In this document: one piece after another, positions 1-64,000 of the stretch | Position numbering within the stretch: the stretch's first letter is position 1 | Layout of the letters: every line of letters begins with the position of its first letter | Assembly: GCA_965223905.1 (NCBI GenBank) | Contig: CBDCXV010000011.1 | Span: 352,001 to 416,000 of the forward strand | From: Candidatus Latescibacterota bacterium | GTDB lineage: Bacteria; Latescibacterota; UBA2968; UBA8231 | Direction of reading: 5' to 3' | Length of the DNA: 64,000 bases | Made by a program: the position numbers and the translations under genes | The notes under the pieces: generated by a model | What the model saw: only the letters and a program-made list of their open reading frames with translations | The model's database searches: none | What the model was told of the DNA's origin: nothing

Positions 1-570
1 CCAGGATCTCGAGATCGACCAGCAGCTGCGAGAAGGTCTTGGCCGTCATCGGGGCGCCCCTATCCTGGTGCAGGGTCAGCTGGCCCGGCTCGATGTCCTG
101 CTTGTGGCAGGCGGCCCGGATCAGGCGTTGGGCGCGGCCGGCGCTTTCCCGGGTGGCCACCATCCAGGCGACGACGTAGCGGGAGAACAGATCGAGCACC
201 ACGTAGAGCGGGTACGTCTCCCATCGGCGCGGCCCCGCCAGGCGGGTGATGTCCCATGTCCAGACTTGGTTGGGGGCCGTAGCCACCAGCCGCGGCGGTT
301 CGGCCCGAGGGTGGCGGCGCTGGCGGCGGCGTTCCCGCACCTCGCCGGCGCCGTGCAGCAGACGATACATCGTGCGTTGGGAGCACAGGTAGCGTCCTTC
401 CTCCAGCAGGCTCGCGTACACGGCGGCAGGGGCTTGGTCGACGAAACGGTCCTCGTGCAGGGTGGCCAGCACGTGGGCGCGCTCCGCCGGCGACAGGGCG
501 CGAGGCGAGCGCCGCGGCGCCGCGTCCCGGCGCGGCAGCGGAGGCTTTCGGTGCCGATAGACCGCCTGCT
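1..570 (-). mobile_element. IS3-family transposase OrfB (DDE/rve) fragment, runs off the window edge
   Basis: Manual minus-strand translation gives ...HEDRFVDQAPAAVYASLLEEGRYLCS...ATAPNQVWTWDITRL...YVVLDLFSRYVVAW...LHQDRGAPM, typical IS3 integrase-core motifs. Confidence 0.85.
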
Positions 571-1089
571 GGCGCACACGCGGAGCATGGTTTCTGACAG
601 GTCGATCCCGCAGTAGTTCTGTGGCCTGAGGTCCGGATTGTTCCTGAGCAGCCAGCCGGTGCCGCAGCCTACATCGAGGATGCGCTGGCCGGTCAGATCG
701 CCCAACAGGGCCCGGAGGGGCTCGCCTCCGTGGTCATTGGCCATCGCCTGATCGTACTGGTGGGCCACTTCGTCGTAGGGCGTCTCGTAGTGCATCCGGG
801 CGCGGTTCAGGATGGTCGTATCCTTCGGCTTCCAGCCCATCGTCCAGTAGTAGTGCCCGTTGACCGTCAGGCTTTTGTAGTACTGCCGATTCCCGTACCG
901 ACGCCGGTAGCCGTAGGTCTGCACGGCCGTGACGACCTCCTCGAACTCGGCTTCCGGCCAGTTCACCCTGACGGTGTACCAGTGAGGTTTCTCCGGCATG
1001 GTCTTGGCAAACCGGAAAGAGGCCGCCCCTACCAGCTCGGCCACCCGGAACAGGCGCTCGTGCCCTATGGCATGATCGTTGTCGAACAT
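571..1089 (-). pseudogene. Unknown N-terminal domain fused to a class I SAM methyltransferase, C-terminally truncated at the IS3 junction
   Basis: ORF 121..1119: FAKTMPEKPHWYTVR...YYWTMG domain, then ILDVGCGTG motif I; after ~570 the frame runs into IS3 sequence. Confidence 0.65.
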
Positions 1090-1090
1090 C

Positions 1091-1633
1091 TCAGCCCAAC
1101 AGGATGGCGATATAGCCAAAGAAGATGACTCTATCAGGATCAGAGATTACGAGTTCTCCGTCACTGACCGAGTAGGACGGCTGAGTCTGAAATGACGGCG
1201 TGAACAGATCCGCCCAGGCATCAAACTCCATCCAGTTGTACCCTTCCATGTCGTCCACGTTGACTTCGTAGCTTCGCTGGTAATAGACCGCTTTGACCGT
1301 GCTCTCTGAGATCGTGTCACTATCAATGGTCCATCCGCCGTTTCTGTAGTCGGATGAGAAAAGGGTGACGCGCAGGAAGGCGAATTGATCCCCCAGTGCG
1401 TTCCCGCTCGTATCGACCATAACGGTGTCGTAGACCGTCACGGTCATGGTGTCGGGGTTATCGCCTTCGTAGATGATGTTCTCCCCCGTGATGTTGATCA
1501 CCACCTCACAGCCCGTGGTATCAGCGGCTTGTTCGGCGGCGGTCTTCGGGGAGTTGGCCGGGCCCATAGGGCCCTCGGGGCCTTGGCAGGCGAGCAGCAG
1601 GTAGGCGGCGATGAGGATGGCTGAATACTGCAT
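1091..1633 (-). CDS. Putative lipoprotein with a short collagen-like G-X-X segment
   Basis: Signal peptide with lipobox LLA-C followed by QGPEGPMGP. Confidence 0.65.
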   Translation of the reverse strand: MQYSAILIAAYLLLACQGPEGPMGPANSPKTAAEQAADTTGCEVVINITGENIIYEGDNPDTMTVTVYDTVMVDTSGNALGDQFAFLRVTLFSSDYRNGGWTIDSDTISESTVKAVYYQRSYEVNVDDMEGYNWMEFDAWADLFTPSFQTQPSYSVSDGELVISDPDRVIFFGYIAILLG

Positions 1634-1829
1634 GGTCCCTGTCTCCTTGAGGCGGGTAGGGGTTGACTTCCCGGCTCCGCTGTGGGGCCGGGCCTGTCAA
1701 GCCTACACGCCAAGAGACAGCGGGAAGGATCCTGCTATTTGCCAGACAAGAGGTAGCTAGCCCCTCATCTCGGATGGTACGGCTGTTCTATTCACAGGAG
1801 ACCCGACATCAGGGACCCCTGGCGCATAG

Positions 1830-2895
1830 ACTTGACGCACTCAATATAGTGAAAAAGGGAACCAAACTGAGCATTTTTCCTGTAATATCGCCATCAGACC
1901 GCAACGCCCCGCTCGCCCTCGATCAGGTCCTCGTAGCGTAACCGTTTTCCGATCATACCTCGGGCCAGCAGACACATCTGCTCGATGGTGTCCTTGTCGC
2001 GGATGCGGTGGCGGCCAGCAAACTCGTTCACGTACCGCTGCAGGTGCTTGAAGCTCATTCGGAAGTACGTCCCGTGATAAGCCCGTTTCAGCACTGCCCA
2101 GAAACTTTCGGCGCTGTTGGTATGGGCCATGCCCCTGACGTATTCACCGGCACCGTGGTTCACGGATTCGTGGTTTACCATCCCCTTGTAGGCGTAGTGC
2201 TCATCCGTGTATTTCTTGGCTGTCAGATTGACGTGGGCCAGCACCTGACCCTGTAGCGTATCGGTTTTCAGGTCAGGCACCAGTACGGCCTGAATCTCAT
2301 TCGTTTTTCGATCCACGAACGTGACGACCGCCTGCTTGCCGACGGTTCCGCGCCCGGCGTGCAGCTTCTTGTCCGCGTGTTTGTTCTTCTCTTTCCCGCC
2401 GAAAAACGCCTCATCAATCTCCACCGGGCCATCGAACTTCTCAGCGGTGTTCTTCACGAATGCTTCCCGGATGCGGTGCATCAGGTGCCACGCTGACTGA
2501 TGAGTGATCCCCAGATCACGATGGACGTGTATGGCGCTTGTGCCCCTCAGGTTCGTGGTAGTCAGATACAGGGCATATACCCACTTCTGGTACCCCAGAT
2601 TGCTGGACTGCATCACGGTGCCTTTCCGTACCGAGAAGAACTTCTGACAGTCTCGACACCGGTAGGGCATCCTCGGGTGCTTCGAGACCGACATGCTGCA
2701 CGAGCCGCAGTCAGGGCAATACCGCTCCCCATTCGGCCATCGCTGCTCCTCGAACCACTTTTCCGCCGCCTTGTCGTCGGGGAACATGCGAGCCAGTTCG
2801 GGGAGACTGATGCTCTTACGGTAAGCCCGTCCGGGGCCCTTTGTGCTGAAGTTTGTAGGAAATTTTGCCATATCACTATATGCTCGTTCGTCACT
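1830..2895 (-). mobile_element. IS1595-family insertion sequence
   Basis: Transposase ORF flanked by imperfect inverted repeats (acttgacgcactcaatatagtga at ~1830; tcactatatgctcgttcgtcact at ~2873-2895). Confidence 0.8.
1894..2871 (-). CDS. IS1595-family transposase
   Basis: Zn ribbon CPDCG...CRDC, VEIDEAFFGG, YTDE, HTNSAESFW, YVNEFAGR; start placed at MAKFPT. Confidence 0.9.
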   Translation of the reverse strand: MAKFPTNFSTKGPGRAYRKSISLPELARMFPDDKAAEKWFEEQRWPNGERYCPDCGSCSMSVSKHPRMPYRCRDCQKFFSVRKGTVMQSSNLGYQKWVYALYLTTTNLRGTSAIHVHRDLGITHQSAWHLMHRIREAFVKNTAEKFDGPVEIDEAFFGGKEKNKHADKKLHAGRGTVGKQAVVTFVDRKTNEIQAVLVPDLKTDTLQGQVLAHVNLTAKKYTDEHYAYKGMVNHESVNHGAGEYVRGMAHTNSAESFWAVLKRAYHGTYFRMSFKHLQRYVNEFAGRHRIRDKDTIEQMCLLARGMIGKRLRYEDLIEGERGVAV

Positions 2896-3071
2896 GTAAT
2901 AAATATCGGGCATTTTGAGCTTTTTGTCAAGGTTTAAGTTGTTGTTTTTGAAGGGTTTAGGCTTCAAAAGGCGATGGGGAATCGCTCGTTTCGGTTCCTC
3001 CGGTACACCCGGTGGATTGCCCTTGACTTTCCGGCCATGAGAGTCGAAATTGTACATACTTAGCCCTCCTC

Positions 3072-3154
3072 TACTGAGGTTAGGTGAGGTCATACTGAGG
3101 TTAGGTGAGGTCAGCAAAAAGCTCAGTCCCTCGTTGGGTGGCTTTTTGCTGACC
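3072..3154. repeat. Two tandem 21-bp direct repeats overlapping a perfect 14-bp inverted repeat
   Basis: tactgaggttaggtgaggtca x2 (3072-3113); ggtcagcaaaaagc (3109-3122) and gctttttgctgacc (3141-3154). Confidence 0.85.
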
Positions 3155-3325
3155 GGTGAAGAGAGAATCAGCGGAGTCAGCCGATCATGTCGTCGTAAGC
3201 GACCTGATCGGCTTTTTTCGTGCTTCTCTCGGGATTCTTACAAATATAGGCATTGGACGGCATGCAGGATACAACACACGCATGAGAAAGTGCTGAATAT
3301 CAGGGTAGGGCGGGAAGGTACGCGT

Positions 3326-3347
3326 CCCCCCCCCCCCCCCCCCCCCC
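3326..3347. repeat. Poly-C homopolymer (~22 nt) followed by gcccc units
   Basis: Directly visible. Confidence 0.9.
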
Positions 3348-3607
3348 GCCCCGCCCCGCCGCCGCTGGTTGCTACGTGCTCAGGCGTTCAGTTCAACCCG
3401 CCAAATCTCGGCTTGACGGGCTGTTTCTCCGTCCGTAGAATTATGATAATCACAATTACATAGCGTGGAACCCACGCCACTTCCCACGATGCTGTTCTGG
3501 TGGACTACTTTACGCTGGTTGCACCTCGAATCATTACGTCAGGTACCAGTGCGCCCCTTGCCGCCATGTATTAGCTATTTGCTACTCTTGAGATGGGAGT
3601 CCTACGG

Positions 3608-4057
3608 ATGGCAAACGTATTCGATGTAGCCGCCTGTATCCTTCAGAAACAGGGTCAGATGACCACATGGAAGCTCCAGAAACTGGTCTATTACTGCCAG
3701 TGCTGGTCGCTCGTGTGGGATGATGACGAGCTGTTCCCTGAAGAGATTGAGGCATGGGCCAATGGACCAGTCTGTCGCGATCTGTACCGTGCTCACGTCC
3801 GAAAATTCCGCCTGTCCCCTTCCGATTTAAGACAGGGAGATCCGGAAAAACTGACCGAAGACCAAAGCGAGACTGTGGGTACTGTACTGAATTATTATGG
3901 AAAAGAGTCTCCACAATACCTCAGCGATCTCACACACATGGAAGATCCATGGAAGAATGCCCGTAAGGGTGTTCCCGACAGTAAGCGTGGAAAGATCGTC
4001 ATCCCAAAGGCAGACATGGCCGAATACTACGGCAGCCTTTTGCCAGACCCTGATTAA
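3608..4057 (+). CDS. Panacea/DUF4065 (SocA/GepA-like) antitoxin
   Basis: KLQKLVYYCQ...IEAWANGPV...LSDLTHMEDPW motifs. Confidence 0.85.
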   Translation: MANVFDVAACILQKQGQMTTWKLQKLVYYCQCWSLVWDDDELFPEEIEAWANGPVCRDLYRAHVRKFRLSPSDLRQGDPEKLTEDQSETVGTVLNYYGKESPQYLSDLTHMEDPWKNARKGVPDSKRGKIVIPKADMAEYYGSLLPDPD

Positions 4058-4564
4058 ATGGCCAAGGGAAAGCCAGCCAGTCGACAGCTAAACCGGGACA
4101 AGTCTAACAGAAGAGAAGTCGATCCCGAGAAAGCTAAACAGGGGCGCGGGAAAGACACCGAATCACCTGATCAAGAAAAAATCGCATGGGCGTTCGGTGC
4201 GATGGACAAAGATGGAGATTGGGGCTGGCGTACTCAGGCAAGTGCAGCATGGTGGAAGGAACTCCTACCCAAATTACAGAATTTTGAGACCATGACTTGG
4301 ATCCAGATCATGCAGGCAGCCGGTGGTAGGCGTAGAGGCAATAACCACCACCCTGTATCTGTTGAAGATCTGACTCCACAGGCGAGAAAGCGTCTTAGTC
4401 AAATCAAGCAGAATGATGTCGAGAAGTTATTTTCTCTGCGCTTAGATGGCACTAAGCGCATTTACGGAATACGTGATCGACGAGTCTTGAAGATGCTCTG
4501 GTATGATCCAAATCATGGAAATAACGCTATGGCTGTATGTCCAGCAAATAAGATTCGCACCTGA
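4058..4564 (+). CDS. Putative cognate toxin (RelE-like RNase fold suspected)
   Basis: Starts immediately after the DUF4065 gene; LFSLRLDGTKRIYGIR...MLWYDPNH C-terminus; basic protein. Confidence 0.6.
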   Translation: MAKGKPASRQLNRDKSNRREVDPEKAKQGRGKDTESPDQEKIAWAFGAMDKDGDWGWRTQASAAWWKELLPKLQNFETMTWIQIMQAAGGRRRGNNHHPVSVEDLTPQARKRLSQIKQNDVEKLFSLRLDGTKRIYGIRDRRVLKMLWYDPNHGNNAMAVCPANKIRT

Positions 4565-4654
4565 GCAGCGGTCACGGGGCCAGGCGGCCTTTTTCAGAAA
4601 CCCCGGAACAGCAGCCAAAAGCTAAGAATCATCCCTTCGTTACCATCCCGTATA

Positions 4655-5000
4655 AGTTCCTTTTTTTGGATCTCGAGGATCGCCTGGGCCTGCTCCAGAC
4701 GCCCCCGCAGACGGGCGTTTTCTTTGCGCAAGCGCTCGTTGTCGCTGGCCACCGGGTCCCGACGACGGCCCTGGGGGCCCCGCGGCGTGGCCAACGCCTG
4801 CAACGAGCCTTCGCGGCGCGCCCGTCGCCAGGCGGCTAGCTGCGAGGAATACAGGCCTTCGCCGGCGCAGTAAGGCGCCTACCTCCCCCGGCGCCCGGCA
4901 GGCATCGGCTTCTTCCAGTACCCGCAGCTTATACTGCGCACTGAAGTGCCGGCGCTTGGCCCTCTCGGGCACTTCCGGGTCCGGACGAGAACCCTCAGGG
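4655..5000 (-). mobile_element. IS3-family OrfA remnant (frameshifted), ending at an A7G slippery site
   Basis: PDPEVPERAKRRHFSAQYKLRVLEEADAC...[frameshift ~4862]...EGLYSSQLAAWRR...LEIQKK; ttttttt at ~4661-4667 reads AAAAAAAG on the minus strand. Confidence 0.85.
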
Positions 5001-5014
5001 GAGGAAACGAGATA

Positions 5015-7561
5015 ATGGTACATGGGGCTTGGGGAAAGACCGTCAAGAAGACAGCAAGCGTTCACCCCCTGGCGCATCACTGTATGGATGTGGCAGCGGT
5101 GTTTGAGCGTGTGGTGGAGTTGCCCGTCATCCGCGACCGGCTTGAGAGGGCTATGGATGCGCGGCTTACGGCTGCGGCATGCCAGCGGCTCTGCGCACTC
5201 GTCTTCCTGCATGACATCGGAAAGCTGCATCCGGGTTTTCAAGCGAAGGGATGGCAGCCCGGCATGTGGAGCTACCCGACCCGAGAACATCTGAAAGAAG
5301 GCTGGGCGTTCCTGGAGCTGGCGGCGAAATGGCCGCAGCACCCATTCCACGAAACGATGCAACGGATAATGGAATGGGGGGAGGCTGTCGTCCCTCTTTT
5401 TTCGGCGATTTTCGCGCACCACGGGCGCCCTGTAGAGCCACCGTCGGCTCCGATGCTTAAGGAGTGGCCGTGTCTTCCACATTACGACTGGCAGGCGGAG
5501 ACCGGTGTGATGTGCGCAGCCCTTCATGGCTGGTTCGCCGGCGCTTTCGAACCCGGGGGTGCACCTCTGGCTGGAAAGCCGCAATTCCACCATGCAATTG
5601 CCGGTCTGGTGTCGCTGGCCGACTGGATCGGTTCGGATACGAGGTTCTTCCCTTTCACCGATCCGTTCGACCTCTCCTACAACTCGGTGACGCGTGATGC
5701 CGCACGGGATGCGCTGAAGACGATCGGTCTGGACCCGGGTGCTGTCGTCACTCGTCCCGCACCGAATTTCCCCACACTGACCGGATTTCCCGAGGCCAAT
5801 CCGGCACAGGCCGTGGTGGGGGCTGTTGGGCCGGAAGCCCGGCTGCTGATCCTCGAAGCCGAAACCGGCTCGGGAAAGACCGAGGCTGCGCTGTGGCGCT
5901 TCACCCAACTTCTGGCGGCAGGAGCAGTGTCGGGACTCTACTTCGCTGTGCCGACCCGCGCCGCGGCCAGGCAGCTTCACGGCCGCGTGGACAAGGCAAT
6001 GCGCCGGGTATTCGGCGCGGCGGCACCCGAAGCCGTACTGGCCATCCCCGGGATGCTGAGGTCCGGCGAGTTCGAAGGCCAAGGCCTGCCCCATTGGGAG
6101 GTTAGATGGGACGACGATACGACATCGGCCCCGCAGCGATGGGCTGCCGAGCACGCAACGCGGTTCCTGGCGGCACCGGTCGCTGTAGGCACCGTTGACC
6201 AAGCGATGCTCGCCGGTCTTCAGGTAAAGCACGCGCACCTGCGCGGCAGCTCTCTCAACCGCAGCCTTCTGGTCATCGACGAGGTTCACGCTTCCGACGC
6301 CTACATGACCGAGGTGCAGGCGCAACTTCTGGAAGGGCACCTAGCCACCGGCGGATACGCGATGCTGATGTCCGCGACCCTGGGCGCCCGAGCGCGGGTG
6401 CGCTGGACAGGGGAACCGTTGCCGGAGTTTGGTACCGCAAGGACGACTCCCTATCCGGCGGTGTGGGTGAAAGGAGAAAACGGTCCGCGTCAGGCGCCGG
6501 ATGGAGGTCGACCCAAGACAGTACATCCGGAGGCCGTGCCGACGATGGACCCGGCGGAGACCGCACGCCGTGCCGTCTCCGCAGCGGAGCAGGGAGCGCG
6601 GGTCTTGGTGATCCGCAATACCGTTGACATGGCGGTCGACACTTGGCGCGGTGTTAGGGAATCCGGTTCCGAAACGCTGCTGATGCAGGCGGGGGCGGGG
6701 CCGGCGCTGCATCACGGACGTTTTGCCGTGGAAGATCGCGCGCTGCTCGACCAGACGGTGGAAGAAGCGCTCGCACCTCTTGGGACTCGGGAAACACAGG
6801 GCTGTATCGTGATTGGGACTCAGACGTTGGAGCAGTCGCTCGACATCGACGCCGATCTTCTGATTACCGACCTCTGCCCGATGGACGTGCTGCTGCAACG
6901 GATTGGACGGCTTCACCGACACGACCTACGCCGGCCCGAAGGCTTCGAGACGGCCCGCGCCCTGGTGCTGCTGCCGGAAGACGGGCTAGACCGCCTCACG
7001 TGCCCGGATTTCGTGAACGGGATTGGAGGGTGGGTAGCTGAGGATGGAGGGTTCAACGGTATCTATACCGATCTCGCGGGATTGGAGCTGACTCGACACC
7101 TGATCGAGCAACCCGTCTGGCGGATCCCGGAGATGAACCGCCGGCTCGTGGAGAGCGCAACCCACCCCGACCGCATCGGCGCCCTGATCGCTGAGAAGGG
7201 AGAGGACTGGGAACGGTACGACAGGCTCCACGGCGGCGCGAAGGCAGCGGAAAGAATGGTTGCCAAGCTTGTCGTTCTGGACCGCGAGGAACCGTTCGAT
7301 GATCACCTACGGTTTCCCAATTCGGACGAGAAGATCATGACCCGGCTGGGGGAGGAGGGTGCGATCCTGGAACTCGATCCGCCGCCGGATGGCCCCTTCG
7401 GCTGCCCGGTGACGCGGATCGCTGTGCCCGCACGATGGTCGCAAGGAATTACAAAAGATGACCGGGTAGAGATTACGCGGGATGAGGCCGGTTTGATCCT
7501 GTCGGTTGCAGAACGCCGATTTCGTTACTCGCGGGAGGGACTGTCAAAATTCATCGGTTGA
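5015..7561 (+). CDS. cas3: CRISPR-associated HD nuclease/helicase Cas3 (type I-E)
   Basis: HHCMDV...LHDIGK HD motifs, AETGSGKT Walker A, DEVH, QRIGRLHR; RBS gggagg before ATG at 5015. Confidence 0.95.
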   Translation: MVHGAWGKTVKKTASVHPLAHHCMDVAAVFERVVELPVIRDRLERAMDARLTAAACQRLCALVFLHDIGKLHPGFQAKGWQPGMWSYPTREHLKEGWAFLELAAKWPQHPFHETMQRIMEWGEAVVPLFSAIFAHHGRPVEPPSAPMLKEWPCLPHYDWQAETGVMCAALHGWFAGAFEPGGAPLAGKPQFHHAIAGLVSLADWIGSDTRFFPFTDPFDLSYNSVTRDAARDALKTIGLDPGAVVTRPAPNFPTLTGFPEANPAQAVVGAVGPEARLLILEAETGSGKTEAALWRFTQLLAAGAVSGLYFAVPTRAAARQLHGRVDKAMRRVFGAAAPEAVLAIPGMLRSGEFEGQGLPHWEVRWDDDTTSAPQRWAAEHATRFLAAPVAVGTVDQAMLAGLQVKHAHLRGSSLNRSLLVIDEVHASDAYMTEVQAQLLEGHLATGGYAMLMSATLGARARVRWTGEPLPEFGTARTTPYPAVWVKGENGPRQAPDGGRPKTVHPEAVPTMDPAETARRAVSAAEQGARVLVIRNTVDMAVDTWRGVRESGSETLLMQAGAGPALHHGRFAVEDRALLDQTVEEALAPLGTRETQGCIVIGTQTLEQSLDIDADLLITDLCPMDVLLQRIGRLHRHDLRRPEGFETARALVLLPEDGLDRLTCPDFVNGIGGWVAEDGGFNGIYTDLAGLELTRHLIEQPVWRIPEMNRRLVESATHPDRIGALIAEKGEDWERYDRLHGGAKAAERMVAKLVVLDREEPFDDHLRFPNSDEKIMTRLGEEGAILELDPPPDGPFGCPVTRIAVPARWSQGITKDDRVEITRDEAGLILSVAERRFRYSREGLSKFIG

Positions 7562-7586
7562 CACATCAACCCCTACATGGTATATT
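7558..7586 (+). promoter_or_regulatory. sigma70-like promoter for the cas8e-cas2 operon
   Basis: TTGACA (7558-7563), 17 bp spacing, TATATT (7581-7586) with an extended -10 TG. Confidence 0.75.
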
Positions 7587-7603
7587 GCTGTTCCAGTTAG
7601 AAT

Positions 7604-7627
7604 AACTATGTAATAGGTTCGACTCCC
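7604..7627 (+). promoter_or_regulatory. Putative Cascade target (AAC PAM plus partial protospacer) of the mini-CRISPR guide
   Basis: AAC-TATGTAATAGGTTCGACTCCC matches 16 of the first 21 nt of spacer 7840-7871. Confidence 0.75.
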
Positions 7628-7704
7628 AATTTTATATATATATTACTCATTTAGTGATGAGATTCAAAAACGGAGAATGCAAACGGAGAATGCAGGAGAA
7701 TGCA

Positions 7705-7920
7705 ATGGTAGGCATACGTTTTGAATTCGAATTGGCAAGACGACTCAAAGGCTGGCTCACTTCCAGACGAGTGACTTTGGCGGTAATGCTCGATTCATGC
7801 ACTACGCGTTTTTCCCGAAACGGCCTTCGGGATAGTCCCGATGTCACAGGGTCGACCCCCCGCGATCGGGTGGATTCCCCATTGTTCATGGGGTCATCTA
7901 AGGCTCGGATCGACCGATGA
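7705..7920 (+). CDS. Possible small upstream ORF overlapping the mini-CRISPR and the cas8e start (ATGA)
   Basis: AGGAG 6 nt before ATG at 7705; in frame with track ORF 7654..7920; no recognisable family. Confidence 0.3.
   Translation: MVGIRFEFELARRLKGWLTSRRVTLAVMLDSCTTRFSRNGLRDSPDVTGSTPRDRVDSPLFMGSSKARIDR
7806..7900 (+). ncRNA. Degenerate single-spacer mini-CRISPR (CreA/CreR-like regulatory crRNA)
   Basis: Pseudo-repeat 1: hairpin CCCGAA-acggcc-TTCGGG plus handle ATAGTCCC (canonical ATAGACCC); exactly 32-nt spacer; pseudo-repeat 2: GGATTCCCCAT-tgttc-ATGGGG. Confidence 0.75.
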
Positions 7921-9455
7921 ACCTCACCACCGATCCAGTTCTGACCCTCGCGGGCGGCGAGAAGGTTACCCTCCCGGCCCTGTTCGCGGCAATGGCGAGG
8001 GGTGAGGTGCGCGGGTTTCCAGCCTTGCGGCCTCATCAGCGCCCCGCGTGGCACATGTTTCTTGTGCAGCTGGGCGCTCTGTCGTTGTGGACTGCGGGTC
8101 GAGACCGCCTGCCAGATGATGCCGCGAGCTGGACGGCGGACCTGCGGAAGCTGACCCCAGACTACCCCGACGATGCGCCGTGGAGCCTATTCATAGAAGA
8201 ACGAAACAAGCCGGCCTTCCTTCAGCCTCCGGATCCGGGTGGCCTCAAGTGGAACACGGTGGAAACGCCCGACGCCCTGGATCTGCTAATAACCGCTCGC
8301 AATCACGACCTGAAGCAAACAGTCGCCAAGCAGGCGACGACGGAGGACTGGGTGTTCGCCCTGGTGTCCCTGCAAACATCTGCTGGCTACGACGGGCGGG
8401 GAAACTGTGGCATCGCGCGTATGAACGGGGGATCATCGAGCCGGCCTATGCTTGGCCTGACTCCCGCGCGAGACGGGGATCTATCTCTCGACCCTTCCGC
8501 ATGGTGGGCGCGTGACGTGGGGCGCCTGGTTACTGCTCGTAAATCGGGGAAACCAGGCCTAGTCGGCAGGGTGGGCGGGCCAGCACTCCTGTGGTGTTTC
8601 GACTGGCCGGAAGGCCACCAACTCGACTTTCGTGAACTGGATCCGTGGTTCGTCGAGGTCTGCCGCAGGGTCCGGCTGATGAACACCAAGGGAGCGGTTT
8701 CTGCTCAGCGCAGTACGTCGAAAACCGCGCGAATCGACGCTAAGGCATTCAAGGGCAACGTGGGCGATCCGTGGGCTCCGGTCCATAAAACTGAAGAAAA
8801 GAGCCTTACGCTTGGCGGGGGTGATTTCGATTACAAACGGCTCTGCGAGCTGATGTTTTCCGGGGATTGGGCAGTACCCCTTCTCGCCCAGCACGGAGGC
8901 GATGAGACCGGAGACATGCTCCTGGTGGCAGAGGCTCTTTCACGCGGGAACAGCAAGACCGAGGGTTTCAAATCCCGCGTCGTACAAGTACCGGGAAAAG
9001 TCGTGCGATTTTTTTCGACGGAGACCGCCGCAAGTCTCTCGAAGGCGCAGCTGGTCGAGATCACCGGATTCGACGCAGCATTGCGGTACGCGATCGCGCT
9101 CGCGGCAGCAGGGGGGGATAGGGACGGCGTAAAGAGGGACCATTTCAAAAGGGCGGCCCCTGCGAGTAAACGATTCGATCGTACAGCTGACCGCCTGTTT
9201 TTTCCGAGCCTTTGGAGACGAGTTGAGGCGAGGGCTTTGACCGACCCGGATGCGGAGGAGACAGCAAAGATCCAGTTCCTGAAAGATCTGTTTGAAGCAG
9301 CAACCGCCGAGCTTGAATCCGCGCTGCCGGCCATCCCTTGCCCGACGATCCAGCGTCCGAGAGCGGAGGCACGGGCTTGGCGGGCCTTCGGGTCCAGGGT
9401 AGGAAAAGAGTATCCTGTGCTTTTTGAGAAGAAGGAGACCCATGGCGCTGCATGA
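7917..9455 (+). CDS. cas8e: Type I-E Cascade large subunit Cas8e/Cse1 (CasA)
   Basis: Position in operon; RPHQRPAWHMFLVQL, ARMNGG, EVCRRVRL, DPWAP motifs. Confidence 0.9.
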   Translation: MNLTTDPVLTLAGGEKVTLPALFAAMARGEVRGFPALRPHQRPAWHMFLVQLGALSLWTAGRDRLPDDAASWTADLRKLTPDYPDDAPWSLFIEERNKPAFLQPPDPGGLKWNTVETPDALDLLITARNHDLKQTVAKQATTEDWVFALVSLQTSAGYDGRGNCGIARMNGGSSSRPMLGLTPARDGDLSLDPSAWWARDVGRLVTARKSGKPGLVGRVGGPALLWCFDWPEGHQLDFRELDPWFVEVCRRVRLMNTKGAVSAQRSTSKTARIDAKAFKGNVGDPWAPVHKTEEKSLTLGGGDFDYKRLCELMFSGDWAVPLLAQHGGDETGDMLLVAEALSRGNSKTEGFKSRVVQVPGKVVRFFSTETAASLSKAQLVEITGFDAALRYAIALAAAGGDRDGVKRDHFKRAAPASKRFDRTADRLFFPSLWRRVEARALTDPDAEETAKIQFLKDLFEAATAELESALPAIPCPTIQRPRAEARAWRAFGSRVGKEYPVLFEKKETHGAA

Positions 9456-10056
9456 AACTCCCACTGCGGCTGCAATCGATGCCGCCGCGACGCTCCAGCA
9501 CCTCGACCCCGGCCCGCTCGCGGAGTTGCGTCGAATGGACCACGGGACGGGTGCACCGGCATTTTGGCGACTCGTAGCCAAACATCCGGCCACCATAGGT
9601 CGACAGGACAAACAGGAACAGTGGATGGGAATCATCCGCATCCTCGCCATCCTGACACCAAAGGGCAGGCGCCCACAATCCGTCGCCGCTTCTGGCGAAG
9701 ACCCGGACCTGCGTGAGCACTTGCACAATCCCCGCCGCCGTCTCGGCGCCGTGCTGTGCGATGGCGGGGACCCGGACCCTTCCTGGCCAAGGGAAGGGGG
9801 AACGGTAAGGCCGATGTTGAGCGAATCCCGGCTGTCAAAGCTCATGGCCGCGCGCGGACAGCAACGTGCGATCCTCCTCAAACATGCGGCACAGATGATC
9901 TTGCGCAGTCGCCAAGATATTGGAGTCAACGTCGCCGATATCGCACTGGTATTACTCCAACCTGCCGATGGGCGGCGGTTGGCCGAACCTTATTACCGCC
10001 GTCTCGACCGTGCAGAGCTGGCGACAAAGGAATCCGAGAAAGGAACCATCCAATGA
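9442..10056 (+). CDS. cse2: Type I-E small subunit Cse2/Cas11 (CasB)
   Basis: GPLAELRR...AFWRL...LSESRLSKL; RBS aaggag; lies between cas8e and cas7. Confidence 0.85.
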   Translation: MALHETPTAAAIDAAATLQHLDPGPLAELRRMDHGTGAPAFWRLVAKHPATIGRQDKQEQWMGIIRILAILTPKGRRPQSVAASGEDPDLREHLHNPRRRLGAVLCDGGDPDPSWPREGGTVRPMLSESRLSKLMAARGQQRAILLKHAAQMILRSRQDIGVNVADIALVLLQPADGRRLAEPYYRRLDRAELATKESEKGTIQ

Positions 10057-11183
10057 CACAACCGCGTTTCCTGCAGATACACACGCTCAGCCCGTATACC
10101 GGTGTGCTTCTCAACCGCGACGACAGCGGGTTGGCGAAGCGCCTTCCGTACGGCGGCGGCTTGCGCACCCGGGTCTCCTCTCAGTGTCTCAAGCGGCATT
10201 GGCGGATCACCGACAACGACCCGCACTCCCTGCATGCCATCGACGGTGCACCAGCGGCCTACCGGTCTCGTGAATTGGTGACGCAAAAGGTCATCGGACC
10301 ACTGCGCAAGCAATTCCCGGAGGAGGTCGTCGCCGCGCTCGAACGGGAGATCCAGATGGCGGTCTACGGCGACAAAGGCACCACAAAGCAAGGCCGTCAG
10401 ACCTTGCTGTTCGGTGCGCCGGAAATCGCGTGGCTGTGTCGCGAGGCAGAGGGCCTGGCTGAGCGGGCCAATGGAGAGGCTGAAGTGGCAGCTGCGGCAG
10501 CACAGGAATGGAGAAAGGAGTTCCGCTCGAACATCAAGGCAATGCGCGACGGTGCCACGCTGCCAGCCGGCCTCACGTCGGCGCTGTTCGGGCGGATGGT
10601 CACATCGGACACCGACGCCAACATCACGGCACCGGTGCATGTCGCCCATGCTTTCACAGTCCACGAAGAAGAGCCGGAAAGCGACTACTTCACTGCCGTC
10701 GACGACCTCTCCGGGGACGAGCCGGGGGCGGACACCATTCAAGAGACCGAGCTGACCTCCGGCCTGTTCTACGGCTACGTCGTGGTCGATCTGCCGACCC
10801 TCTTGTCAAACCTCGGCGGGGACGTGGATCTGGCGGGGCAGGTACTGCACAACCTGGTCTACCTGATCGCCGAGGTCTCCCCCGGTGCCAAGCTCGGCTC
10901 CACGGCCCCTTACGGCCGGGCATCCTTCATGCTGCTGGAAGCCGGGGACAGGCAGCCCCGGAGTCTGGCCGAAGCCTACCGGCGCCCCTGCGAGCCCCCC
11001 CACATCGACCCGGCTGTCGAGGCCCTGTGTGCGCATCTCGCGTCCCTGGACGAGGCCTACGCCACCGGGGAGGAGCGGCGGGTGATGTCCCTGGTGAGTG
11101 GCGAGGTACCGGGGGCCGAACGCGGTTCCCTGGCCAGTCTCGCCGAATGGGCGAAGACTCTGCCGGAAGAGGCGGCGTCATGA
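10053..11183 (+). CDS. cas7: Type I-E Cas7/Cse4 (CasC)
   Basis: LNRDDSG, RVSSQCLKR, ALFGRM, HVAHAFT, DYFTAVDD. Confidence 0.95.
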   Translation: MTQPRFLQIHTLSPYTGVLLNRDDSGLAKRLPYGGGLRTRVSSQCLKRHWRITDNDPHSLHAIDGAPAAYRSRELVTQKVIGPLRKQFPEEVVAALEREIQMAVYGDKGTTKQGRQTLLFGAPEIAWLCREAEGLAERANGEAEVAAAAAQEWRKEFRSNIKAMRDGATLPAGLTSALFGRMVTSDTDANITAPVHVAHAFTVHEEEPESDYFTAVDDLSGDEPGADTIQETELTSGLFYGYVVVDLPTLLSNLGGDVDLAGQVLHNLVYLIAEVSPGAKLGSTAPYGRASFMLLEAGDRQPRSLAEAYRRPCEPPHIDPAVEALCAHLASLDEAYATGEERRVMSLVSGEVPGAERGSLASLAEWAKTLPEEAAS

Positions 11184-11902
11184 ACTTTCGCTGGCTGGTC
11201 CTGCGGCTTGAAGCGCCGCTGATGGCCTTCGGAGGCGTGGCAATCGACCAGTTCGGCCCGGTGCGGGATTTTCCAGCGGCCTCCATGCTGGCCGGGCTGA
11301 TTGCCAACGCCTTGGGCTGGCACTGGTCGGACCGAGCCGAGAATCAGGCGATCCAGGATCGTCTGATCTTCGCGGCCCGGCGCGAACGGGAAGGGGACGT
11401 GCTGACCGACACGCAGAACGCACAGCTTGCCAAGACCGACAAGGGCTGGACGACAGGCGGGGAGCCGGAGGGAAGGGCAGGAGCCACCTACGATGCTCCC
11501 CATCGAAAAACCCGCGACTACCACGCCGATTTGTCCGTGCGGGTCGTGCTGCGTCTCGACCCGGAGGAGGAGACGCCAACCCTCGACGCCTTGGCCGAAG
11601 CCTTCGACAGGCCCGCACGGCCCCTGTTTCTCGGTCGCAAGCCCTGCCTACCCTCGGCGTTGTTGCTGGCGAATGGGCCGGACCGCTGGGTGATGGGGGA
11701 TACCGCATTTGAAGCGCTTCGCAGGGTGCCAGGTGAAGGGGAAGGGCTCCGCGCACAGTGGCCGATGGGGCAGGGCCCGGAAGCAGGCGAAAGCGTGGGC
11801 CCTATCGTAGATCTGGCTGACATGAGGAACTGGCGCACTGGTCTGCATGGCGGATCGCGCCAAGTGGTAGAAGGACGGATTTCTCCGGAGAGGAACGAGT
11901 GA
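11180..11902 (+). CDS. cas5: Type I-E Cas5 (CasD)
   Basis: LRLEAPLMAFG...GLIANALG...LFLGRKPCLP. Confidence 0.95.
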   Translation: MNFRWLVLRLEAPLMAFGGVAIDQFGPVRDFPAASMLAGLIANALGWHWSDRAENQAIQDRLIFAARREREGDVLTDTQNAQLAKTDKGWTTGGEPEGRAGATYDAPHRKTRDYHADLSVRVVLRLDPEEETPTLDALAEAFDRPARPLFLGRKPCLPSALLLANGPDRWVMGDTAFEALRRVPGEGEGLRAQWPMGQGPEAGESVGPIVDLADMRNWRTGLHGGSRQVVEGRISPERNE

Positions 11903-12684
11903 TGGAACTCAATCTGGTTCGTGTACCGATCGCTACGCCTTCCCTCGCTCGCTGGGCGGGCGAGCGCGGCTGGGTCCGGCGGCGAGGCAACTTTACGGAC
12001 TTCGACGAAGGCCGCGCCCTCCATCACCTCTTGAATGAAGTATTCGGACCGGGCTCGGTTCGGCCCTTTCGTCTACTTGTGCCGCCCCGGTGCACTTCGG
12101 GAAACCTGTATGCGTACTCCTCCATGGACGCGGATTCCCTGTGCGCAGCCGCTCGCGTTCATGCCCTGCCGGACCATCTTGGCGTGCTGTCGCCCGACCG
12201 GCTGGAGACCAAGTCCATGCCTCAAGACTGGCGACCCGGGCAACAGGTGGGCTTTGACGCTCGCGTGCGGCCCGTCAGGCGATTGGGTAGCGATCTGGAG
12301 AGCCCAGACGGGGTGATCGGCAAAGGCTCGGAAATCGATGCCTTCCTGGTGGAAGCCCTTCGGCGACACCCTGCAGAATCTGGTGGGATGGCCCAGCAGA
12401 ACCGGACCCGCGAGACTGTCTATCTCGACTGGCTGACCGAGCAACTCGCCCCCGCCGCAGAGCTTGAGCGCTCAGCAAGCCGCCTTGCCCGGTTCCGCCG
12501 CGTCCGCGTATCGCGTGGAAACAGCGGACCCGAAGGCCCGGATGCCACGATCCACGGAACATTGACGGTGGGCGATCCAGACGCTTTTGCCTCGTTATTG
12601 GGGCGCGGAATCGGCCGCCATCGGGCCTATGGGTACGGCATGCTGCTGCTGCGTCCGCCCAACCGCCCGATCCCGGAGCGCTGA
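11899..12684 (+). CDS. cas6e: Type I-E Cas6e/Cse3 (CasE)
   Basis: C-terminal G-rich loop GIGRHRAYGYGMLL. Confidence 0.95.
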   Translation: MMELNLVRVPIATPSLARWAGERGWVRRRGNFTDFDEGRALHHLLNEVFGPGSVRPFRLLVPPRCTSGNLYAYSSMDADSLCAAARVHALPDHLGVLSPDRLETKSMPQDWRPGQQVGFDARVRPVRRLGSDLESPDGVIGKGSEIDAFLVEALRRHPAESGGMAQQNRTRETVYLDWLTEQLAPAAELERSASRLARFRRVRVSRGNSGPEGPDATIHGTLTVGDPDAFASLLGRGIGRHRAYGYGMLLLRPPNRPIPER

Positions 12685-13569
12685 ATGCTCAAAGGCCGGC
12701 TTGGCATCGACAGTGCCAAAGTCCCTTACAAGGACAGGGCCGGACTGCTCTACCTCGCGCGCGGAGCCCTGACCGCTCGTGACGGCACGCTCGCTTTCAT
12801 GCAAGGGGAGGCGACCGAGGCCGACGCACTCACGCCCGGAGATCACGCGATCCCGCTTCAGGGGGTATCGATGATCCTGATCGGCCCCGGTTCCACTGTC
12901 AGTCATGATGCACTGCGGCTGCTCGCCCATGCTCGGACGGCCCTGGCCGCCATCGGCGAAGACGGCGTTCGACTCTACACCGCTCCACCCCTGATCCCAG
13001 ATCATTCCGGTTTGGCGCGAACCCAGGCGCGGATTTGGGCGGATGAGGACCAGCGTTTGACCGTCGCCCGGCGCATGTTTGTCTGGCGATTGGGTGAAGT
13101 CCTGCCGCACAGTTCTCTCAATGTGCTGCGGGGGACCGAAGGCGCGCGGATGAGGCAGAGCTACCGCCTGCTTGCCCAGCAGATCGGGGTGGAGTGGAGC
13201 GGCCGGCGCTATGACCGCGCCCAGCCAAACGCCGCGGATCTCCCCAATCAGGCGCTAAACCATGCATCCAGTGCGGTGGAGGCTGCCGCCGCTATCGCCG
13301 TCGCTGCAACCGCGACCATACCACAATTAGGCTTCATCCACGAGGACCCCGGACAATCATTCGTTCTGGATATTTCCGACCTCTACCGGGACACCGTTAC
13401 CATTCCCTGCGCCTTTCGAGCGGCCAAGCGTGTCGCCCAGCGACCAGGAGAGAACATCGAGCGAGTCACCCGCCGTCTAACGGGACAGGCCCTTGTTAGC
13501 GAACAGGTGATTCCCGCGATGATCGACCGGATCAAGTCCCTTTTCGACGAACCTGCGGAAGGGGAGTGA
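12685..13569 (+). CDS. cas1: Type I-E Cas1
   Basis: GPGSTVSHDA, LRGTEGARMR, LGFIHE...FVLDISDLYR. Confidence 0.95.
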   Translation: MLKGRLGIDSAKVPYKDRAGLLYLARGALTARDGTLAFMQGEATEADALTPGDHAIPLQGVSMILIGPGSTVSHDALRLLAHARTALAAIGEDGVRLYTAPPLIPDHSGLARTQARIWADEDQRLTVARRMFVWRLGEVLPHSSLNVLRGTEGARMRQSYRLLAQQIGVEWSGRRYDRAQPNAADLPNQALNHASSAVEAAAAIAVAATATIPQLGFIHEDPGQSFVLDISDLYRDTVTIPCAFRAAKRVAQRPGENIERVTRRLTGQALVSEQVIPAMIDRIKSLFDEPAEGE

Positions 13570-13576
13570 TGGGCTA

Positions 13577-13870
13577 ATGCCGACTACTATGGTCGTCACT
13601 CGAAGCGTCGAGGACCGTTACCGCGGCTTCCTTACTTCGATCATGCTGGAAATCGCACCCGGCGTATATGTGGCGTCGGATCTGTCGGCAGCTGTCCGAA
13701 CACGATTGTGGTATGTGCTCTCATCCTGGTGGGATACGTTCGGGACAGGGTCGATCACCATGGTGTGGCGCGATACGCAAGCCGTCGGAAACCTGTGTTT
13801 CGAGAATCTCGGAGAACCCCCGAAAGAGATTGTGGACGCCGACGGCATCCTACTCGTAAAACGCAATTAG
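13577..13870 (+). CDS. cas2: Type I-E Cas2
   Basis: RYRGFLTSIMLEIAPGVYV...VDADGILL. Confidence 0.95.
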   Translation: MPTTMVVTRSVEDRYRGFLTSIMLEIAPGVYVASDLSAAVRTRLWYVLSSWWDTFGTGSITMVWRDTQAVGNLCFENLGEPPKEIVDADGILLVKRN

Positions 13871-13923
13871 GCCCCCCTCAGCTCTACGTCCCGCCCCTAA
13901 TTGGTACAGTGAACACTTGAACA

Positions 13924-16900
13924 GCTTCCCCCGCATGCGCGGGGATAGACCCTCAGGACCCCCAGGCAAAGCACCCTGAAACACGCTTCCCCCGCATGCG
14001 CGGGGATAGACCCGCTCCAGGTATTGTCGAAAATGTAACCGGGAAGCTTCCCCCGCATGCGCGGGGATAGACCCCTTACCAGCCGCTCGGAGCAGGAATG
14101 GTCGCAGCTTCCCCCGCATGCGCGGGGATAGACCCCCAACCCCTAGGCAGGGAGAACCACAAAGAATGCTTCCCCCGCATGCGCGGGGATAGACCCACGT
14201 ATGGCACTGGCAGGGATAGGGTTTACGTGCTTCCCCCGCATGCGCGGGGATAGACCCTTGATACTTGTCGCAGACCAATTCAGGTCGAAGCTTCCCCCGC
14301 ATGCGCGGGGATAGACCTGTGTTGGTTTCCTTGTCTCTGATCCAAAATTTGCTTCCCCCGCATGCGCGGGGATAGACCTCATTCAAGCGAGAGGGGAAAC
14401 CGTGCCGATTCGCTTCCCCCGCATGCGCGGGGATAGACCCAAGACGAACAAGGCTTAATCGGACAGCTCGAAGCTTCCCCCGCATGCGCGGGGATAGACC
14501 CGAAGAGAAAGCCTGGCTGGTGCGGTGCTGGCAGCTTCCCCCGCATGCGCGGGGATAGACCCCCGTTCCCCACCGATGCAAGTTCTCCGACCCAGCTTCC
14601 CCCGCATGCGCGGGGATAGACCCATCGCCCAGCTGGTGCAGTCCGGCGCTGTGTTGCTTCCCCCGCATGCGCGGGGATAGACCCTGGCCCGGCTCCAGGC
14701 CGGGGGCGCAGTTGCCGGTTCCCCCGCATGCGCGGGGATAGACCCCCGCCGGGCAGAACTACGAAATCTTCGGCCGTGGTTCCCCCGCATGCGCGGGGAT
14801 AGACCCTCACCGTCCTGCGGCTGATTAGACCGCCACCAGGTTCCCCCGCATGCGCGGGGATAGACCCCAATGAAGGTGACGACGCGCCGAAATTCTCGTG
14901 GTTCCCCCGCATGCGCGGGGATAGACCCCCGTCATCAGCAACAAGGACTGGAACGCTTTGGGTTCCCCCGCATGCGCGGGGATAGACCCTGGAAATCTTC
15001 GTTGGCACCGGATCCGGAACTGGTTCCCCCGCATGCGCGGGGATAGACCTTCGCTTCATCCCTTCGCGGCCGAAGATCCAGGGGTTCCCCCGCATGCGCG
15101 GGGATAGACCCAGGGAGAGATCGAACATGAAATATTGGATCAAGGTTCCCCCGCATGCGCGGGGATAGACCCCTGGGAAGACAAGCCTTCCTCACTTGGG
15201 GAATGGTTCCCCCGCATGCGCGGGGATAGACCCCTCTCGGGGAAGGCGGTCTTCAGAAAGTAAGTGGTTCCCCCGCATGCGCGGGGATAGACCCCCGCAT
15301 GCGCGGGGATAGACCCTGCGTTTTCTCTTGTTCTTTCTCGATTACAATGGTTCCCCCGCATGCGCGGGGATAGACCCGTCAGAGATAAGGGAAAAAACCA
15401 GAAAATGACGGTTCCCCCGCATGCGCGGGGATAGACCCCCATTCAGGAGGGACAAGGCTATGAAGGAGATGGTTCCCCCGCATGCGCGGGGATAGACCCG
15501 TGGCACATCGTTTGCTATGGAAACAGGGTATGGTTCCCCCGCATGCGCGGGGATAGACCCCTGTGGGAGGACGACAAGATCGAGACCAAGGTGGTTCCCC
15601 CGCATGCGCGGGGATAGACCCGCTGCAACGTAGGTCGCGCAGGTTGCCGGAGAGGTTCCCCCGCATGCGCGGGGATAGACCCAAGGCGGCCCATATCTGA
15701 CTTGCGGCGGTCTTGGTTCCCCCGCATGCGCGGGGATAGACCCCAGATGGGTGGAGGGGCCAACAACCTCACCATGGTTCCCCCGCATGCGCGGGGATAG
15801 ACCCTCTCCAGATACATCTATCATTCGTACGAGATAGGTTCCCCCGCATGCGCGGGGATAGACCCCCACAAGCAAGGGAGACAATCCAAGAATGGGCGGT
15901 TCCCCCGCATGCGCGGGGATAGACCCTCGATACCACCTAAAGTAAGACAGGTACCGAAGGTTCCCCCGCATGCGCGGGGATAGACCGATGGGCAATGCGG
16001 TTGCCGATGACGTGGCGGCGGTTCCCCCGCATGCGCGGGGATAGACCCAGGACGAGAGCCTCCTCGTCAAAGGTGTCTACGGTTCCCCCGCATGCGCGGG
16101 GATAGACCCGAGATATTCGGCAGGGCGCGGGCCGCGGCCTTGGTTCCCCCGCATGCGCGGGGATAGACCCACGCCGGAGGACCATGACCAAGAGGTATCG
16201 CCGGTTCCTCCGCATGCGCGGGGATAGACCCCGGTCACGACCCCTTTCTTACGCGGTGCTTGGGGTTCCCCCGCATGCGCGGGGATAGACCCGCTCCGGA
16301 CTACGCTCGCTCGGTCGCTGAATTGGTTCCCCCGCATGCGCGGGGATAGACCCGAAGAAGGACTAAAGGACGAAGACCCCATAATGGTTCCCCCGCATGC
16401 GCGGGGATAGACCCTCGTACATCAATTTCCAAGGCTTGATCCAGATGGTTCCCCCGCATGCGCGGGGATAGACCCTTTTCGACCTGTTCCACTATTCTTC
16501 CCAGGGCGGTTCCCCCGCATGCGCGGGGATAGACCCGTGGGGAACATCCGCCTTGCGGCAAAGGTCAAGGTTCCCCCGCATGCGCGGGGATAGACCCTTG
16601 TCGAGGCGCACGAGTTCGATCTGCTGGCCGGTTCCCCCGCATGCGCGGGGATAGACCCCTGACCGCGCCGACGATGACTCAGGCGGGGATGGTTCCCCCG
16701 CATGCGCGGGGATAGACCCGCGGCGCGTGTGATCGCCAGGAGTCGGAGTGCGGTTCCCCCGCATGCGCGGGGATAGACCCAAAGGGGTCTCCGACACCGT
16801 GGAAACCCAGATGGTTCCCCCGCATGCGCGGGGATAGACCCTCGGCATCAGCATTGCCGTATACGCCTACGTTGGTTCCCCCGCATGCGCGGGGATAGAC

Positions 16901-18428
16901 CCGGGAGCAGAATTGCAATGGCGTTTCTTGGGCAGGTTCCCCCGCATGCGCGGGGATAGACCCGCGGCGTCGGCCAGCACCACTTGAACGGCTTTGGTTC
17001 CCCCGCATGCGCGGGGATAGACCCGGCGCCGACGGGAGCAACGAGCCCATCGGAATGGTTCCCCCGCATGCGCGGGGATAGACCCCTGCCATCCGAGTTT
17101 CTGGGCCTCCATGTACTGGTTCCCCCGCATGCGCGGGGATAGACCCGTGCCATTCCCCGGTGCGCCACCGATCCTTATGGTTCCCCCGCATGCGCGGGGA
17201 TAGACCCCACATGACTCTCTTGCGCGACGCCATGGAACCGGTTCCCCCGCATGCGCGGGGATAGACCCTCAAAGCCGGCACTCCGGTCAAGGCGCGAGAA
17301 GGTTCCCCCGCATGCGCGGGGATAGACCCCATTTCCACCTCGGTATCGACGAGCACCCACAGGTTCCCCCGCATGCGCGGGGATAGACCCATTGATGTAG
17401 GAGCGGATCAAGCCCAAGTCGTGGTTCCCCCGCATGCGCGGGGATAGACCCCTACAAAATTATACACAGGGCGACAATTGGAAGGTTCCCCCGCATGCGC
17501 GGGGATAGACCCAACGCGCTGGTCGACTGGGGCATGTATCAGGTGGTTCCCCCGCATGCGCGGGGATAGACCCGTGGCCGACGATTGACCCGGCCGTAGA
17601 AGATTGGTTCCCCCGCATGCGCGGGGATAGACCGTAGGGCCGGAAGCGTTCCCAGCGGGCTTCCAAGGTTCCCCCGCATGCGCGGGGATAGACCCCTTGC
17701 CCTGGGTTCGGCAGCCCTCCAGGACACGGTTCCCCCGCATGCGCGGGGATAGACCCGATATGCACGTTGTCAGCGGGCTGAACGCCTTGGTTCCCCCGCA
17801 TGCGCGGGGATAGACCCGAGGAAGGGCTACTAAAAGACACCCTTTCCGCGGTTCCCCCGCATGCGCGGGGATAGACCTTGGGAATACCGTCTGGCTTGCC
17901 CCGAAGAAATGGTTCCCCCGCATGCGCGGGGATAGACCCTGGCCGGCGGTGCGCCGGGCCATGGCCCTCGTGGTTCCCCCGCATGCGCGGGGATAGACCG
18001 GCCGCCCCTCTCGAACATGCCAGGCCGGTCTGGGTTCCCCCGCATGCGCGGGGATAGACCCGTGAGCTATCGCACAGTGACCAGAGTCTTCCAGGTTCCC
18101 CCGCATGCGCGGGGATAGACCCCTCCTAGACACTGACGAGGCGGATGGCACCAAGGTTCCCCCGCATGCGCGGGGATAGACCCGCCCTCTACTTCGTCGC
18201 CGGCCGCGGCCACGAGGTTCCCCCGCATGCGCGGGGATAGACCCCTGAAGATCCTCCTGAAGATCCGGCTGATCCGCGGTTCCCCCTCATGCGCGGGGAT
18301 AGACCCGAGGCCGGCAACGGCTTGGACGTGGGGCAGCAGGTTCCCCCGCATGCGCGGGGATAGACCCCCCTGTGGTAGGGTTGAATGCCCGGATCTTATG
18401 GTTCCCCCGCATGCGCGGGGATAGACCC
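13924..18428 (+). CRISPR. Type I-E CRISPR array, ~74 full repeats plus one partial, 61-bp period
   Basis: Repeat GGTTCCCCCGCATGCGCGGGGATAGACCC (first 13 copies begin GCTT), 32-nt spacers (one of 33 nt); counted by hand. Confidence 0.98.
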
Positions 18429-18453
18429 GTAGGCGGCAGTTAGACTTGCTACG

Positions 18454-19723
18454 GGTACGGTCCAGGTACATGGTTTACAGATCAGTCCAGGTACATGGTT
18501 TACAGTTTCGCCCACCTTTGGGCACCTCAAGGAGGTGCTCACATGCCCTGGAACGAAACCTCAGCCATGGACCAACGAATGCATTTCATCGCCGATTACC
18601 TCGAGGACTTCTTCCCCTTTTCCGAGCTGTGCCGTCGCTACGGCATCAGCCGTCCCACCGGCTACAAGTGGGTGCAGCGGTATGTCGACGCAGGCGCTGC
18701 CGGCTTGATGGCGCAGTCGCGTAGACCGGTCCGTTGCCCGCACGCTACGTCTTCCGACCTCGTAGAGGCGATTCTCGGGCGCGCCGCACACACCCGACGT
18801 GGGGGGCCAAGAAGCTGCTGGCGCTCCTCTGGCGATCGCAGCCGCATCGCCCCTGGCCGGCACGCACACCGTCTGCGACATCCTCAAACGCCATGGCCTG
18901 GTGCCGACGCCGCGGACGCGGCGCCGGCCGGGCTCTGCGGGCAAACCCCAGGCGGCCCTGAGCGCGCCCAATCACGTCTGGACCGCCGACTTCAAGGGGC
19001 AGTTCAAGACCCTGGATGGCCGCTACTGCTACCCGCTGACCGTCGTCGACGGCTACAGCCGCTTCCTGCTGGGGTGCCAAGCCCTCGACGCGCCCCAGGG
19101 GCAACTGAGCCGGCCGGTCTTCCACCGGCTCTTCCGCACCTACGGCCTGCCCCGCATCCTCCGCACCGACAACGGCGCCCCCTTCGCCTCCTCCCAGGCG
19201 CTGGGACGGCTCTCCCAACTGTCGGTCTGGTGGATCCGGCTCGGCATCTTGCCCGAGCGCATCCAGCCCGGCTGCCCGCAGCAGAATGGGCGCCACGAAC
19301 GCCTGCATGGCACGCTCAAGCGGGAGGCGACGATTCCCCCCGCCGCGTCCCGCTTCGGACAGCAATACCGCTTTACCCGCTTCCGTCACGAATACAACCA
19401 GGAACGACCCCACGAGGCCTTGGGACAAAAACCTCCGGTCGAGTTCTACCAGCCTTCGCCACGTCCTTTTCCCGGAAAGCTGCCGCCCCTACACTACCCT
19501 GCGCACTGGGAAGTTCGCCTGGTCAGTACTAACGGAGGCATCCGATGGAAGACCCATCGAGTAGCCGTCAGTAACGCCTTGCGTCAACAACCCATCGGCT
19601 TGGAACCCATTGACGACGGAGTCTGGGAGGTGTGGTTCGGTCCCCTTAGACTGGGTCGCATGGACGAACGACAGCTCACCATCACCGACGCTTTGGCTAA
19701 AGCCGCTCGCCGGAAACTGTACA
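18454..19723 (+). mobile_element. IS481-family element with a frameshifted transposase (starts at 18543)
   Basis: MPWNETSAMDQR..., WTADFKG, RTDNGAPF, QQNGRHER spread over three frames; left-end repeats ccaggtacatggtttacag x2; collapsed right end aaactgtaca. Confidence 0.9.
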
Positions 19724-19824
19724 CCACAGACCCAACGGTCGCCGTCCCCGTCACGCATGTCGATGTACGCCGGATGATCTTGGGGCACCGGGGCGATCCC
19801 GTGCCTTCTGACCTCAGCCTACGT
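19723..19824 (-). pseudogene. Excalibur-like Ca-binding domain remnant
   Basis: T*AEVRRHGIAPVPQDHPAYIDMRDGDGDRWVC, with a stop codon at the expected first Cys. Confidence 0.55.
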
Positions 19825-19877
19825 GAAAGCCACGACGATGTTGTGCCGGACACAAGGCGCCTTGTCAGACGTTGGCG

Positions 19878-20369
19878 TCAAGTACCAAGAAACTCATCGA
19901 ATTCCCGTTTTGCCTCTGTAACCGCCCAATCTTCGCAGGCATGGGCAGCCTGGGCGGTCGGCTCATTTCGATCTGTGGGAACCGATAGACCGAGCTGACG
20001 AAGTGAAAATTCAACCGCCTTTCGAAGCCGTGATGCCTCCCACATCCATTCCTCGGAGTTTAGATACAATATAGGCATCGAAGTTACTTCTCCCCGGCCG
20101 GCAAGCACCTTCAACAACAGGTCTCGTGATGCGTTGCGCCGGTGGCACTCAAGTCCGATCTCGTAGCGGAGCATCTCGTCACGGTAACGTTCCACCCGCT
20201 CTTGGACCAACAACCGTTGATCCGTTGTCAGTCCCACAGTTTCCCTGGGGCAGAGGATCCCCCGCTTTCCTTTGCTTCGCCGAGTCCACTGCACTACTCC
20301 AAAAAAGACAGCTATTCCAACGGAAAGAACACCCGCTATACCAACGAATACAGTGGTTGCATCAGGCAT
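19878..20369 (-). CDS. Hypothetical protein with an N-terminal transmembrane helix, third gene of the dynamin operon
   Basis: VFVGIAGVLSVGIAVFFGVV; overlaps the stop of the dynamin gene. Confidence 0.6.
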   Translation of the reverse strand: MPDATTVFVGIAGVLSVGIAVFFGVVQWTRRSKGKRGILCPRETVGLTTDQRLLVQERVERYRDEMLRYEIGLECHRRNASRDLLLKVLAGRGEVTSMPILYLNSEEWMWEASRLRKAVEFSLRQLGLSVPTDRNEPTAQAAHACEDWAVTEAKREFDEFLGT

Positions 20370-22341
20370 TCACATCCTCTTCGTACTCGACTTGAAGATT
20401 TTGGACTTCCAGTTTCCGTTTCTCCAGTTCCCGTAGTTTCTTCCTGAGTTGCACTTCTTGTTCTTTGTCCACCAAGTCACCCTTCTCCAGATCATCAAGC
20501 AGTTCTCTCCTTCGTTCAAGGATTTCACGGCAGCTATTCTCCATCGATTGAAGCGCCTCTTCGCCGAGTTTATTCAACTCTCGTCTTGTGTGTTCAGGTA
20601 GGTTGCGCAGAGCTTCTCCAAGGATACTTTCCAGTTCAGGCTTCAGGCGCTCAACCGCAGCCTCCCGCCCGGCGTCTGTATTGAAAATGCGCTGCCACCA
20701 TTTAGTTGCTTCATCAACAACCTTATTAAGAGAATCTCGATCAAGATCCTTTATTAGTCTGTCTTCTGCGTCCTTGCAGATGGTCCGGGAACTGACAGGT
20801 AGCAGATAAACCCTGGGTACGCGGACACCGAGGCCACTTGCCAAGAGTGTGTCAGAAAGCTGGTTTTCCGCATTGTTTAGCACCGTCTCCATCTGATTCA
20901 CCAAGACACGAATTCCCTTTGCCAGAATTATCCGTTCCTTATACAGCGCATCTTGGAGACCCCAGCGCGCTTGTCCTTCCAAGTTACGGATGTTCCCCAC
21001 TGTTCTGATTATCTCGGTAATCCTTCGAGAGACGTTGTCGCTTATCGCAATAATACTGTCATCCAAGATACTATGGAACTTGTCGAGTTCATTTTGGAAT
21101 CCAATCCTTGAGTTCCTGATATGTAAAGAAATGGAAGCGATACTATCGTTCACTTTCTTTCGTTCATTAGCCCGATCCGCATTGGAAGCGTTCACGGCAT
21201 CGATGTTGCTCCTCAAGACGTCCTCATCCTGCGAAAGTCGTGAAGCAACGCGCTCAAAGACGCTGTCCAACCGGCGTTGATGGACTTGGATGATACCGCT
21301 TCCTCTGATGTCGATTATTCGTTGCTCAACGAGGGCACGGAGTTTCTCCAAGCCATGTAGTTCGGGTTCCAAGTAGCCCTTGGCAGACAGTTTCCCTGCA
21401 TACCATTTCATATCCTCGCATAGCGGAAGTCCGGTCTGTTGCATTCCCGAAATGAGTGCCCCAAGGCCGCTGACGAGCACGATCTGATCGTCATCACCGA
21501 GGAGATTATTCATCCTCAAGTCGTCACTGTTCTGGATCTTCAGGATGTGATTCCAAATGGCCTCGGTATTGGGTTGTTGATCGCACTTGTTGACCGCGAT
21601 GATACGCCGACGGGGGTCAATGTGCGCCAAATGTTCATCGATGAACTTTACGTCCGAATCGGTTATTGCTTGTCCCGCAAAGGTCACGTACACCACCGCA
21701 TCGGCCTGCTGAATCCATTCCCGGGTGATCCTGTCACGCTCCGGATTCGGATCATCGGTCCCAGGTGTGTCTGCTACTGTAACCTGATGGAGCCACGGTC
21801 GATCTGCCCATAGTCGCACCAACTTGACATAAACGCTGAATATCCCTCCTTCATTGCAGACGGCCGCAAATTTGCCGAGCCCTTGAAGACCCTCTTCGGG
21901 CAGTACCCGAGCAGGTTCGGTAAGGATTTCGATTTCCTTGATACCTGCGGCGCCAGCAGTCTCTCGTGCCTCGGCAAGCTCTTCCTCTGCCAGAGTATCT
22001 GAGCTGCATGCATCCTTCACTTGTTGAAACTCGTCAGGTGTGTACAACGTAGCCTCTATGCGCTCCCGCGTATCCCCTTCCATGAGTGAGATCTTTGCCG
22101 TCATGGTAGTAACGTGACTGGGAAGCACCTCTTCCTCGAAAAGGAGGGCGTTTAGAAGGGTCGACTTTCCGCTGTTCATTGAACCACAGACTGCCACGAC
22201 AAACCGGCCAGCATACAGGTTGGACTTGGAGTCGCGGAGAGCATCTATGTCGGCCTGAAAAAGTTTATCGGCTTCAATGATACGGTCGTACCACCCGCCG
22301 AGCAGTTCCTTGCGCTCCTGGTACTCTTTCAGATTCATCAT
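20362..22341 (-). CDS. Bacterial dynamin-like GTPase
   Basis: G1 GSMNSGKS, G2 T, G3 DTPG, G4 NKCD, long helical C-terminus. Confidence 0.9.
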   Translation of the reverse strand: MMNLKEYQERKELLGGWYDRIIEADKLFQADIDALRDSKSNLYAGRFVVAVCGSMNSGKSTLLNALLFEEEVLPSHVTTMTAKISLMEGDTRERIEATLYTPDEFQQVKDACSSDTLAEEELAEARETAGAAGIKEIEILTEPARVLPEEGLQGLGKFAAVCNEGGIFSVYVKLVRLWADRPWLHQVTVADTPGTDDPNPERDRITREWIQQADAVVYVTFAGQAITDSDVKFIDEHLAHIDPRRRIIAVNKCDQQPNTEAIWNHILKIQNSDDLRMNNLLGDDDQIVLVSGLGALISGMQQTGLPLCEDMKWYAGKLSAKGYLEPELHGLEKLRALVEQRIIDIRGSGIIQVHQRRLDSVFERVASRLSQDEDVLRSNIDAVNASNADRANERKKVNDSIASISLHIRNSRIGFQNELDKFHSILDDSIIAISDNVSRRITEIIRTVGNIRNLEGQARWGLQDALYKERIILAKGIRVLVNQMETVLNNAENQLSDTLLASGLGVRVPRVYLLPVSSRTICKDAEDRLIKDLDRDSLNKVVDEATKWWQRIFNTDAGREAAVERLKPELESILGEALRNLPEHTRRELNKLGEEALQSMENSCREILERRRELLDDLEKGDLVDKEQEVQLRKKLRELEKRKLEVQNLQVEYEEDVNA

Positions 22342-23768
22342 GGCGTATTCTCCTTCAATTCTTCGATGCGTCGTTGGAGCTTGGCCATTTCACCGGATCT
22401 TCCTTGGTTCTGTGACAAATTTCTTTCGAGGAAACTGATGACCGTTTCTTGTAAGCGATCAATTTCGACTTGAACAACGTGGGTGAGTGCCAAGTTCAAT
22501 TCAGGCGACAGCTGTTCATACCTATCAGATATTTCATTATAGAGTTCATCACGGGCTTCGTCGTCATCCTTGAACTCCTTACGGAAAAATCCCTTTTCTT
22601 CGACCTCCCAGCCACCATCTTTGGCACTTTCCTCAACACCTTTTTGAAAGCCACGAATCAACTTCACACATTCCTTCCTCAGTTCTTTAGCGAGTATGTT
22701 CTGAGGCGGGTCTGGAATAGTTCCGGTCAGCTTTTTCAAGAAAGACAACAGGTTTTTGTTCACATCAGATATTCGATTCCAACGATCGCGATCAGCCACT
22801 AACTTGTGCATCCTATCAAATCGGATATCGATCCTGTGAAAAGTATTAACGAAAAACCACCCCTCTTCCGTTCGTGGTGGACCCTTTATTACTATTTCAT
22901 CGATTGCTTCATTTATAATTTCATCGACTTGCTCCAATATTTGGGATTTTGACGTATCGATCCTTTCAAGTGCCTTGCTCTTGATATCGTCGGTACGGTC
23001 GCTAACTCCACTGGATTCCCTTAGCTCCTTTTGAAGAGCTTTATCCAGTTGGAAGCAAGTTTGTTGCCACTCTTTCTGGAGTTCGGTTGTACTCCGCTGA
23101 AATTGCCTTTCAAGAAGAAGGTGCCGCTCCGCCGCTACGGACCGGACCATTTCTTCGAGTTGTTCCCGGGATGCTAGGCTGCTGTCCGATGAGGCGGGTG
23201 CTTCGTACACCTCGCCGTCGATTTTCATCCTGTAGATCTCAGTTCCCATCTCCGCACTTACCTGGGCCGACATCAATGCTTCGAATGGATCTCGGCGCAT
23301 GAGCGCGTCGCGGATTCGTCGCATCGCTGCCTGGAGAGCATCGAGTGGAGCCGCATCGTCGGAGTCATCCAACCGCAAAGCAGAAATCAGGGTTACGTCA
23401 CGAAACCGATCACCATGCCGAGTCTTGCATACCCTTTTTACCTCCGTACGCTTTGTCGGGGGCGATTCTTCAGCCTTGTTGAGCAGTAAGAATATCGGAG
23501 GAGGCGGCTCCTCTTCCGTATTTTTCCGTAACCGGTCCAACTGTTTCAACAGGCTTTTCCTCGGATTGCCAATGTTTGTGTCCATTAGTACGAAGAGCGC
23601 ATCGGCTTCTGTGGCGGCAGTCTCCGTTACCCTCGTATCTTGGCTGTTGGGAGGAGGAGCGTTGAATCCCGGTGTATCAACGAGACGAATATGCTCAAGG
23701 ATGGGAGAGTTCACGTAGATGTGAAAAACGTACGGTTCTCGGTCACCCCTCTTGTCTCGACAAACCAG
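22338..23768 (-). pseudogene. Second dynamin-like GTPase, N-terminally truncated (no G1/G2)
   Basis: LVDTPGF and LLNKAE present; frame is open only back to an in-frame TAA at ~23769. Confidence 0.75.
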
Positions 23769-23888
23769 TTATGCGAAGTTAAAACCCCGCCAAAAGGGTG
23801 CACGTCCGAGCACCTTTTCAGACAGGGGCCTGGCAGGTTGGCTAATGGGCCAGGGGGATCGGGCTGGGGCGCTGCTTGCCGAGTTCGC

Positions 23889-24449
23889 TTATGGGCGATT
23901 CGACGACGTGGAGGACCTGCGCCAAACGCTGGTAGGATCGGTCGAATCGTAGTGTCGGGGAAGACTTCTCGCACCGATGCGGCTGGCTCGCTTGCGCACC
24001 GCCGCAGGGGTCCGCCTCATCTGATCGGCGAGGTCCTTCAAGCGGCTGACCCACACATACTTCCCGTCGTCGTCCAGGCACAAGAGGAAGGGGCCTTGCG
24101 TTGCGTTGAAACGCGCCGCCCGGCGTATTTCCTCGTCCTCGGCTTCGGTCCAGGGCCTGCCGCGTCCTCCGCATCGCCGTTTCGCTCTCTCCTTCGGCGG
24201 CATCGCTCTTATCCCCTTCAATAATTCCCGCAATTCGGGAGATCGGCGTGGACGGTAACTCTCGGCGCCGATACGACTGGCGCGCTTCAACACGGCCGCG
24301 TAGGACCGCCCCAACTCTTCGGCGATCTGCCTGAAACGGCCATGATACCGGCGGCGGTGCCCCCGTATCGAAATCCCCTTGGCGTTCTCCTTCGCAAGGG
24401 CGCGAAGACGATCATCTTCTTCGCGTGTCCAAATGCGACCGCGTGCCAT
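23889..24449 (-). CDS. Protein with two Myb/SANT-like HTH repeats
   Basis: WTREEDDRL...IAEELGRSYAAVLKRASRIG and WTEAEDEEI...LADQMRRTPAAVRKRASRIG. Confidence 0.65.
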   Translation of the reverse strand: MARGRIWTREEDDRLRALAKENAKGISIRGHRRRYHGRFRQIAEELGRSYAAVLKRASRIGAESYRPRRSPELRELLKGIRAMPPKERAKRRCGGRGRPWTEAEDEEIRRAARFNATQGPFLLCLDDDGKYVWVSRLKDLADQMRRTPAAVRKRASRIGARSLPRHYDSTDPTSVWRRSSTSSNRP

Positions 24450-24451
24450 TC

Positions 24452-24760
24452 TCAGACCATGGTATCGAACTCATTCCAGTAGACGATCTCCCCATCCGGG
24501 ACAGGGTCGCTGATCGGCTCCTCAACAGGCTGCGGAGGCGGAGGTGCGGGCGCCCTGGGCACCGGCGGCGTCTTCTCTTCGATGGGGTTTGACTGCTGCC
24601 GGTGCACGCCGATGCGCTGAGCACGTCGGCGCACGGCCTCGGGGGTTCGGCCGAACTCGTCGGCGAGCTGCCGAATGCGGTCCAGGTAGCCAGGATCCGA
24701 ACCGGCAATCCGGCGGATTTGTGCGTCCTCTTCCGGCGTCCAGAGGCGTCCTCGAGCCAT
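24452..24760 (-). CDS. Single Myb/SANT-like HTH protein with a Pro-rich tail
   Basis: WTPEEDAQI...LADEFGRTPEAVRRRAQRIG; paralog of the downstream gene. Confidence 0.65.
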   Translation of the reverse strand: MARGRLWTPEEDAQIRRIAGSDPGYLDRIRQLADEFGRTPEAVRRRAQRIGVHRQQSNPIEEKTPPVPRAPAPPPPQPVEEPISDPVPDGEIVYWNEFDTMV

Positions 24761-25241
24761 TGTTCACCCCTTTTTCGTGGATTTTCCTCATTCAGATCCC
24801 AATCGACGTTCGAATGGAATTATGTGATAAAGGAGAACAAGAAGTCCCATCCTGAAAACTCGGATAACTCCTTATGAAATATAGGGATAGTTTGAAATGG
24901 ATAGTATTGTCATAAGTTGGATTCGTTTCTGCGAGGGTGCCAAAAGACAGCGGGAGGATACCCCCCTGACCCGGGGGTGTCTCCATTGTTCACCTTCACC
25001 AGGGGTTCCCTTGGTTTACCTTCTTTTTCCGGATATCATCTGTTGCAAGTCGAGGGGTTATGAGAAGGATCAAGGGTTTCACCTCGGCTTTGGTGTCGGG
25101 TGCCTCCCTTCGAGCAGTTTCTTACCCCTTCTCCCCCAACCCTTCCTCACTGGAATCGCCATCGGGGCGAATCGGAAGGCGGGAATCTTCGGGAATGATC
25201 CCCCCGAACGCCCGATATGGAAGTGATTCGCTTCCCCAGAA

Positions 25242-25551
25242 GACGAACCGAGAGGGGGGGTATACAACCCCCTCTCGGTTCCGTCCCTACTAGGATCGTA
25301 GGGACGTAGGGTAGTCCCCTTTTTTTTGATCTGTTCTTGTTTTTCAACGACTTACAACAAAAACCTGAGTTTTCAGTGTGAACGTTTGGCAGGGTCAGTG
25401 TGAATGTTTGACAGGTCAGTGTGAACGATTTTGCCACTGATCGTCGAAAAAGGAGGGAAGGGCTTTAGGGTCACCCCGTAAATTGAGTTGATCTGTTGTA
25501 ATTACAATGGCTTACGATAAAAAATCAGCTCTTTTCAGCGTGAATGTTTAG
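25242..25551. repeat. Putative replication origin: hairpin plus iteron-like repeats
   Basis: gacgaaccgagaggggg...ccccctctcggttccgtc hairpin; tcagtgtgaa(c/t)g repeats at 25373, 25395, 25416 and a variant at 25535. Confidence 0.6.
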
Positions 25552-27398
25552 TCAATTTGTAGCCTGTGGATCAAGTGCGAACCCGGTAACCGACGGTCTT
25601 CTCCGCCATTCCTTCCAGCCTTTTGCAAGCGACAGCCGCGGGCGGAGGCCCGGACCGTCAAGCCACCTGGATGGTTTCGGCCTCCTTTTACTTGGCGAAG
25701 GATTTCAATCGTGTCTCCGGCAGCGGCTGGTTTGCCATCTAGGCAGAAATACCCCGCGGCGCGTATCTCTTCCACTCGCTTCTTGTAACGGTGCCGCTCC
25801 AGGCTTCTACTCCTGTAGCTCTCTTGGGTCACGTTTTCGCCCGCGAATCGAAGCAACTGCCAGTTTTTGACAAACACCTCGGGGCCGGGCCCCCCGGAGT
25901 AGACAGAGCGAAAGCAATTCGACACTCGACCCCCCATTTTTCTGGCTGCTGTCGGACCATACAGCAACGCCAATTCAAGCCCGTTCAGAGTCCGGTAAAG
26001 TCCCGCGTTCCGAATACTTCCATGGAGGCCTGGCAAACGAGCTATGGCAGCTGACAGCTTGAAGTGCATCGGGCCAGCTTTTTCTATCCACCACAGTGGG
26101 GGACCGAGCGTGGCCACGGCACCGGCTGCTTGGGCATCGAAAAGGTCATATCGCCCACCATGACGGCCGACTTTCATGTGGAGGTGCCGCATGACTTGGT
26201 GGACGGCCCAGAAACGGCGCCGGTTCGCGGGGGTATCGCGGCCTCCTACCAAAATGGCACCCACGTCTTCGGTAATTATGGCGGGGGTAGACAAGGCATA
26301 AGCAATGAGCCCAAGCCGGCAGAGGTCGCTTCTAAGTGGCGATCGATAATCCCCAAGGTCTATTTCGGATAACAAGCCAATCCATGTCCCTTGCGTCGTA
26401 TTTCCTTGCAGAGTCAATGGACCGGGAAACAGGGTTCGTTGGAGGGGAATGATTGGCTGGTAGCGCCGAACCGTGGGTCTCGAGGAAATCGATTCGGGCG
26501 ATGGAGTTGCGACCAGGTCACCCTCTTGGTCGAGTCCCTGCAGAGGTGCTTCCATCAGGCTGACTACTCCTGGGAATCGGGCCAAGATGATAGACGGCGA
26601 CTCTGGCGAACCCCTTGTCTCCTCTCTTGAAAGCAGGGTCGCCCCTACGAACGAAGGGGGAACGTCCTTCATTCGGCCGACTACCACGGCCAAGGCTGAC
26701 AATCCTGGTGCGACTGGTGTTTTCTCCAAAGCCTCGATGACCCATGCCAGTGGTCGTGCATCGGGGTACCACCGTCTGCCGAGATTGTCGAAAACCGGCC
26801 GTAGACTTCGCCGTAATGACTCATTGAACAGGTGCTTGGCGAGCTCGGCATCTTGGGGCGGCCAGGATCCTTCCGGTGTCATCTCCTCTGGCAAGAAACT
26901 GCGTACATGTTCCCATATAGCCCTGCACAGGCTTTCCCATCCAAGGGGGTGAGTAATCCAATGGGTGACAACAGGGTCAGGATCAGGATCAGGAGTAGAA
27001 ATCGAGAAGTCTATCGGTTGGCTTGGGGGTTGGCCAGGAGGTTTGTCTGGGAGTTGGGAGCGCTCCTGAATCGGCTTTCTACCTATGATTCCGGGTTCTC
27101 CCTCCCCCTCCTTCCCCCAAGTCCCAGATACTAGAAACAGACTGTCGTGCACCCGGTACCGTCCCGGCAAAGCGGGTGTTTCTACCAGCTCGATAGGAAG
27201 AAAGGGGTCCCGACAAGCGTAACGTCGGTCGTTGATCTCGCGGCCTTGCAGGCGCTCGGCTAGATCCTCGGCTTTGTCGTTTCCCGTCGCTTTCCACTCT
27301 TCCAAACGGTCAACATCTTCAAGGGCTGAACAGACCACGGCCACGGGATTTCTTTTCGCAATGTCTCGAGCGCGTTCGTTGCGCTTTTTCGCGATCAT
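25548..27398 (-). CDS. Large hypothetical protein, possible replication initiator
   Basis: Long ORF coupled (TGATG) to the helicase gene and followed by iteron-like repeats; no family recognised. Confidence 0.5.
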   Translation of the reverse strand: MIAKKRNERARDIAKRNPVAVVCSALEDVDRLEEWKATGNDKAEDLAERLQGREINDRRYACRDPFLPIELVETPALPGRYRVHDSLFLVSGTWGKEGEGEPGIIGRKPIQERSQLPDKPPGQPPSQPIDFSISTPDPDPDPVVTHWITHPLGWESLCRAIWEHVRSFLPEEMTPEGSWPPQDAELAKHLFNESLRRSLRPVFDNLGRRWYPDARPLAWVIEALEKTPVAPGLSALAVVVGRMKDVPPSFVGATLLSREETRGSPESPSIILARFPGVVSLMEAPLQGLDQEGDLVATPSPESISSRPTVRRYQPIIPLQRTLFPGPLTLQGNTTQGTWIGLLSEIDLGDYRSPLRSDLCRLGLIAYALSTPAIITEDVGAILVGGRDTPANRRRFWAVHQVMRHLHMKVGRHGGRYDLFDAQAAGAVATLGPPLWWIEKAGPMHFKLSAAIARLPGLHGSIRNAGLYRTLNGLELALLYGPTAARKMGGRVSNCFRSVYSGGPGPEVFVKNWQLLRFAGENVTQESYRSRSLERHRYKKRVEEIRAAGYFCLDGKPAAAGDTIEILRQVKGGRNHPGGLTVRASARGCRLQKAGRNGGEDRRLPGSHLIHRLQID

Positions 27399-28594
27399 CA
27401 GTCTACTTCCCAATCCTTGGGATTCTGTTTCGAGGAGGGCTTTTTTCCCTTACGACTGTTTTTTTTTCGTACTTCCTTTTGCCATTCATCTACGTCTTTC
27501 TCAGTCATCTGTTCCTTCAGTTTCAAACCAAACTCCCCGTCCTTCTTGCACTCCTTCAGGCGGGCTCCCCAACCGGTGCGGCCATAATTCGCCTTGGCAG
27601 AGAATACAACACGCTCACTTTTCGATAGCGGATCACGCGCCAATACCAGCACACCGCGGGCGGCATCGTACCACGCCGCCGAGCCGCCTGCCGGATCCGC
27701 TGCCGCCGTTTCAAAGTCCCCATGAGCTATCGCCGAACGGGTGGCTTTGGAATTGTGGGCCACAATCAGGACACCGCATCCTGCCCGTCTGGCTTCCAGA
27801 GTCGTTTTACGCAGAAAGGAACGCACTGGACCGGTTTCCGATGTAGACACGTCGGCGAGTGCGGCCGACGCCGGGTCAATAATCAACATCACTGCCTCGA
27901 TTCGACGGATCTGGTCCCACAGGTCGTCCCACTGATCTGACGGTTGACTGCTCCCTCCCCGTTCGGCTTCGGCCTGCCACAAAGGTTCCGGATCGGGCCA
28001 TAAATACAAGCCGTCGGGAACCGAGCCATGGAGTTTGAGGCGCGCCGCTATACGCTCCGGGGCATCTTCGTAGCTGACCACCCCTACCCGACCGGGTGCT
28101 ATTCGCAAGCCGCAAGCCGAGCCGAAATCTTTGCCGCTTTGAGCCGTGCAGGCCGCATGGGCCAATGCCAGCGATAAGCAAGACTTGCCGATACCACCGG
28201 CGCTGCTCAGTAGGCAGACTTCCCCCGCTGACACCACGACGTCGGCATAACGGTCTTCCGGGTTGTCACGCCACAGTATGGGGCGCGGTACTTCGGCGCC
28301 TTCCCACCCGGATGCGGGTCGCAGCAGCTGCGGCTTTTTCTTGTCAAGAAAGGCGAGCATCGCTGCCGGGTCTTCAGGGTTCTCCTTCCATACCTCGTGA
28401 GCAGCATCCAAGATCGCAGCAGTCGGGTCGGGCTCAGTCGGGCGGGGTTCCTTAGGTAGGGATACTGCCAAGGTGCGCAGTCGCTTCAGGAGTTCTGGGG
28501 CTGGGTTTTGGGGGTCATTACGGCGGGTTTCCCACTCGGTGAATAACGCGCGCGCGTTGTCTCGCCAAGGTTTGGCATTTGAGCCTTCGTTCAT
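27398..28594 (-). CDS. RepA/AAA_25-like replicative helicase
   Basis: SAGGIGKS Walker A, SYED, LIIDP Walker B, IVAHNSK. Confidence 0.8.
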   Translation of the reverse strand: MNEGSNAKPWRDNARALFTEWETRRNDPQNPAPELLKRLRTLAVSLPKEPRPTEPDPTAAILDAAHEVWKENPEDPAAMLAFLDKKKPQLLRPASGWEGAEVPRPILWRDNPEDRYADVVVSAGEVCLLSSAGGIGKSCLSLALAHAACTAQSGKDFGSACGLRIAPGRVGVVSYEDAPERIAARLKLHGSVPDGLYLWPDPEPLWQAEAERGGSSQPSDQWDDLWDQIRRIEAVMLIIDPASAALADVSTSETGPVRSFLRKTTLEARRAGCGVLIVAHNSKATRSAIAHGDFETAAADPAGGSAAWYDAARGVLVLARDPLSKSERVVFSAKANYGRTGWGARLKECKKDGEFGLKLKEQMTEKDVDEWQKEVRKKNSRKGKKPSSKQNPKDWEVD

Positions 28595-28614
28595 CTCTAA
28601 TCCCCCCTCGTTCC

Positions 28615-29769
28615 CTATCGGCCAAACCAAGGGGGCCAAAGTCGACTTGGCGGCCATGTTTCGGCGGCCTCGACTTCGGCCATTTCGCGGGTCAGCCCAC
28701 CATCGGTCTCCATAAGCGCCGCACGCTCGAGGCGTGGGTAGCACACCATGTCCGCCCACTCCTCTGCCAAATCCCCCTTGGTTCGCCAGTTTACCACCAC
28801 TGACACCCCGTTGAACTCCAGGGCATCGCGCACCTTGGCGGCCGCTGTCCTTCCGGGGCCGTCGCCGTCGGCTTCAATGCGCACAGTGTACCCGTCCAGC
28901 TTGGCGTCGGGTTTCCTCAAGGTGCCACAACAACACCATACTTCCGCACCACTCCAACGCCAGGTTGCCGCTAATGCGTCAAGAGGACCTTCGACCAGAA
29001 CTAACAGGCGTGTGTCGTGGGCGGTTCGGGGGGGCAATCGCAGAAAGGACCCTGCCAAGCGGGAACCCTTGGCGGTCAGGCGCTTTGCCGTTCCGAAAAA
29101 CAGAAGACGCCGGGCGTTGGCGTCGAGGGCTTCCAGTTGAACGCCAGCCAACTCTCCCGTCGCCGTATCGAATCGATACACCAAGGCGCCGACAGCTCCG
29201 ATTGGGAGAGGTTGTTCGACTTGTCGGGCGGCTTTACAGAACACCCATCTCACTGCGGCCGGCAGGGGGGGAGAGTTGGGCACGTCGATGCCGGGCCAAC
29301 AGCAGCGTCCAGCCAGGTAGGCTCGGGGGACGGGGATTTCGTCGGCGCAGACGCTCAACTTCCACAGAACCCGGGGCCGGTCTCCAGCAGCCGTGCCTGG
29401 ACGGTTCCGATCCGTTTTCAACCAAAGACGGGGAGGTTCTTGTCGGTTCGTCTGCGGTTCGACAGGCCGCGACGACTGCTTTCCATTCGCTGGTATCACT
29501 CCCTTGCCCCGCACCCAATCCAGAGCCTCGGAGCGATTGCAATTGAGCACTTTCTCGATCAATTCCAGTACGTTGCCGTGCTCCCCGCTCTTCCAGTCGG
29601 ACCAAGTGCCAGCCAAACTTCCCTCAACATGCAATGACAGAGAGCGACCCCTGCCGTACCGCCAGTTTTTTCCGCTGTTCTCGATCGACGTGGGATCTCC
29701 GAGCAGCATGCGGGCAACATCCGGCATCAAGGCCGCCCAGTCTATGTCACAAGCATGGCGTTCCATCAA
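28615..29769 (-). CDS. Toprim-domain primase of the mobile element
   Basis: WRYGRGRSL...GTWSDW N-terminus; LVEGPLDALAA and EADGDGPG toprim motifs. Confidence 0.8.
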   Translation of the reverse strand: MMERHACDIDWAALMPDVARMLLGDPTSIENSGKNWRYGRGRSLSLHVEGSLAGTWSDWKSGEHGNVLELIEKVLNCNRSEALDWVRGKGVIPANGKQSSRPVEPQTNRQEPPRLWLKTDRNRPGTAAGDRPRVLWKLSVCADEIPVPRAYLAGRCCWPGIDVPNSPPLPAAVRWVFCKAARQVEQPLPIGAVGALVYRFDTATGELAGVQLEALDANARRLLFFGTAKRLTAKGSRLAGSFLRLPPRTAHDTRLLVLVEGPLDALAATWRWSGAEVWCCCGTLRKPDAKLDGYTVRIEADGDGPGRTAAAKVRDALEFNGVSVVVNWRTKGDLAEEWADMVCYPRLERAALMETDGGLTREMAEVEAAETWPPSRLWPPWFGR

Positions 29770-29960
29770 CCATCACGACCAGGGGCCCTACCTCACCGGG
29801 TTGCATGTTGCAGCTCCGTAAGTCGCCGGCGAATACCACAGCACCTGCGGCTGACCTCGTTGCTTTTTCCGCTTCTTTCCCTGCCCCGTCCCAAAACGGG
29901 TTCGACCGTTTCCTTTTGACACGAGTCTGCCTACTTGGATTAATTTTCGTATTGAAAGGA

Positions 29961-30917
29961 ATGATTATGGACGCTCCCGCCGTACCCATCGCCGTCAAAC
30001 AAACGCAGTCGCTGGCTGCCTCCAAGCAGGCCCTCGAGCTCGTCGAGGCCAGTATTTCCGCCAACACCAAGCGGGCCTACAAGGCCGCCCTGAAGAAATT
30101 TGACGAAGCGGTCAGCGGCAGATCCGTCACCGATGAGGTCGTCGCTAACTACCTCGCGGCCCTGTACGCCAACGAGGAGTCGCCGGCCTCGCCGGCAACG
30201 TGCTCCCAGGTCGTTGCTGCGCTCAAGTTCCGGGCAAAACTGCAGGGGGCTCCGCCGCCGGTCGGTCCCGCAACCAGCCGGGTCCTTTCCGGGGTCCGGA
30301 GACAGGGCCGCGACCGAGGGCGGGGCCAAGTCCAGGGGGTGGATTTCGCGCAGGCGGACGCCGCAGCAGCCGTCGCCGGCAGCGACGAGTCTCTCCACGG
30401 CCTGCGCGATGCGGCCATCATCGCGGTCATGTCGGACGGGTTGCTGCGGGTTTCCGAACTCGCCGCCCTCCAGGTCGACGACGTCACTTTTGAACCCGAC
30501 GGTGGCCGGGTCACCATCCGGCGCTCGAAAACCGACCAGGAAGGAACCGGGGTTGTGCTTTACCTGGGTCCTCCTACCGTGGCCAGGGTCAGGACGTGGA
30601 TGGAGGCGGCCAGGATCAACGGCGGGCGGCTGTTTCGCCGCGTCCGTCGAGGCGGTAAGAGGGTCGGGGACCAAGCCTTGAGCACCGTAAGCGTCCGGCG
30701 GATCATCAAACGGCGGTGTGCCGATTCCGGATTGGAAGGGTCGGTGTCCGGTCACTCGCTGCGCGTTGGAGGCGCTCAGTCGCTCGCTGCCGGGGGCGCC
30801 TCCCTTGCCGAGATGCAGACGGCCGGCCGATGGCAATCGCCGGCAATGCCGGGCCATTATGCTCGGGGCCAGCTTACAGCTCGTGGGGCCGTCGCTCGCA
30901 TCCGCTACGGCAGGTGA
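29961..30917 (+). CDS. Cre-like tyrosine recombinase
   Basis: RDAAII...LLRVSEL, IRRSKTDQEG, SGHSLRVG, GRW, catalytic Y. Confidence 0.9.
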   Translation: MIMDAPAVPIAVKQTQSLAASKQALELVEASISANTKRAYKAALKKFDEAVSGRSVTDEVVANYLAALYANEESPASPATCSQVVAALKFRAKLQGAPPPVGPATSRVLSGVRRQGRDRGRGQVQGVDFAQADAAAAVAGSDESLHGLRDAAIIAVMSDGLLRVSELAALQVDDVTFEPDGGRVTIRRSKTDQEGTGVVLYLGPPTVARVRTWMEAARINGGRLFRRVRRGGKRVGDQALSTVSVRRIIKRRCADSGLEGSVSGHSLRVGGAQSLAAGGASLAEMQTAGRWQSPAMPGHYARGQLTARGAVARIRYGR

Positions 30918-31149
30918 ATTGGCGATTTCGTTCGTTCTGGCATTCCCCGATTCGGACTGCGAGTCAAGGACAGCGGGCCGGTTTAGGAAGCCACGCTCGA
31001 TTTCCGAATCCATCATCCGATAGCGTGTGTCGACAGCCTCACGGCTCCGGGAATCTACCGGCCTTGACCGCGCGCGGCCTTGTCGTGAATCGCCATCGGT
31101 TCTGATGGCAAACTGGAACCCCCGCCGATCACACCCGTGAGGGGCTTTT

Positions 31150-31350
31150 TCATTTGTTGGATGATTTAGGCTCGACGCGGTGCTGATCGAGCCACTGATT
31201 CAATGCGCAACCCTCGTACAGCACTCGGTTCCCGAAGCGGATATAACTCGGCCCTTCTCCCCGATGGCGCCATTGAGACAGCGTGCCGCGCGTGGCGATC
31301 ACCGCGAGGGCGGGATCGTCCGTTCTGTAGTATCTGCCGTCCTCAAACAC
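31150..31350 (-). CDS. Excisionase/AlpA-like HTH protein
   Basis: TLSQWRHRGEGPSYIRFGNRVLY...LNQWL. Confidence 0.8.
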   Translation of the reverse strand: MFEDGRYYRTDDPALAVIATRGTLSQWRHRGEGPSYIRFGNRVLYEGCALNQWLDQHRVEPKSSNK

Positions 31351-31759
31351 GCTCTCGCTTCCTCAGTTCGTCCGGTCCAGCTCCTTCCGGATCAACCAGC
31401 ATGACAATTACCGGCTTCGGGTGAAGGATGTTCCACCCTAAGCCCTGGGACAGGTTGAACCCGTTTTCCCGCATTTCTTCGACTTTTTCTTTCTCGGGTT
31501 CGCCCCAAAAGGCGCAGGCGCTTTCGAGTCGGATCATGGACGCGGGCTTGTCTGTCAACCATAGCTCAAGGGGAACCTCGACGTTTCGCACTCCGATTGC
31601 CTTGCGCACGGAAGCCCCGGAGATATTCCACAACGCCCGGACCGCCAAGGGGGTCAAGAGTTCGTCCTTTTGGTTTTCTTTATAATTTTCCGGCAGCCAC
31701 TTTAAAACCGCTCCGCCGGTCACTTGCTTTCCGATTAAGCCCCGGATTCTGTTTTCCAT
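31343..31759 (-). CDS. Hypothetical protein (possible DNA-binding)
   Basis: ORF between integrase and excisionase in the same orientation. Confidence 0.5.
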   Translation of the reverse strand: MENRIRGLIGKQVTGGAVLKWLPENYKENQKDELLTPLAVRALWNISGASVRKAIGVRNVEVPLELWLTDKPASMIRLESACAFWGEPEKEKVEEMRENGFNLSQGLGWNILHPKPVIVMLVDPEGAGPDELRKRERV

Positions 31760-31800
31760 GTTCCCCGTCCGTTTGTGGCGAGCTTGAATGAAGGGGAAAT

Positions 31801-32979
31801 CTACAGAGGAGGTTGCGGTTGCGCAACCTCAATCTCCCCCATCATTGCCGCAATCTCCGACCCGACTTGCTCCCTGGCTTCCTTTACCGGATTTCCGACC
31901 GCCCTGACGTACCGGTCGGCCATCGCCGTCGTCTTGTGGCCGAGCAGGTCCCGCAGCACGTGGACCCCGATTCCGGCCGCAGCGGCCCGGGTCATCACCG
32001 TTCGCCTCAAATCGTGCAGCCGCACGCCTTCGATGCCGGCATCGGCGCATACCTGTTGGAAGTGCAGACGCACGTTGCGATAGGTGCAGGGGGCTTTTCC
32101 CGTTGCGCTGAACGTCCATTCACTGAAGCGGGGAAGCTGGCGGAGCACTTCGAGGGCAGGTGCCGGCAGATCATGCTGCCTCCGACCGGTTTTGGTCACC
32201 GGCAGCGTCAGCCGGCCCGACTCGAAATCGACATGGTCCCACTTCATCCTCAGGATCTCGCCGATTCTCAAGCCGGTCAATGCGGCGATTCGGATCGCGG
32301 CGACGACGGCGGGATTTCGTTCCTCGTGCCGATTCAGCGCCTTGGCGAGGGCGGCCAGCTCCGATGGCGACAGTACCCGGTCGCGCGGTTCCATCCGCGC
32401 CCGCTCGATTCCCCGGCAGGGGTTGCTATGCTGTGGCCTCCAACCCCACGCCTCGAACAGGTTGAACAACCGCGAGACGAGCGCGAGCGTCCTGTTTCGC
32501 TGCGCCTTGCCCAAGGGTGCGACCATTCGCTCGACGTGCTCGCGGGTCACTGCGGCGACCTTGCGCCGGCCCAGCTCCGGCTCCAGGTAGCGGCCGGCCT
32601 GCCATGTGTAGTCCCGCACGCTGCTCGAACTCAGGCGGCCGATGCGTACCCGCTCAGGTACGAACTCTTCGAAGAACCGGCGCAGCCCGTCGGCCACACT
32701 TGGGGCTTCCACCCGCGCCCGTTTTTCTTCGAGGGGGTCCTCCCCGTCCCGGATGCGCAGCAGTTGCGCAGCGGCCCGGTCGCGGACGATCTTCAAGGGG
32801 ATTTGGCCTGCCCGGGCCAAGGTGATCCGACGCTCGCGGCCGTCGACGCGGTAATTGAGGACGAACGCCTTGGTTCCACCTGGAGCGATCCTGAGCCCCA
32901 GACCCTTGACTTCCCTATCCCAAATGATGCGAGTTTTCCGTTCCGGTTGGGCGTCCCGGATGATGCGCTCTGTCAGCAT
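31801..32979 (-). CDS. Tyrosine integrase with an N-terminal arm-binding domain (P4-like)
   Basis: IWDREVKGLGLR, TGLRIGE, HDLRRT, LLGH...RY; adjacent to the tRNA fragment. Confidence 0.95.
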   Translation of the reverse strand: MLTERIIRDAQPERKTRIIWDREVKGLGLRIAPGGTKAFVLNYRVDGRERRITLARAGQIPLKIVRDRAAAQLLRIRDGEDPLEEKRARVEAPSVADGLRRFFEEFVPERVRIGRLSSSSVRDYTWQAGRYLEPELGRRKVAAVTREHVERMVAPLGKAQRNRTLALVSRLFNLFEAWGWRPQHSNPCRGIERARMEPRDRVLSPSELAALAKALNRHEERNPAVVAAIRIAALTGLRIGEILRMKWDHVDFESGRLTLPVTKTGRRQHDLPAPALEVLRQLPRFSEWTFSATGKAPCTYRNVRLHFQQVCADAGIEGVRLHDLRRTVMTRAAAAGIGVHVLRDLLGHKTTAMADRYVRAVGNPVKEAREQVGSEIAAMMGEIEVAQPQPPL

Positions 32980-33189
32980 GTGTCAGCAATCTCCTTTTGC
33001 TGACACGGTTTTTCCTGTCGAAGGTGAGTAGGTCGCCATTTGTCAGCAATTTGTCGGCCAATCGACAAAATACTGACAAACCCGGACTAACACAAGATAA
33101 ACGAGATAATCCTCTTAACCCATTGAGCCTGAGCAGAATACAAAGGAGATTAATACAGGATAATGCGGGGGAAAACCCAAAAAATTACG

Positions 33190-33234
33190 CTCGTAATGAG
33201 TAGGTCGCCGGTTCGAATCCGGCGGGTGGCTCCA
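33190..33234 (+). other. attR-like site: 3' half of tRNA-Thr(CGT) from the anticodon loop to CCA
   Basis: CTCGTAA loop, GGTTCGAATCC T-arm, CCA end; upstream bases cannot form the anticodon stem or D-arm. Confidence 0.85.
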
Positions 33235-33247
33235 TGAATGAGAACAG

Positions 33248-33279
33248 GCACCTGACGAACAGCGTCCAGGTGCTTTTTT
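33248..33279 (+). terminator. Rho-independent terminator after the tRNA fragment
   Basis: gcacctg...caggtgc followed by T6. Confidence 0.75.
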
Positions 33280-33395
33280 CATGATGTTTGTGCCGGTTGA
33301 ACGGTATTGACTGCATGCACTCCGAAACTCTCCCCGAATCCCCACTCAAGCCAGGGTCTTCAAGCATCCCTGCAGTCCTGGGAAGATGAGAGGGG

Positions 33396-33809
33396 ATGAC
33401 GGCCGCGGACCTGCCGGACCTCAATGCCGGCCTCAATACCCTCAGCGCCCTGTTTCTCGGGCTGGGGTATTTCCAGATCCGGCGCCGCCGGACCCGCAAG
33501 CACATGCGCGCCATGCTGGCGGCGCTGTTCACCTCCGCCCTTTTCCTGTGCTCCTATCTCTTCTACCACTGGACCGTCGGGTCCGTACCCTATCCCCACC
33601 GGGACTGGACCCGCTGGCTCTACTTCGCCGTCCTGATTCCTCACGCGATTCTCGCCATGGTCATGGTGCCCTTCATCCTTCTGTCCCTGTGGCACGCATT
33701 CCGGGGGCAGTTTGGGCGTCACGCGCGGATCACCCGATGGATCTGGCCCGTCTGGATGTACGTGTCCGTCAGCGGCGTAGTCGTGTACGCGATGCTCTAT
33801 AGGATGTAG
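33396..33809 (+). CDS. DUF420 family membrane protein
   Basis: LNAGLNTLSA...HARITRWIWPVWMYVSVSGVVVY. Confidence 0.85.
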   Translation: MTAADLPDLNAGLNTLSALFLGLGYFQIRRRRTRKHMRAMLAALFTSALFLCSYLFYHWTVGSVPYPHRDWTRWLYFAVLIPHAILAMVMVPFILLSLWHAFRGQFGRHARITRWIWPVWMYVSVSGVVVYAMLYRM

Positions 33810-33988
33810 CTGACGACTGTCCCGGGGTGCCGGCGGCCTGTATGCCGAAGCCGGACCTCCGCCGGGGCGGCGATTTCTTGACATCGATTCGGGGCTCCGG
33901 TACACTCGATCGTCCCCGCATCGATCGATGCAATACTTCCGCAATCTTCCGATTCACCCTGAACGACTTCACCGGGACCCTCCCTTCC

Positions 33989-35008
33989 ATGAGTAGGTCT
34001 TCGAGGCTGATCCTCGGTGCAATGGTGGCGGCCGCGGTTGCCGCTGCATCCGGCCTCACGGCCGCAGCCTCGTGGCTGAACCAGCCCACAGGAGTCGCCG
34101 AGCAGATGGTCCGCATCGAAAAGGGGATGAACGCGCGCCAGATAGGCGATCTCCTCGAGGAGCGCGGGTTGGTGCGCAGCGCTTGGGCCTTTTCCTGGAA
34201 CGCGCGGCTGCGCGGGCTTGCCCGCCAGCTCGAAGCCGGACGCTACCCTCTCTCCGGCGCCATGAGCAACCGCGAAATCCTTGAGGGCCTGCGGCAGGCG
34301 CCCCTGGAAATGGATCGCGTGACCGTCCCCGAAGGCCTGACCTTGAGCGAAACCGCGGCCCTGCTGCAGAAGCGGGGGTTTGCCGACTCCGCCCGTTTCG
34401 CCAGCCTCGCAACCGATCTGGAAATGGTCCGCAGGCAGGGGGTCGAGGCTGCGAGCCTCGAGGGGTACCTGTTTCCGGAAACCTATTTCTTCGACAAGGG
34501 GGTATCGGAGAAGGAGATAATAGATCGCATGGTCTCCGAGTTTTTCACCGTTGTCGACAACTCGTTGATGGCGCGCCTCGACTCTCTCGAAATGTCGCTG
34601 CACGAAGCGGTTACCCTGGCTTCGATTATCGAGGGCGAAGCCAGGTTGGAAAGCGAGCGCACGATCATTTCGTCGATCTTCCACCGCCGCCTCAAACTGC
34701 GGCGTCGACTCGAATCGTGCGCTACCGTCGAGTACGCCTTGGGCATTCACAAGGAACGGCTGAGCAACGAGGATCTGCAGGTGAAATCGCCGTTCAACAC
34801 CTACCTCCACCGGGGCCTGCCTCCCGGGCCCATCGGCAATCCCGGCAGGGCCTCGCTGAGGGCGACGCTGTATCCCGCCGACACCGACTATCTGTATTTC
34901 GTGGCGCGCGGCGACGGCACCCATTCCTTCAATCGCACCAACAGGGAGCACGAAGCCGCCAAACGGGCAATCCGACGCGAGAAGCGCGAGCGCCGGAGCC
35001 GGGGGTAG
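33989..35008 (+). CDS. mltG: Endolytic transglycosylase MltG
   Basis: LEGYLFPETY, LASIIEGE, SPFNTY...GLPPGPIGNPG, YLYFVA. Confidence 0.95.
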   Translation: MSRSSRLILGAMVAAAVAAASGLTAAASWLNQPTGVAEQMVRIEKGMNARQIGDLLEERGLVRSAWAFSWNARLRGLARQLEAGRYPLSGAMSNREILEGLRQAPLEMDRVTVPEGLTLSETAALLQKRGFADSARFASLATDLEMVRRQGVEAASLEGYLFPETYFFDKGVSEKEIIDRMVSEFFTVVDNSLMARLDSLEMSLHEAVTLASIIEGEARLESERTIISSIFHRRLKLRRRLESCATVEYALGIHKERLSNEDLQVKSPFNTYLHRGLPPGPIGNPGRASLRATLYPADTDYLYFVARGDGTHSFNRTNREHEAAKRAIRREKRERRSRG

Positions 35009-35045
35009 CCGCGACATATGGCGCCTTGACAGCCTCTCCCCGACC

Positions 35046-37349
35046 GTGAATCCGATCACCGACCTCAACCCCGCCCAACGGGAAGCGGTTCAGTGCACCG
35101 AAGGACCGCTCCTCGTTCTCGCCGGCGCAGGCTCCGGCAAAACCAGGGTGCTTACATGCCGCATCGCCCATCTCATCGATGCCGCCGGTGTCCCGCCTTG
35201 GAATATCCTCGCCGTGACCTTCACCAACAAGGCGGCCGGGGAGATGCGGGAGCGCATCGAGGGACTGGTCGGCAGCGACAGCGCCGGCATCTGGATGGGC
35301 ACTTTCCACTCGGTCTGCGCGCGCATCCTGCGCTACGAGTCGCAGGCTTTCGGACTCGATTCGTCGTTCACCATATACGACGAGGAGGACCGCCGCCTCA
35401 TGATCCGCAAAATCCTGGCGGACCTCGAAGTCGACGAACAAGAGCTCTCGTGGCGCGCCGCGGCCGCCCGCATATCGCGCGCAAAGAACGGAATGGCGGA
35501 CGCCGAGGCTTTAAGGGGACAGATCACCTCTTCCAGCCCGCCGCAGAACCGCATCACCGCCGACGTATTCGAGCGCTACGAGGCGGAACTGCGGCAAAAC
35601 AACGCCTTCGATTTCGACGATCTCATCTGTGAGCCGGTGCGGCGGTTCCAGCAGTTCCCGGAGGTGCTCGAAAAATACCGCAATCGCTTTCGCTACATCC
35701 TGATCGACGAGTACCAGGACACAAACCGACCGCAGTACCTGCTCTCCAGGCTACTGGCCCGGGAACACCGCAACATCTGTTGCGTCGGCGACGACGATCA
35801 ATCGATCTACCAGTTCCGCGGCGCCGACATCCGCAACATCCTCGACTTCGAACGGGACTACCCCGAGGCCACCGTCGTTCGCCTCGAGCAGAACTACCGC
35901 TCGACAAAGCGCATTCTCGAAGCGGCGAACGCCGTCATCCAGAACAACCTCGACCGCAAGGGGAAAAACCTTTGGACACAAGCCGACCAAGGGGATCCGC
36001 TCCGCGTCGGAGACTGCGGCGACGATCGCACGGAAGCGCGTCATATCGTCGCCGCGATCACCGAAACCTGTGGGACGGAAGGTCTGTCCCTGAGCGAAGC
36101 GGCAGTGCTGTACCGGACCAATGCGCAGTCACGGGCCCTCGAGGAGGAGTTGCAACGAGGGGGGATTCCGTATGTGATAGTCGGCGGCATCCGCTTCTAC
36201 GAACGCAGGGAAATCAAGGATCTCCTCGCCTATTTCAGGCTGCTGGCGAATCCGGCCGATGACGTCAGCCTGCTTCGGATCATCAACGTTCCCAAACGCG
36301 GAATCGGCGCGGCCACGGTGGAGCGCCTGCGTGAGTTCGCCACCCGGCACCGGATCGGCCTCCTGCAGGCGGTTGTGGAGGAGGAGACCATCCCCGGCCT
36401 GAGCGCCCGCGCTGCAAACTGCCTCGAGCGCTTCGCCGGCACCCTTCGCGGCCTGCGCCGGGAGTACGAGCGCCTCGAGCTGCCGGAACTCGCCGAGCAG
36501 GTGCTGGTGCGGACCGGGTATCTCGACGCCCTCCGCGACGACCCTTCGGTGGAAGCCAGATCGCGCGAGGAGAACATCGACCAGCTGCTGGCGAGGATCG
36601 CCGAGTTCCACGAGTCAGGGCCGGCGGAATCGAGCGGTTCCGAAAGGCCCGGGCTTGAGGGTTTCCTGGAAGAGGTGGCCCTGATGTCGCCTGTCGACGA
36701 GGCAGGGACCGAGGCGGATTCCGTCACCCTGATGACCCTGCACATGGCCAAGGGGCTCGAGTTCCCCCTGATCGTGATCGCCGGCATGGAGGAAGGGCTA
36801 TTACCGACGGCGCGGGCCATCGAGGAGAGCCGCAATGGTGGGGCCGAGATCGAAGAGGAGCGCCGCCTGTTCTATGTCGGCATCACCCGGGCGCAGCGCT
36901 TTCTGACGCTGACCTTCGCGCGCTGGCGCTACTCCTTCGGCTCCCTCAGCCCAACCGAGCCCTCCCGGTTTCTCGAGGAGATTCCGCAGAACCTGGTCGA
37001 GGCGGAGAAGGTTTCGCACCGCGAAGGGATAGGTTTCGCCGCCGCGCAAAGACGCGCCGACGCCGACCGCAGGCGGGCCTCCATGCGGACACGGCGCTTT
37101 CCTGCCCCGGAACCCAGGGCGGCCGTGAAAAAAGGCATCCACTATGATTTCGCCGAAGAGCAGGAACCCGCGGCCGGGGACGGCAACGACCTGCTCGCGG
37201 TCGGACGCTGGGTCCGGCACCCCGCCTTCGGCCGCGGCGAGATCGTCGACCGCGAGGGCAGCGGCGAGGATCTCAAGCTGTCGATCCGCTTCGGTTCATC
37301 GCGGCCGAAGAAAATAGTTGTGGCGTACGCGCAGCTGGAGCCCGCCTAG
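35046..37349 (+). CDS. pcrA: ATP-dependent DNA helicase PcrA/UvrD
   Basis: AGAGSGKT, DEYQD, VGDDDQSIY, EEERRLFYVGITRA, C-terminal Tudor-like domain. Confidence 0.95.
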   Translation: MNPITDLNPAQREAVQCTEGPLLVLAGAGSGKTRVLTCRIAHLIDAAGVPPWNILAVTFTNKAAGEMRERIEGLVGSDSAGIWMGTFHSVCARILRYESQAFGLDSSFTIYDEEDRRLMIRKILADLEVDEQELSWRAAAARISRAKNGMADAEALRGQITSSSPPQNRITADVFERYEAELRQNNAFDFDDLICEPVRRFQQFPEVLEKYRNRFRYILIDEYQDTNRPQYLLSRLLAREHRNICCVGDDDQSIYQFRGADIRNILDFERDYPEATVVRLEQNYRSTKRILEAANAVIQNNLDRKGKNLWTQADQGDPLRVGDCGDDRTEARHIVAAITETCGTEGLSLSEAAVLYRTNAQSRALEEELQRGGIPYVIVGGIRFYERREIKDLLAYFRLLANPADDVSLLRIINVPKRGIGAATVERLREFATRHRIGLLQAVVEEETIPGLSARAANCLERFAGTLRGLRREYERLELPELAEQVLVRTGYLDALRDDPSVEARSREENIDQLLARIAEFHESGPAESSGSERPGLEGFLEEVALMSPVDEAGTEADSVTLMTLHMAKGLEFPLIVIAGMEEGLLPTARAIEESRNGGAEIEEERRLFYVGITRAQRFLTLTFARWRYSFGSLSPTEPSRFLEEIPQNLVEAEKVSHREGIGFAAAQRRADADRRRASMRTRRFPAPEPRAAVKKGIHYDFAEEQEPAAGDGNDLLAVGRWVRHPAFGRGEIVDREGSGEDLKLSIRFGSSRPKKIVVAYAQLEPA

Positions 37350-37537
37350 GGCCTCCCCTCGACTTGCCCGTGAAGGCGAAATCTCGTCTGTAGCGGAGGG
37401 GGATGAATCTCGGTTTCATTCCAAACCCCTTCATCTGCATTCTCCCCAATCCGGTCTCCGCGGCTTCCGGCAGGAGTCCGATTTTGCCACATTGAGCCAC
37501 CCCGCTTAAGTTTGCTAATTGATTGTAAATCACAACC

Positions 37538-38893
37538 TTGGAGCAACTAGTGGGAGCGGCGGACCGCGGCCTTGACCAACCCCTTCGGGTTTCCTTTACG
37601 AACGTCGGCTGCAAGCTGAACCAGCATGAGTTGGAGACGCTGCAGAACGGTTTCGACCGCCGCGGCCATACCGTGGTCGGGGACGGGGATGCGGACGTCT
37701 GCGTGGTCAATACCTGCACCGTAACCGGCTCGGGCGACGCCGATTCCCGCAAGGCCGTTCGCCGGGCCCGGCGCAGGAACCCTGGGGCCACGGTGGTGGC
37801 TACCGGCTGCTACGCTCAGCGGCGCCCGCTGGAACTCACTGCAGCCGGGGCTCACCTCGTTCTCGGCAACGACCGCAAGGCCGACCTGCTGCAGCTGGTC
37901 GAGGGCTATCTCGCCGGCGATGAGGAGCTTCCGCCCCCGGAAGCGGTGGAAGCTCCCGTTGGTCGCTTCCTCGAAATCGAGGGAGCCGTAGCCCGGGGCC
38001 GCACCCGGGGCACCTTGAAGATCCAGGACGGCTGCGACGAGCACTGCACCTACTGCATAATTCCCGCGGTGCGCGGGAAGGGGATCAGCAGGCCCGCGGG
38101 AGAGGTGGTCAATCAGGCGAGAAAAATGGTGGAGGCCGGGTACCGCGAGCTCGCTATCACCGGCGTTCACACCGGCAGCTACGGCGAGGACAGCGGCAGG
38201 CCAAGCACTCTCGTGCCCCTGCTGAAGGAGCTCGACTGCATCGACGGCCTGGAGCGCGTCCGCCTCAACTCGGTGGAACCTGCCTACGTCAGTGAGACGC
38301 TTATAGACCACGCCGCTAGTTCGGCGAAGTTCTGCCGCCATTTCCACATTCCCCTGCAAAGCGGCGACGATGCCGTCCTGCGCCGCATGGGCCGCCGCTA
38401 CCGGCGCCGCGACTACGCCGCCATGATCGAACGCATTCACTCGGTGATCCCGGATTGCGCCATAGGGGCCGACGTCATGGTCGGATTCCCTGGGGAAGAG
38501 CGGGTCCACTTCGACAACACCTGCTCGCTCCTGCGCGACCTTCCGGTCTCCTACCTGCACGTGTTCCCGTACTCCCTGCGTACAGAAACACCAGCGGAGC
38601 GGCTAGCTGGCCACGTGAGCCGCGGCGAAAAGGCCGAAAGGGCGCGGGAGCTGATCGCTCTCGGAAACGAGAAGCGTATGCGCTTCCACCGCCATTTCGT
38701 CGGCTGCAGGGTATATCCGCTCGTCGAGGACCGACGCGACCGGGTCAGCGGACTCCCACTCGGGCTGACCGACAACTACGTCAAGGTGGCCATCGACTCC
38801 GGCGGCGATCTGGCCCCGGGCAGCATCGTCGCCGCCGACGTCACCCGGGCCCGGGAGGACATGGTGTACGGGACCGCCGGAGCCGGGACATGA
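37538..38893 (+). CDS. mtaB: tRNA t6A37 methylthiotransferase MtaB
   Basis: GCKLNQHE, NTCTVT, QDGCDEHCTYC radical SAM motif, HVFPYS. Confidence 0.9.
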   Translation: MEQLVGAADRGLDQPLRVSFTNVGCKLNQHELETLQNGFDRRGHTVVGDGDADVCVVNTCTVTGSGDADSRKAVRRARRRNPGATVVATGCYAQRRPLELTAAGAHLVLGNDRKADLLQLVEGYLAGDEELPPPEAVEAPVGRFLEIEGAVARGRTRGTLKIQDGCDEHCTYCIIPAVRGKGISRPAGEVVNQARKMVEAGYRELAITGVHTGSYGEDSGRPSTLVPLLKELDCIDGLERVRLNSVEPAYVSETLIDHAASSAKFCRHFHIPLQSGDDAVLRRMGRRYRRRDYAAMIERIHSVIPDCAIGADVMVGFPGEERVHFDNTCSLLRDLPVSYLHVFPYSLRTETPAERLAGHVSRGEKAERARELIALGNEKRMRFHRHFVGCRVYPLVEDRRDRVSGLPLGLTDNYVKVAIDSGGDLAPGSIVAADVTRAREDMVYGTAGAGT

Positions 38894-40296
38894 ACGCTGC
38901 TACGGCCACACCGGGACAGCTGATCCCGCCGCAGGAGATCCTCCGCGAGCCTGCCGACCTCGCTGTGGCCCCAGCCACGGGCCGTAGCGCCTACATCGAG
39001 ACCTACGGCTGCCAGATGAACGTCGCCGATACCGAGCTGGTGGCGACCATCCTCGGGGACGCCGGCTACAGGATGTGCGAACGCCCCGAGCAGGCCGACG
39101 TAATCCTGATCAACACCTGCGCTGTGCGGGAACACGCCGAGGAGCGGGTGATCGGAAGGGCCTCCCAGCTCAGCGGCCTGCGGGCACAGCGAGCAGGCCT
39201 GACGCTCGGAATCCTCGGATGCATGGCTCAACACCTCTCCAAGAGTCTGCCTCGGCGGGCCCCGTTCGTCGACCTGGTCGTCGGCCCGGATTCGTACCAG
39301 CGCCTTCCCGAAATACTCGCCCAGACCTCCGACGAAACACTGCTCGACGTTCGCCTTAGCCGCAGCGAAAACTACGCCGGCCTCGATCCGACCCGGAGCT
39401 CGGGAACCAACGCATGGGTGACGATAATCCGCGGCTGCGACAAGTTCTGCACCTTCTGCATCGTTCCCTACGTGCGCGGCCGCGAGCGCAGCCTCGAAGC
39501 CGCGGAGGTTCTAAGGCAGGTGCGCCGCATCGCCGCGGAGGGGTTCCGGCAGGTCACCCTTCTGGGGCAGACGGTCAACTCCTACCTGGACGACTCCGGT
39601 GTGGATTTCGCCGCCCTGTTGCGATCGGTGGCCGCTGTCGAGGGCATCGAGCGCATCCGCTTCACTTCTCCCTACCCGGTCGATTTCGACGACCGCACCA
39701 TCGAGGCGATGGCAACTGTTCCCGAAATCTCCCCCTCCCTGCACCTTCCGGTGCAGAGCGCCAGCGACCGCCTGCTCGGGCTGATGAAGCGCGGCTACAC
39801 GATTTCTCAGTACCGCGACCTCGTCGGCCGCTTGCGCGAGGCGGTCCCCGGCCTCGCCCTGACTACGGACGTCATCGTCGGCTTCTGTTCGGAGACCGAC
39901 GCCGAGTTCGAGCAGACCTGCGACCTGATGAAGGAGATCCGCTACGACTCGGCTTTCATGTTCAAGTACTCCGAGCGCCCGGGAACGGCCGCCCACCGCG
40001 GCATTCCGGACGACGTGCAGGAGCAGGTGAAGGCCGAGCGGCTGCAGGAGGTAATTCGGCTACAGGAACGGATCTCGGGGGAGATCAACGAGGCCGCGGT
40101 CGGCCGCACCGTCGAGGTGCTTGTCGAAGGGCCCAGCAGGCGCAGTGCAAAATCGGGAACCCCTTCCAACTACGGGCGCTCCCCGCAGGGCAAGACCGTG
40201 GTTTTTCCGGAAGCAGCCGAGCCCAACTCCCTGATTGAAGTCCGCGTCGACCGGGTGACGTCCCACACCCTCTACGGAACGCGGATCGAGACCTGA
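38890..40296 (+). CDS. miaB: tRNA i6A37 methylthiotransferase MiaB
   Basis: TYGCQMN, GCDKFCTFC, FKYSERPGT, TRAM domain. Confidence 0.95.
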   Translation: MNAATATPGQLIPPQEILREPADLAVAPATGRSAYIETYGCQMNVADTELVATILGDAGYRMCERPEQADVILINTCAVREHAEERVIGRASQLSGLRAQRAGLTLGILGCMAQHLSKSLPRRAPFVDLVVGPDSYQRLPEILAQTSDETLLDVRLSRSENYAGLDPTRSSGTNAWVTIIRGCDKFCTFCIVPYVRGRERSLEAAEVLRQVRRIAAEGFRQVTLLGQTVNSYLDDSGVDFAALLRSVAAVEGIERIRFTSPYPVDFDDRTIEAMATVPEISPSLHLPVQSASDRLLGLMKRGYTISQYRDLVGRLREAVPGLALTTDVIVGFCSETDAEFEQTCDLMKEIRYDSAFMFKYSERPGTAAHRGIPDDVQEQVKAERLQEVIRLQERISGEINEAAVGRTVEVLVEGPSRRSAKSGTPSNYGRSPQGKTVVFPEAAEPNSLIEVRVDRVTSHTLYGTRIET

Positions 40297-40306
40297 ACCC
40301 GGGCTC

Positions 40307-41218
40307 CTACAGCCCGCTGGCGAGCTCGTCGGTCCAGGGCCCGTCCTCCCCTTCGTCTCTCTCCCCGTCGCTGACCCTCAGTAGTTTCCACTCCGCGAAC
40401 TCACCCGGGGTGCGGCCGCGGCCGCAGTACGACCGGTACTCGCAGTGGCGGCATTCGCGCCTGTCCTCGGTGCGCGGGAACCCCTCCGGTTCCCCGTTCT
40501 GGGCAAGGGACGAAATCTCGGCGATCGTCCTCCGCAGACGGTCCCCCGCTTCCGCGTGCAGGGCCTCGGAGTAGCGGATCGGCTCGAGGGCGTCCGGGAA
40601 CCCGGCGTGCCAGTACTGGAGCTCAAGGCGCCCGGGATCGATCGACCTTGCGCCCGCTCCGTCGATCAGGGCGCCCCCCACTTCGGTGAAGACGTAACAG
40701 TAGACCGCGGTTTGCCAGCTGCGCTGCAGCTCGGCTTGCCGCGGCCGCAACCCGCCCGTCTTCCAGTCGATGATGCTTATGCTGGCGCCCCTGCCGGGCG
40801 CCGGCAGCACGATGCGGTCGAACTTGGCGACGGCGCTGAACTTCCCCACCGCTGCCGAGAGCTCCACTTCGCTGAGAACGCGCTCCCCAGCCCCGGGACG
40901 TGGGGCGGACTGCAGGTAGTTCCCCCACCAGCCTGCCAACACCGGGTCGCCGCGGGCCGCCACAGTGGCTTCGACGTCGAGGCCTAGCGCGGACTGCTGT
41001 ACGAGGAGGTGAAACAGCTGCCCCCGCCGGGTGGCCTCCTCCCACTGTTCCTCCGAGTCGGTGACAGGAGCAGGCCATTCCAGCTCGTCGACGTAGCGCA
41101 GAAAGAACCGCCGCCGGCAGCGATCGAACGCCTGCAGCCCGCTCTGGCTGAAGCGGAATTCCCCTCCGATGCCGGTACCGGTCACTCCTTCCCCTTCCTC
41201 GAGGCCCGGGACCGGCAA
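40307..41218 (-). CDS. PD-(D/E)XK nuclease (RecB/AddB-like) with four Cys, possible Fe-S cluster
   Basis: FSQSGLQAFDRCRRRF, KFDR, IIDWKTG, CRHCEYRSYC. Confidence 0.85.
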   Translation of the reverse strand: MPVPGLEEGEGVTGTGIGGEFRFSQSGLQAFDRCRRRFFLRYVDELEWPAPVTDSEEQWEEATRRGQLFHLLVQQSALGLDVEATVAARGDPVLAGWWGNYLQSAPRPGAGERVLSEVELSAAVGKFSAVAKFDRIVLPAPGRGASISIIDWKTGGLRPRQAELQRSWQTAVYCYVFTEVGGALIDGAGARSIDPGRLELQYWHAGFPDALEPIRYSEALHAEAGDRLRRTIAEISSLAQNGEPEGFPRTEDRRECRHCEYRSYCGRGRTPGEFAEWKLLRVSDGERDEGEDGPWTDELASGL

Positions 41219-43433
41219 TAGGAACGCAGCACCTCGAACGCCGCGGCCCTGGGGGCGCTGCGTGTCCTTGTCGCCGCGGGTATCCGCCGGCTCCAGCTGA
41301 TCGACAGATAGCGCCGGGCGCGGGTGATACCGACGTAGAGCAGCCGCAGGCGTTCGGCGATCAGCTCGACATGGCCGTCTCTCGTTGCCTCCGCACCGGT
41401 ATGCCCGGCTTCTTCCCCGTGGCCGGAAAGCGCCCGTTTCAGCGCCGCAACCGCCATTTCGGCCGGGTCACCTCCCAGGTAGTCGTAATCGCCGCGAAAC
41501 CGCTCCTCGAGGCGGCTGTGAAAGAAATCGCCGTCTACGCCTACGAGGTAGACGAGATCCCACTCCAGCCCCTTGGCGCGGTGCATGGTCGCCAGGCTCA
41601 CACGCCCGGGAGCCGGCTCGAAGCCCCCCTCTCCTTCGGCCAGGACACCGCGCCCGCTGCTCAGCAGATCGGCAGCGAGCTCCGGCAGGCGCCACTCCGG
41701 GTGCTGGTCGCGACGGCGGCGCAGATGAGAGGCCAGCTGCTGCGCCCGGGCCATGTCCTCTCCGTCGAGGATCCCTTGGGCGACGGTGAGCAGCTGCTGC
41801 TCCACCGGTAGCGAGGAGGCCCTGAGGGAGTGCCCGAGGAAACGGGCGAACCCCTGTATCGCCTGCAGGTCCGCTTCCGGAACGGCGCCGACCGGGGGAA
41901 GGGAGTCGGTGACGGTCTCGCCCTGGCGCGGAAACACCAGGGTTTCCGGCCGGTAGCAGCTGCGCAGCAGGCGGGACACGTTCTCATCATCCGCTTCCGT
42001 TTGCAGGCCGTCCTCGGAGGACTGCAGGTACGGAGCAACCGAGGCGCAGGCGCGCTTGCAGGTGGCCGCGGTGGAGAGGGGAGGCGGCATACGACAGCAC
42101 CCATTCTAGGGCGTCGCCGAGCGAGCGGGACGGCCTGCTCGTTTGCAGGCGCTCGTCGAAATCGACACGGAGCCGGGTCAGGTTTTCTCCGACTTCGTAC
42201 CCGAGCCGGTTGGTCGGCACCAGGATGCCGAGGGTCAGCTCCGGGTGTCGAGCCGCGAAGCCAGCGGCCTTGCGGGCGACATCTTCGAGCTCCTGGTCGC
42301 GGCTGCCGTATTCGCGGAACAGGATCTCGCTCTCGGCATCGGCCGGATTCTGCTGCGGGTCCCCGGGATCGGTGGCCGCCATGTGCTGGCGGCGGAAGCA
42401 GCGGTTTCTCACCTGCAAAACCGGATGGTTGTCACAGGCCCAGTCGACGAGATGGTTGGCGACGTCGATGATGCGCCGGGAACAGCGCCCCGAGACCGCC
42501 ATCTCCACCGCGTCGACTTCCCCCGCTTCCAGGAATCTCCGCAGGCTCGAGGGTTCGGAGGCGGTGAAGCTGCTCATGATCGCCTGGTTGGGATCCCCTA
42601 CGCGAACCCAGTTGCCGTGCTTCCGTGAGATCCTGCTCCTGCAGCGGCAGGCTGTCCTGGGCTTCGTCCTCGACGATTACGGGCCACCGCTCCGCCAGCC
42701 TGTCCCTGAGATCGGGATGAGTCTCCAGCAGGTCGACGGCGAGGCGGACCATGTCGTTGAAATCGAGCCCGCCCATGGTCTCCAACTGCTGCTGGTAACT
42801 CCGGTACACGGATAGCCCGAGTTCGAGAAATGACTCCGACCGCCCGCCGGGTTGGAGGCTGGCAAGCTCTGCCTCGATTGCGGCCACGCCCCTGCGGCGG
42901 TTCTTGGCCTCGGAAACCACCCTGCGCGCTACGGCGGTCGCAATATCCAGCCAGGTCCTCTCCCAATCGGCAGGGTCGCGGTCGGCTGGAGCGAGCCGCC
43001 GCCACTCCTCGCGATGGCCGGCGTTCCATCTCCGCACCGCCTTTTCGAGCAGGTCGGCCCCGGCGCGCTCGTCCACGACCTGGAAGTCCGCGGTGGTCCC
43101 GGCCTGACCCGGGTGCGATTTGAGAATCCCGTACGACAGGCTGTGGAGGGTGCGGACGTCGAAGGCCGCCCCGAGAGGAGGAGCCTGACCGAGCTGCTCC
43201 CTGATGCGAACCCTGAGGGCGTCGGCCGCGGCCGTCTGGTAGGTCACAACGAGCACGCGGCCCCCGGGTGGAACGAGTGGAGCCGGACCCTTCCCCCGCT
43301 GGTTCAGCAAGTGTGCGGTCAGGGCGGCGACGGCAGCGGTCTTGCCGCTTCCCGGCACCGCGGACACTCCCATGCGGCTCCCCGCGTACTCGAGGATCTC
43401 CCGCTGCCCGGGACGGGGCCTGAAGTCGTTCAT
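41182..43433 (-). pseudogene. UvrD/AddA-like SF1 helicase, split by two frameshifts (~42630, ~42050)
   Basis: AVPGSGKT, EDEAQD, then VGDPNQAI in a second frame, then TMHRAKGLEWD and YVGITRAR in a third. Confidence 0.8.
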
Positions 43434-45686
43434 GGCGCCCCCGCCTTCCACCCTTCCCCGTCTTCGGCGAGGGTCGTTTCGATGGCTCGCAGCAGGGGGC
43501 AGTCCTGTGGCCCCCCTCCTACCGCTTCGACCTCACTGGCGCAGACGAACACCCCGTCCAGGCAACGCCGGCAGAGCCCCCTGACGAGGCGCTGCAGCAG
43601 CTGGTTGCGGCGCTCGCGATCCTCCGCCTCCGTCCAGCGAGCTCCACGTATCCAGGAACGGGAAAGCACGTGGGGGTTGGTCAAAGGCTGGTGGGGCGGC
43701 TCCCACCAGAAGATCGACCCGACCTCGAGCCAGAACTGGTAACGCGACACCTGCTCGTGCAGCAGATAGGTGTACACCGGAGCCACCAGCATGACCTTCC
43801 CGGAAGCGACAACCTCCTCCACCCCGGTCTGGTAGTCGGCCGACACGATCCCTTCCGAAAGCATGTCGAGGTAGCGCCTGCCCTCCGGCTTGTCGTTGAG
43901 ACCCATTGCCGGAGCGGCCTGCCGGAACCAGGTGGCGGAGTTGATGAGTCGGGCGTACAGGGCCCCCTCCTCCGGCTTCATCTCGTCTTTCGCAAGCACT
44001 TCCCCGAACAGCTTGCGGAAGAAGTGGTCGATGCTTCCCGAGTCCGGATTGGCGTTCGCCCGAAGCCAGCGGCGCACCCTCTCCCAGTGCTCGATCCGGT
44101 CCGCGCCGATCCGCCCGACGATCTCGTCCGCAAGGCCCTCCGCGGACCGCAGCCGCCCGGACGCGGGGTTGTAGAAATGGCGCACGGCGAGGGCCGCTCG
44201 AACCGGATCCAGTCCGGTTACCAGGGCCATGGCCTCGGCCACGTCGTACGGGTGGGGACGGCATTCCCATTGGGGATGCGCCAGGGCGGCCAGCGTCAGG
44301 CAGGCGCGCACTTCCGGCTCCTCGCGCAGACTCTCGTAACGGCGCACTACGACGAAGGGAATGCCCTTCTTTTCGAGGGCCTCCGACATCAGGAAGCGCA
44401 GCACCCCGTCGGCGTGGGGTGCGACCGCGGCGATGCCGCCCGGATCCACCCCCGAATCCACCAGGCCGGAGATGGCGTCCACCACCCCATCGATCATCTG
44501 CGACCGGTAGTGGGTGAAAATGCGTCCGGCCACCGCCTCTCCGGCTGCCGGGGTGGGAAAGCGGGATCCGGCGCCGAGCTGAACGCAGATCGCCTCCCCG
44601 AGCTGGAGGATGGCATCCTGTCGCGGCCGCGCAGGAAGCCCCAGGGACAGCCCGGCCCCGGACGTCAGCCTGTGCGCCCCCTCCGGGGCGACTCCCATGA
44701 ACACCCGGTACCCCCCCCTCGCCGTCGCACAGCAGAAGGGAAGAATCGCAACAGGCGAGGAACCCCTCGATCAGGTCCTGCGCCACCGGCACCGTCTCTT
44801 CGAGCTGGTCGACGACCAGGTGGCGATACCGATCCAGGGGCTCTGCGTGCGGTACCCGGCCAGAGCGGACGAAAAAGCGGTCGAACAGCTCCACTGCCAG
44901 TGAGAAATCGACAAGTCCGTGCTCGAGGCAGTGAGCGCGAAAACGGGCGATGCACTCTTGGGCCTGCTGGAAATAGACCCGATGGCCCGCCTCTCCCGCC
45001 CACGCCTCCTGCAGTCGCTTACCCACCTCTTCCATGGGGTAGCCATTGACCGCGGCCTTGTTGAGGTTGTCGAGAAGCTGCGACAGAACCCGCTGGCGCC
45101 TCACCGGAAGTCCCTCGAAATATCCGCGGTCGAGAAGGGGTGCGATCAGCTGCGACATCAGGTACTGCGCCGTCTCGAAAGTGAGCTTCACCGGAAGCCG
45201 CTCCCCGGCGCTCCTGGAGAACCCGGCCGCGGGAGCCAGCTTCGGCCAGAACAGGCCGACGGTGCGGTTGGCCAGCCCGTAGTAGGTCTGTATCTCCACC
45301 GCTCCCGCGGGACCGGCGAGAAGCCCCAGGCGGTTCAGCTCCCGGAGGCAGCTCCGCCGCCGGCCGCGGTTACCAACCAGGACCAGGACCGAGTACGGGG
45401 AGACCCCGCTTTCGATCAGGTGCTGAACGCGGGCGCAGACGAACTCGGTTGCCCGGCTCCCGAAAGGGGCAGTGATCGCCGCGGTGAAATTGCCTCCGAC
45501 GGGGCCGCGCACGGCGCGCTCGAAATCCGGGGGGAGAAAGGGTCGATCCACCCCTGCCGGCACGCGCCCCGGACGGACACCCGACTCTTTCGGGTCCGAA
45601 GGTGGCGGCCCGGAGGCTTTTGGGTTCCGCTGCCGGTCATCGACCCGAACCCGAAACCCATTGTCGCTGTCCGCACTGCCCATCAT
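43430..45686 (-). pseudogene. Degenerate helicase-like partner subunit, frameshifted at a C8/G8 run (~44711)
   Basis: ORFs 43533..45686 and 43430..44704 join into one helicase-like protein lacking a clear Walker A. Confidence 0.6.
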
Positions 45687-46088
45687 TCCTGCTGCCTCAT
45701 CGCCCCCAATACCTGAACTCGGCTGGTTACCCGTCTCGGCCCAGATGCTTCCTGTTCTGCCTTCCTACCTCCAGGTCACGGTGCGCGCAGTGCGCATCGG
45801 CCAGGAAGGGGAAGCAAGGTGAAGAATTCTCCTGTGTTGTCCCTTCTCGCGCCGCTTCCAAGGATTTCACCGACCAATCACCGGAAACAAACCAGGTCGT
45901 AACCAACAGAACGGTAGCTAAAAAGACCCGATTTTCTAAAACTTTACTATATCTATATGCCCAAGGAATGGACGCGAAATGCCACGATTGTGGCGGGCTG
46001 GTGTTTAGCCGCGGTAGTCAGTAGGTGGCGATGGGGGCCGATGGCGAAGACCGAGAGGGGTCTCAAGGTCGTCAGCATCGATGTCAGA

Positions 46089-47378
46089 CTACAGCAACCG
46101 GTCGGCGTTCTCCGCGACCTTCCGAAAAGCGTCGGCGTACTGGCCTATGATCTCGGGCTCGTAGCGCTTGAACCAGGGAATCGAATAACAGCGCTCGTTG
46201 ATCGATTCCGTGATCGGCAGGCTGCCGGCCGGTTGTCTGAGGTCCCGGTCGCTGTTGGCGATCCGCGTCGGCACTCCGTGGCCGTAGATGTCGGCTTCGT
46301 TGAGCACCGGGTGGAGATGCATCGCCGACACCCCGGCCCCGGGCCGCACCTGAAAGCCGCCACCGGCAATCTCTGCGTTCACCGCCTCGCAGAAGCGGGC
46401 GAGCGAAAGCCCGTTCAGCTCCTCGGCCCGGTAGAGGCCCCGGGCCGAGTAAAAGCCGCCCATGGCGCTGCCGCTGTCCCGTGGGGGCATGTGAGGACGC
46501 AGCCCCCTGACCCCCTCCAGCCGGTCCCAGAAGCAGTACATCGCCTTGCGGATCTCCGCCAGCCGGTCGCGGTATCGGCGCAGTTGAACGCGACCGACCG
46601 CGGAGGAGAGCTGGTGAATCCGGTACTTGCAGCCCCCTAGCGGGTAGCCGGCGAACGGAGCCAGCTCCGGATCGGAGAGGGTGCGGGAACGGGCGTAGTG
46701 GCCGAAGGCGAGGGCGCGGTTGAAGATCTTCTCCTGAGCGGTGACCAGGAACCCTCCCTCGCCGGAAACCAAGGACTTCCCGGACATTATCGACATCGCT
46801 CCGACGTCTCCGATGGTTCCGAGCAGCCTGCCCTTGTACTCTCCTCCCTGTGCGTGCGACACGTCTTCGATGACCTTGAGACCGTGCTTCTCCGCGATCT
46901 TCATGATCGCATCCATGTCGCTGGGGTAGCTGCTGAGGTGAACGGCGACGATAGCCCGAGTGCGAGCAGTGATCCGGTGCTCGATATCGGCCGGATCGAT
47001 GGTCAGGGTCTGCGGATCGACCTCGGCGAAAACGACGGTGGCCCCGAGTGAGAAGGCCTGAAGTACCGATCCCCAGTAGGTCAGACTCTGGCAGATCACC
47101 TCGTCGCCGATCCCCACCCCGCATCCGTACAGCGCGCCCTGGATCGCCGCCGTTCCGGTGTTGTGGCACAGAACGTGGGGGAGGCCAAACCACTCCCCCA
47201 GCTCCTTCTCGAACTCCAGGGTGACGTCGAAGTCCGACATGGCGCCGCGGCGGAGGACATCGAGCACCGCTTCCTCGTCCTCCCTGGTAATTACGGGCCA
47301 CCGGAACAGGTCGTTTGGATCCGCGGTCAGGGCAGGCTCCCCCCCGAGCAGGGCGAGATCGTTGCCTCCGACGTTCAT
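46089..47378 (-). CDS. DegT/DnrJ/EryC1/StrS PLP-dependent aminotransferase
   Basis: NTGTAAI, IEDVSHAQG, SGKSLVSGEGG. Confidence 0.9.
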   Translation of the reverse strand: MNVGGNDLALLGGEPALTADPNDLFRWPVITREDEEAVLDVLRRGAMSDFDVTLEFEKELGEWFGLPHVLCHNTGTAAIQGALYGCGVGIGDEVICQSLTYWGSVLQAFSLGATVVFAEVDPQTLTIDPADIEHRITARTRAIVAVHLSSYPSDMDAIMKIAEKHGLKVIEDVSHAQGGEYKGRLLGTIGDVGAMSIMSGKSLVSGEGGFLVTAQEKIFNRALAFGHYARSRTLSDPELAPFAGYPLGGCKYRIHQLSSAVGRVQLRRYRDRLAEIRKAMYCFWDRLEGVRGLRPHMPPRDSGSAMGGFYSARGLYRAEELNGLSLARFCEAVNAEIAGGGFQVRPGAGVSAMHLHPVLNEADIYGHGVPTRIANSDRDLRQPAGSLPITESINERCYSIPWFKRYEPEIIGQYADAFRKVAENADRLL

Positions 47379-48347
47379 TCAGGAGCCGGCCGCCGCGAGC
47401 CGTTTCTCCAACTGCCGGGTCGAGGGCATGCGGTCGTACTCCCACACGTGCCTGACCACGCCCTCCTCGATCCAGGCCAGGCGCGGCCAACCGTGGCCCG
47501 CAGTCAGGCGCATCCAGTCCGACGACGAAATCGTCGCTATGTCGAAGCGAGGTCTCATCTGCCCTATGAACTCCTTGAGCTCAGGGGAGTCCTGGGCGTA
47601 CTCGTTGAGGCCGATGAGGCGCGGCAGACGGCTGGACGCCGCCCAGCGGTTGAGCTTGGGCACCTCCTTTTTGCAGCGCGGGCATTTCGGGTTGAACAGC
47701 TCGATGAGGTAGCTTCCCGAGCTCAGATCTACTTCGACTCCTTTTAGCTCCAACCCCTGCAGGGCCATTCCGGGCCTCAGGTCCGAACCTGCGAGCCGGT
47801 CCGCCTGGGGATAGAAGCGCACCCCGATGACCGCCAGTGCGACGAGGGCCCCGACGCCGGCGAGCAGGGGGGCCCGCGCCAGTCCGGGGCGCGGCCATCG
47901 CAAGGTCCCCCGCCACCACCCGAGCAGTAACAACCCGAGCATCACCGCATCCTCGGCCGCGGCCTGGCCTGGAGAGCGCTCCGCCAGGGCACCGAAGCAG
48001 CCGCAGTCAACGTTCGCTCCGGTTCGCCAGGCGTAGAATGTCAGCCCCAGAAACAGGGCCATCATCACCACGGCAACGGGATAAATCAAACGCGGCCTCC
48101 AGTTTAGCAGGAGAGCCAATCCGACCGCGGTCTCGACCGGGGCGAGGTAGATCGCCGCGGAGCCGAGATTGTGCCAAGCCTGACGGTCCACGGCGAGCAT
48201 ATCGAGATAGGAGACCACCTCCCAGTAGAAGATGACCGGGTCCCAGGATTTTGCGGCCCCGGCTGTCAGAAAGACCAGCCCCATCGCCAGCCGCGCCAGC
48301 GCGGCGAGCTTGGAAAGCAGTGATGCATTGAGAGGAACCCCCGTCAT
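47379..48347 (-). CDS. MauE/DoxX membrane domain fused to a thioredoxin-like domain
   Basis: Four TM segments with DCGCFG; C-terminal CPRCKKEVP. Confidence 0.8.
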   Translation of the reverse strand: MTGVPLNASLLSKLAALARLAMGLVFLTAGAAKSWDPVIFYWEVVSYLDMLAVDRQAWHNLGSAAIYLAPVETAVGLALLLNWRPRLIYPVAVVMMALFLGLTFYAWRTGANVDCGCFGALAERSPGQAAAEDAVMLGLLLLGWWRGTLRWPRPGLARAPLLAGVGALVALAVIGVRFYPQADRLAGSDLRPGMALQGLELKGVEVDLSSGSYLIELFNPKCPRCKKEVPKLNRWAASSRLPRLIGLNEYAQDSPELKEFIGQMRPRFDIATISSSDWMRLTAGHGWPRLAWIEEGVVRHVWEYDRMPSTRQLEKRLAAAGS

Positions 48348-49328
48348 TTCGCCCCTGCCGTGTGAGTGCATGGTCATAGTCCAGTGTTTCTTTTCGCCAT
48401 CAATATGGAGGGGCCCGTCTGCAGGCCCCGAACCCTCCTTCCGACATCTCCGAACCTAAGGAAAAAACCATGTAGTAGGGCAATCTCAATGACTGAAACT
48501 CCTCGAGGATGCCGTTCTCCTCCGACACCTCGCGTAGGCACGGCCCCCTTCCGAGTCTCGAAACGACCGATCAACAGAAAAGTCGAAAGGCTCGCCCCGG
48601 ACCTCGACCGGGCTCAGGTTGGCGTCAACAGGCCGAACTCCCCCATTTCCGACAGGCATCGCGACGCGGAATGACTCCGGTTGATGGGAAGCGGTTTGAC
48701 CCTGTGGTCTGGGGAATAGGCGGTCGCCAAACTTCGGCCAGGAGGAGAGGGGGTTCCCCTTCACTGGTCCCGGCCCTGTGGAAACCCGGGCTGTAACGGG
48801 GACGCTGCTGGAAATCCCGTGCCAATACTGACCTCGCCCTGTAATCGGCCCCGTTCCTTTTCACTCCACGACAGGGGTCTTCCTCGAGGCCGCAGGTTCG
48901 GTCGGCCCGAGGCCTCCTTCGTGCAGGGGCAGGTTAAGGCGGTGCAGATACCCCGTCCATCCAAGTATGGCCGGCTGCGTTCAGAATAAAGTCGGCGATT
49001 CCGGCAACGGTCCTTCTACTCCTTCCGCCCTGTGCCGCAGGTGCGGTTCCGCATTCCGAACCTAGCGTCGCATCCTACGGATTTCTTGAAAAATACCGTG
49101 GTGTACGGCGAGCGAAGACAACGCAGCGAGACGGGATTGAGGGGAAAAATCGCCGGATGAGGTTTTCATTGAACCGCGATTTCTCCATCAAGATTTTTCC
49201 CCCAAATGGATCGGCCTAGGAAATTGCAAGGGATTCCTGGGACACTACACTTAGGGGTAAACTCGCAACGCCATCGAAATACTGCGCTTGCGGATGTGGC
49301 GCGGGCGGCCGCGCCGACCACGCCGCTG

Positions 49329-50114
49329 TCAGCGGCGGCCGGTCTCGCGTCGGGGTCTGCGGCCGTAGCTGATCGGGGCATCCTTTTGGTGGTCCTTTGG
49401 TACATCTCGGGACGGCTCCCTGGCGGCTTCCTGAAACTCCCCACCGGAGACCCTGTTCTCCGCCTCGGATGCCTCCTTCGATCCGCCCTCCCCTGACCAC
49501 CGCCCCCCCGGCCTCGAACGCTCACCGCGGCGGTCGACTGGGACCGCATCCAGACCACTCACCTCCCCCACGAATTCCGCGGGTATTTCCCGAGAAAGAA
49601 CCACCTCCCCCCGGGCGTAGAACTCGATACCGCCCTCTTCGAAAGCCCGCTTGGCCTCGATTTCGACGACGCACGGTTCCCCCGCCTCGTGGCTGCGCGA
49701 TTCGGCGATTTCCCTGGTCATGCTCAGGTGGAGGTAGGAGCGGTCGATCGGACGCAGCCCTTCCTCAGGCACCCTGCGGCCCGCATTTGCGGTGGTCCCC
49801 ATGAACAGCTTTTCCGGCGGGTCGATCGGATCGTCGTCGATCTCCAGGTAAAAACTGTGGCCGTACAGTGCCCGGATGTAGTCGTCGACGATCTCGAACC
49901 GCTTTGGCTTCGAATCATCTACGAGCCTGCGTATATCCTCCTCGCCCACTTCCGAATACCGCTGCTGCACCGCCTCGGTAACTTCGTCGAGGGGAATGTA
50001 CCCGTATTCGTCCATGTTGAGTCCAAATTCGTCCGGTCGGTGGCGCAGGATCAGGGACAGCAACTTCGAAATCCGCCGCCGGTCCACACCCTTCCTGGGT
50101 CTCTCTCTTTGCAT
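49329..50114 (-). CDS. kptA: RNA 2'-phosphotransferase Tpt1/KptA family
   Basis: SKLLSLILRHRP, KRFE, IRALYGHS, YLHLS. Confidence 0.85.
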   Translation of the reverse strand: MQRERPRKGVDRRRISKLLSLILRHRPDEFGLNMDEYGYIPLDEVTEAVQQRYSEVGEEDIRRLVDDSKPKRFEIVDDYIRALYGHSFYLEIDDDPIDPPEKLFMGTTANAGRRVPEEGLRPIDRSYLHLSMTREIAESRSHEAGEPCVVEIEAKRAFEEGGIEFYARGEVVLSREIPAEFVGEVSGLDAVPVDRRGERSRPGGRWSGEGGSKEASEAENRVSGGEFQEAAREPSRDVPKDHQKDAPISYGRRPRRETGRR

Positions 50115-50155
50115 CTCGCTATCTGTTCTGTTTGTGCGTTCGACAGTTCAGTTGT

Positions 50156-50614
50156 CTACGACCACTGATCGCGATAGGTATCGATGGCCCGGGCGATCTT
50201 TTCGTCCGACAGCGCCAGGATCTGCGCCGCCAGCATGGCGGCGTTACGGGCGTTGTCGATCCCGACTGTGGCCACCGGAATCCCCGGCGGCATCTGCACG
50301 ATCGAGTAGAGTGAATCCAATCCATTGAGGGCTCCCGACGCTACCGGCACCCCGATTACGGGAAGCGTCGTATGCGCCGCCAAAACACCGGGCAGGGCCG
50401 CCGCCAATCCCGCGCCGGCGATCAGTACCCGCAGCCCCCTGCCGCGCGCTCCTCGGGCATACTCCGCGGTGCGCCCCGGGTTTCGATGCGCAGAAGAAAC
50501 CACCATCTCGTATCCGACGCCGAGCTCGTCCAGAAGGTCGGCCCCTTTCCGCATGGTGGGTTCATCCGATTTGCTCCCCATGACCATGCCAACTTCGCTA
50601 ACTGCGACAGCCAT
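50156..50614 (-). CDS. purE: N5-CAIR mutase PurE
   Basis: [34 protein letters not shown]. Confidence 0.95.
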
Positions 50615-50789
50615 TCGCTCCACTCCCTGGTCCGTTGTAGGCCCGCGGCGCATAAGCTGTATCGGATCAACCAGTTATGGCCGCGCTGAAGCTCACTTGT
50701 CCGGGGGCAAATGACAAAAGGGGGCCAATCGCTGTCAAGAGGGGTCCGCGAACCCACGGGCGGCACCCCCCATGATGGGAACCGGAGTG

Positions 50790-51938
50790 TCAGGCCATTT
50801 TATTCCGCAGGATGGCGGGGTAGTCGAGGTCGCCATTCCAAGTGGAATCTTTCTCTTCGGCATCCTCGCTTGCTGCCCGGGAAAACCCGCCGAACTCCGG
50901 CTGCATCGCCTCCTGCAGTGTGCGCTGCTGCCGCTTGGAAACCGCTTTCTCTTCGAGGTTCTCGTAGCGGCCCGCCCTCTTGTTGAGGTAAAAGCCAGTG
51001 GCTATGACGGTTACGCGCATTTCGTCGACCAAGTCTTCGTCAATAACGGTTCCGAAGATGATGTTGGCGTCATGTCCGGCAGATTCCTGGATGATCGAGG
51101 CCGCTTCATTGGCTTCGTAAAGGGTGAGGTTCGAGCTGGAGGTAATGTTGATCAAGGCTCCCCTTGCACCCTCGATGGAGACGTCTTCGAGCAGCGGACT
51201 GCTGATTGCCTTCTTCGCAGCTTCGAGAGAGCGGTTCTCCCCCTTGTGAGACCCGACGCCGATCATGGCGTCCCCCCCTTCGGTGATGACCGTCTTCACG
51301 TCGTTGAAATCGAGGTTTATCATGCCGGGAATGGTGATGAGGTCAGAGATCCCGCGCGTCGCCTGCAACAGCACCTCGTCCGCACCGGCGAACGCTTCCT
51401 CGAGCGAGGTGTCGCGCGAGCAGATCGAAAGCAGGCGCTGGTTCTTGATAACTATCAGGGTATCGACGTGCTCCTGCATCTCGGAGATTCCGGTCAGCGC
51501 ATTGCGCATGCGCGGAAACCCCTCGAACTGGAACGGCTCCGTGACGATACCCACGGTCAAGGCGCCTTGATCCTTGGCGAGCTCGGCAACGATGGGAGCC
51601 GCGCCGGTTCCGGTTCCGCCCCCCATGCCGGCCGTAATAAATACGAGATCCGTGTCGCTGAGATGTTCGACGACCTTGTCGCGGTCTTCTTCGATCGCCT
51701 GGCGTCCGATCTCCGGCTTGGCACCGGCGCCGAGACCGCGAGTGATGTTGTCCCCGATGATGAGGCAGTGATCGGCCTTCGAGACGTCCAGGTCCTGACT
51801 GTCGGTGTTGATGGCGACGAATTCGACGCCGTTAACTCCCGCGTCAACCATGCGGTTTATGGCGTTTCCGCCCGCCCCGCCTACCCCTACCACCTTGATG
51901 TTCGCTTTCTGATCGTAATCGAGAATCTTGAACGTCAT
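50790..51938 (-). CDS. ftsZ: Cell division protein FtsZ
   Basis: GVGGAGGNA, GGGTGTG, INLDFND, C-terminal DYPAILR. Confidence 0.98.
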   Translation of the reverse strand: MTFKILDYDQKANIKVVGVGGAGGNAINRMVDAGVNGVEFVAINTDSQDLDVSKADHCLIIGDNITRGLGAGAKPEIGRQAIEEDRDKVVEHLSDTDLVFITAGMGGGTGTGAAPIVAELAKDQGALTVGIVTEPFQFEGFPRMRNALTGISEMQEHVDTLIVIKNQRLLSICSRDTSLEEAFAGADEVLLQATRGISDLITIPGMINLDFNDVKTVITEGGDAMIGVGSHKGENRSLEAAKKAISSPLLEDVSIEGARGALINITSSSNLTLYEANEAASIIQESAGHDANIIFGTVIDEDLVDEMRVTVIATGFYLNKRAGRYENLEEKAVSKRQQRTLQEAMQPEFGGFSRAASEDAEEKDSTWNGDLDYPAILRNKMA

Positions 51939-52031
51939 TTTTTCCTCCTTTGAGGGACTGTAAGTTGAGGGCTGTCGCCGCGACTGTCCTCCCTCGGTTG
52001 ATTTCTTCATGCCTATGGGGGTATTCACCGC

Positions 52032-53273
52032 CTACAGGAACATCGTTATCCAATTCCTCATGCGGCCGGCAGCTGTCCCAAGGAAGCCTGGGCTGGTCCC
52101 TTCCCGGTACTGGCGGAAACCGCCGCTGTCCGCCTTGTCGGCCGCCATCAGCACCAGCCCCAGGACGGTCGCGAAGCAAGGATTCGCCAAGCCCTCGCCG
52201 ACCCCGTTGAACGCGGCAGGAACACCCAGCCTTACCGGTATTCCGATTGACCGCTCGGCGAGCTCAGCGGCTCCCTCGACGAGCGCCCCGCCTCCGGTCA
52301 GCACGATTCCCGCACCCAAGCGGTCGCCGTACCCGCTGTAGTCGATCTCGCGCCGGACCATGGCGAAGATCTCTTCCATGCGCGCCTCGACAATGGTTGC
52401 GAGATCCCTTCTCGCGACCTCTACCGGTTTCCGTCCCGACACTCCCTTCAGTTCGACGACGTCCTTTTTGTCGGCGCACTCCGGCAGAGCCGTCCCGTAA
52501 CGGCACTTCAGGTCCTCCGCAAGGGGCCAACTGGTGCGCAGGCAGATCGCGATGTCGCTGGTTGCGTTCTGTCCTCCGACGCCAACCGCAGCGGTGCGGC
52601 GTACCGAGCCCTCGGAATGAATCGCCAGATCGGTTGTGCCGCCTCCGATATCGACGACGCAAACCCCAACCTCCCTCTCCTCTTCCCGCAATACCGCGCG
52701 GCTGGATGCCAGCGGCTCGAGGATGAGGCCGTTCACCTCGATCTCCGTTCGCTGGATGTTCCTGCTGATGTTTCGCACCGAGGTGACGGCCCCCGTGACG
52801 ATGTGCACCGAAGACTCGAGGCGTACCCCCGTCATGCCAACGGGGTCACGGATGCCGGTCTGGTTGTCGATTGAGAATTCCTGAGGAAGCACGTGAAGGA
52901 CCTCGCGATCGAATGGAATCGCCACGGTCCGGGCCGCTTCGACGACTCGGTTTCGATCCTCCTCGGTGATCTCGAGCCCACCGTCGCCTACCGCGATCGA
53001 GCCCCGGCTGTCGAAACCGCGAATGTGTTCACCTGAGATGCCGGCATACACGGCCTCTATTTCAATACCTGCCATCAGCTCGGCCTGGTGAACCGCCCCC
53101 TTCACCGCTTGCACGGTCTTTTCCGCGTCGACGACCATCCCCCTGCGCAAGCCATCGGAGGGCCTGTGGCCGTACCCGATGATCTCGATTCCTTCCCCTC
53201 CGAGCTCTGCAATGACGACGCAGATTTTCGTCGTTCCGAGATCGAGTCCAACCACTCTGTTGCCGCGGCGCAT
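52032..53273 (-). CDS. ftsA: Cell division protein FtsA
   Basis: GLDLGTTK, VDIGGGTTD, LTGGG. Confidence 0.97.
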   Translation of the reverse strand: MRRGNRVVGLDLGTTKICVVIAELGGEGIEIIGYGHRPSDGLRRGMVVDAEKTVQAVKGAVHQAELMAGIEIEAVYAGISGEHIRGFDSRGSIAVGDGGLEITEEDRNRVVEAARTVAIPFDREVLHVLPQEFSIDNQTGIRDPVGMTGVRLESSVHIVTGAVTSVRNISRNIQRTEIEVNGLILEPLASSRAVLREEEREVGVCVVDIGGGTTDLAIHSEGSVRRTAAVGVGGQNATSDIAICLRTSWPLAEDLKCRYGTALPECADKKDVVELKGVSGRKPVEVARRDLATIVEARMEEIFAMVRREIDYSGYGDRLGAGIVLTGGGALVEGAAELAERSIGIPVRLGVPAAFNGVGEGLANPCFATVLGLVLMAADKADSGGFRQYREGTSPGFLGTAAGRMRNWITMFL

Positions 53274-53276
53274 AGC

Positions 53277-54137
53277 TCAGCCGCCCTTCTGTCGACGACG
53301 GCCGGTTGCCGCGGCGAGACGCGGTCCGACGACGACCTGGCCGTCGTATCGCAGGTCGACGTATGCCGGGGGGGAATCCTTCCTCCCGTAGATCCGGTTC
53401 ATCATCCGCTTCAGGAGACCCATGTGCCTCGCCGCCTCCGTGGCCGGCACCCTGACCTCCAAGCCGTCAGCCACCATCCGCAGAGCCAGGGCACCGTCCG
53501 ACAGCGGCTCGATCGTCGAAACGTTGCGGCTGAAGGCGCTGTCGCCGCGCACCGCTTCCGTCAGCCAGCCCAGAACCCCGAAGAGGGACGAATCGGGGAT
53601 CACATCCCCGGATTGCAGCGAGTCCCAGCCGGCGCTCCCACACCGGATCACGGGCAGGTCGAGATCGGCGATTCGCTCCCCGGGCAGCGGGCGGGGGGGC
53701 AGGACTATTCCCTCGGCATCCACCCCGAAGGGATCGCCGCCGGCGTCGAGCCACGCCAAGCGCCGCCGCTCTTCGACAGCAACGTATATTCGGTCGGGAG
53801 GACGCACGTGAGCGCGCGCGCTCCTGACCCATGGCAGCTCCTCGAGTCGGCTGGCCAGCGAATCGAGGTCGACGGCGAAGATACGGTCCCCCGCCCGCAG
53901 TCCGCTGGCGGAAATAATGTCCGCACCCGACAAGGTGCGGAGTCCGCGAACCTCGAGCGCGGCGAGCCGCAAATCCCTCGATCCGGAGATCGAGGCACCA
54001 ACCCATGCTGCCCCGCCGACCGCGGCCGCGGCGACCACGGCGATGAGCAGCCTGCGACCGCGCATGCCGCTCCCCTCCCGGTGCGGATAGGCTCCGCCGA
54101 CTCTCACCATTCGTCGGGCTCGCGAGCGTCGCGTCAC
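53277..54137 (-). CDS. ftsQ: Cell division protein FtsQ/DivIB
   Basis: TM plus POTRA (LPWVRSA), YVDLRY; position before ftsA. Confidence 0.85.
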   Translation of the reverse strand: MTRRSRARRMVRVGGAYPHREGSGMRGRRLLIAVVAAAAVGGAAWVGASISGSRDLRLAALEVRGLRTLSGADIISASGLRAGDRIFAVDLDSLASRLEELPWVRSARAHVRPPDRIYVAVEERRRLAWLDAGGDPFGVDAEGIVLPPRPLPGERIADLDLPVIRCGSAGWDSLQSGDVIPDSSLFGVLGWLTEAVRGDSAFSRNVSTIEPLSDGALALRMVADGLEVRVPATEAARHMGLLKRMMNRIYGRKDSPPAYVDLRYDGQVVVGPRLAAATGRRRQKGG

Positions 54138-55567
54138 GGTCGGGTCCCTGAACCGGTTTGCCTCGCCAGGAGGTCGACCGTCCTCTTCGCCACCTCTCCG
54201 ATATCCCCCGCACCGAGAAAGAGGACGAGATCGCCGGGAACGCAGGCCGCCGCAACCGCGGCCGGGAGATCGAGCTTGTCCGGAGTGTACTGCACCGGTT
54301 CATACCCATGCTGCCTCATGGCATCGCGCAGGGATCCGGCGTTCCCTCCTTCTGCCCCGCTCTCCCGGGCTCCGTACACGTCGGTGAGAAAGACGCGGTC
54401 AGCCTCCATCAGGGCCGCGGCGAACTGCTCCAGGAAAACCCGTGTTCTCGTAAACAGGTGCGGCTGGAATGCCGCGGTTACCGGCCTCTTCATGACCCGG
54501 GCTGCCTCAATGGCCGCACCGACCTCCGTCGGATGGTGGGCGTAATCTTCGACGACGAGAATGCCGCCGGCTTCTCCCTTGATCTCGAAGCGCCGCTCGA
54601 CTCCGGTGAAACCGGAAAGAGCCGACCTGATCGCCTCGTCATCGACCCCGAGCGAATGGGCTGCGGCGGCTGCCGCAGCCGCGTTCATCACGTTGTGGCG
54701 ACCTGGCACGCCTACCGAGATTTCGATCGCGTCCCCTGTTCGTGAATCGGTACTCAGTCTGAAACGGCTTCCGTGCGCCGCGAGTCCGATCTCCCCGGCG
54801 CGGTACTCGTTTGACGGATCGATGCCGAAGGCCGCGACCGACTTTCCCGCCAGCCTTCCGGAAACGGCCCTGCACCCAGGATCATCGCCGTTGATCAGCA
54901 GGCTCCCGCAGGCATGCGTCCCTGAGGCGAAATCCGCAAAGGCATTGACGACCTCCTCTTCGCTGCGGTAGGTGTCCACGAGATGCTCGGCCTCGACGTT
55001 GGTAATCAGAGCCATCCACGGCTTCAGGTGCAGGAAACCGCGGTCGTATTCATCCGCTTCGAGGACGAGGAGCTCACCGCTTCCCAGTCCGGCGAGAGCG
55101 CGACCGTCTTTGCGGCCACCGATGAGGTGGGAGGGATCACAGCCGCTTTCCCGCAGGATCTCGAACAGCATGCTGGCCGTCGTCGTCTTGCCGTGGGTGC
55201 CGGCTACGGCTACCGTGCGGAACGAGTGCGACAGATCGGCTACCAGCCGTGCCCGGGAAACGGTGTCGATACCGAGGAGGCGAGCCGCGGACAGCTCCGG
55301 GTTTTCCCGTGGCACCGCGGCTGAGTAGACCACGAGAGAAGTTTCGTCGCAGACAAAATCTGCGCTGTGCCCGGCCTGCACATCGACGCCGTCCGCTTCC
55401 AGATTTTCCAGCGCCCGCGAGGGCTCCCAGTCCGATCCGCAGACCCTGCAGCCGAGCTGCATCAGCAGACGCGCCAGTCCCTCCATACCCACGCCACCGA
55501 CGCCGACGAGATGGACAAGGGCGCCGGAGTCCGCCAAGGCGCGCAGTCGCTGGTCGTTCAGTCTCAT
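54134..55567 (-). CDS. murC: UDP-N-acetylmuramate--L-alanine ligase
   Basis: GVGGVGM, GTHGKTTT, EADEYD, DYAHHPTE, FQPHLFTRT. Confidence 0.95.
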   Translation of the reverse strand: MRLNDQRLRALADSGALVHLVGVGGVGMEGLARLLMQLGCRVCGSDWEPSRALENLEADGVDVQAGHSADFVCDETSLVVYSAAVPRENPELSAARLLGIDTVSRARLVADLSHSFRTVAVAGTHGKTTTASMLFEILRESGCDPSHLIGGRKDGRALAGLGSGELLVLEADEYDRGFLHLKPWMALITNVEAEHLVDTYRSEEEVVNAFADFASGTHACGSLLINGDDPGCRAVSGRLAGKSVAAFGIDPSNEYRAGEIGLAAHGSRFRLSTDSRTGDAIEISVGVPGRHNVMNAAAAAAAAHSLGVDDEAIRSALSGFTGVERRFEIKGEAGGILVVEDYAHHPTEVGAAIEAARVMKRPVTAAFQPHLFTRTRVFLEQFAAALMEADRVFLTDVYGARESGAEGGNAGSLRDAMRQHGYEPVQYTPDKLDLPAAVAAACVPGDLVLFLGAGDIGEVAKRTVDLLARQTGSGTRP

Positions 55568-56796
55568 CGCACCGCCACCGAAGCATTCGCCACGAGCGGC
55601 ATTCCAGGGGTCGGCTGCGCGGCTCTCAGCGGCCTCAGCCTTCTCAGAAGGCTGCCGAACCGGGACTGGTCCCTTGCTGCGGATAAAGGTGAGGGGGACT
55701 GCCCGGTCTCTCGGGCGACCGCGGCGAGAATCCCGATGCCGCTGAGATTCCACAGCAGTGAGGAACCGCCGTAGCTGACCAGCGGCAGGGGCAGTCCCGT
55801 GGTCGGCAGAATTCCGGTGACCACGCCGACGTTGATCGCTGCGTACACCGAAATCATGACCGTGATCCCGGCCGCGACCAGAAATCCGTGATAGGTCTGG
55901 GCATCGCAGGCGATGCGATATCCGTGGATGGCGACGGCGGCGAAGAGGGCGATCACGCTCAGCGAGCCCGCCAGCCCCAGTTCTTCCCCGATAAAAGCAA
56001 AGACGAAGTCCGTGTGCGGCTCGGGCAGGAAGTACTTCTGGACGCTGTCACCCAGGCCGACCCCCAAAAACCCACCGCTGCCCAGAGCGAGCAGCGACTG
56101 GGAGACCTGAAAGCCCGCTCCCCGGGGATCGGCACCATGAAGGAAGCTGGTCAGACGCTGCATCTGGTAGGGAGAACTGACCAGGGACCAGGCGACAAAT
56201 GGGACCACCGCCCCGGCCGCGGCGGCAAGGTGCCCCGCCCCGGCCCCTCCGAGCCAGAGCATGATCATCGAGATGACTCCGATGGCGATGGCCGTGCCCA
56301 GATCCGGTTGCAGGACGATGAGGACCTGGACCGCGCCAAGAATCAGCAGACGGGGCAGAAGCCCGGTGCGCCAGTCTCCCATCCGCTGCTGATGACGCAC
56401 CATGACATCGGCTAGGTAGAGAACGAGGGCGAGCTTCACGAATTCAGAGGGCTGAAACGACAGGCTCATCCTGTCCAGGGGAAGGGGAAAAGGCAGCCAT
56501 CGCGAGGCTCCCTTTCCCTGTCCGAAGATCAGAACCAGAACAAGAAGGGCCAGCCCAGCGAGGATCATGGGGCGGGCCGCCCGCTGCCAGATCCTCAGCG
56601 GCAGGCGAGACAGGATGAACATGATGCCGAGACCTATGGACGCCCTGATTATCTGCCTTACCAGGAAGAAGCTGCTGTCGGCGTAACGCGTTCCCGCCAG
56701 GACGGAACTGGAGCTGTAGACCATCACCACTCCGAGGCCGACCAGGATGACTGCGATCAGAAGGATCTGGTTGCTTGCGCGCTGTGCGGCATTCAC
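55564..56796 (-). CDS. ftsW: SEDS glycosyltransferase FtsW
   Basis: FQPSEFVK, QPDLGT, LPEPHTDF, PLVSYGGSS. Confidence 0.95.
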   Translation of the reverse strand: MNAAQRASNQILLIAVILVGLGVVMVYSSSSVLAGTRYADSSFFLVRQIIRASIGLGIMFILSRLPLRIWQRAARPMILAGLALLVLVLIFGQGKGASRWLPFPLPLDRMSLSFQPSEFVKLALVLYLADVMVRHQQRMGDWRTGLLPRLLILGAVQVLIVLQPDLGTAIAIGVISMIMLWLGGAGAGHLAAAAGAVVPFVAWSLVSSPYQMQRLTSFLHGADPRGAGFQVSQSLLALGSGGFLGVGLGDSVQKYFLPEPHTDFVFAFIGEELGLAGSLSVIALFAAVAIHGYRIACDAQTYHGFLVAAGITVMISVYAAINVGVVTGILPTTGLPLPLVSYGGSSLLWNLSGIGILAAVARETGQSPSPLSAARDQSRFGSLLRRLRPLRAAQPTPGMPLVANASVAVR

Positions 56797-57102
56797 GGTC
56801 TTGCCGATTCCGTTTCGACCCGCGGGACGTGCGGTCGACGCCGCTGCGACCCGCGGTCACAACTGCTGCGGTCACAACTGCTACAGATCCGCAAGCGGAC
56901 CTGCGGTCGGAAGAGGGAGAAGCCGCGACCTGCGCCGTCACTGCCGAACTGCGCGACAGTGCATCCGGGCAGGGCGCGAGTCATTGCGTGGGGTGCCGGA
57001 CACCGGGTGAGGAAACCCGGAGGGGCAGTGAAGCGGGGACTTCGCCTACCCTGACTCGCCCTGGGGCGAAATGACCGATTTTGAGAGGCTTTGATGTAAA
57101 AT

Positions 57103-58488
57103 TTACAAAGGGTCTGCCTGAAGCGAAACAAGTAACTTCTCGGCGACCTCTTCGAAGGCCGCTCCGCGCGATGCCTTGATGAGGACTACATCTCCCGGAC
57201 GAACCTCTGCGCAGAGCTGCACGGTAAACTCGGCCTTGTTTTCAATGTGCCGCGCGTTTTCGAGGCCTTCTTCAAGAGCTCCCAAGTGGGTAGATTGGCT
57301 GAACTGTCCGCACGTCAACAGCAGCTCGACACCCGCTCTGCTAGCCTGCCGGCCGAGTTCCGCGTGAAGCTCCGGTGCCGAGTCGCCGAGCTCGAGCATA
57401 TCGCCTAGTGCAGCGACACGCCTGCCACCGTTCGCCAACTGCATATCGCCCAGCAGATCGAGGGCCGCTTTCGCAGACCCGGGATTGGAGTTGTAACAAT
57501 CCTTGATGAGGCACGTCCCGTTTTTCCACAAAACCTCGGAGCGCATCGAGGCAGGTTCGAATCCGGCGAGAGCGCGTTCGATCTCGGGCGCCGGAACGCC
57601 ACAGAGATCCCCTACCGCGGCTGCGGCCAGGGCGTTGTACACATTGTGCCTTCCGGGGATCCGGAGTTCGATGCGGATGTTCTGTAGAGAGAGGTGGCCG
57701 CGGCCCTCCTGGTCAAGGACAAGTCCCTCCCCACAAAAATGACTCTCACTATCGAGACTGAAGCCGAGGAGTCTCCCCTTTTTCCTCATGACCTCCCTGG
57801 CTACGACACAGTCATCGACGTTGACGAGAGCCAATGAAGACTCGTCCCCGATATAATCCAGGAGTTCCCCTTTGGCTTTGGCCACCCCCTCTACAGTTTC
57901 AAAAAACTCGAGATGCGCGGTCCCGATGTTCAGCAGGACCCCGATGGTCGGCTGCGCGATCTCGCAAAGGTAGCGAATATCGCCCGCCTTGCGCGCCGCC
58001 AATTCAACTACAATTGCTTCAACTTCGCCTGTCAAGCGCAGAAGCGTCAACGGCACTCCGACTTCGTTGTTTTCGCTTTCCGGCGTCTTGAGGACCCGCA
58101 TGGTGCGTCCCAGGACTGCGGCGGTCATCTCCTTCGTCGTCGTCTTGCCGGCGCTTCCCGTGATCGCTATGACGGGAAGGTCGAACCGCCTGCGGTACTG
58201 TTTGGCGATCTCTCCCAGGGCCTCGAGAGTGTTGGCCACTCGCAACACCGGCTGGTCGCCGGAACCCTTACAGGAGTCTGCGATGGCGGCGCAAGCTCCC
58301 CGGTCGAAGGCCTCCCCGACGAACCGGTTGCCGTCGAAGTTCGGACCACGCAGGGCAAGGAACGCCTCTCCTTCCTGCAAGGTCCGGGTATCGGTACTGA
58401 TGCCCGTGGGAGCAATGCCATCGGCTCCCTCTCCCACCCATTGCCCGTCGACCCAGCGACGAATCTCACCGGCAGTAACCCCTTCCAT
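57103..58488 (-). CDS. murF: UDP-MurNAc-tripeptide--D-Ala-D-Ala ligase
   Basis: TGSAGKTTTKE, NNEVGVP, DCYNSNP, GDMLELG, KASRG. Confidence 0.95.
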   Translation of the reverse strand: MEGVTAGEIRRWVDGQWVGEGADGIAPTGISTDTRTLQEGEAFLALRGPNFDGNRFVGEAFDRGACAAIADSCKGSGDQPVLRVANTLEALGEIAKQYRRRFDLPVIAITGSAGKTTTKEMTAAVLGRTMRVLKTPESENNEVGVPLTLLRLTGEVEAIVVELAARKAGDIRYLCEIAQPTIGVLLNIGTAHLEFFETVEGVAKAKGELLDYIGDESSLALVNVDDCVVAREVMRKKGRLLGFSLDSESHFCGEGLVLDQEGRGHLSLQNIRIELRIPGRHNVYNALAAAAVGDLCGVPAPEIERALAGFEPASMRSEVLWKNGTCLIKDCYNSNPGSAKAALDLLGDMQLANGGRRVAALGDMLELGDSAPELHAELGRQASRAGVELLLTCGQFSQSTHLGALEEGLENARHIENKAEFTVQLCAEVRPGDVVLIKASRGAAFEEVAEKLLVSLQADPL

Positions 58489-59982
58489 TCAGCCGCCCCC
58501 GCCTGCTGTCCCTCTCCGCCTCAACAACTCCCGGGCGACGTGGCGATCGTCGAAGTCGATGGCGTGGTCCATAAATATCTGACGGGTTTCGTTTCCCTTT
58601 CCAGCCAGCAACACCACGTCCCCGTCTCCTGCGGCTTGCAGCGCCCGGCCGATCGCCTCGCGCCGATCGGGATACAGGCGCGCCTTTTCCGGAGCGTTCA
58701 TCCCGGCGGCTATGTCATCGATAATCCGTTCTGGATGCTCATTGCGGGGATTGTCCGAAGTAAGAAAGACCACATCCGCCAGCTCGCCCGCGATTCTCCC
58801 CATTTGCGGGCGCTTCCCCGGGTCTCGGTCGCCGCCGCATCCGAAAAGGCATATCAGCTTTTTGCCGGTGAGTTCCCGCGATGTATTGAGAACCGTCTCA
58901 AGACCGGCAGGGGTGTGCGCGTAATCGACTATCACTTCGAACGGCTGTCCTTCGTCAATGCGCTCGAAGCGGCCCGGAACGCCTTCGAACTCAGCCAGGG
59001 CCGCGGCAATCGTATCCACATCGATACCGAAAGTGAGGGCGCAAGCGACCGCAGCCGTGACGTTGGAGCAGTTGAAACTCCCCGCCAACACGGTGTGAAC
59101 ATCGAGTTTTCCCTGGGGAGAAAGCAGCGAAAGCGAGGTCCTTCCCCGCGTCCCGGAGGCAGACAACAACCGGACATCCGCATCTTCGCCCTTCCCGAAC
59201 GTCAGCGCCGAACCATCGAGACTCCGACTCAGACGACTTCCGCAAGGGTCGTCGAGATTGACCGCGGCGCAAGGCGATGAGTGCGGCTTCAGGCGATCGA
59301 ACAGCCTTCTCTTGGCCTCGAAGTACGCCTCTTCGGAACCGTGAAAATCCAGGTGATCGCGGGTCAGGTTGGTAAATACCGCGGCATCGAACCGGATGCC
59401 GTCGACACGGCCGAGGGCGAGGGCGTGGGATGAAACCTCGAGCGCCACCGCCGAGCGTCCGGCGTCGACCATGGCGCGCAGTTCCCGGTGCAGTTCGGAT
59501 GCTTCGGGAGTCGTGTTCGCAAGCGGTTCCATGGAGTCCGAGGCGAGGCTGCCCAGCGTCCCGAGGTAACCGCAGGAACGACCGGACCGATCGATGATGG
59601 CGCGGATCAGCATCGCCGTCGTGGTTTTTCCGTTGGTTCCGGTAACCCCCACGGTGCACAGCTGGCGCGAAGGTTCTCCGTAGAAGCGGGCCGCGAGTTT
59701 CGCCAGGGCCTGGCGGCAGTCGCCGACCTCTATCACGGTAGCGGATCCGGTCCGGGCAGCTCTCTCCACTACCACCGCAGCGGCTCCGCGCGCCACCGCG
59801 TCTTCGATGTATTCGTGCCGGTCCCTTTCCTCGCCGCCGCTGATGGCTACGAAAAGGCCACCGGGACGCACGGAACGGGAGTCGCAGGCTATGCTGCCGA
59901 TTTCGATACCGACCTCTCCCCTTACCCGGGCATCGGGCAGGACTTCCAGCAAGTGGCCAAGAGAACTCGCGGAGGTACTCAT
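58489..59982 (-). CDS. murE: UDP-MurNAc-dipeptide--mDAP ligase
   Basis: TGTNGKTT, NLTRDHLDFH, DYAHTP, DNPR motif. Confidence 0.95.
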   Translation of the reverse strand: MSTSASSLGHLLEVLPDARVRGEVGIEIGSIACDSRSVRPGGLFVAISGGEERDRHEYIEDAVARGAAAVVVERAARTGSATVIEVGDCRQALAKLAARFYGEPSRQLCTVGVTGTNGKTTTAMLIRAIIDRSGRSCGYLGTLGSLASDSMEPLANTTPEASELHRELRAMVDAGRSAVALEVSSHALALGRVDGIRFDAAVFTNLTRDHLDFHGSEEAYFEAKRRLFDRLKPHSSPCAAVNLDDPCGSRLSRSLDGSALTFGKGEDADVRLLSASGTRGRTSLSLLSPQGKLDVHTVLAGSFNCSNVTAAVACALTFGIDVDTIAAALAEFEGVPGRFERIDEGQPFEVIVDYAHTPAGLETVLNTSRELTGKKLICLFGCGGDRDPGKRPQMGRIAGELADVVFLTSDNPRNEHPERIIDDIAAGMNAPEKARLYPDRREAIGRALQAAGDGDVVLLAGKGNETRQIFMDHAIDFDDRHVARELLRRRGTAGGGG

Positions 59983-62009
59983 TGTGAATACGCCAGCGGC
60001 CGCCGGGCAAACTTGGCCAGCAGTACGGACTGCCGCACCGGCATGCCGGTCGGGGGAAAGAGGGCCTCGCGGGGGTGGCCGAGCGTGCATGCGACCCGGT
60101 CCGAGACCGCGGACCCCGGCGGCGGATCCTGGGAAATGACGGTAGTGCCTTCCCCGGCGAAGTGGACGGCCAGTCCTCTGATGTTCCCGTGGTAGCGGGC
60201 GGTTTCCGGGCTCAATCCCCGCAGGTCGGGGAGCACGGGAGAAACCCTGGCCGCCAAGGCGGGGGAAGGCCTGCTCTCCGGGGCGCGCGGCCTCTTGATC
60301 CCTCCCTGAAAGTAGACACGCTCCATGACGCGGCGAAAAACCGGGGCTGCAACCCGGCCGCCCCACTTCTCGGTTCGTGGGTTGAGCATCACGACCAGGC
60401 AGAGAAACTCCGGCTGTCGAGCAGGCAGGAACCCGACAAAGGAAACGATGTACTCATCCCTCGCGTACCCCTTGCCGTGTTTGGCAGCCCGTTGCGCCGT
60501 ACCGGTTTTGCCCGCCACGTCGACTCCGGGGATCTTCCCCATTCGTCCCGTGCCGTCGCGCACGACTTTGGCGAGAATCTCCCTCATGGTCGACGAGGTC
60601 TTCTCCGAGATCACCCGGCGGATCACTTTCGGTTTCACGACGGTTCTTCCGCCTTCGCCATCGTCCATCACGCGCAGAATCTGCGGAGCCATCAGCTGAC
60701 CGCCGTTGGCGATGGCTCCGAAGGCCTGCACCATCTGCAGTGCGGTGACCGAAACCTCCTGCCCGATGGCGATAGTTTCGAGGGAGCGATCGGACCACTT
60801 GCGCGCATGCCTGAGAAGACCGCCGCTCTCGGCCGGCAGGCCGAGAGCGGTTCGCGTTCCGAATCCGAAGTTGCGCAGGTATTCGTAAAACCTGGGGCGC
60901 TGTAGACGGCGGGCCATCTTCATCATCCCGATGTTGCTCGAATTCACCAGGACTTCACTGGCGGTGAGCCAGCCGTGCTTTCCCACGTCCCGGACATTAT
61001 CGCCGTTGGTCAGCCTGAATGATCCGTTTTCACAGTAGACGAGGGTCTTTGGGATCGCCAGTTCCTCTTCGAAAACCGAAGCCGCGGTAATCGCCTTGAA
61101 GGTCGAACCCGGCTCGAAGGAATCGGTTATCGCCCGGTTGCGGCGGATTTCGGCTGGAAACTTTCCCGGTTCGTTGGGATTGAAGAGAGGAACACTGGCC
61201 ATCGCCAGGATCTCTCCGGTATGCGGCCGCGAGATGATGGCATAGGCCCCTTCAGAACGGGTCGAATCGACGGCACGTGCGAGCTCCTCTTCGAGGATAT
61301 CCTGGTATACCGCGTCGATCGTGAGAGTAAGGCTCGAACCGTCCTGCGGTGCAAGGTGTTCCCGATTGTGCACTGAAAGCTGCCGGCCGCGCGAGTCCAC
61401 TTTGGTCAGCCTTTTTCCGGTGGTCTCCCGAAGGGCGGAATCGTAGGATATCTCCACCCCCTCGCGGCCCCTTTTATCGATATCGGCGAACCCCAACAGC
61501 TGGCCGGCCACCGATCCGAACGGGTAATAGCGGCACGTCCCCTTTTGCTCGCGAATGCCCTCGATACCGGAGGGGCGATATGCGGCGGCCTGCGTGTCCG
61601 GAACCTGCCTGGCGAGATAGACGAACGGCCCGTTACCGTTCAGCGCATCGAGTATCACTTCGGGTTTGCGGCCTGTTTTTGCGGCGAAATGACGGGCAAC
61701 CTCTTGCGGTTGTCGAACCTCGGAAGGGTGGCAGTAGAAGGATGTCGCCGGGACATCCTGGGCGAGCACTCTCCCTTCACGGTCGAAAATGCGCCCTCTG
61801 CTCGCGGCGATATCCACCCAGCGGTCGTGCTGCTGCATGGCTTTTTCCGCGTAGCTGTGGTGCTGAACCGCTTGCACTTGCACCAGCCTGCCGACCAGAA
61901 GGGCCCAGAACATCGCCCCGGCAAGAAAAACAAGGCGCAGCCGGGAACGGCCTTGGTGCTTTCCCGCTTCCGGTGTCTTGCGCTCGCCTTGCCGGTCAGT
62001 CATCGCCAC
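59979..62009 (-). CDS. ftsI: Division transpeptidase FtsI/PBP3 with a PASTA domain
   Basis: EPGSTFK (SxxK), SSN, KTGTAQ. Confidence 0.93.
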   Translation of the reverse strand: MAMTDRQGERKTPEAGKHQGRSRLRLVFLAGAMFWALLVGRLVQVQAVQHHSYAEKAMQQHDRWVDIAASRGRIFDREGRVLAQDVPATSFYCHPSEVRQPQEVARHFAAKTGRKPEVILDALNGNGPFVYLARQVPDTQAAAYRPSGIEGIREQKGTCRYYPFGSVAGQLLGFADIDKRGREGVEISYDSALRETTGKRLTKVDSRGRQLSVHNREHLAPQDGSSLTLTIDAVYQDILEEELARAVDSTRSEGAYAIISRPHTGEILAMASVPLFNPNEPGKFPAEIRRNRAITDSFEPGSTFKAITAASVFEEELAIPKTLVYCENGSFRLTNGDNVRDVGKHGWLTASEVLVNSSNIGMMKMARRLQRPRFYEYLRNFGFGTRTALGLPAESGGLLRHARKWSDRSLETIAIGQEVSVTALQMVQAFGAIANGGQLMAPQILRVMDDGEGGRTVVKPKVIRRVISEKTSSTMREILAKVVRDGTGRMGKIPGVDVAGKTGTAQRAAKHGKGYARDEYIVSFVGFLPARQPEFLCLVVMLNPRTEKWGGRVAAPVFRRVMERVYFQGGIKRPRAPESRPSPALAARVSPVLPDLRGLSPETARYHGNIRGLAVHFAGEGTTVISQDPPPGSAVSDRVACTLGHPREALFPPTGMPVRQSVLLAKFARRPLAYSQ

Positions 62010-62272
62010 CTCCTCCGGCCAGCCGATGCGCCGGGTATCATCCTCAACTCCGACTCCGCGCGGCGAACAATGACTCCCGGCTTCTTCGCCCTGACCACCT
62101 CCGCCATCAGCCGGGTGCGCTCATCTCTGAGGGAGGCAATTTCCGCTTCGGCCCCGACGATGTCTTCCATCAATTCGGCGACTTCCACTTTGCCCCAGAC
62201 GTACAGAATCGTCAGCGCAACGCTGGCGGCGACGGCGGTTACATAGGCTCTCAGTGTCTGAAACGAATACAT
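62000..62272 (-). CDS. ftsL: Cell division protein FtsL
   Basis: Short TM plus coiled coil between rsmH and ftsI. Confidence 0.7.
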   Translation of the reverse strand: MYSFQTLRAYVTAVAASVALTILYVWGKVEVAELMEDIVGAEAEIASLRDERTRLMAEVVRAKKPGVIVRRAESELRMIPGASAGRRRWR

Positions 62273-62300
62273 GGCTCCGTTCCCGTTGCCGGTGTGCGGC

Positions 62301-63227
62301 CTAGGCGGGCAGCTTTTCGAATACCCGCAGTCCGGCGCTGCGAGCACGGGGATTGGCGGTTGTTTCCGCCGCGGTCGCCGTTCGCCTCTGGTGGACGGGA
62401 CGGAACGACGGTTTGCCCCCGCACCTGCATACGGGGATCCGGGGGGGACAAGTGCAGCCCTTTATCGCCGTGGCGAACGCTGACTTCACGAGTCTGTCTT
62501 CCAGGGAGTGGTACGATATTACCGCCAATCGGCCTTTGCACGTCAGCATTTCCATTGCGGCACTCAGTGCCGATTCCAGCGCCTTCAACTCGTCGTTGAC
62601 GACTATGCGCAGGGCCTGAAACACCCGAGCCAGCGTCTTGTTCGGCATCTGCGGATGCGTGGATTCCACCGCGGCCCGCAGGTCGCCGGTCGATCTCATT
62701 CCATTGCAGTCTCTTCGGATGCAGATAGCCCGGGCGATTCGGCGCGCGCCGCGCTCTTCGCCGTAGCGCCTGATCAAATCGGACAGGTCGGCTTCCGAGA
62801 CCTCCGCCAGCAGATCGCCCGCCGGGACCCCGGCGCCGCGGTCCATGCGCATGTCCAGGGGACCGGTCTCCCGGTAGCTGAACCCGCGGCCAGGTTCGTC
62901 GATCTGGTGCGAGGATACTCCCAGATCGAACAGAAGCCCGGAGACGGCTGTCGCCTCTGCAGCCTCCTCCAGCAGGATCGGCAGGTCGCAGAAATTGCCT
63001 TGAAGGACCACCATGCGGCCTGCAAATTCCCCGGCAATCTGCCGCAGACGGGCGATCGCCTCCGGATCGCGGTCTATCGCGATGAGCCGGCCATCCTGGG
63101 CGAGTCGCCCCAGGATCGCGCGGCTGTGTCCCCCGCCCCCGGCTGTAGCGTCGACATACACCCCTGCAGGGTCGTTGACGAGGCCGGCGACGACCTCCGA
63201 CACCATGACCGGCCGGTGGTATTCCAT
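62301..63227 (-). CDS. rsmH: 16S rRNA m4C1402 methyltransferase RsmH
   Basis: DATAGGGGHS, DLGVSS, PLDMRM, YHSLEDR, NPRARSA. Confidence 0.97.
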   Translation of the reverse strand: MEYHRPVMVSEVVAGLVNDPAGVYVDATAGGGGHSRAILGRLAQDGRLIAIDRDPEAIARLRQIAGEFAGRMVVLQGNFCDLPILLEEAAEATAVSGLLFDLGVSSHQIDEPGRGFSYRETGPLDMRMDRGAGVPAGDLLAEVSEADLSDLIRRYGEERGARRIARAICIRRDCNGMRSTGDLRAAVESTHPQMPNKTLARVFQALRIVVNDELKALESALSAAMEMLTCKGRLAVISYHSLEDRLVKSAFATAIKGCTCPPRIPVCRCGGKPSFRPVHQRRTATAAETTANPRARSAGLRVFEKLPA

Positions 63228-63260
63228 TGCGTCGATCCGTTTTCTTCAGAGTGTGGAAAC

Positions 63261-63704
63261 TCAAAGCGGCAAGCCTTCCGCGGATTGGGTCAGTCCCGCC
63301 TGGGCCGGCGCCAGATAGGAATTCCAGGCTTCCGGTTCCCAGAACTCGAGCTTCCTCCCGGCTCCTGCGATTACCATCCGATCGGAGACGCCTGCACGAT
63401 CGAGCAGCTTTTTCGGAAGGGTGGCCCTCCCCTGCCGGTCGAGCCTAACCTCCGCTGCCTGGGAGAAAACCACGCGGTAGTACTGGCGGGCATTCTGATC
63501 GGTCTGCGGCAAATCGGCAATTTTCGTGGCGATCTCGCTCCAGGCTTGATGTGGATGGGCGTTGAGACAGCCATCCAGCCCCCGGGTCACTACCAGAGTG
63601 TCGCCATCTTCGGGAAGCAGCTTGCGTCGCAACTCCGCCGGCAGGAAGATGCGGCCCTTGTCGTCGACCGGTACGTCGTATTCCCCGAGAAAAAACTGAG
63701 CCAC
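63261..63704 (-). CDS. mraZ: Transcriptional regulator MraZ
   Basis: DDKGRIFLP and DRQGRATLP duplicated motifs. Confidence 0.95.
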   Translation of the reverse strand: MAQFFLGEYDVPVDDKGRIFLPAELRRKLLPEDGDTLVVTRGLDGCLNAHPHQAWSEIATKIADLPQTDQNARQYYRVVFSQAAEVRLDRQGRATLPKKLLDRAGVSDRMVIAGAGRKLEFWEPEAWNSYLAPAQAGLTQSAEGLPL

Positions 63705-63734
63705 TGGCCTCCGCCTTCTGCGAACCGCCTTATC

Positions 63735-63773
63735 TTCCCCCCACTATCCACCCTTTTACACCATTTTACACCC
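63735..63773 (-). promoter_or_regulatory. Putative MraZ operator repeats
   Basis: Minus strand GGTGTAAAAT GGTGTAAAAG GGTGGATAGT GGGGG, 10-bp periodic repeats upstream of mraZ. Confidence 0.6.
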
Positions 63774-64000
63774 GAGATAGTATACGGTTCCCCAGAAAGG
63801 GATGTCAAGGCAATTATCCGGTCTCCGCCTTGGGGACGTATGTCGATTCTGCCCCGCCCCTTCCTAAAGAGCAACGGGTACCTATGGATGAGGAGAATGC
63901 GGGTAGATTTCCCAGCTCAGGCCAGCTCTACAACCTGCCGATTGATGACCATTCCCCGGGCCTGGTACTTCTCTTCGTAGTTGGTGGGAACCCCCTCCCA

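What the first reader, a model, noticed from the sequence alone, without database searches (positions are those of the whole stretch)
7558..7900. Hidden mini-CRISPR between cas3 and cas8e whose guide targets its own operon promoter region
Seen in sequence: pseudo-repeat 1 (7806-7839) keeps a hairpin and an 8-nt handle ATAGTCCC (array: ATAGACCC). It is followed by exactly 32 nt (GATGTCACAGGGTCGACCCCCCGCGATCGGGT, 7840-7871) and pseudo-repeat 2 (GGATTCCCCATTGTTCATGGGG...). The spacer aligns to 7607-7627 (TATGTAATAGGTTCGACTCCC) at 16/21 nt, with mismatches at 1, 6, 8, 12 and 18, directly after AAC and ~20 nt downstream of a TTGACA-17-TATATT promoter. Established: I-E Cascade flips out every 6th guide base, and partial pairing allows binding without Cas3 cleavage; CreA/CreR-type crRNA-like RNAs repress promoters this way. 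Inference: Cas6e cuts this guide out of the cas mRNA leader and Cascade represses its own operon, a feedback loop that could also sense anti-CRISPRs. The repeats are too diverged for standard array finders.
Basis: partly seen in the sequence, partly recalled or inferred. Interest (0 to 1): 0.93.

Follow-up and report, generated by a model that had tools for sequence, protein, structure and literature searches.

The report
Self-repressing mini-CRISPR upstream of cas8e
A degenerate two-repeat mini-CRISPR sits just upstream of the Cascade genes of a type I-E CRISPR system, and its guide partly matches the operon's own promoter region, so it is a new example of a known self-regulating circuit, with the unexpected extra that a small conserved reading frame runs straight through it.

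Summary
PsiR1 (hairpin 7814-7831, handle ATAGTCCC), a 32-nt PsiS (7840-7871) and PsiR2 (7872-7893) lie 23 nt upstream of cas8e. PsiS matches 7607-7627 at 16/21 positions (16/18 once positions 6, 12 and 18 are set aside). The site follows AAC and starts 20 nt after a TTGACA-17-TATATT promoter. It is the best non-self match in the 7.9-Mb genome.

A covariance model finds the element at the same place in 20 of 81 sources and in 13 of 80 metagenome loci. In 25 loci with 19 different seeds, the upstream target co-varies with PsiS. Position 6 matches in 0/25, position 12 in 6/25 and position 18 in 3/25. The PAM is AAC or AAT in 24/25.

This is a CreR-type autorepressing mini-CRISPR, a kind published in 2023, so it is a new member and not a new mechanism. 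No RNA or binding data exist.

One new point: a conserved reading frame of about 70 codons, preceded by a ribosome-binding site, runs through the mini-CRISPR and ends at the cas8e start. This suggests that translation and Cas6e processing interact.

The parts
4946..7561 (+). cas3; its stop codon TGA 7559-7561 lies inside the -35 box
   Evidence: Pfam Cas3_HD, Cas3-like_C_2 and DEAD; ORF list
7558..7586 (+). Sigma-70-type promoter: TTGACA, 17 nt, TATATT, with TG before the -10
   Evidence: 11 of 12 matches, the only site in 7300-8100. A TTGAC-like -35 box sits at the same place in related loci.
7604..7606 (+). PAM-like AAC directly 5' of the target
   Evidence: AAC in 19, AAT in 5 and TAC in 1 of 25 related loci.
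7607..7627 (+). Target (protospacer-like site) of PsiS: 16/21 identical, 16/18 outside the flipped positions; identity is lost from position 22
   Evidence: best non-self site in the genome
7668..7705 (+). 13-nt tandem repeat AAACGGAGAATGC, 3.2 copies, specific to this window; it carries the SD AGGAGA (7694-7699) of the leader ORF
7705..7920 (+). Leader ORF of 71 codons that reads through the mini-CRISPR in the frame GAT-AGT-CCC; its stop TGA overlaps the cas8e ATG (ATGA)
   Evidence: 71-aa homologue P0001, 75% identical with the same start
7809..7839 (+). PsiR1: hairpin 7814-7831 plus 8-nt 5' handle ATAGTCCC (7832-7839)
   Evidence: covariance model hit 7809-7896, 82.9 bits
7840..7871 (+). 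PsiS, the 32-nt guide
7872..7893 (+). PsiR2: GGATT plus hairpin CCCCAT-TGTTC-ATGGGG (7877-7893), the predicted 3' handle
   Evidence: helix 2: 99% of cells paired; pair 74/80 seen as UA, AU, CG and UG
7832..7893 (+). Predicted mature CreR-like RNA, 62 nt, if Cas6e cuts at the 3' base of each hairpin
   Evidence: Inference from the type I-E Cas6e cleavage rule (recalled knowledge) applied; not shown
7917..9455 (+). cas8e (no Pfam hit, but 80 homologues found, each next to a cas3-like upstream region)
11899..12684 (+). cas6e, the predicted processing enzyme
   Evidence: Pfam PF08798, E 6.5e-27
13924..18428 (+). Canonical CRISPR array, 74 repeats; last repeat base is C in 67, T in 4 and G in 3

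Best explanation
The element is a CreR-type regulatory mini-CRISPR lying in the leader of the Cascade operon of a type I-E system.

Proposed mechanism:
1. Transcription starts at the strong promoter at the end of cas3, or reads through from cas3, and carries PsiR1-PsiS-PsiR2 into RNA.
2. Cas6e is predicted to cut after each hairpin. This would release a 62-nt crRNA-like RNA with handle ATAGTCCC, a 32-nt guide and a 22-nt 3' hairpin.
3. Loaded into Cascade, the guide pairs with about 17-21 nt next to an AAC PAM, about 14 nt downstream of the likely transcription start.
4. Pairing stops after position 21. Cascade should therefore bind without the full R-loop that recruits Cas3, and act as a roadblock that lowers transcription of its own genes and of the guide itself.
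5. When Cascade is titrated by many crRNAs or blocked by anti-CRISPRs, repression should relax.

Shown here: the anatomy, its conservation, hairpin covariation, guide/target covariation with 6-nt periodicity, and PAM conservation. Inferred: processing, binding, repression and the absence of cleavage.
For: 1. Anatomy is exact.

2. Homology to real repeats: the covariance model R1, built only from 17 mini-CRISPRs, also hits 35 repeat-spacer-repeat units of the window's true array at 12-35 bits.

3. Conservation at the same place, about 20-45 nt before the cas8e start.
- 20 of 81 sources at E<=1e-6. 17 of these were training rows; L015, L019 and L065 were new.
- 6 weaker hits at the same place.
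- 13 of 80 independent metagenome loci at E<=1e-6.

4. Hairpin covariation: 89% of cells paired, 14 cells changed on both sides, 0 of 500 shuffles as high, and slid controls at 25-59% paired.

5. Guide/target covariation.
- The per-locus best site beats shuffled guides at p<=0.014 in 13 of 19 loci.
- It also does so at p<=0.01 in 4 of 8 held-out loci.
- In the combined set of 25 loci with 19 seeds, positions 6, 12 and 18 match in 0, 6 and 3 of 25, and positions 19-32 in 3-10 of 25. None of these positions was used to pick the sites.
- The PAM, also not used to pick the sites, is AAC in 19, AAT in 5 and TAC in 1.

6. The target overlaps or follows the core promoter. In the 14 of 25 loci where a -35/-10 pair passed my rule, the gap from the -10 to the PAM is -6 to 26 nt. 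In L014, L019, L096 and L097, whose -35 box starts only 17-22 nt before the protospacer, the target occupies the -10 position.

7. The 7607 site is the single best non-self match in the genome.

8. The mechanism has been shown experimentally for type I-E in Salmonella enterica (passages of bioRxiv 10.1101/2023.03.10.532045). Mini-arrays between cas3 and cas8 that target the cas8 promoter were reported in about 19% of bacterial I-E loci (passages of PMC10120712).
Against: - There are no expression, processing or binding data. No RNA run holds the region.
- The window's pair has non-wobble mismatches at seed positions 1 and 8. Mismatches at these positions weaken binding in E. coli Cascade (recalled knowledge).
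- The position-1 G/T mismatch recurs in L022, L035 and L093, so it is tolerated or selected, but the position-8 mismatch is seen only in this window.
- The closest relative (G020/L013, Cas8e 92% identical) lacks the whole intergenic element: cas3 nearly abuts cas8e. The element is therefore dispensable.
- L015 has the mini-CRISPR but no detectable target in its 7.4-kb locus.
- L019 and L085 are not significant on their own (p 0.37 and 0.25).
- The minimum-free-energy fold of 7800-7916 shows the PsiR1 hairpin but not the PsiR2 hairpin, and is not better than shuffles (z -0.5).
- The PAM of this system could not be derived from real protospacers.
Confidence: 0.85

Rival explanations
1. CreTA-like addiction module. 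The guide (a CreA-type antitoxin RNA) mainly represses a toxic product encoded directly after the target, namely the leader ORF or its RNA. Loss of Cascade would then kill or arrest the cell.
For: - The order promoter, target, SD-ATG small ORF, mini-CRISPR is the order expected for a toxin gene under CreA control.
- Some leader peptides are hydrophobic (L025, L027).
- L018 carries an extra 69-aa hydrophobic ORF with a strong SD right after the target.
- The window ORF contains codons that should be rare in a 64% GC genome, ATA and two AGA-CGA pairs (read; the rarity is an inference).
Against: - The ORF reads through the mini-CRISPR and ends at cas8e, so the same transcript encodes Cascade.
- The peptides are poorly conserved and not consistently hydrophobic.
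- There is no run of rare codons right after the start codon, as in known CreT RNAs (recalled knowledge).
- G020 lost the whole region and kept an intact cas8e, which is hard to reconcile with an addiction module.
Confidence: 0.06
2. An ordinary small protein gene of about 70 aa upstream of cas8e. The repeat-like features are relics and the RNA is not processed or used as a guide.
For: - Frame A is open in 19 of 19 loci through PsiR1, PsiS and PsiR2.
- In the 99 nt upstream of PsiR1, frame A has 1 stop in total, against 31 and 18 in the other two frames.
- An ATG preceded by an SD-like motif is present in 22 of 26 loci, 83-110 nt before PsiR1 in most.
- A gene caller predicted the same 71-aa product in a metagenome, 75% identical and 85% similar.
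- WIN and L014 share ARRL through four synonymous codon changes (read).
Against: - The stems change by compensatory pairs while the encoded residues change non-conservatively (SRNGFRD versus SRRSHPD; loop residues S/P/K/N).
- The guide co-varies with an untranslated upstream site with 6-nt periodicity and a conserved PAM. No protein constraint explains this.
- pN/pS of the N-terminal part is 0.2-1.4, with 15 of 19 pairs between 0.4 and 1.1.
- There is no Pfam family for the ORF.
Confidence: 0.03
3. A decaying remnant of an array or a duplicated repeat with no present function in this genome. The guide/target match is an inherited trace.
For: - Two seed mismatches in the window.
- The nearest relative lacks the element.
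- L015 lacks a target.
Against: - The element is kept at the same place across loci whose Cas8e is only 50-70% identical, from MAGs labelled as several phyla.
- The hairpins, the handle, the 32-nt spacing and the pairing are all maintained while the sequence turned over (19 seeds).
- The window has the longest paired stretch of all loci, up to position 21.
Confidence: 0.05

Closest known systems
CreR of the Salmonella enterica type I-E system (Liu et al., bioRxiv 10.1101/2023.03.10.532045; passages read)
   Same: - A degenerate two-repeat mini-CRISPR in the region upstream of casA/cas8e.
- PsiR1 keeps the 8-nt 5' handle and PsiR2 keeps the 3' hairpin.
- The guide is partly complementary to a PAM-flanked site at the cascade promoter.
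- No toxin gene is evident.
- The proposed role is autorepression that senses crRNA load and anti-CRISPRs.
   Different: - There: 15 consecutive matching nt, PAM AAG, target about 140 bp upstream of casA.
- Here: a discontinuous match with positions 6, 12 and 18 unpaired, PAM AAC or AAT, target 232-310 bp upstream (469 bp in L018).
- Here the mini-CRISPR lies downstream of its target inside the leader, 23 nt before cas8e, and inside a conserved ORF.
- No experiment has been done here. I could not see the paper's figures or supplements, so the exact position of the Salmonella creR relative to its target is unknown to me.
Regulatory mini-arrays between cas3 and cas8 of type I-E and I-F1 loci (Shmakov et al., PMC10120712; passages read), including E. 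coli K-12
   Same: - Mini-array in a long cas3-cas8 intergenic region.
- Partial match of 10 bp or more to the cas8 promoter region, with a PAM.
- Mismatches at every sixth position were noted there too.
   Different: - In E. coli K-12 my model finds the mini-array on the strand opposite to cas3 and casA, overlapping the 3' end of cas3 (L173 1982-2065, 17.5 bits). Here it is co-oriented with cas8e and directly in front of it.
- That pipeline discarded repeat-like hits that overlap annotated ORFs, so ORF-embedded elements like this one could have been missed wherever the ORF was annotated.
- I could not see their supplementary tables, which may already list members of this clade.
CreTA of Haloarcula hispanica type I-B (as described in passages of the Liu et al. 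preprint)
   Same: A crRNA-like RNA from a degenerate mini-CRISPR guides Cascade to repress a promoter by partial pairing. CreA also represses the cas8 promoter.
   Different: - CreA is coupled to a toxic RNA, CreT. No toxin is shown here.
- Different subtype and domain of life.
Long tracrRNA (tracr-L) autorepression of Cas9 (mentioned in the passages)
   Same: A non-canonical guide with limited complementarity turns the effector into a repressor of its own promoter.
   Different: It is a class 2 system with a tracrRNA-derived guide. It is not a mini-CRISPR and does not use Cas6e or Cascade.

Membership tests
CreR / regulatory mini-array (crRNA-like RNA) of type I systems | Two repeat-like sequences flanking one spacer-like sequence of canonical length, inside a cas locus | tested here: met
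   PsiR1 7809-7839, PsiS 32 nt, PsiR2 7872-7893, between cas3 and cas8e. Model R1, built from the mini-CRISPRs, also hits 35 true array units.
CreR / regulatory mini-array (crRNA-like RNA) of type I systems | PsiR1 keeps the 5'-handle nucleotides and PsiR2 keeps the Cas6-binding hairpin | tested here: met
   Handle ATAGTCCC versus ATAGACCC (7 of 8). The handle columns are invariant or nearly so in 17 loci. PsiR2 helix: 99% of cells paired, with covariation at pair 74/80.
CreR / regulatory mini-array (crRNA-like RNA) of type I systems | Guide partially complementary, from its PAM-proximal end, to a PAM-flanked site in or next to the promoter of effector cas genes | tested here: met
   16 of 18 non-flipped positions within 1-21, AAC PAM, site starting 20 nt after the -10. 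It is the best site in the genome.
CreR / regulatory mini-array (crRNA-like RNA) of type I systems | Guide and target co-vary among related loci | tested here: met
   25 loci, 19 seeds. Positions 1-5 and 7-11 match in 20-25 of 25. Positions 6, 12 and 18 match in 0, 6 and 3 of 25. PAM AAC or AAT in 24 of 25. One locus, L015, has no target.
CreR / regulatory mini-array (crRNA-like RNA) of type I systems | Cas6-dependent maturation into a crRNA-like RNA | not testable with these tools
   No RNA run is listed for the region. An intact cas6e is present.
CreR / regulatory mini-array (crRNA-like RNA) of type I systems | Effector-dependent repression of the target promoter without DNA cleavage | not testable with these tools
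   Inferred from the loss of pairing after position 21 (window) or about position 17 (family).
CreTA (CRISPR-repressed toxin-antitoxin) | A toxin gene whose promoter is the target of the guide | tested here: inconclusive
   A small SD-ATG ORF follows the target. It runs into cas8e, is poorly conserved and has no toxin family hit. Toxicity was not tested.
Canonical CRISPR array | Three or more near-identical repeats with spacers that fully match foreign DNA | tested here: not met
   Only two diverged repeat-like units. No match to the repeat with 4 or fewer substitutions outside 13924-18428.
Racr / viral Cracr (mobile-element-borne repeat mimics) | Encoded on a phage or plasmid | tested here: not met
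   The element lies inside the chromosomal cas operon. The family pattern had 0 hits in viral contigs.

The most novel reading that the evidence does not exclude
The mini-CRISPR is dual-coded. It sits inside a translated leader ORF of about 62-73 codons in most loci that starts about 100 nt upstream and ends at the cas8e start codon.

Ribosomes crossing the PsiR1 and PsiR2 hairpins would compete with Cas6e. Cas6e cleavage would cut the ORF, leaving a non-stop 5' fragment, and would uncouple cas8e from the only good ribosome-binding site in the leader. Free Cas6e would then lower Cascade synthesis after transcription as well as through the guide.

That would be a two-layer feedback, RNA-guided transcriptional repression plus processing against translation. 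As far as the passages I read show, this has not been described for CreR elements.
Probability: 0.3. Interest if true: 0.75.

Novelty: new member of a known kind. Interest (0 to 1): 0.5.

Why it matters
- It extends CreR-type self-repression of type I-E systems from enterobacteria to a Cas8e clade spread over MAGs labelled Latescibacterota, Bryobacterales, Spirochaetia, Trueperaceae and several proteobacterial groups.
- It gives an unusually clean natural experiment: 19 different guide seeds, each with a matching target. This reveals the pairing rules of Cascade in vivo. Positions 6, 12 and 18 are free, pairing is needed only to about position 15-17, and the PAM is AAC or AAT.
- The conserved reading frame through the mini-CRISPR is a testable hint that translation and crRNA-type processing are linked at the start of the Cascade operon.
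- For annotation, it shows that such elements can hide under a predicted small 'hypothetical protein'.

Tried and rejected
- Rfam scan of 7000-8500 at E<=10: no family.
- RNA evidence: no RNA holder is listed for window 7300-8300; two runs of one study hold the DNA.
- Single-sequence fold of 7800-7916: not better than shuffles, and the PsiR2 hairpin is not in the minimum-energy structure. I relied on covariation instead.
- tRNA-fragment idea: the target resembles a tRNA T-arm, and several of the genome-wide runner-up sites look like tRNA 3' halves. ARAGORN finds no tRNA in 7300-8000, and targets in other loci are unrelated, so I dropped the idea.
- Mobile-element or repeat idea for the AT-rich 350-nt insert: there is no other copy in the genome, and the best other match is 25 nt at E 0.4.
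- Deriving the PAM from protospacers in the window's own genome: 9 non-array hits, one good (28/29, PAM CGC). This is not informative.
- Phage-borne mimics: the family pattern had 0 hits in viral contigs.
- Protein-level selection on the leader ORF:
  - Codon-position counts of three ungapped close pairs sum to 12:12:14.
  - pN/pS is 0.2-1.4.
  - The constraint on the peptide is weak or absent, so I do not claim a functional protein.
- Rows dropped:
  - L065, L167 and L168 (model hits with indels) and the weaker hits were not put through the target or ORF analyses.
  - L094 and L171 (identical to L093) and L102 (identical to L101) were dropped.
  - L104 (same guide and target as L103) was dropped from the combined table.
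  - L015 is reported as a miss and is not in the 25.
  - L020 has the N-terminal part of the ORF in another frame.
- Bias: the 15 positions used to choose each target are inflated by that choice. Positions 6, 12, 18, 19-32 and the PAM were not used.
They may list members of this clade or note the ORF.
- Print check for the ORF overlap: it rests on term searches inside two papers only and on passages of a third, which I did not search for translation or uORF terms.


Full report
**Setting.** The window holds a complete type I-E locus on the + strand.
- cas3 is at 4946-7561 and cas8e at 7917-9455.
- The further Cascade genes follow, including cas5 and cas6e (11899-12684), then cas1 and cas2.
- An array of 74 repeats lies at 13924-18428. 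Its consensus is GGTTCCCCCGCATGCGCGGGGATAGACCC, and 71 of 73 intervals hold 32-nt spacers.
- The genome is 7.9 Mb at 64% GC.
- The closest genome with the same Cas8e (92% identity) is a MAG labelled Candidatus Latescibacterota.

**The observation.**
- PsiR1 has a 6-bp hairpin at 7814-7831, followed by ATAGTCCC (array handle ATAGACCC).
- PsiS is exactly 32 nt (7840-7871).
- PsiR2 is GGATT plus a 6-bp hairpin, CCCCAT-TGTTC-ATGGGG, and ends at 7893. That is 23 nt before the cas8e ATG.
- The only promoter-like site in 7300-8100 is TTGACA-17-TATATT with a TG extension at 7558-7586. The cas3 stop codon lies inside its -35 box.
- PsiS matches 7607-7627 at 16 of 21 positions. The mismatches are at 1, 6, 8, 12 and 18, and AAC precedes the site.

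**It is not chance.**
- The handle-type motif GGGATAGNCCC occurs 13 times outside this array on both strands of the genome, and 3 of those lie in a second array.
- The 7607 site is the best non-self match of PsiS in the window.
- It is also the best in the genome: 16 of 18 non-flipped positions, with six sites at 15 of 18 as runners-up.
- None of 500 shuffled guides reached its score in the 480 nt upstream.
- The 350-nt cas3-cas8e spacer is AT-rich, 33-40% GC at 7550-7750, and has no other copy in the genome.

**Related loci.** A scan with Cas8e gave 80 loci from species-representative genomes.
- A blind scan for hairpin pairs 42-49 nt apart found, in 16 of these loci, a pair about 100 nt before cas8e. 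The pattern was CCC..GGG-ATAGNCCC, then 32-33 nt, then GATTCCCCA..GGGG. Pairs elsewhere in the loci were few and unrelated.
- The 17 sequences (window included) align without gaps.
- For the two hairpins, 89% of cells form pairs and 14 cells have changes on both sides. No shuffle of 500 reaches this, and sliding the partner drops pairing to 25-59%.
- Covariance model R1, built from these 17, finds the element upstream of cas8e in 20 of 81 sources at E<=1e-6. Three of those are new loci.
- It gives six weaker hits at the same place, and it recognises 35 genuine repeat-spacer-repeat units of the window's array. This ties the element to real CRISPR units.
- In 80 further metagenome loci that played no part in building the model, 13 have hits at E<=1e-6 and 18 at E<=0.01, all directly upstream of cas8e.

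**Guide and target.** For each locus I took the best site in the 480 nt upstream. Scoring used only the 15 non-flipped positions among positions 1-18.
- In 18 of 19 genome loci the best site lies on the same strand, 232-310 nt before cas8e (469 nt in L018, which has an insertion), and follows AAC, AAT or TAC.
- 13 of the 19 beat shuffled guides at p<=0.014 and 3 more at p 0.05-0.07. L019 and L085 are not significant alone (p 0.37 and 0.25).
- L015 has no target, and none turned up anywhere in its 7.4-kb locus.
- The seven distinct held-out metagenome loci show the same picture.
- In the 25 loci with a target, the guides fall into 19 different seeds. Match counts by position are:
  - positions 1-5: 21-25 of 25;
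  - position 6: 0 of 25;
  - positions 7-11: 20-25 of 25;
  - position 12: 6 of 25;
  - positions 13-15: 16-21 of 25;
  - positions 16-17: 11-12 of 25;
  - position 18: 3 of 25;
  - positions 19-32: 3-10 of 25.
- The PAM is AAC in 19, AAT in 5 and TAC in 1.
- Positions 6, 12, 18, 19-32 and the PAM were not used to choose the sites, so these figures are unbiased.
- This is the signature expected of Cascade pairing, in which every sixth base is flipped out, with selection for only about 15-17 nt of complementarity.
- At the free positions the target tends to A or T and the guide to G or C, each drifting to its local composition. This may explain why position 6 never matches.

**Promoter context.**
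- A TTGAC-like -35 box lies just after the cas3 stop in most loci.
- Where a -35/-10 pair passed my simple rule (14 of 25 loci), the PAM starts -6 to 26 nt from the end of the -10.
- In L014, L019, L096 and L097, whose -35 box starts only 17-22 nt before the protospacer, the protospacer occupies the -10 position itself.
- In the window the site starts 20 nt after the -10, so a bound Cascade would sit at about +11 to +45.
- The window's protospacer begins TATGTAAT, which is itself -10-like, and TTGCTG lies 16-18 nt upstream. A second, overlapped promoter is therefore possible (inference).

**What it is.** The anatomy and the comparative signal fit the published CreR and regulatory mini-array mechanism.
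- Liu et al. showed that a Salmonella enterica I-E mini-CRISPR represses PcasA through E. coli Cascade. The match there is 15 nt with an AAG PAM, and the repression is relieved by excess crRNA or by AcrIE8 (passages).
- Shmakov et al. found mini-arrays in about 19% of bacterial I-E loci, typically in long cas3-cas8 spacers. The partial matches lie in the cas8 promoter region, and they noted sixth-position mismatches (passages).
- The finding is therefore a new member of a known kind.
- The architecture differs from E. coli K-12. There my model finds the mini-array on the opposite strand at the 3' end of cas3. Here the element is co-oriented with cas8e, lies downstream of its own target, and is part of the leader that it represses. 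Guide and Cascade would therefore be under the same negative feedback.

**Weak points for this particular window.**
- Seed positions 1 and 8 are true mismatches, G versus T and C versus T, with no wobble.
- The position-1 G/T mismatch is shared with L022, L035 and L093, so it seems tolerated. The position-8 mismatch is unique to the window.
- The window does have the longest pairing of all loci, up to position 21.
- The nearest relative, G020, has lost the whole region.
- Nothing is known about expression.

**An unexpected layer.** In the frame that reads the handle as GAT-AGN-CCC, the sequence is open in all 19 genome loci for 62-183 codons. It ends within 10 nt of the cas8e start.
- In the 99 nt before PsiR1 this frame has 1 stop in total, and 18 of 19 loci have none. 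The other two frames have 31 and 18 stops. Shuffled sequence gives on average 5 of 19 loci without a stop.
- Inside PsiS the counts are 0 against 11 and 13.
- When the distance from the mini-CRISPR to cas8e changes by 1 or 2 nt (L014, L015, L025), the frame relative to the mini-CRISPR is kept and another stop next to the cas8e start is used.
- 22 of 26 loci have an in-frame ATG preceded by an SD-like motif. It lies 83-110 nt before PsiR1 in 19 of these 22 (119-212 nt in WIN as first picked, L019 and L069), and those 19 ORFs have 62-73 codons.
- In the window the fitting start is ATG 7705, with SD AGGAGA at 7694-7699. This gives 71 codons ending in the ATGA overlap with cas8e.
- A 71-aa product with the same start, 75% identical, exists in a public metagenome.
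- The peptide itself is weakly constrained or unconstrained:
  - pN/pS is 0.2-1.4;
  - codon-position differences sum to 12:12:14;
  - there is only a loose N-terminal pattern of alternating hydrophobic residues.
- The encoded residues change freely where the stems change by compensatory pairs. The RNA constraints therefore come first, and the frame is kept open on top of them.
- My reading, at a probability of about 0.3 for a regulatory role, is a translated leader ORF. It would deliver ribosomes to cas8e, and its translation would compete with Cas6e processing.
- Simpler roles are possible. One is protection of a 300-nt leader from Rho-dependent termination.
- I found no mention of such an ORF in the passages returned by my term searches in two CreR papers. 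I did not search Shmakov et al. for translation terms, and I could not see figures or supplements.

**Verdict.** The mechanism is already known, the member is new, and one feature (the ORF through the mini-CRISPR) deserves an experiment.

Noticed in passing
window 7705-7920 (and the same place in L014-L127): A conserved leader ORF preceded by an SD-like motif, 62-73 codons in most loci, reads through the mini-CRISPR and ends at the cas8e start. Frame-specific absence of stop codons holds in 19 of 19 loci.
   Followed up: yes
L013 / L002 (G020), upstream of cas8e: The closest relative (Cas8e 92% identical) lacks the promoter, the target and the mini-CRISPR. The cas3 stop lies about 30 nt from the cas8e GTG. 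The element is therefore present or absent among close kin.
   Followed up: partly
L018 2599-2808: One related locus has an extra 69-aa hydrophobic ORF with a strong SD, inserted between the guide's target and the leader ORF. It is a candidate guide-repressed cargo or toxin gene.
   Followed up: no
window 7668-7705: A 13-nt tandem repeat AAACGGAGAATGC (3.2 copies) creates three SD-ATG units just before the leader ORF. It is specific to this window and lengthens the leader by about 40-80 nt compared with most relatives.
   Followed up: partly
window 14624-14655 versus genome C9:431004-431032: An array spacer matches the organism's own chromosome at 28 of 29 positions (spacer positions 4-32). 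The flanking trinucleotide is CGC, not AAC. This may be a tolerated self-target or a prophage remnant.
   Followed up: no
genome C10: about 57400-57600: A second small array with the same handle motif at 61-nt spacing (four hits, at 57400, 57461, 57522 and 57583).
   Followed up: no
window 15265-15300: An irregularity in the main array: one 54-nt interval that contains a partial repeat (ATAGACCCCCGCATGCGCGGGGATAGACCC), and one 33-nt spacer.
   Followed up: no
L173 1982-2065 (E. coli K-12, + strand of the locus, antisense to cas3 and casA): The model built from this clade picks up the E. coli K-12 mini-array at the 3' end of cas3 (17.5 bits). It lies on the opposite strand compared with the arrangement in the window.
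   Followed up: partly
window 7607-7627 and genome-wide runner-up sites: The window's guide and target resemble a tRNA T-arm (GGTTCGANTCC). Three of the six 15/18 runner-up sites look like tRNA 3' halves. They lack the PAM, and no tRNA is predicted in 7300-8000.
   Followed up: partly
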